From the IMG/VR virus record IMGVR_UViG_3300045988_009231, positions 1 to 12,256 of that record: a stretch of DNA of 12,256 nucleotides. One strand, given 5' to 3'. This DNA comes from a virus. Shown here piece by piece: positions 1 to 12,256 of this stretch. How positions within the stretch are numbered: position 1 is the stretch's first letter; each line of letters opens with the position of its first letter. Below the pieces are notes generated by a model. It was not told where the DNA came from and ran no database searches. It saw only the letters and a list, made by a program, of their open reading frames with translations. The translations under genes were made by a program, and so were the position numbers.

Positions 1-14
1 GTATACAAACGACC

Positions 15-46
15 CATTTTTAACATTTCCCAACACATTTTTAACA
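15..46. repeat. Direct repeat CATTTTTAACA x2, 21 bp apart, near the terminus (mirror copy 12211..12242)
   Basis: CATTTTTAACA occurs at 15..25 and 36..46. The related TTTAACATT recurs at 111..119. Confidence 0.8.
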
Positions 47-60
47 GTTGTTAGCACAGT

Positions 61-91
61 TTGGCACGCTTTTTGCTGCGAGCCGTGCCAA
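61..91. other. Terminal-region hairpin / inverted repeat (mirror copy 12166..12196)
   Basis: TTGGCACG (61..68) pairs with CGTGCCAA (84..91) as a perfect 8-bp stem. GCT/AGC extends it with one bulged C. It is flanked by an A-run (91..96) and shows no terminator geometry in the direction of transcription. Confidence 0.6.
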
Positions 92-109
92 AAAAGCCGA
101 TGAAACGAA

Positions 110-137
110 GTTTAACATTTCGTTAACAAGGTTTAAC
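110..137. repeat. GTTTAAC x2, 21 bp apart, flanking a GTTAAC palindrome (mirror copy 12120..12147)
   Basis: GTTTAAC occurs at 110..116 and 131..137, with GTTAAC at 122..127. AACGAA/TTCGTT (104..109 / 119..124) can form a 6-bp stem. Confidence 0.7.
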
Positions 138-223
138 TGATGAGTAAATATGCAACATCGCCTGAGAAATCGCATAATTATTCGCTGCCTGTCGTCAGGT
201 GAAGCCGGGTGTTGCACATGCCT

Positions 224-286
224 GATGCCTGACGATGCCGATGTGATGCCCTGAAACTGGGTGTGACCCGATGTGTGCCCGATGTG
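224..286. repeat. Cluster of GATG-core short repeats in the GC-rich inner ITR (mirror copy 11971..12033)
   Basis: GATGCC occurs at 224, 234 and 245, and GATGTG at 240. CCCGATGTG occurs at 267..275 and 278..286, 11 bp apart. Confidence 0.7.
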
Positions 287-316
287 CGCACGCCTGACGT
301 ATCTTATGCAGCTTAT

Positions 317-370
317 GCCACCATCGCCACATAAGCCACATAAGCCACATTCGCCACCAACGCCACCTGA
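317..370. repeat. Six tandem 9-bp repeats GCCAC(C/A)NNN (mirror copy 11887..11940)
   Basis: The array reads GCCACCATC GCCACATAA GCCACATAA GCCACATTC GCCACCAAC GCCACCTGA, head to tail. A seventh GCCACC starts at 381. Confidence 0.9.
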
Positions 371-397
371 CGTAAAATAAGCCACCTACAGGGCATT

Positions 398-436
398 AAA
401 AAAGACCCCGTGGGCAATTACACCACACAGGGTCTT
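398..436 (-). terminator. Intrinsic terminator of the leftward operon, located inside the left ITR
   Basis: The minus-strand RNA is AAGACCCUGUGUGG-UGUAAUUG-CCCACGGGGUCUU followed by UUUUAAUG. That gives about 13 bp of stem with one bulge. It lies 21 nt downstream of the tail gene stop codon (457..459). Confidence 0.8.
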
Positions 437-456
437 ACAAGGGCACAGGGCTTATT

Positions 457-2685
457 CTATAAGGTGAAGCCGTTGCGCAAAATGTTTATAATAGTGTTAA
501 CATCGTCAGTCAACATGTTTGTGGTGTCTGCGAATTTAACATTCACCATCTTTGTGAAGCCTGAAACGTCTTTGACCTTAGTAAGACGTGAAGAAGCTGT
601 TTCAACGCCTGTACTTGTGATAGTCTTCTTTTGCAGAACGATGTAAGGTGTCAGACCCATCAGGTAGGTTGAATCGAACTTAGAACCGCCGATAACCTGA
701 ATCTGCTGTTTCTGTGTTCTGAAAAGAACATCGCTGCATGGTTCGACTTCTTTAGTCCATACGATTCTGTCGTCACAGGTCATAACATAGACACCACCGC
801 CACCGATCAAATTAACTCTCAGTTCAAGTGAAACTGTACTTCCTATCAGGTCAACAGGCAACGTTTCAAGACCGATGAAAGGCACAAACAGGTTCAACTC
901 TGTATCATAGTCGGCTGTGCTCTGTGTCACGTTTGGAATCTCAACAGAACCGAATGAAAGAACCTTTGAATCAGAAGCCAAGTTATAGACGGTCGTATCA
1001 ACCATAAAGTTACCACACATCAGCTTCGATGAAGACCCCTTGTCAACCTGAAAGAAGAATCTTTTTACCCTGTTGATATAGTCGCCAAGGTCGTAAGAAA
1101 TAGGGTCTTCTTTGGTGCTTCCAACATCGCCTGTATATTGCACAAATCGGGCGGTCGCAAAGTCTTCAAGATTCTTTTCGTTCAACACATAAGCATTGAT
1201 GAATCCATACTTCTTTGTCGGTGTTGACTGTGGATTTGCCACACCATCAACTATGATGTACCAATCGTCACGGTCTGCGCTTCCAACTGTTGGCGTTATT
1301 GTACCTGTTGCGGTCAACTTGTCTTCACTTATCGTCATAGGTACGATATAGGGTGTCGCAAATTGTGAATAGCCTGTAAGTTTACACTTGTCAGGTTCAT
1401 CAAAAACGTTACCGCTATCAGCATTTAACGTGATAGTAAGCGGTTCGCCAACGAAACAGTATGTCGGCTGTGCAACAGGTGTGCAGCCTGTCAGGGTGTA
1501 ATCTATACGAATAGCCTTTTTAGATTCACCTGAGATTACAACAGGGCTGTTGAAGTCCACGTCAGGCAAAGTCACAGAAGCGTTTGACGTAACATTGTCG
1601 GTGTCCTTAATATCATCGACAACAACGTTAACCGTTACAGGTACGTTCTTACTGCTTCCATCTGTTGAAACGTATGCACAGGACACATTCAGCATCACCT
1701 TTTTAGAAGACAGGTTCACAGTCACAGAATGACCGTCCACGGTGTGTGATTCCGTTGAATCAGGCACATTGTTGGTTACTGTCGGCTCTGTAGGCGCAAC
1801 AGGTTTCGGTTTCGTGTTACCGTCCAAGGAAACGATGTATTTCAGGTCTGAAATCTCAGCAGTCGCCACCGTATTTTCACCGTTCACAGTAGTTGGAACA
1901 AACGTCTGCTGTCCTGATGTGTTGACGTATGTAACCGTAGGTACACCGTCAAAGACAAGTCCATCGTTACAGGTAATCGTAACAGTTGTCGATTCTGAGA
2001 AAGGGTCTTCTTCTGTAGTGTAGGTAGCACCTGAGATATTATTCTGTGGCTCTGGAATCACTTCCTTAGTACTACCGTCCAACGTAGCATAGCCACCATA
2101 AGAAGCTGTCGCAAGTGTGAACGTGGCAACGTTACCTGAAACGGTCATATTTTCCGTTGTTCCTTCTGAGAAAGGGTCTTCAGGGTCTGCACCATAAGTT
2201 ACTGTCGGCACACCGTCAAAGGTGAATCCATCATCACAGGTCAACGTTATAACGGTATTGCTTCCACTTGTCTTTGTCTTGTATGTGGTGTGTGCAACGT
2301 TGTTGGTCACGTTTAATGTAGGCACAGGTGCGGGGCTTCCACCACTTGCTTTTACATAACAGTCGGCATCGCCCATATATCCTGATGGGAAACTGAATCT
2401 TCTGTGCAGAAACGTACCGTCACTTGTTATTCCTGACTTTTCGCCATTAATAACAAGTTGGTCTTCTTCTGGCGAAACCTTAGTAAGGTTCATATAAATA
2501 GGCACCCACCTGTCGTTATAGTACATTTCAATTTTACAGGCGGCATCGTTTTCCACGAAAGTGCAACCGTTAACGGCTTCCGCTTTTATATGACACCACG
2601 TTGCACCGTCATTATAAAATGTCTTGTCAGAACCTTTGTCAGTACATCTTTCAAAGTTATAATTGATGTTGTAAGTACTTGCCAT
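457..2685 (-). CDS. Tail / receptor-binding protein (742 aa) with tandem beta-sandwich repeats and a conserved-looking C-terminal domain
   Basis: Long ATG-initiated ORF whose start overlaps the upstream stop (TAATG at 2683..2687). Two repeats of about 88 aa carry ...T(V/I)T(L)TC(D/N)DG(F/L)xFDGVPTVTY... (aa ~128-212 and ~217-300). Further Thr/Val/Asn-rich Ig-like segments run to aa ~480. The C-terminal ~250 aa form a distinct domain (FVPFIGLETLPVDLIG...). It is the last gene of the structural module. The function is inferred. Confidence 0.7.
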   Translation of the reverse strand: MASTYNINYNFERCTDKGSDKTFYNDGATWCHIKAEAVNGCTFVENDAACKIEMYYNDRWVPIYMNLTKVSPEEDQLVINGEKSGITSDGTFLHRRFSFPSGYMGDADCYVKASGGSPAPVPTLNVTNNVAHTTYKTKTSGSNTVITLTCDDGFTFDGVPTVTYGADPEDPFSEGTTENMTVSGNVATFTLATASYGGYATLDGSTKEVIPEPQNNISGATYTTEEDPFSESTTVTITCNDGLVFDGVPTVTYVNTSGQQTFVPTTVNGENTVATAEISDLKYIVSLDGNTKPKPVAPTEPTVTNNVPDSTESHTVDGHSVTVNLSSKKVMLNVSCAYVSTDGSSKNVPVTVNVVVDDIKDTDNVTSNASVTLPDVDFNSPVVISGESKKAIRIDYTLTGCTPVAQPTYCFVGEPLTITLNADSGNVFDEPDKCKLTGYSQFATPYIVPMTISEDKLTATGTITPTVGSADRDDWYIIVDGVANPQSTPTKKYGFINAYVLNEKNLEDFATARFVQYTGDVGSTKEDPISYDLGDYINRVKRFFFQVDKGSSSKLMCGNFMVDTTVYNLASDSKVLSFGSVEIPNVTQSTADYDTELNLFVPFIGLETLPVDLIGSTVSLELRVNLIGGGGVYVMTCDDRIVWTKEVEPCSDVLFRTQKQQIQVIGGSKFDSTYLMGLTPYIVLQKKTITSTGVETASSRLTKVKDVSGFTKMVNVKFADTTNMLTDDVNTIINILRNGFTL

Positions 2686-3116
2686 TATCTATTACCTTTA
2701 ATTGTTATCATAACTATTGAACCGTCTTCACTCAGTTCATTCTCAGGAAACGGAATCTTCTGCTTCTGCGTCCTTACATCACAGACAGGCTTGTAATCGT
2801 CATCATACTTGTTAGGTGTGTCTGTGGCGTAAATCTCGCCTGTAGCTTCAAGAATCTGTTCCTTGAATGTCGTCAGGGAATCACAGGACAAAGACAGAAT
2901 CGCCTTGTCACCGTCATATCTTACGGAATCAATAAAGTAATAACGTCCTATTGATTCAACGTAGCACATCGTGAAGCCTTTGACTTCACCACGCACACAA
3001 ATCTCAGGGTTTAAGAAGCCCATCTGTGAAATCTTGCCTGAGATAGTAACAGGGTCGCCAAGAACCTTGTTTATCTTGTTGCGTTCACCATTGTATTTAT
3101 AAAACAGAATATCCAT
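2685..3116 (-). CDS. Tail protein (143 aa) resembling the N-terminal domain of the phi29 gp9 tail knob
   Basis: ATG start at 3116, 1 nt after the upstream stop. The segment CYVESIGRYYFIDSVRYDGDKAILSLSCDSLTTFKEQI follows the pattern I recall at the phi29 gp9 N-terminus (...NKWFYAFV...FEIDVLQTW...). The match is from memory and was not aligned. Confidence 0.5.
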   Translation of the reverse strand: MDILFYKYNGERNKINKVLGDPVTISGKISQMGFLNPEICVRGEVKGFTMCYVESIGRYYFIDSVRYDGDKAILSLSCDSLTTFKEQILEATGEIYATDTPNKYDDDYKPVCDVRTQKQKIPFPENELSEDGSIVMITIKGNR

Positions 3117-3117
3117 A

Positions 3118-3498
3118 CTATTGTACCGTTATAGTTACAGAACCATTTAAATTAATGATTCCCTGAATTATTGCGTCCACGTTCTGGAAAGTATATTTTG
3201 ACTTTGATACAGAACCTTTCGCAAGATTACGTCCCACCAAGATGCAGCCCTTTGTGTCCTTTGGGTAGTTACCGGGGTGAATCATTATACCTGTGCGTCC
3301 GTTGACTTCAAAAAGAAACGGCATCTTTCGCCCGAACATGTTTGAATAGATATATCCTATTCTGTACGTACCTTTGTCAATACAAGGGTGGTTCACATTC
3401 TTAGGCGGTTCAAGAGTATCACACAGGTAAGTATCACCAAAGTACAGCTTACCAATAGTGTAGTGTTCATTCTGAAAAATTCTTTTTAGTACTAACAT
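3118..3498 (-). CDS. DUF5675-like / L,D-transpeptidase (YkuD)-fold protein (126 aa), putative peptidoglycan-acting enzyme
   Basis: Shows TIGKLY...CDTLE...KGTYRI...F...P.LF.V.GRTGIMIHPGNYPKDTKGCILVG. The H-x-GN-x3-DT-x-GC-ILVG signature with a His/Cys pair matches what I recall of the DUF5675 family, which is common in Bacteroidota and their phages. Confidence 0.6.
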   Translation of the reverse strand: MLVLKRIFQNEHYTIGKLYFGDTYLCDTLEPPKNVNHPCIDKGTYRIGYIYSNMFGRKMPFLFEVNGRTGIMIHPGNYPKDTKGCILVGRNLAKGSVSKSKYTFQNVDAIIQGIINLNGSVTITVQ

Positions 3499-3514
3499 AA
3501 CAAGTCGAATTTAA

Positions 3515-3553
3515 AGTAAAAACGGTGGCACACCGTAATAATGTACCACCGTC
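3515..3553 (-). terminator. Intrinsic terminator after the putative capsid gene
   Basis: The minus-strand RNA is ACGGUGGUAC-AUUAUUACGGU-GUGCCACCGU followed by UUUUUACUUU. The stem is 10 bp with one G-U pair. It lies 6 nt after the stop of the 391-aa ORF. Confidence 0.7.
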
Positions 3554-3558
3554 CAAAA

Positions 3559-4734
3559 TTAGGCAACAAAGAACACAACAAAGTTTTCGTTGGTGTCGTT
3601 GAAGTAACCGGCATCGAACTTGTAATAGTTATTGAAGAACTCTGCCTTTGCGTTGTAGTTGGTGGTTACTCGCTTGTCAAGGTTGCAAACACCAAGGGCA
3701 TCACGGTCGAACATCACACCGAGCACACCACCGATATTAATCTCGTGGTTTCCGCTTGTCTTGATGTTGATAGCAGAAGTATGAGCAAAGCCGTAATCCT
3801 GTCCACTACCTTGCCAAGAAGCAACGGTTTCAGCGTTTGGCAACAGAACCTGTTCCTTGTTGTAGGTGTCGGCATACAAGTAAGCCTGTGCGCCCTTTGC
3901 GAAATCAGACAACAGGACTGTGTGCAAAGCGTCCTTTGGTGTGAAACGCTCCTTGCCACCAACGTTGAAGAGTTTAGAGATAGACTGCAAACGGTCTGCG
4001 TACAAGCCCATCTGATAAGATGCAAAGCGAATAAACTCGCCATCGGTCAAGCACTTGTCTGCGGTCAAAGATGTGCCCTTTGCCTGATTGTAGAGATACA
4101 ACAGGTTCACGCAACGTACAGTAGAAGCAGAACCGTAGTTGAGGGTCTTACCTGATGTAGTGAACTTTGCTGCGTCTGCAAACAGGGTTTCACCAATCAT
4201 GTTGTTGATGGTGCGCATGATGAGGGCATCGGTCTTGATAGTCATAGACTTCTCAACTGCTGAGTAAATCATAGACAAGAAGCCGTTCAACTGTGCTGCG
4301 CTGCTGAAAGATTCCTTGACCTGACGCTCTGTGATGGAAACAGGCACTTCAAAAGTAACCTTTGAGTTGAAGAACTTAGCAGACACAACAGGCTTGTGGA
4401 AAATGTCCTGTCTGTACTCTGTACCGTCTGTGAGATTCCAAGTGTCGTTTTCCTCAGCTGCTGGAATCTCTGCTGAAATCTTTTCAAGCACAGAACCGAA
4501 CTCCCAAGCATCCATCAGGACAGACGGAATCTTACCTGCATAAGGTCGGTTAACGAAAATCACCTTGCCGATGTGGTTTACAAGTGACTTCACGTAGTTA
4601 TCAACTGCACCTTGATTGAACACTTCGTTACCAAGGTCAACAACACCTGTGAGGTCTTCTTTAACGATGTCGGTCTTACCGAGTACCTCACCACTTACTG
4701 AATTAATCAGTTCATAAATCTGTTTTACTACCAT
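3559..4734 (-). CDS. Putative major capsid protein (391 aa)
   Basis: Large ORF in the structural block downstream of the portal and the 187-aa protein. It has its own downstream terminator and a size typical of small-podovirus capsid proteins. I recognised no diagnostic motif, so the call rests on position and size. Confidence 0.6.
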   Translation of the reverse strand: MVVKQIYELINSVSGEVLGKTDIVKEDLTGVVDLGNEVFNQGAVDNYVKSLVNHIGKVIFVNRPYAGKIPSVLMDAWEFGSVLEKISAEIPAAEENDTWNLTDGTEYRQDIFHKPVVSAKFFNSKVTFEVPVSITERQVKESFSSAAQLNGFLSMIYSAVEKSMTIKTDALIMRTINNMIGETLFADAAKFTTSGKTLNYGSASTVRCVNLLYLYNQAKGTSLTADKCLTDGEFIRFASYQMGLYADRLQSISKLFNVGGKERFTPKDALHTVLLSDFAKGAQAYLYADTYNKEQVLLPNAETVASWQGSGQDYGFAHTSAINIKTSGNHEINIGGVLGVMFDRDALGVCNLDKRVTTNYNAKAEFFNNYYKFDAGYFNDTNENFVVFFVA

Positions 4735-4746
4735 AATTTAAAATAA

Positions 4747-5310
4747 TTAATTATTATAAATACTTAATGTTAAATAGTCAACTAAACTTTTAATGATGTC
4801 TTCACGCACATTCATCAGTCTGGCACGATATTCGTCAAGCATAGCCTGTGTTACGTTACCGTTAAAGCCTGTACGTTCTGACGTACCTGATTCCGTTTCT
4901 GTGCGGTCTTTTGCGTTTGACTTGTCTTCTTTGGAATCTTCATTGAAGCCTGTATCGTTGAATGCTTTTTCGCTCTTAGTGATACCGTCTGTGTTCGATT
5001 CCTGTACCGTCACCGTCCTGTTGGTCGATGTGCTTTGAAGCACAGGTTTCAGGAAATCATACTTTTTGTTGAAGACCTCAAATTGACTTTTGAACGTATC
5101 AACGCACATGTCAAGAATCGCACCTGTGTAGTCCTTGCAGTTGGTTTCATTGAATGAATCAAGAACCGTCCTGTTACCGAACTTCACCAAAGCAAAGGTA
5201 TCGGGATTTGTTGCATCACCGAATATCTCAGCGTAAATTTCGGGGTATCTCTGTTTAAAGATTACCCCAAAAAGTTTATTATCACCTATGAATAATTCTT
5301 TGAATAACAT
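4747..5310 (-). CDS. Structural protein (187 aa): scaffold or head-tail adaptor / lower-collar candidate
   Basis: The ORF track starts it at a TTG (5316), but the first ATG is at 5310 (MLFKELF...). It lies between the portal and capsid genes. It has a polar low-complexity centre (TNRTVTVQESNTDGITKSEKAFNDTGFNEDSKEDKSNAKDRTETESGTSERTG) and a helical C-terminus. The function is positional inference only. Confidence 0.55.
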   Translation of the reverse strand: MLFKELFIGDNKLFGVIFKQRYPEIYAEIFGDATNPDTFALVKFGNRTVLDSFNETNCKDYTGAILDMCVDTFKSQFEVFNKKYDFLKPVLQSTSTNRTVTVQESNTDGITKSEKAFNDTGFNEDSKEDKSNAKDRTETESGTSERTGFNGNVTQAMLDEYRARLMNVREDIIKSLVDYLTLSIYNN

Positions 5311-5322
5311 AGTCAATACGAA

Positions 5323-6330
5323 TTAAGTTTCTTCTTTTTCTTCTTTTTCTTCTGTTTCAGAAGTTTCTTTGGTTTCTTCTGTTTCAGAAGTTTCTTCTGT
5401 TTCGGTCGTTTCTTTGGTTTCAGGTGTTTCTTCTGTTTCCTCAGTTTCAACCTTTTCTACGTCCTTAGACAAAGCCAAGAAGTTTTCATGTTCCAACTTC
5501 CAAGAAGAATTTAAGTCAACCCTGATGTCAGTACCGAACATGTCATTCACCTGTGCGAGTGCTTCACGTCTGCTGTTGAGCATGTTTTCAACGTATGGCA
5601 AAAGCACGTCCACATTCATGGAAACCTCACCGAGATTCAGGCGTTCACGCTTCATATTGTAGTTGGCGTTCAAGCCAAGTTCGTTTAGCATTGAAGCCCT
5701 GTAGTACTGCACCAATTCAACAAGCTGTGTGATGTACTGGCTGTTTGAAACGTTTGCGGTCTGCATCGAAACACCCTTGAAGAAACTGTTTTCACCGATG
5801 ACTGAGAAATCACCATTCAGAATCTTTTTCAGGAACTCGTCTGCACTCTGTTTGGTCTTGTCGTCAGAAGCACTTATCAGCATAGTGATTCTTGTCAGAA
5901 TTGAAGCTGTGTTCAACGAAATAAGACCATCTGTGTAAAGAACCGCATATTTGCCTATGATAGGCAACAGGCTTTGACCGTTGGTGTCGTTTTCCATAAG
6001 AACGCAATCAGAACCGATTCTGAATGTCTTGTTCAACTTCAACCAAGGATTTGCCACGATGTAATCAAGTGGTCGTCCGTATGCGTCCTGTTCACCACCT
6101 GTAGAACCGCCAAGGGCGTACAGGGCATCGCCTACCTTTGCTATGGCACAGTTACCGGATTCCTGTAACAGGCGTTCAAGTTCCACCTGTGGAATCGTTT
6201 CAGGCAGACCGTCATACTTGAACATCGACTGAGTGATAGCCAGAGTATGCTCCATAAAAGACGTTACAGCTACGTCCTTTGTCTTCACCTGTGCCTGATA
6301 TTTACTGTATATGTTATCTAACTTCTTCAT
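5323..6330 (-). CDS. Portal / connector protein, phi29 gp10-like (335 aa), with a polyacidic C-terminal tail
   Basis: MFKYDGLPETIP...LERLL, NDTNGQSLLPII and especially LNELGLNANYNMKRERLNLGEV parallel the phi29 gp10 segments LFEWENLPPTIN, NDMAFPTTPTLE and [20 protein letters not shown] as I recall them. The size is close to gp10 (309 aa). The last ~44 aa are almost entirely E/T/K. Confidence 0.85.
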   Translation of the reverse strand: MKKLDNIYSKYQAQVKTKDVAVTSFMEHTLAITQSMFKYDGLPETIPQVELERLLQESGNCAIAKVGDALYALGGSTGGEQDAYGRPLDYIVANPWLKLNKTFRIGSDCVLMENDTNGQSLLPIIGKYAVLYTDGLISLNTASILTRITMLISASDDKTKQSADEFLKKILNGDFSVIGENSFFKGVSMQTANVSNSQYITQLVELVQYYRASMLNELGLNANYNMKRERLNLGEVSMNVDVLLPYVENMLNSRREALAQVNDMFGTDIRVDLNSSWKLEHENFLALSKDVEKVETEETEETPETKETTETEETSETEETKETSETEEKEEKEET

Positions 6331-6521
6331 TTTACCAAAGTTTTAATTAATGTGCAAAGTTCCGTCAAAACTTTCGTGTTTGCTTCGACTGTTGCATTTA
6401 ACTTGTCAGTCTCTTCTTTGTGCTTGTCTTCCTGTTTAATCATAAAATAAAACAGGGCGACACAGACAGCTATCGGAAAGCCAACGTTGCTGATTAATGA
6501 TGTAACTTCGTCCATATTCAT
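6327..6521 (-). CDS. Small single-pass membrane protein (64 aa), YvrJ-like; holin or lysis-accessory candidate
   Basis: The track's 83-aa version starts at a GTG (6578) upstream of the promoter -7 box. The ATG at 6521 (MNMDEVTSLISNVGFPIAVCVALFYFMIKQED...) fits better. It has one hydrophobic helix followed by a charged helical tail. The LISNVGFPIAV motif resembles the YvrJ family as I recall it. An ATGA overlap joins it to the portal start. Confidence 0.6.
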   Translation of the reverse strand: MNMDEVTSLISNVGFPIAVCVALFYFMIKQEDKHKEETDKLNATVEANTKVLTELCTLIKTLVK

Positions 6522-6545
6522 AAATATATTATTTTTAAATTTTTG

Positions 6546-6572
6546 CAAAGATACGAATAAATATTCGTATCT
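6546..6572 (-). promoter_or_regulatory. Internal promoter -7 box (TATCTTTG) embedded in a 24-bp palindrome (candidate operator)
   Basis: The minus strand carries TATCTTTG (plus-strand CAAAGATA, 6546..6553), matching the Bacteroidota -7 consensus TAnnTTTG. AGATACGAATA-AA-TATTCGTATCT (6549..6572) has 11-bp perfect arms. There is no TTTG at the -33 position. The box lies 25 nt upstream of the ATG at 6521. Confidence 0.55.
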
Positions 6573-6586
6573 CCGCACGATTTACA

Positions 6587-7708
6587 TTATTTAACACTTA
6601 AAATGTTATTCTTTGTACTTGTCATAATATAATTACGAACAATTTCACCGATTTCGTTGCTCTGATAGAACACCTTGTCGGTCACAAAGAAGCGTGAAAC
6701 CTTTGCTTCAAGTTCGGTTGCAGAACTTATCAGCTTTCGCTTGTAGTTCGGTCGTCCGTTCATCGTAAGCGAATAAATCAGGCTGTTTTCTGTGTCCTTG
6801 ATAGGTGTCGTCTTTGCGTGAATGTAGGTGAAGCACTCATCGTCAACCTGAATGATGTTTGCCTGTAAGACCGTACCGTTGAACTCTATGAAGTAAGTAA
6901 ACAGAACGTCTTTCGGCTTGTACTTACGTGGTAAGTGAGGGTAAGCTGCCAACTCCCATTTACCGCCCGTAATCATCTGCAAAGCCTCATTCCCGAAACA
7001 GAAGTACTTGTTTGACGGCTTTTCCTTTTCCAAGGTGTCGCAATACTCAACCGCCACCGTTGCACCGTCTTCACCGAAACGATACAGGTCGATGTTTCCC
7101 TGTGGCATGTTCTGAATGTTGTCAAGTCCCATTTCACCAAAGTAAGGACAGAACTTGTTCACAGTATTGCCAAGCATGAAGACCCTGACGTTTGAACGGT
7201 TTCTGATGATAGTACTTAGAACGTTCATAAACAGCATAAACTCATCAGGCAAGTAATAACGTCTTGTGATAAACTCATCGAACACCACCGTAGTTATCAT
7301 CGGGTAGCTTGTTGACTTATCGTGTTCCTGTTCTGAAAGACAGAAGCCATAACAGAACGGCTTATCGTCAGGGAATCGTTTTCCCTTGTCACGGTCGTAG
7401 TAAGACAAGAACCATTTACCCGAAAGATAGAAAACTTCGTTGTACTTACCTTTCGTTACCTGAGAAACGAAACCGTTTGCAACATGCCCTGAAAACAGGG
7501 ATTCTGCACGTTTTCCCCTCAAGTCTTCACGCCATCTTCTGACGTATGCACTCTGTTCGCCTGTTTCAACGTAGTTGATAATCATGTAAGCCAAACAGGC
7601 ATAAGTCTTACCGTTTGAACGTTCACCGAAAATGATATTGTAATCGGCATTCTTTTCCAAGATTCCAGATAAACTGTAATACTTTGGTTTTTTACTTTTT
7701 CCAAACAT
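6587..7708 (-). CDS. DNA encapsidation (packaging) ATPase, phi29 gp16-like (373 aa)
   Basis: Walker A is GERSNGKT and Walker B is TVVFDEF. NIIFGERSNGKTYA...GEQSAYVRRW and VVFDEFITRR...IIRNRSNVRVFMLGNTV parallel the gp16 segments FVIGARGIGKSYA...GEQFIYVRRY and IVFDEFIREK...VFRNRERVRCICLSNAV as I recall them. Confidence 0.9.
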   Translation of the reverse strand: MFGKSKKPKYYSLSGILEKNADYNIIFGERSNGKTYACLAYMIINYVETGEQSAYVRRWREDLRGKRAESLFSGHVANGFVSQVTKGKYNEVFYLSGKWFLSYYDRDKGKRFPDDKPFCYGFCLSEQEHDKSTSYPMITTVVFDEFITRRYYLPDEFMLFMNVLSTIIRNRSNVRVFMLGNTVNKFCPYFGEMGLDNIQNMPQGNIDLYRFGEDGATVAVEYCDTLEKEKPSNKYFCFGNEALQMITGGKWELAAYPHLPRKYKPKDVLFTYFIEFNGTVLQANIIQVDDECFTYIHAKTTPIKDTENSLIYSLTMNGRPNYKRKLISSATELEAKVSRFFVTDKVFYQSNEIGEIVRNYIMTSTKNNILSVK

Positions 7709-7713
7709 AACTA

Positions 7714-9906
7714 TTAATCTTTAAATTTAATACCCATTAAAAAGTTCAAATACATAACAGACAACGAAAGTGAATAACCTGTTGCTTCAAGATGCACGCC
7801 TGACAGTTCGTGGAACTCACAGGCTTCACCAAGGTAATCAGTCAACACTCCCTGTTGCTCATAGTCGATGTAGGTGTGAATGTTCTTGCCTGTCGCCTGT
7901 GGCGGTATAGACAAATAGTTGGTAAACGCTTCAAAGATTCCGTCCTGTCCGTAAGTTTCAAGAAGCCACGGAACTGCACTTTTCTTGTTCACACCGCTAA
8001 CCGTAAGAGATACCGGGTAACTTTTACCGCCAACGGTCAAAGCGTCTTCTTCCTCAACCATATATCGCTTTGCGCCAAGGGTCTTGAATCGGCTATAGAC
8101 ACCCTCAAAGTCCCAAACACCCATCAGCTTGTTTACACCTTTGATGGTCTTAGGCTCAAACAGTTCAAAGGAAATTTTATGATGCTTTGCAGCCTGTCTG
8201 AGTTTATATTCCACCATATTGTTGTATTCCTTGAAGTACTGTTCGTGTGCCTGTCCGTTCTTCAACTTCACTGAATCGGTGTCCGAATAGATGTAATCGT
8301 CACCACATTCATAGATGCCTGTAAACAAGTTTCTTCTTGCATAAGCGGTTACGAAGACACCCCAAGGGTAAAACAGGAATCGGTTACGGCTGTCGTTGTA
8401 CTTGACAAGTGTTTCGTTTATCTCATCGGCTGTCAGGTGCGAAACGTCCCAATCACCGTTATACGTAAATTCGTCACGCAAAGGATTCGTCACACACATG
8501 CCATAACAGCTATTCAGCATTTCCTTACTGTTTAGATATTCCACTTCCTTACCTTTCACACCTTTCAAAGTTGTCTTGTTGGCGTACAGGTGAAGAATAG
8601 ACTTCACGAACTCTGTTGGCAAATACGCTTTCTTGTAACACCACATGTCAACCACTTTTTCTTCTTCCCAAGTGTAGAACATCTTGAAGACGTTATAGTC
8701 AACGTTTGTGATAGTCGTCACTACCCTGTCAGCAGAAAAGACCCTACCGTTGTTTTCCACCACGTTTTCCTTGTAGAAGCACTTTGAAACAGACAAGGGC
8801 GTGTCCTGTACCTGACAACTCATTATCTTTGTAAATTCGATGTCGAAGACGCAACAGTAAGCAGACAGGAAAAACTCAAATTGCTTCTTGCTTTTCACTT
8901 TAACATGCACGCCCGAACTCATCGGAAACTGTTCTGCAACCATCACATAAGGGTAACTGCTTGTGAAGTCATAACTGCTCACATTTTCGATTACATCGTC
9001 TGTGTGATTCGCATTCGCATGTGTGAAGCCACCACTAAAAGCCCTTTGAAGCGTGTTGAACTCATCAGCACCACTTATGTTCAAATCGTGAATCGTGTTT
9101 ATGTAAGACCAATTCTGCACGGTCTTCCCGAACTCGTCTTCACAGTACAGACAATGTTTACGGCAGTACTTCCTGACGAAACCTGTCTTTGTAATCGGTA
9201 AATGCGTTATGCCCTTATAACGTTCTATCATTTCCTGAATATAGCACATCACCACTTTTACGTCATTCAGGCAATAGCCCATTTCTTTTTCCGTCAGGGG
9301 TGTTTTACTGTGTCGCAACAGGGAATAGTCCAAGTCACCGACCATCTTTTCGCATTTATACTTCATAAGTTGACCGCCCAACTTAGCCAAGGAATAACCT
9401 GACAACAGGTAGCTACACCGGAACTCTATACCGGATTCCGTTATTGCGTAAATCGGTTTTCTCAGGTCTATTGAAAATACCTTGTTCCACGTGAAACGGT
9501 TTCTGATAAACTGAAACTCATAGGACAGGTTGTGAACGTAAACTATCAAACGTCTGTCTTCTGACAACTGTAGGTAATCAGAAATCGTTTCCATCATTTC
9601 GGTAAACTCTTCCCATGTACGACCGACTATACAGTAACCGTTTATGCCAAATTGCCAAACATACATACAGGAACACTTTTCCAACTTCACACCCAGTTTC
9701 ACATACTGCTCATAAGACAGGTAATTGTCGCCACACTTGTAGAAAGAAGACGTTTCTATGTCAAAGCATACAGGAATATCAAAGAACTTTTGTTTCTTGT
9801 TATTCCCACGTAAACAGGAATCGTCAACCGCCATGTCAAGAACTGCTGTTATGTCTTTTGGTGAATAGACTTCATCGTGCAAACAAAAATTCTTCTTCTT
9901 TTTCAT
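7714..9906 (-). CDS. Protein-primed family B DNA polymerase (730 aa)
   Basis: Motifs present: Exo I FDIETSS; Exo II HNLSYEFQF; Exo III YCLNDVKVV; motif A YDFTSSYPYVM; motif B KEMLNSCYGM; motif C IYSDTDSVKL; and KxY as GAKRYMV. Motif order and spacing match phi29-type polymerases. The genome has ITRs and an adjacent upstream terminal-protein candidate. Confidence 0.95.
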   Translation of the reverse strand: MKKKKNFCLHDEVYSPKDITAVLDMAVDDSCLRGNNKKQKFFDIPVCFDIETSSFYKCGDNYLSYEQYVKLGVKLEKCSCMYVWQFGINGYCIVGRTWEEFTEMMETISDYLQLSEDRRLIVYVHNLSYEFQFIRNRFTWNKVFSIDLRKPIYAITESGIEFRCSYLLSGYSLAKLGGQLMKYKCEKMVGDLDYSLLRHSKTPLTEKEMGYCLNDVKVVMCYIQEMIERYKGITHLPITKTGFVRKYCRKHCLYCEDEFGKTVQNWSYINTIHDLNISGADEFNTLQRAFSGGFTHANANHTDDVIENVSSYDFTSSYPYVMVAEQFPMSSGVHVKVKSKKQFEFFLSAYCCVFDIEFTKIMSCQVQDTPLSVSKCFYKENVVENNGRVFSADRVVTTITNVDYNVFKMFYTWEEEKVVDMWCYKKAYLPTEFVKSILHLYANKTTLKGVKGKEVEYLNSKEMLNSCYGMCVTNPLRDEFTYNGDWDVSHLTADEINETLVKYNDSRNRFLFYPWGVFVTAYARRNLFTGIYECGDDYIYSDTDSVKLKNGQAHEQYFKEYNNMVEYKLRQAAKHHKISFELFEPKTIKGVNKLMGVWDFEGVYSRFKTLGAKRYMVEEEDALTVGGKSYPVSLTVSGVNKKSAVPWLLETYGQDGIFEAFTNYLSIPPQATGKNIHTYIDYEQQGVLTDYLGEACEFHELSGVHLEATGYSLSLSVMYLNFLMGIKFKD

Positions 9907-10541
9907 TATAGACCAAATTTCTTTAAAGTGCTCATTATTCCGCTTTTAATGCTGTTGGCATAGTCCAACACATTCTGTGCGTCTTTTTCCAAGTCCTGTT
10001 CTATCGCCTGTTCCAACCTTGCAGCGTCTGTTTCTATTTGGTCTGAAACGTCTGCGGCTTCTGTTTCAAGCTCACCTGTGAAGTCCTTGTATCTCATCAG
10101 GTATTGTTCCACGAAGTTTTCATCAGACACAGACAAGAACTTGTCCTGAATCTTCTGTGCCATCAGGTCGAACTCGTCTTCTGTCAGGTCGTAGGCATCC
10201 ATCAGGTGCTTGTTATACTCTCGCACACCTGTGGCGGTCGATGTAGGCTGTCGCAAGAATCCGACTGCCTTTGCATATTCTGCTTTCAGGTCTTCCCAAC
10301 TGTGCTTCATCGAAAACTTTGTGAAGCCTTTGATGTCGCCCTTGTTCAACGCCATAACTGCTGGCGATACAAGACCCTTTGATTCGATGTTCTGAATACG
10401 TCTGTTAGCCTGTTGAAAGATTCTTCTTATCTCAGCTTTGTACTCAGGTGAAGCCATCTTTGCTTCAATGATTCTTTGCTTAATAACCGCTTTGTTGAAA
10501 GAAAACGTTCTTCCACTAAAGCCTATCGGATTCATTCCCAT
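9906..10541 (-). CDS. Terminal protein candidate (211 aa)
   Basis: It lies immediately upstream of the polymerase and is translationally coupled to it (TAATG overlap at 9904..9908), as gene 3 and gene 2 are arranged in phi29. KAEIRRIFQQANRRIQNIESKGL resembles the phi29 terminal-protein N-terminus KAEYARLVKNTKAKIARTKKKYG as I recall it. The C-terminal half is acidic and Ser-containing (FLSVSDENFVEQY). Confidence 0.55.
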   Translation of the reverse strand: MGMNPIGFSGRTFSFNKAVIKQRIIEAKMASPEYKAEIRRIFQQANRRIQNIESKGLVSPAVMALNKGDIKGFTKFSMKHSWEDLKAEYAKAVGFLRQPTSTATGVREYNKHLMDAYDLTEDEFDLMAQKIQDKFLSVSDENFVEQYLMRYKDFTGELETEAADVSDQIETDAARLEQAIEQDLEKDAQNVLDYANSIKSGIMSTLKKFGL

Positions 10542-10547
10542 AACTTC

Positions 10548-10587
10548 TTAAAATTAAAGGGCACACCTAAAAGAATAAGTGCGCCCT
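10548..10587 (-). terminator. Intrinsic terminator / attenuator between the 117-aa early gene and the replication genes
   Basis: The minus-strand RNA is AGGGCGCAC-UUAUUCUUUUAG-GUGUGCCCU followed by UUAAUUUUAAG. The stem is 9 bp with one G-U pair. It lies 17 nt after the 117-aa ORF stop. The U-tract is interrupted, so termination is probably partial. Confidence 0.65.
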
Positions 10588-10603
10588 ATGTGTGAAACTT
10601 CAA

Positions 10604-10957
10604 TTACTTGTTGATGTCAACGAAGTTGATGCCGTAGCATGTCTTTGCGTGTGACTCGTAAGTGTAGATGGTGTAACCTACCTTGCCGTCCTTGATAGCC
10701 TGTACGGCTTCACCGTTGGCAAGAATCTCACGGAATGTCTCGCCAAGATGCTTTGGCATGTTTACCAACTTCTTTGCCTGTACGTCAATCACTACAGGTG
10801 AATCACCCAGAGCCGAACCGTGAACGTACAAACCGTTGATAGGGTGAATCTCGTCAGGTGAAGAAGCCTTTGCTACGTCTGACAACTTGATGTACTCGTA
10901 ATCTTTGGTATCAATACCGAAAGAAGTCTTGTTGAATGTGTTACTGAAACTAAACAT
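10604..10957 (-). CDS. Early protein (117 aa), function unknown; candidate SSB or DNA-binding replication accessory
   Basis: Clean ATG ORF with composition like the other genes. It is followed by its own terminator and sits directly upstream of the terminal-protein and polymerase genes. I recognised no motif, so the function is purely positional inference. Confidence 0.6.
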   Translation of the reverse strand: MFSFSNTFNKTSFGIDTKDYEYIKLSDVAKASSPDEIHPINGLYVHGSALGDSPVVIDVQAKKLVNMPKHLGETFREILANGEAVQAIKDGKVGYTIYTYESHAKTCYGINFVDINK

Positions 10958-10997
10958 AATTGATAAAATTTAAATGTTAAACTTATTATAAACTGTA

Positions 10998-11156
10998 TTA
11001 CTTTTCTGATTCGATTCGGTCAATTAACCACTTTCTGAATCTGTTCACCTTGATAACGGCTTTGTCATCGCTGCACATTTCTTTGGTCTGCAACAGACCG
11101 TTTAATGCAGTCAAAGCGTTAAACAGGTTTTCCTGATAGTCGTTTCTGTCTTCCAT
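10998..11156 (-). CDS. Small early protein (52 aa), not in the supplied ORF track
   Basis: My hand translation of the minus strand is MEDRNDYQENLFNALTALNGLLQTKEMCSDDKAVIKVNRFRKWLIDRIESEK*. Its ATG overlaps the TGA of the upstream 65-aa ORF (TGATG at 11154..11158). It fills an otherwise empty 198-bp gap in a genome with almost no intergenic space. Confidence 0.6.
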   Translation of the reverse strand: MEDRNDYQENLFNALTALNGLLQTKEMCSDDKAVIKVNRFRKWLIDRIESEK

Positions 11157-11353
11157 CACTTCTGAATTTTAATGTAACCACTGTGATTTACCACCGTGGT
11201 GTCTGTTGTTACTATTACCGTGCGTCCCTGTGCGTCAACACTATGTGAAGTCTTGCAAGAACCAAAGACGCATAAAACTACAAAACTGATAATCGTCCAA
11301 AGGACAACTGCACAGGTGGATTCAACCACCTCAACTTTTTCTTTCTTACTCAT
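11156..11353 (-). CDS. Small membrane-anchored protein or lipoprotein (65 aa)
   Basis: The sequence is MSKKEKVEVVEST-CAVVLWTIISFVVLCVFGS-C-KTSH.... It has a 19-aa hydrophobic stretch ending in a lipobox-like FGS|C, followed by a short Thr/Val-rich beta-type ectodomain. Its ATG lies 8 nt inside the upstream ORF. Confidence 0.6.
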   Translation of the reverse strand: MSKKEKVEVVESTCAVVLWTIISFVVLCVFGSCKTSHSVDAQGRTVIVTTDTTVVNHSGYIKIQK

Positions 11354-11675
11354 CGCGGTACTTACTTTTGTGTTCGATAAACTTAGCCATCAGTCTGTTT
11401 TCTGACAAGAAGTCAAGAACAATCTGAAACTCTTTCTGTAACTGTTCCAACAACAGGTCGTCTTTCTTGTCCTGTATCAGAACCTCAGCAACAACATGTC
11501 TTGCATCGAAGACCGTATCGTTTACTGCATTCAGCAAATCTTTCTGCTCATCGGTCAAGTCCTTGCCGATAAAGTCCATGTCGTTGCAAGATTTGCATAA
11601 ACTCTGAAACACCGTCAAAAGTGCCTTTTCTTTGTTTTCTCTGTCCATATTGCCTAATTTTAAATTAAACTTCAT
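11346..11675 (-). CDS. First early protein (109 aa from the ATG at 11675), acidic and helical, function unknown
   Basis: The track starts this ORF at a TTG (11693) that lies inside the promoter -7 box. The first ATG downstream of the box is at 11675 (MKFNLKLGNMDRENKE...), and an alternative ATG is at 11648. Net charge is about -5. Confidence 0.6.
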   Translation of the reverse strand: MKFNLKLGNMDRENKEKALLTVFQSLCKSCNDMDFIGKDLTDEQKDLLNAVNDTVFDARHVVAEVLIQDKKDDLLLEQLQKEFQIVLDFLSENRLMAKFIEHKSKYRDE

Positions 11676-11690
11676 TTCTGAATCACGCTG

Positions 11691-11722
11691 CAAAGATACG
11701 GCGATTTTTTGAACCCACCAAA
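11691..11722 (-). promoter_or_regulatory. Early promoter, Bacteroidota type (TTTG-N20-TATCTTTG)
   Basis: The minus strand carries TTTG (11722..11719), a 20-nt spacer, then TATCTTTG (11698..11691). This matches the published Bacteroides consensus of -33 TTTG / -7 TAnnTTTG with a 19-21 nt spacer. It sits in the only unique non-coding segment upstream of the first gene, with an A-rich tract further upstream. Confidence 0.7.
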
Positions 11723-11758
11723 TTATTTTTGTTAAAATATCTTAATTGGCGATTTTTT
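11700..11758. repeat. Direct repeat GGCGATTTTTT x2 in the early control region
   Basis: GGCGATTTTTT occurs at 11700..11710, within the spacer of the early promoter, and at 11748..11758, a 48-bp offset. Confidence 0.7.
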
Positions 11759-11784
11759 CTTTTTTTCTCAGTTTTTGCGCTTTT

Positions 11785-12256
11785 CGGCTTCACCTTATAG
11801 AATAAGCCCTGTGCCCTTGTAAGACCCTGTGTGGTGTAATTGCCCACGGGGTCTTTTTTAATGCCCTGTAGGTGGCTTATTTTACGTCAGGTGGCGTTGG
11901 TGGCGAATGTGGCTTATGTGGCTTATGTGGCGATGGTGGCATAAGCTGCATAAGATACGTCAGGCGTGCGCACATCGGGCACACATCGGGTCACACCCAG
12001 TTTCAGGGCATCACATCGGCATCGTCAGGCATCAGGCATGTGCAACACCCGGCTTCACCTGACGACAGGCAGCGAATAATTATGCGATTTCTCAGGCGAT
12101 GTTGCATATTTACTCATCAGTTAAACCTTGTTAACGAAATGTTAAACTTCGTTTCATCGGCTTTTTTGGCACGGCTCGCAGCAAAAAGCGTGCCAAACTG
12201 TGCTAACAACTGTTAAAAATGTGTTGGGAAATGTTAAAAATGGGTCGTTTGTATAC
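11785..12256. repeat. Right inverted terminal repeat (472 bp, perfect)
   Basis: Mirror image of 1..472. The identical 114-aa ORF translations at 41..385(-) and 11872..12216(+) confirm identity over that span. Both window ends read GTATACAAACGACCC... when read inward. Confidence 0.97.
11821..11859 (+). terminator. ITR-borne copy of the terminator hairpin, oriented outward at the right end
   Basis: This is the exact mirror of 398..436. On the plus strand it reads AAGACCCTGTGTGG-TGTAATTG-CCCACGGGGTCTT followed by TTTT. No annotated plus-strand gene lies upstream, so any function here is uncertain. Confidence 0.45.

Follow-up and report, generated by a model that had tools for sequence, protein, structure and literature searches.

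The window analysed here, the whole 12,256-bp stretch of IMGVR_UViG_3300045988_009231 (42.6% GC), carries 14 genes, all on the minus strand and free of internal stops, which cover 97% of the sequence outside the terminal repeats (Table 1). Positions 1-472 pair with 11785-12256 without a mismatch (100% complementarity, 472 nt) and so form a perfect inverted terminal repeat (ITR), which is non-coding save for its last 16 nt, where the 742-aa gene g14 ends with its final codons and stop. TGA is the stop codon of two genes (g02 and g08) and occurs internally in none, in keeping with code 11. Four starts were corrected against homologues (g01, ATG 11675; g03, ATG 11156; g08, ATG 6521, giving 64 aa; g10, ATG 5310). 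A preliminary description had read the window as a minimal protein-primed phi29-type genome with 14 genes on one strand, TGA stops, a DUF5675-type enzyme, and starts with A/T-rich leaders lacking GGAGG; these points all stood, the first as a near-complete genome with matches to the polymerase (PolB), gp16 ATPase, connector, and major capsid protein (MCP).

Table 1 Features of the window in order of position
Feature	Position	Strand	Basis or remark
Right ITR	1..472	.	Inner 16 nt overlap g14 3' end; holds late terminator T3
Sigma-54-like -24/-12 element TGGCACGCTTTTTGC (putative)	62..76	+	Points inward; twin copy 12181-12195, - strand
Terminator T3, late operon, within ITR	396..436	-	Fold -23.1 kcal/mol, z -4.9, then T6
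g14, distal tail-knob protein, 742 aa	457..2685	-	Internal repeats; N-terminal Sushi/Ig-like module array
g13, proximal (N-terminal-type) tail-knob protein	2685..3116	-	Phage C1 tail knob 4eo2 profile match, E 3.7e-4
g12, DUF5675 enzyme, probable L,D-peptidase endolysin	3118..3498	-	PF18925, 1.6e-30
Second TTTG-N17-TAATTTTG match (3554-3582), then terminator T2 (3520-3554)	3520..3582	-	Recurs here in many clade-A loci; T2 fold -21.6 kcal/mol, z -5.8
g11, MCP	3559..4734	-	Phi29_MCP PF25622, 5e-52
g10, probable shortened lower-collar protein	4747..5310	-	Synteny: Astrid ORF007, Phanie gp7
g09, portal / upper-collar connector	5323..6330	-	PF05352, 6e-13; phrog_2038
g08, holin-like single-TM protein, 64 aa	6327..6521	-	phrog_4898 holin, 1.8e-8; Astrid ORF005 homologue
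Candidate late promoter P_L	6546..6571	-	-7 box TATCTTTG (6546-6553) in palindrome GATACGAATAtttATTCGTATC (6550-6571)
g07, gp16-type DNA-packaging ATPase	6587..7708	-	PF05894, 3.6e-23
PolB, protein-primed	7714..9906	-	PF03175, E 2.8e-12; phrog_1907, E 2e-73
g05, terminal-protein (TP) candidate, 211 aa	9906..10541	-	Position; Astrid ORF002 homologue
Terminator T1, downstream of SSB gene	10558..10587	-	Fold -20.1 kcal/mol, z -6.3
g04, SSB of picovirus type (predicted), 117 aa	10604..10957	-	AF2 model + Foldseek
g03, early protein, 52 aa	10998..11156	-	Conserved in clades A, B, C
g02, early membrane protein or lipoprotein candidate, 65 aa	11156..11353	-	Hydrophobic stretch ending LCVFGSC
g01, early protein, 109 aa	11346..11675	-	ORF; conserved in clade A only
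Early promoter P_E, TTTG-N20-TATCTTTG (Bacteroidota sigma-ABfr type)	11691..11722	-	16 nt upstream of first ATG
Left ITR (gene orientation)	11785..12256	.	Perfect 472-nt inverted repeat

Relatives start with AAAGGTAYAC and the window with GTATAC, so that 4 nt (AAAG) are missing at each end. In ten relatives' assemblies an Illumina adapter lies immediately before AAAG, and these junctions mark 5'-AAAGGTA as the physical terminus; the true genome is thus ~12,264 bp long, with an ITR of ~476 nt. The earlier claim that the window begins and ends exactly at a perfect ITR is therefore right about the repeat and 4 nt short at either end. The outer ~85 nt of the left ITR form a conserved replication-origin block that is near-invariant in clades A-C. 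Further, each terminus carries at a distance of 66 nt a putative sigma-54-like element, newly reported here and recognised by its pattern (TGGCAC-N5-TTGC, 0.02 expected per genome). It recurs at this 66-nt distance from the actual end, exactly or in some cases with one substitution, in genomes without Shine-Dalgarno (SD) sites that were assembled to the terminus, and is absent from the SD-using relatives examined.

Among the early genes, g01 and g02 matched no Pfam or PHROG family, and g02 is a candidate lipoprotein. The 117-aa g04 product is predicted, as a new assignment, to be a picovirus-type single-stranded DNA-binding protein (SSB): its AF2 model (pLDDT 85.5) had as top Foldseek match in BFVD the SSB of Staphylococcus phage JBug18 (E 7e-10, TM 0.75) and in the PDB the PRD1 SSB P12 (E 0.02), and profile searches by sequence linked it to neither phi29 p5 nor p6. 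The stop of g05 overlaps the PolB start. This candidate TP, so named for its position and its homology to the uncharacterised Astrid ORF002 (30% identity, E 4e-8), has invariant S59-P60-A61 and T102 and nearly invariant T100 and S101; it shows no detectable similarity to phi29 gp3, and a review assigns its counterpart as TP by HMM (PMC11476376). PolB aligns with phi29 gp2 (23% identity over 448 aa, E 2e-13) through motifs A, B, and C, including YSDTDS, and g07 with phi29 gp16 (32% identity, E 6e-23). A pRNA was looked for in the window and not found, and the packaging motor may therefore differ from that of phi29.

In the virion module, the portal has a C-terminal tail rich in E, T, and K, with 9-nt tandem repeats at 5325-5450. 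Gene g10 probably encodes a shortened lower collar, given a weak hhalign match to phi29 gp11 residues 70-103 (E 0.06) in addition to synteny; short lower collars have been reported in this phage group (PMC11476376). The tail knob is split. Its proximal part, g13, matches phi29 gp9 residues 90-122 (hhalign E 4.9e-4) and is homologous to Astrid ORF009 and Phanie gp9, and its distal part, g14, shows a weak colinear match to the gp9 C-terminus (E 0.18). Homologues of g14 span 742-992 aa with varying numbers of PF00084-like modules, while the C-terminal half is conserved and aligns across clades; g14 is likely to be the receptor-binding and penetration device. The g12 enzyme, with invariant H74 and C85, is probably an L,D-peptidase-type endolysin. 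Its AF2 model is confident (pLDDT 95), with a weak, not significant similarity to the YkuD/Ldt fold (TM 0.40-0.47). The isolates with its closest homologues are crAss-like Bacteroides phages, where the homologue is annotated as an L,D-carboxypeptidase/transpeptidase, and gut microviruses, a kinship suggested here for the first time; in place of DUF5675, relatives have CHAP, amidase, or M15 lysins.

The expression signals bear most directly on the host. The preliminary description had named a Bacteroides-type TTTG-N20-TAnnTTTG as the best promoter. It is present (TTTG-N20-TAtcTTTG) and conserved in relatives, but is not significant in the window itself, where the pattern matches twice (0.67 matches expected) and two or more matches arise in 28 of 200 shuffles; its weight thus comes from conservation. 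The -33 and -7 boxes of P_E are invariant across clades A, B, and D over a diverged spacer, and the promoter lies ~63 nt past the ITR in 29/29 clade-A loci, against a single full-motif match in 13 SD-using genomes. At P_L the window has TGCG at -33 and no TTTG; the full TTTG..TAtcTTTG occupies this intergenic position in two relatives (L010 and L012) and in clades B and D. As for translation, in none of the 14 window genes does anti-SD pairing reach -5 kcal/mol, compared with SD sites in 12/15 genes of Astrid and 9/13 of Phanie. Instead, A stands at -14 in all 14 genes and at -13 in 13 of them, as part of an A-rich start-codon box also found in clades B-D, whereas SD-using relatives are G-rich at -13 to -9; a TTAAA box at -16 to -12 is kept in the SD-less clade. 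The A-rich box fits published Bacteroidetes initiation signals (PMC6847099; PMC7366714). In the MCP tree, the genomes without SD sites group as a single clade nested within relatives that use them. This nesting is new here, as is the retention in that clade of a sigma-ABfr-type early promoter with diverged spacer together with the TTAAA box.

The uncultured lineage of the window is very common in the human gut. At least 384 relatives are present in IMG/VR, and the exact TP candidate and 117-aa protein of the window each occur on at least 1000 contigs, the former also in GenBank (UWG08616.1). Evseev et al. (2024, PMC11476376) described phi29-like phages of Gram-negative hosts and suggested a Bacteroidales host for a 12,148-bp, 42.5% GC faecal MAG, and a palaeofaeces study grouped 36 IMG/VR genomes with Astrithrvirus. 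Earlier publications thus already cover Salmonella phage Astrid and its kin, the nearest named relatives, as well as the probable host, and "undescribed lineage", as the window was initially labelled, was an overstatement. Nor are the described phi29-like groups confined to Firmicutes and Mollicutes, as had been assumed: the closest classified relatives, phages of the Astrithrvirus type, which the preliminary description had missed, infect Salmonella, Pectobacterium, Acinetobacter, Vibrio, Enterobacter, and Shigella, and no classified family of Firmicutes phages gave a close full-length match.

We consider it likely that the window holds, save for 4 nt at each end, the whole linear genome of a virulent miniature phi29-like podophage from a large uncultured human-gut clade that is sister to Astrithrvirus-type phages and has become adapted to a host among the Bacteroidota, most likely the Bacteroidales. 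The proposal of a Bacteroidota host, already made from the first inspection, is well supported by the expression signals, namely the 0/14 SD count, the A-rich box, and the conservation of P_E. It is unlikely that the same type of phage instead infects a Proteobacterium, a Firmicute, or a Melainabacterium (Gastranaerophilales), with SD-less leaders as a peculiarity of the phage. The closest isolates do have gammaproteobacterial hosts, the promoter motif lacks significance when the window is taken alone, and relatives fall in MAG bins of Melainabacteria, Clostridia, Staphylococcaceae, Bifidobacteriaceae, and others; but these bins contradict one another, as expected of high-coverage 12-kb contigs, SD loss is clade-wide with a box typical of Bacteroidetes in its place, the promoter boxes are kept over a diverged spacer and are nearly absent from SD-using relatives, and the lysin was drawn from the gene pool of crAss-phages and gut microviruses.

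Quite unlikely, too, is a Phanie-like satellite that builds its own capsid and short knob but must take over the tail of a helper phage unrelated to it to become infectious. Phanie, a relative with the same split knob, depends on a helper as summarised in PMC11476376, and no tail-fibre or appendage gene was recognised in the window by Pfam and PHROG searches. Against this, g14 lacks detectable similarity to Phanie gp10, its fast-evolving Sushi/Ig-like array of variable copy number is typical of a phage's own receptor-binding protein, and the literature treats Astrid as a non-satellite. A linear protein-primed plasmid or phage-plasmid is very improbable: phage-plasmids are known among phi29-like elements (PMC11476376), but the window encodes a full virion and lysis module, Pfam and PHROG searches of its genes found no integrase, partition, repressor, or other lysogeny genes, and none of 72,556 plasmid records matched it. 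It is scarcely credible that assembly created the ITR, for instance through a fold-back chimera or a k-mer overlap, and with it the appearance of completeness. Many relatives' ITRs of exactly 119, 141, 99, or 55 nt do resemble assembler k-mer truncations, and L116, another assembly of this strain, is missing most of the repeat. But the ITR is non-coding and stops where a gene naturally ends, more than 70 independently assembled genomes share its terminal sequence at both ends, with abutting adapters in some, and isolated relatives have ITRs as well (Astrid, 84 nt; Phanie, 171 nt).

For a virulent podophage of Bacteroidota, the following cycle can be proposed. Host RNA polymerase with sigma-ABfr would initiate at P_E just inside the left ITR, giving a transcript of four early genes that ends with an abundant SSB, and read-through of T1 would supply TP, protein-primed PolB, and the packaging ATPase. 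Replication would proceed from both ends on the conserved ~85-nt origin, with TP-bound dAMP formed on the 3'-TTT terminus and then sliding back, as in phi29. The second, palindrome-embedded promoter may drive the holin-like protein, portal, lower collar, and MCP, and a downstream late unit the DUF5675 lysin and two-piece tail knob. Early and late mRNAs alike would be translated without SD pairing via the TTAAA/A-rich box at -16 to -12. The gp16-type ATPase would package TP-DNA through the portal, and lysis would follow from the holin-like protein and the L,D-peptidase-type enzyme.

Among known systems, Astrithrvirus and its allies (Salmonella phages astrithr, Astrid, and assan, Pectobacterium DU_PP_III, Enterobacter Entb_47, Shigella vB_SHGBLB0004, and Vibrio K58 g2) resemble the window in having ITRs, genomes of 10.4-11.9 kb, and a core order of TP candidate, PolB, gp16 ATPase, small TM protein, connector, ~185-aa protein, MCP, ~145-aa knob protein, and large knob protein. 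Protein identities are 55-61% for MCP, 52-55% for the ATPase, 43-46% for PolB, and 40-42% for the portal, while nucleotide-level similarity is 0.9% for Astrid and 6% for Phanie. Unlike the window, these phages of Gammaproteobacteria have strong SD sites without the TAnnTTTG promoter, short ITRs (84-171 nt), a right-end CHAP or amidase lysin, and two to four genes on the opposite strand. Phanie, whose reported need for a helper myophage tail is noted above, shares the split tail knob (g13 with gp9) and is 61% identical in MCP, 55% in ATPase, and 45% in PolB, but has SD sites, an amidase lysin, and a gp10 unlike g14. The human-faecal MAG mentioned above (Bacteriophage sp. isolate 2692_55609, cluster 30, PMC11476376), is described as phi29-like with a split tail knob and is close to the window in size and GC content; its MCP is a singleton cluster linked to Amedibacillus phage AD70P2 (PMC11476376), whereas the window MCP is clearly nearest the Astrid group. 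The ~12.3-12.7-kb gut phi29-like Amedibacillus phages AD70P2 and AD70P3 (Guelinviridae; Firmicutes host, 27% GC) and faecal contig MT836125 are far more distant than the Astrid group (MCP 28-35%, PolB 33-35% identical). Finally, phi29 itself (Bacillus, Salasmaviridae) shares the protein-primed PolB, gp16 ATPase, gp10 connector, MCP family, SSB type, knob N-domain, and 5'-AAAG terminus, at protein identities of only 23-32%, and differs in its 19.3-kb genome, 6-nt ITR, pRNA, scaffold, head fibres, appendages, single-gene knob, and Gram-positive host.

Fourteen open reading frames, all on the minus strand and free of internal stops, cover 97% of the non-repeat sequence of the window, and curated family models bore out the one-strand, minimal phi29-type gene inventory that a preliminary description had read from the sequence. 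PolB matches PF03175 (and phrog_1907, 2e-73), the gp16 ATPase PF05894 (3.6e-23), the gp10-type connector PF05352, and the MCP Phi29_MCP (PF25622, 5e-52), with PF05894, PF05352, and PF25622 all exceeding curated cut-offs, while the small TM protein g08 (genes are numbered g01 to g14 in transcription order) is holin-like by the same kind of model. Against phi29 itself, BLASTP gave 32% identity for the ATPase, 23% for the MCP N-terminus, and 23% for PolB, whose alignment to gp2 spans 448 aa and contains motifs A, B, and C. PolB, ATPase, connector, and MCP of these types, like ITRs on linear dsDNA, are features shared with the phi29-like protein-primed podophages (former Picovirinae in the broad sense). 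TGA ends two genes and so is used as a stop codon, as had been stated.

Megablast with the full window found nothing in 50,697 phage records, nor did tblastn with the MCP in 72,556 plasmids. The closest group, which includes Vibrio K58 g2, Enterobacter Entb_47, and a Shigella phage, has genomes of 10.4–11.9 kb with the same core gene order and is 55–61% (MCP), 43–46% (PolB), and 52–55% (ATPase) identical to the window; orthologues of seven genes are colinear, at 30–61% identity by tblastn, namely those for the TP candidate, PolB, the ATPase, the TM protein, the portal, the MCP, and the knob-N protein. Since these closest relatives infect Gammaproteobacteria, the premise of the preliminary description that described phi29-like phages infect only Firmicutes or Mollicutes was wrong. 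In an MCP tree, the clade of the window is nested among Astrithrvirus-type phages, which by sequence comparison are its closest family-level relatives, in a family-level group that is itself unnamed. The window falls outside Astrithrvirus, for which the ICTV genus criterion is a genome-wide similarity of 70% or more to A. astrithr in nucleotide sequence, as it shares 0.9% with Astrid, a phage of the Astrithrvirus group, and 6% with Phanie, a helper-dependent relative.

Scanning IMG/VR with the MCP yielded at least 384 relatives. Those lacking Shine-Dalgarno (SD) sequences form clades A to D, with genome-wide similarities to the window of 64–95% in its own clade A (genus level for most), ~37–40% in B, 29% in C, and 21–25% in D, and another assembly of this strain, which is truncated, is 100% identical. 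The exact TP candidate (GenBank UWG08616.1) and the exact 117-aa protein g04 are each found on 1000 contigs or more. Part of this is already in the literature: a review of phi29-like phages with Gram-negative hosts (Evseev et al. 2024, PMC11476376) proposed a Bacteroidales host for one faecal MAG (12,148 bp, 42.5% GC), and a palaeofaeces study placed three ancient genomes, along with 36 from IMG/VR, in a group with Astrithrvirus. The window is a real finding, yet a member of a catalogued and partly discussed group, and "undescribed", in the earlier suggestion of an undescribed or poorly described lineage, goes too far. Within the group, one locus (L013, IMGVR_UViG_3300045988_108908) is a mosaic whose replication and packaging genes are 92–99% identical to the window while its g10, g13, and g14 are just 26–35% identical and DUF5675 is lacking, which indicates a swap of tail and lysis modules between clades. 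Clade B has an Astrid-like layout, with leftward right-end genes including a Peptidase_M15_3 lysin and a sigma-ABfr promoter near each end, just within the ITR boundary; relative to it, all genes in the clade of the window have moved to one strand.

None of the 14 window genes, whose leaders the preliminary description had called A/T-rich and without GGAGG, has an anti-SD duplex as strong as -5 kcal/mol, versus 12 of 15 in Astrid and 9 of 13 in Phanie. Across 116 related loci the division is sharp: SD is absent from every genome whose MCP shares 68% identity or more with that of the window, whereas more distant ones use it, and the SD-less genomes form a single clade nested among SD-users in an MCP neighbour-joining tree. 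In the 20 nt upstream of the 14 start codons, A occupies position -14 in all and -13 in 13, T occupies -16 and -15 in 10, and G is almost missing, giving a TTAAA-like box at a fixed distance, roughly where related phages have SD. Leaders in clades B to D follow the same pattern, versus 43–56% G at -13 to -9 in SD-using relatives. SD-less initiation with A-rich leaders at -11 to -15 is the pattern reported for Bacteroidetes (PMC6847099, PMC3155529, PMC7366714), and the window matches it.

Promoters point the same way once relatives are considered. The Bacteroides-type TTTG-N20 promoter singled out earlier is present and conserved, although it falls short of significance in the window by itself, where the full sigma-ABfr motif has two matches versus 0.67 expected. 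This early promoter recurs in 29/29 clade-A loci, ~63 nt beyond the ITR, and when clades A, B, and D are aligned, ATTTG and GTATCTTTGCA are invariant while the 20-nt spacer has diverged. In clades B and D, and in some members of clade A, a second sigma-ABfr promoter lies 5' of the genes for the holin-like protein and the portal, and 13 SD-using relatives together hold a single match to the motif. In the window, a palindrome 5' of g08 (see table) resembles an operator, and the -7 box that it covers may belong to a regulated late promoter. A sigma-70 promoter scan was not enriched (25 versus 21 expected).

The third signal is the lysin candidate g12, which matches the DUF5675 family (PF18925; C82-like L,D-peptidases) at 105.7 bits (cut-off 26.7, E 1.6e-30), with H74 and C85 invariant in 36 sequences, and which is confined to clade A. 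Among named phages, the nearest homologues of g12 come from gut microviruses (42–45%) and crAss-like phages (35–38%), including Bacteroides phage crAss001, whose homologue is annotated as an L,D-carboxypeptidase/transpeptidase. A Foldseek search of the g12 model against the PDB gave nothing significant, with L,D-transpeptidases (YkuD/Ldt) at just TM 0.40–0.47, a result no more than suggestive of the YkuD type. A lysin role for g12 is supported by the differing enzymes that fill this slot by lineage: Astrid has a CHAP enzyme, Phanie an amidase, clade B a Peptidase_M15_3, and the window DUF5675.

Translation signals, promoters, and the DUF5675 gene pool are three independent lines that point towards a Bacteroidota host, and we judge this earlier inference to be good. 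Bin labels were considered as a host signal and rejected: ~30 GTDB species-representative MAGs (L084–L115) hold phage contigs of this group, and their labels, among them Melainabacteria, Clostridia, Staphylococcaceae, Bifidobacteriaceae, Omnitrophota, and Prevotella, scatter over six phyla and contradict each other; these contigs are binning contamination.

Among the remaining genes, g04 is an SSB as judged from its AF2 model (pLDDT 85.5), which matches the SSB from Staphylococcus picovirus JBug18 (E 7e-10, TM 0.75) and, as best PDB match, PRD1 SSB P12; hhalign found no match of g04 to phi29 p5 or p6. A strong terminator (T1) lies 3' of g04, and others lie 3' of the MCP gene and of g14, the last within the ITR. 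Next to PolB, the 211-aa g05 is a TP candidate by position, size, and homology to Astrid ORF002, with S59-P60-A61 and T102 invariant and T100 and S101 nearly so, and with no similarity to phi29 gp3 detectable by hhalign. By their conservation, S59 and T100/S101/T102 are candidates for a residue that would link TP to DNA. Profile searches of PDB sequences with the TP candidate, g10, and g14 gave no meaningful match; g10 is probably a short lower collar, by a weak match. The tail knob appears divided: g13 is weakly similar to Phanie gp9 (23% identity, E 2e-5), while g14 (homologues of 742–992 aa) has no match to Phanie gp10, matches the phi29 gp9 C-terminus weakly, and combines a conserved C-terminal half with a variable N-terminal array of Sushi/Ig-like modules, in a shallow homologue list whose every member is at least 83% identical. 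This agrees with the split tail knob reported for the Astrithrvirus-type group (Evseev et al. 2024, PMC11476376). The early protein g02, found in clade A only, has a hydrophobic stretch running to a lipobox-like LCVFGSC and is possibly a small lipoprotein that serves in superinfection exclusion or acts like a spanin. Separately, the portal protein has an acidic, E/T/K-rich tail of ~45 aa, encoded by 9-nt tandem repeats at the 3' end of its gene. No tRNAs were found in the window, and an Rfam scan gave no pRNA match at E<=1 and no RNA family. To our knowledge, prohead RNA occurs only in phi29 and close Bacillus phages.

Features located in the window and in related loci
Feature	Motif	Position (strand)	Remark
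Inverted terminal repeat		1-472; 11785-12256	Perfect
Sigma-54-like element	TGGCACGCTTTTTGC (TGGCAC-N5-TTGC)	62-76 (+); 12181-12195 (-)	Inward-facing; fits sigma-54 -24/-12 consensus
Heptamer	TTTAACA	19-25, 40-46, 111-117 (+); 12140-12238, 11730-11736, 10975-10981, 4768-4774 (-)
Inner-ITR short-repeat arrays	7-nt ATGCCTG, 11-nt GTGTGACCCGAT, 9-nt GCCACnnnn x6	218-367; mirror 11890-12039
Early promoter	TTTG-N20-TATCTTTG	11691-11722 (-)	16 nt 5' of first ATG
Palindrome	GATACGAATAtttATTCGTATC	6550-6571 (-)	Perfect 10-bp arms; overlaps -7 box of candidate late promoter, 5' of g08
g02		11156-11353 (-)	65 aa
Portal gene 3' end		5325-5450 (-)	9-nt tandem repeats
Clade B right-end genes		e.g. L052:10868-11290 (-)	Leftward
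Additional clade C element	TGGCACGAAATTTGCA	~5100-5340 (-) in L073, L078, L083, L087	Sigma-54-like
Adapter-bearing IMG/VR contig ends	...CTCTTCCGATCT	L010, L018, L021, L035, L040, L044, L059, L061, L062, L066	Adapter directly adjoins AAAG

Bacteroidota dominate the human gut, and we know of no phi29-like phage isolated on them. The lineage of the window ranks with the smallest tailed phages and appears to be extremely widespread, and it offers a clean natural example of a phage lineage that re-tooled its expression signals when crossing bacterial phyla, from SD to the TTAAA box and from sigma-70-type to sigma-ABfr-type promoters. Its isolation and engineering can draw on exact termini, on a conserved block at the origin, on the signals in promoters and leaders, and on a 14-gene parts list, and a 12-kb protein-primed self-replicating genome could be developed for Bacteroides into a minimal vector or a model system.

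The genome ends carry further signals. The outermost ~85 nt are nearly invariant among clades whose PolB identity is just 66–70%. The inner ITR differs in length between close relatives, with total ITR lengths of 376–523 nt. Inside the terminal block, starting at nt 66 of the true genome, lies TGGCAC-N5-TTGC, expected 0.02 times per genome, kept exactly or (in some) with one substitution in the SD-less genomes that reach the terminus, present in 2–3 tandem copies in clade C and L044/L045, and carried by none of the SD-using relatives. In clade A it forms one arm of a palindrome, TTTGGCACG-N15-CGTGCCAAA, which is no exceptional RNA hairpin (z -1.8). Clade C has an additional sigma-54-like sequence on the antisense strand, approximately at the ATPase/holin-like intergenic region. 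The terminal element may be a real RpoN site, or else an iteron that belongs to the origin or binds a protein; that host sigma-54 holoenzyme is genuinely recruited through it to both genome ends seems to us unlikely. Were it so, the holoenzyme could have a part in early transcription or in DNA internalisation, or could act as a nucleoprotein complex that activates the origin in the manner of phi29 p6 or adenovirus NFI. The heptamer TTTAACA is likewise enriched (12 versus 4.6 expected); each ITR has three copies, others lie just 5' of the early promoter, g04, and the MCP gene, and the heptamer may be the site of a phage regulator or DNA-binding protein.

The ITR noted earlier at both ends of the window is exact, a perfect 472-nt inverted repeat, and is reproduced in relatives, nearly all of which have ITRs; lengths of 119, 141, 99, and 55 nt among them reflect an assembler k-mer effect. 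Complete relatives terminate in 5'-AAAGGTAYAC, and in 10 assemblies an Illumina adapter directly adjoins AAAG, which locates the physical terminus there; untrimmed adapter is thus proof of termini, yet also contamination of database records. Because the window begins with GTATAC, it lacks 4 nt (AAAG) at each end, so that a terminal reiteration comparable to the phi29 5'-AAA is absent from the truncated window itself and present in relatives as 5'-AAAGGTA. The phi29 terminus, 5'-AAAGTA, opens with the identical AAAG, and a 5'-AAAG terminus would fit initiation by sliding-back.

Follow-up and report, generated by a model that had tools for sequence, protein, structure and literature searches.

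Phage phi29 (Salasmaviridae) has p6 nucleoprotein complexes at its genome ends and an early promoter, C2, that faces inward near the right end. In adenoviruses, whose linear genomes are replicated by protein priming, the inverted terminal repeats (ITRs) of 100-200 bp consist of a conserved core origin, factor sites and a GC-rich, variable inner part. The likeness of the adenovirus ITR to the one described below is one of analogy only: it belongs to a eukaryotic virus that relies on the host factors NFI and Oct-1, and there is neither homology nor a comparable promoter function.

The closest cultured relatives of the phage described here form the Astrithrvirus group (Pectobacterium DU_PP_III, Acinetobacter Phanie and Salmonella astrithr). 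Their 11-12 kb genomes have the gene order found here, ITRs of 171 bp and 219 bp (annotated as 'long terminal repeat'), early genes directed inward at both ends, and inward promoter-like sequences inside the ITR or at its inner border. Since these phages already have long promoter-bearing ITRs, the length of an ITR is by itself not surprising. Their ITRs are, however, less than half as long as the one found here and contain no GC-rich hypervariable arrays, their termini start with GGG rather than AAA, and their promoter-like sequences are of the sigma-70 type (TTGACG-N17-TAGAAT), the sigma-54 motif described below being absent.

Bacteroidota use canonical sigma-54 promoters, including ones with TTGT at −12 (PMC9723704, PMC12316311). 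The Flavobacterium psychrophilum SM4 sigma-54 set has the core TTGGCACG-N4-TTG(C/T)(T/A), in which TTGT at −12 is tolerated, and TGGCACGnnnnTTGC has been termed the typical motif of a Bacteroidota sigma-54 promoter set (PMC9723704). The promoters known so far are chromosomal, precede chaperone, protease, gliding and envelope genes, and are served by genome-encoded activators. Use of sigma-54 by phages has rarely been reported, and phi29 has sigma-A promoters only.

The window, the whole stretch of 12,256 nt analysed here (IMG/VR record IMGVR_UViG_3300045988_009231), has arms that are 100% complementary over 472 nt, and thus a perfect inverted repeat at the two extremities of a linear genome, as expected of protein-primed termini. 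The two arms take up 944 of the 12,256 nt (7.7%) and are essentially the sole non-coding space of at least 110 nt in the whole window, the unique region being 97.3% coding. The GC content is 37.8% at positions 1-180, 55.0% at 181-400 and 42.2% in the unique region. An earlier note, made from the sequence of the window, had described a long two-part ITR with motifs phased 21 bp apart and a hairpin in its outer part, short repeat arrays in its inner part and no Bacteroidota-type promoter box. All of this was borne out: lag-21 autocorrelation in 1-184 (12-32 versus 33-53; 104-116 versus 125-137) was matched by only 2 of 500 shuffles, a hairpin lies at 60-92, the arrays are as described below, and the sigma-A box TAnnTTTG occurs in neither ITR. 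Generic sigma-70 scan matches (351-378) were no better than chance.

The true ends were revealed by relatives. In three of them (L014, L018, L030) the TruSeq adapter is joined directly to AAAGGTATAC, AAAGG are the first letters of other related contigs, and the physical termini right after the adapter read 5'-AAAGG or 5'-AAATATG. These junctions show that the window is short by four nucleotides (AAAG) at each end and therefore that the true ITR comprises 476 bp, versus 6 bp (AAAGTA) in phi29 and 25-30 bp in its Clostridium relatives. At protein-primed ends, reiterated terminal nucleotides (2-3 or more identical ones) allow sliding-back (PMC6266182). The relatives have such nucleotides, whereas the window itself lacks these four; like phi29, the phage would replicate by protein priming from both ends with three identical terminal nucleotides for sliding-back (PMC6266182).

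The genome encodes a protein-primed family B DNA polymerase, ~45% identical to that of Astrithrvirus, and a phi29-like gene set (gp16-type packaging ATPase, phi29-type connector and phi29-type capsid protein). The adjacent 211-aa protein, which had no Pfam, TP-family or PDB match in sequence searches, may be the terminal protein; its homologue gp02 also lies upstream of the polymerase in astrithr. Pfam and PHROG searches recognized among the early proteins the holin at 6327-6521 alone and no DNA-binding regulator or activator, and found no AAA+ activator gene among the proteins of the phage. No tRNA or tmRNA genes were found, and megablast of the whole window against deposited phages gave no match. 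Shine-Dalgarno sequences are lacking and the expression signals are Bacteroidota-like, which suggests a host in the phylum Bacteroidota; the assignments of MAG bins are scattered over Melainabacteria, Prevotella, Clostridia and others and are therefore uninformative on this point. In IMG/VR 232 related stretches were detected, at least four clades being sampled. MT836125.1, considered as a second Bacteroidales lineage, has Shine-Dalgarno-like and sigma-70 signals without the sigma-54 motif, and was set aside as no independent test.

Table 1. Features of the ITRs and of the genes and signals related to them (positions in the window).
Feature	Position	Strand	Remarks
Left ITR	1-472	+	100% complementarity; true length 476, terminal AAAG missing from window
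Right ITR	11785-12256	-	Reads inward on minus strand
Terminal origin module (putative): (AAAG)GTATAC terminus, C-run, TTTAAC boxes 19-24 and 40-45	1-58	+	Conserved in at least four clades
Inverted repeat TTTGGCACG / CGTGCCAAA around -12 region (hairpin)	60-92		3' arm kept, spacing varies between clades
Sigma-54-type -24/-12 promoter motif TGGCACGCTTTTTGCT	62-77	+	Faces inward; exact consensus, position and orientation conserved
Second TTTAAC pair (111, 132) and hairpins 104-124, 142-183	104-183	+	Conserved in window clade only
Module B, 61% GC, hypervariable short motifs (CCTGAYG, GATGCC, CGATGTG; units e.g. GTGAAGCCGGGTGTTGCACA)	185-300		Closest subclade only
Module C: imperfect palindrome 303-345 and GCCACnnnn 9-nt array (317-366, plus 381)	301-375		Copy number differs among relatives
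Predicted intrinsic terminator of tail gene: 15-bp stem 436->402, then U6 (401->396)	396-436	-	z = -3.1
742-aa tail/receptor-binding gene	457-2685	-	Stop and last 5 codons (457-472) inside ITR
Protein-primed family B DNA polymerase, user of ITR ends	7714-9906	-	PF03175 DNA_pol_B_2 E = 2.8e-12; phrog_1907 E = 2e-73
211-aa putative terminal protein	9906-10541	-	By position only; astrithr gp02 homologue, E = 1e-9
Bacteroidota-type sigma-A promoter TTTG-N20-TATCTTTG	11691-11722	-	Just outside right ITR, upstream of first gene (ATG 11675)
Right-arm copy of sigma-54-type motif	12180-12195	-	Points toward whole gene cluster

When compared with over 110 related genomes, the ITR resolves into four modules, A (1-184), B (185-300), C (301-375) and D (376-472). 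The divergence of modules A and D parallels that of the coding regions. Across related clades only the outer ~100 bp of the ITR is conserved; the terminal ~82 nt, conserved in at least four clades, include phased TTTAAC boxes, which are ~45-fold enriched and have a single orientation throughout. We propose that this outer part is the functional core common to the phage family, a protein-primed replicon end with 5'-AAA for sliding-back, and that its pair of TTTAAC boxes, spaced by two turns of the helix, probably binds a replication or architectural protein of the phage. Of the roles suggested in the earlier note, that of an origin or nucleoprotein module is supported for the AT-rich outer part, which behaves like a conserved module of this kind. 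The region 93-184, with two extra TTTAAC boxes and two hairpins, appears to be an addition specific to the window clade.

Within the conserved end lies a motif with GG at −24 and GC at −12 in fixed spacing that agrees with the sigma-54 consensus in 12 of 12 positions and has a core identical to that of the F. psychrophilum SM4 set. It had escaped notice because the earlier note looked for a sigma-A box only. Exact TGGCACG-N4-TTGCW is confined to the two ITRs, in both of which it faces inward (0.01 expected per window). In no fewer than four clades the first copy begins at nucleotide 66, counted from the physical end, while its flanks differ, and a TTTAAC box lies 22 nt upstream of most copies. 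When TGGCAC alone was used for detection, TTG[CT] followed at exactly N5 in 119 of 134 distinct inward terminal contexts, versus 10 of 165 interior and 0 of 28 outward ones; ~40% of the distinct inward contexts with this −12 element have TTGT instead of TTGC. In clade 2 the motif is present in 2-6 tandem copies, and in clade 4, a sister clade of the same gene order, a second copy lies beyond the ITR, within diverged non-identical arm sequence. The −24 and −12 elements are conserved, variation falls on degenerate positions and the orientation is constant, one exception being L005 with GG->AG in the −24 box. From the left copy, transcription is predicted to start near 88-91, ~12 nt past the motif.

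Compared with the known promoters of Bacteroidota, the motif is peculiar in lying 65 nt from the end of a linear DNA, in being duplicated by the ITR, in occurring in tandem in sister clades and in having no identified enhancer; the TGT-N10-ACA dyads found in 2-5 copies at the position of modules B and C in clades 2 and 3, and the B/C arrays themselves, are suggestive candidates for an enhancer-binding-protein site. Against a promoter stand, besides the TTGT copies and the altered box of L005, the 65 bp upstream of the motif, unusually tight for a sigma-54 enhancer, and the distance of 48-58 bp between tandem copies, which is uncommon for promoters. The motif also sits in a block that is conserved anyway, where it could be a replication element. 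The first gene is already served by the sigma-A promoter.

The innermost ~80-95 bp of the ITR is, judged by its sequence, the 3' end of the tail gene together with its terminator, a GC-rich stem-loop (−24.5 kcal/mol) followed by a U-tract, 20 nt past the stop codon at 457-459. Its C·A mismatch on the plus strand is a G·U pair on the minus strand, and variants restore Watson-Crick pairs. In L010 the tail gene has another 3' end, and the ITR is shorter to match. Terminator and gene end had been overlooked in the earlier note. Its statement that the ITR is without coding capacity is to be corrected for 457-472; otherwise it stands, in that the open reading frames 41-385 (minus), 195-350 (minus) and 410-646 (plus) were rejected on account of implausible translations, GTG starts and indels among relatives that are not multiples of 3 (e.g. 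a 22-nt unit).

Two explanations of the long ITR carry little weight with us. That it is an assembly artefact, made by fold-back or extension, we consider extremely improbable. Many related contigs do have 'ITRs' matching assembler k-mer sizes (55, 99, 119, 141), and a collapsed de Bruijn node would yield identical arms, as indeed the perfect identity of the arms is partly made by the assembly of a collapsed repeat. The k-mer-sized ITRs, however, are truncations and not extensions, the outer end is fixed by the adapter junctions, and more than 15 contigs share one inner boundary. In L009 and L016 the arms were assembled independently and differ slightly (non-identical over 309-444 nt), yet end at this same boundary; the length of the ITR is therefore no assembly extension, which the earlier note had named as fatal to its claim. 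Very improbable, if a little less so, is a structured non-coding RNA, also put forward in that note, such as a prohead/packaging RNA (pRNA), which phi29 encodes at 147-320 near its left end. The gp16-type ATPase and phi29-type connector, the ITR as the lone sizeable non-coding space, folding z-scores of −2.2 to −3.1 and mismatches of which some are G·U on the minus strand only would all fit such an RNA. No counterpart was found, though: Rfam at permissive thresholds (E<=1 on the window, E<=10 on the ITR alone) gave no match to pRNA (RF00044) or any other family beyond sub-threshold chance hits to SmY, snoZ199 and SdsR, and there was no covarying multi-helix fold. A structured RNA in 86-190(+) was rejected after a weak RNAalifold result (−6.96 kcal/mol, covariation term +0.14). 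The low free energy stems mostly from the terminator and one palindrome, the outward strand has no detected promoter, and the ~101-bp ITRs of sister clades that share the motor proteins are too short to hold such an RNA.

More serious are the alternatives for the arrays and for the sigma-54-type motif. In genomes whose remaining sequence is 93-97% identical, only 27-84% of the bases of modules B and C are retained, L009 has one repeat unit more of these arrays in one arm than in the other, module B is absent from the close relatives L005 and L012-L031, and both modules are missing in sister clades with the same gene order. All this would be expected of slippage filler without sequence-specific function, tolerated in the arms and homogenized between them, and the 11-nt AGGTGAAGCCG at 197-207, which repeats the ITR junction at 462-472, suggests seeding by duplication. 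We rate this explanation as the less probable one, though a real contender. Module C has a period of 9 at 317-367 (lag 9 was matched by 0 of 500 shuffles), and CCTGAYG and CGATGTG occur in module B, which has no single period, four and three times (0.05 expected for each). Against filler, the short motifs are retained while the copy number shifts (GCCAC per 9 nt; GCCTGACG), and the hairpin of module C shows compensatory changes across subclades. Since the same position holds the TGT-N10-ACA dyads in clades 2 and 3, the arrays most probably serve in their clade as protein-binding repeats of enhancer or operator type, or else are tolerated stuffer, rather than forming a conserved machine. The claim of the earlier note that strong selection maintains the whole ITR is thus not supported; it was said to fail if relatives with the same gene set had short ITRs without arrays, and for the arrays this is largely the case (~101 bp in clade 4). 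Chi-like protection from exonuclease by the GTGGC repeats would fit their orientation, yet is unneeded at protein-capped ends and was not adopted. As to the motif, TTGGCACG-N4-TTGC could be a site for a replication, packaging or architectural protein of the phage, or a place where sigma-54 holoenzyme docks non-productively as a stable closed complex, so that the ends are marked or protected, or sigma-54 is titrated from host genes; taken together, these possibilities appear unlikely to us. They draw on the location beside the phased TTTAAC boxes in the terminal ~82 nt, the tandem arrays, the inverted copy of the −24 box that follows the motif in several clades, the missing enhancer and the presence of a distinct sigma-A promoter. 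Chance, however, is very unlikely to produce a complete fit to a host consensus that is well defined; the copies vary in the spacer, at W and at −12 (C/T), just as mapped Bacteroidota sigma-54 promoters do; they always face inward; and relatives have sigma-70-like promoter sequences at the equivalent spot. The variable distance to the downstream inverted arm speaks against a fixed site for a dimeric protein.

We therefore prefer, as rather probable, the explanation that the ITR is a mosaic of four parts with separate histories and functions. Its outer portion would unite an origin with an early promoter dependent on sigma-54; next would come repeats, regulatory or stuffer, that are peculiar to the clade, and innermost the end of a gene that has been captured. 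Because the promoter element lies in the ITR, host sigma-54 (RpoN) RNA polymerase would be aimed inward from both ends, directly behind the origin. The right-hand promoter, which lies upstream of the ordinary sigma-A promoter, would target all genes of the cluster. Its left-hand counterpart would serve inward genes in sister clades; in the window clade it would yield antisense RNA alone, directed against the tail gene. Slippage or unequal exchange would account for the rapid change of modules B and C. Repair or recombination between the two ends would have placed a copy of the last part of the tail gene and its terminator (~95 bp) at the right end, and the terminators, facing outward at each end, would halt transcription before it reaches the origin.

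Long promoter-bearing ITRs being known from Astrithrvirus relatives, the new element is the sigma-54 class of the putative ITR promoter, whose motif keeps the same distance to the DNA end throughout a family of abundant gut phages. It is a doubtful conjecture that this uncultured family (at least four clades) has hard-wired docking sites for host sigma-54 at its termini. An enhancer-binding protein of the host would in that case control early transcription at either end, perhaps also the activation of the origin, and so tie them to stress or proteostasis signalling of the host; in Bacteroidota, sigma-54 controls chaperones and proteases. The fast-evolving repeats (GCCAC and GCCTGACG here, TGT-N10-ACA elsewhere) would act as the corresponding enhancers, specific to the host. 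According to a variant of the conjecture, the multi-copy sites would titrate scarce sigma-54 and cripple the sigma-54 regulon of the host. Since sigma-54 requires an ATP-dependent host activator, this would be a simple case, open to testing, in which a lytic phage links its early programme with the signalling of a Bacteroidota host. Also new is the separation of a minimal end module of ~100 bp from dispensable accretions, which can be of use in the design of minimal protein-primed replicons and in the calling of ends in viromes, and which advises caution on ITR length. Many public contigs of such genomes are truncated or carry adapter sequence.

The window encodes 14 credible genes, which lie within 457-11693 and are all read from the minus strand; among their products are a phi29-type major capsid protein, a connector, a protein-primed family B polymerase and a gp16-type packaging ATPase. 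Among cultured phages, the Astrithrvirus group comes nearest; its members infect Gram-negative hosts and have genomes of about 11.5 kb, a polymerase about 45% identical to that of the window and the same gene order. Positions 1-472 and 11785-12256 are a perfect inverted repeat. Arm comparison and base counts confirmed the length of the ITR, its 7.7% share of the 12,256 bases and its two-part composition as given in the earlier note (37.8% GC in 1-180 and 55.0% in 181-400, with 42.2% in the unique region between the ITRs, which is 97.3% coding). The 21-nt phased repeats (12-53 and 104-137) are real, the lag-21 autocorrelation of 1-184 being matched by 2 of 500 shuffles, as are the hairpin (60-92) and the short repeats, of which the 9-nt array (317-367) exceeds chance (lag 9 matched by 0 of 500 shuffles). 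A TAnnTTTG box, the Bacteroidota promoter element reported as missing, was sought in the ITR and not found. The observation was thus correct; the interpretation, that strong selection maintains this DNA, holds in part for the outer module and fails for the 472 bp as a whole.

The comparison covered 232 related stretches in IMG/VR (here with L-numbers), to which further clades were added by a motif scan. Many of the 'ITR lengths' of these contigs are assembler k-mers (55, 99, 119, 141), which indicates that contig ends are often truncated and that the perfect identity of the arms is partly an assembly construct. In L014, L018 and L030 an Illumina TruSeq adapter is joined directly to AAAGGTATAC, in L052, L055, L076 and L153 to the corresponding end in other clades, and many other contigs start with AAAGG, from which it follows that the physical end is 5'-AAAGGTATAC. 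Each end of the window is consequently short by AAAG (4 nt), which makes the true ITR 476 bp long. An AAA end fits the sliding-back rule of phi29-like termini (PMC6266182). The end of L119 belongs with those of the adapter-bearing contigs, and L032, L049, L068 and L132 carry Nextera mosaic ends. That the length of the ITR is an assembly extension, a possibility raised in the earlier note, is contradicted by L009 and L016, whose slightly different, independently assembled arms have the same inner boundary. The 868-bp perfect ITR of L061 (clade 2), with six tandem sigma-54-type units, may be either real or an assembly expansion.

In relatives 93-98% identical to the window in their genes, modules A (1-184) and D (376-472) are 91-100% identical and hence diverge at the rate of the coding genome. 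Of modules B (185-300) and C (301-375), with their GCCTGACG and GCCAC repeats, only 27-84% of the bases are kept in the same relatives. Module B is missing from L005 and L012-L031, the copy number of module C varies, and between the arms of L009 there is a difference of one 22-nt unit. Clade 4, a sister clade with the gene order of the window, has ITRs of only about 101 bp. These hypervariable or absent arrays and the short ITRs of the sister clade argue against strong selection on the entire 472 bp. In the best model, the arrays are clade-specific repeats that serve either as regulator-binding sites or as filler. The 11-nt AGGTGAAGCCG at 197-207, where module B starts, is identical to the tail-gene end at which the ITR closes (462-472), and GTGAAGCC also opens the module B units of relatives; a duplication of the ITR junction may have given rise to the array.

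The terminal sequences of at least four clades differ (AAAGGTATAC, AAAGGTACGC, AAAGGTACAC, AAATATGCAC), yet their first ~82 nt follow a common plan: AAA, a C-run, two TTTAAC boxes and TGGCACG-N4-TTGCW, which begins exactly at nt 66. In the window this motif (see table) matches the sigma-54 -24/-12 consensus in 12 of 12 positions (0.01 expected per window), and the two ITR copies are the only matches. The predicted transcription starts would be at about 88-91(+) and 12166-12169(-). Clade 2 has 2-6 tandem copies with variable flanks. In clade 4, where the perfect ITR stops at ~101 nt, each arm has a second inward copy embedded in diverged, non-identical sequence, and the distant L221 and L227 have copies at both ends. 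When copies were detected by TGGCAC alone and then scored for TTG[CT] at exactly N5, the latter was present in 119 of 134 distinct inward terminal contexts, in 10 of 165 interior ones and in none of 28 facing outward. Conservation collapses beyond the -27 to -11 block, and variation falls on degenerate consensus positions and on C/T at -12. Taken together, the tandem copies, the second copies of clade 4, those of L221 and L227, the N5 spacing with the collapse beyond the block and the pattern of variation show that selection acts on the motif as such. Start-mapped sigma-54 promoters of Flavobacterium psychrophilum have an identical core, TTGT at -12 included (PMC9723704), and a second paper cites grpE and groES of B. 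thetaiotaomicron as sigma-54-dependent (PMC12316311).

The sole exception noticed is the left end of L005 (window-equivalent 62-68), where the -24 box reads TAGCACG; this GG to AG change would inactivate a sigma-54 promoter and may be either a natural knockout or an error in the sequence. In the Astrithrvirus relatives and in a remote faecal relative the motif is missing and the corresponding position, in or just inside the ITRs, is taken by sequences that resemble sigma-70 promoters, so an origin plus an inward early promoter looks like a common design in which only the promoter class differs. About ten clade-2 genomes, among them L034, L041, L043, L046, L047, L051, L068, L076 and L077, also have a sigma-54-like match in antisense, directly after the end of the packaging ATPase gene (~5280-5400 in locus coordinates).

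Coordinates of features in the window
Feature	Position	Strand	Location or remark
TTTAAC boxes	19, 40, 111, 132	inward, all	ITR
Sigma-54-type motif TGGCACGCTTTTTGCT	62-77 / 12180-12195	+ / -	inward at both ends
Canonical intrinsic terminator	15-bp stem 436->402, then U6	minus	module D
End of 742-aa tail gene	stop 457-459	minus	module D; last five codons inside ITR
Terminator-like hairpin, strong	3520-3554	minus	after capsid gene
TAATTTTG box	3554-3561	minus	overlaps hairpin after capsid gene
Terminator-like hairpin, strong	10558-10587	minus	after 117-aa early gene
TTTAAC box	11731-11736	minus, inward-oriented	outside ITR, just upstream of sigma-A promoter -33 element

TTTAAC is about 45-fold denser in the ITR than in the genome. 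The boxes form two 21-nt-phased pairs, one on each side of the sigma-54-type motif, and in most copies of the motif one box begins 22 nt upstream of TGGCAC. Such an arrangement would suit a protein that binds along a single face of the helix; of the proposed role as origin or nucleoprotein scaffold, this is the part that gains support. The -24 box recurs in inverted orientation, at a spacing that differs among clades, and this gives rise to the 60-92 hairpin. In clades 2 and 3 (L032-L080, L096-L192) a dyad of TGT-N10-ACA form, TGTTTCACGTGGAACA, lies between the last sigma-54 motif and the genome interior, with 2-5 copies per ITR (in L071 for example at 211 and 253); it is probably an operator or enhancer of a regulator. 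The equivalent segment of the window clade has no such dyad and contains modules B and C instead. Related palindromes lie near the ends of the remote L201, L211 and L226, and L221 and L227 have 4-7 interior copies as well. A single TTTCAYRTGVAA dyad at ~9485, inside the polymerase gene, recurs at this position in most genomes of the window clade, where coding constraint may have conserved it.

Module D consists of the end of the tail gene and its terminator. The terminator stem has a single mismatch (C.A when read on the plus strand, G.U on the minus), and in relatives variants bring back Watson-Crick pairing. In L010 the tail gene ends differently and the ITR is correspondingly shorter, with the old ...TATAAGGTGAAGCCG sequence retained at the right end; in L009 the repeat extends 10 nt further. 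This fossil end and this extension argue that the inner boundary is historical, left by the copying of a gene end, rather than functional. L010 has no blastn match to window 473-2685, its tail-gene sequence being unrelated, and is 92-96% identical to the window in the polymerase/ATPase and early regions, which looks like a swap of the receptor-binding module.

A structured RNA, also considered in the earlier note, found no support: Rfam returned nothing for window or ITR, and RNAalifold gave the predicted leader -6.96 kcal/mol without covariation. At -2.2 (plus strand) and -3.1 (minus strand) the folding z-scores are modest, and the terminator and one palindrome account for most of the signal; a short module C hairpin does have compensatory changes among subclades. 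Nothing resembling a pRNA was seen in the ITR by Rfam or folding, and the ITR of clade 4, whose motor proteins are the same, is too small for one.

We propose that the ITR would consist of a protein-primed origin at the DNA end, an inward promoter predicted to be sigma-54-dependent, clade-specific arrays (regulator-binding sites or filler) and a captured tail-gene terminator; sigma-54 usage, protein partners and host identity are what we infer. Clades 2 and 3 have at their left end 1-5 genes that face inward, among them one for an M15-type peptidase and, in L114, one for a C5 methyltransferase, and the promoter would serve these; in the window clade, what lies ahead of the left copy is the tail gene's 3' end. 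The closest cultured phages already offer examples of long promoter-bearing ITRs; undescribed in the literature searched are the sigma-54 class and the fixed position at the DNA end.

No Shine-Dalgarno sequences precede the window genes, and TTTG-N20-TATCTTTG, a sigma-A promoter with its start at about 11685, precedes the first; both are marks of Bacteroidota-type expression. The labels of MAG bins are scattered and give no reliable host information. L198-L229, from the GTDB genome collection, are complete or near-complete family genomes inside MAGs labeled Melainabacteria, Gastranaerophilales, Prevotella, Christensenellaceae, Bifidobacteriaceae and others, likely as contamination. The early gene products measure 109, 117 and 211 aa. 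The two additional terminator-like hairpins and the TAATTTTG box suggest three transcription units. The connector ends in an acidic low-complexity tail of ~45 residues (ETEETEETPETKETTETEETSETEETKETSETEEKEEKEET; window 5323-5450), and the contigs of several truncated relatives break in nucleotide repeats similar to this region.
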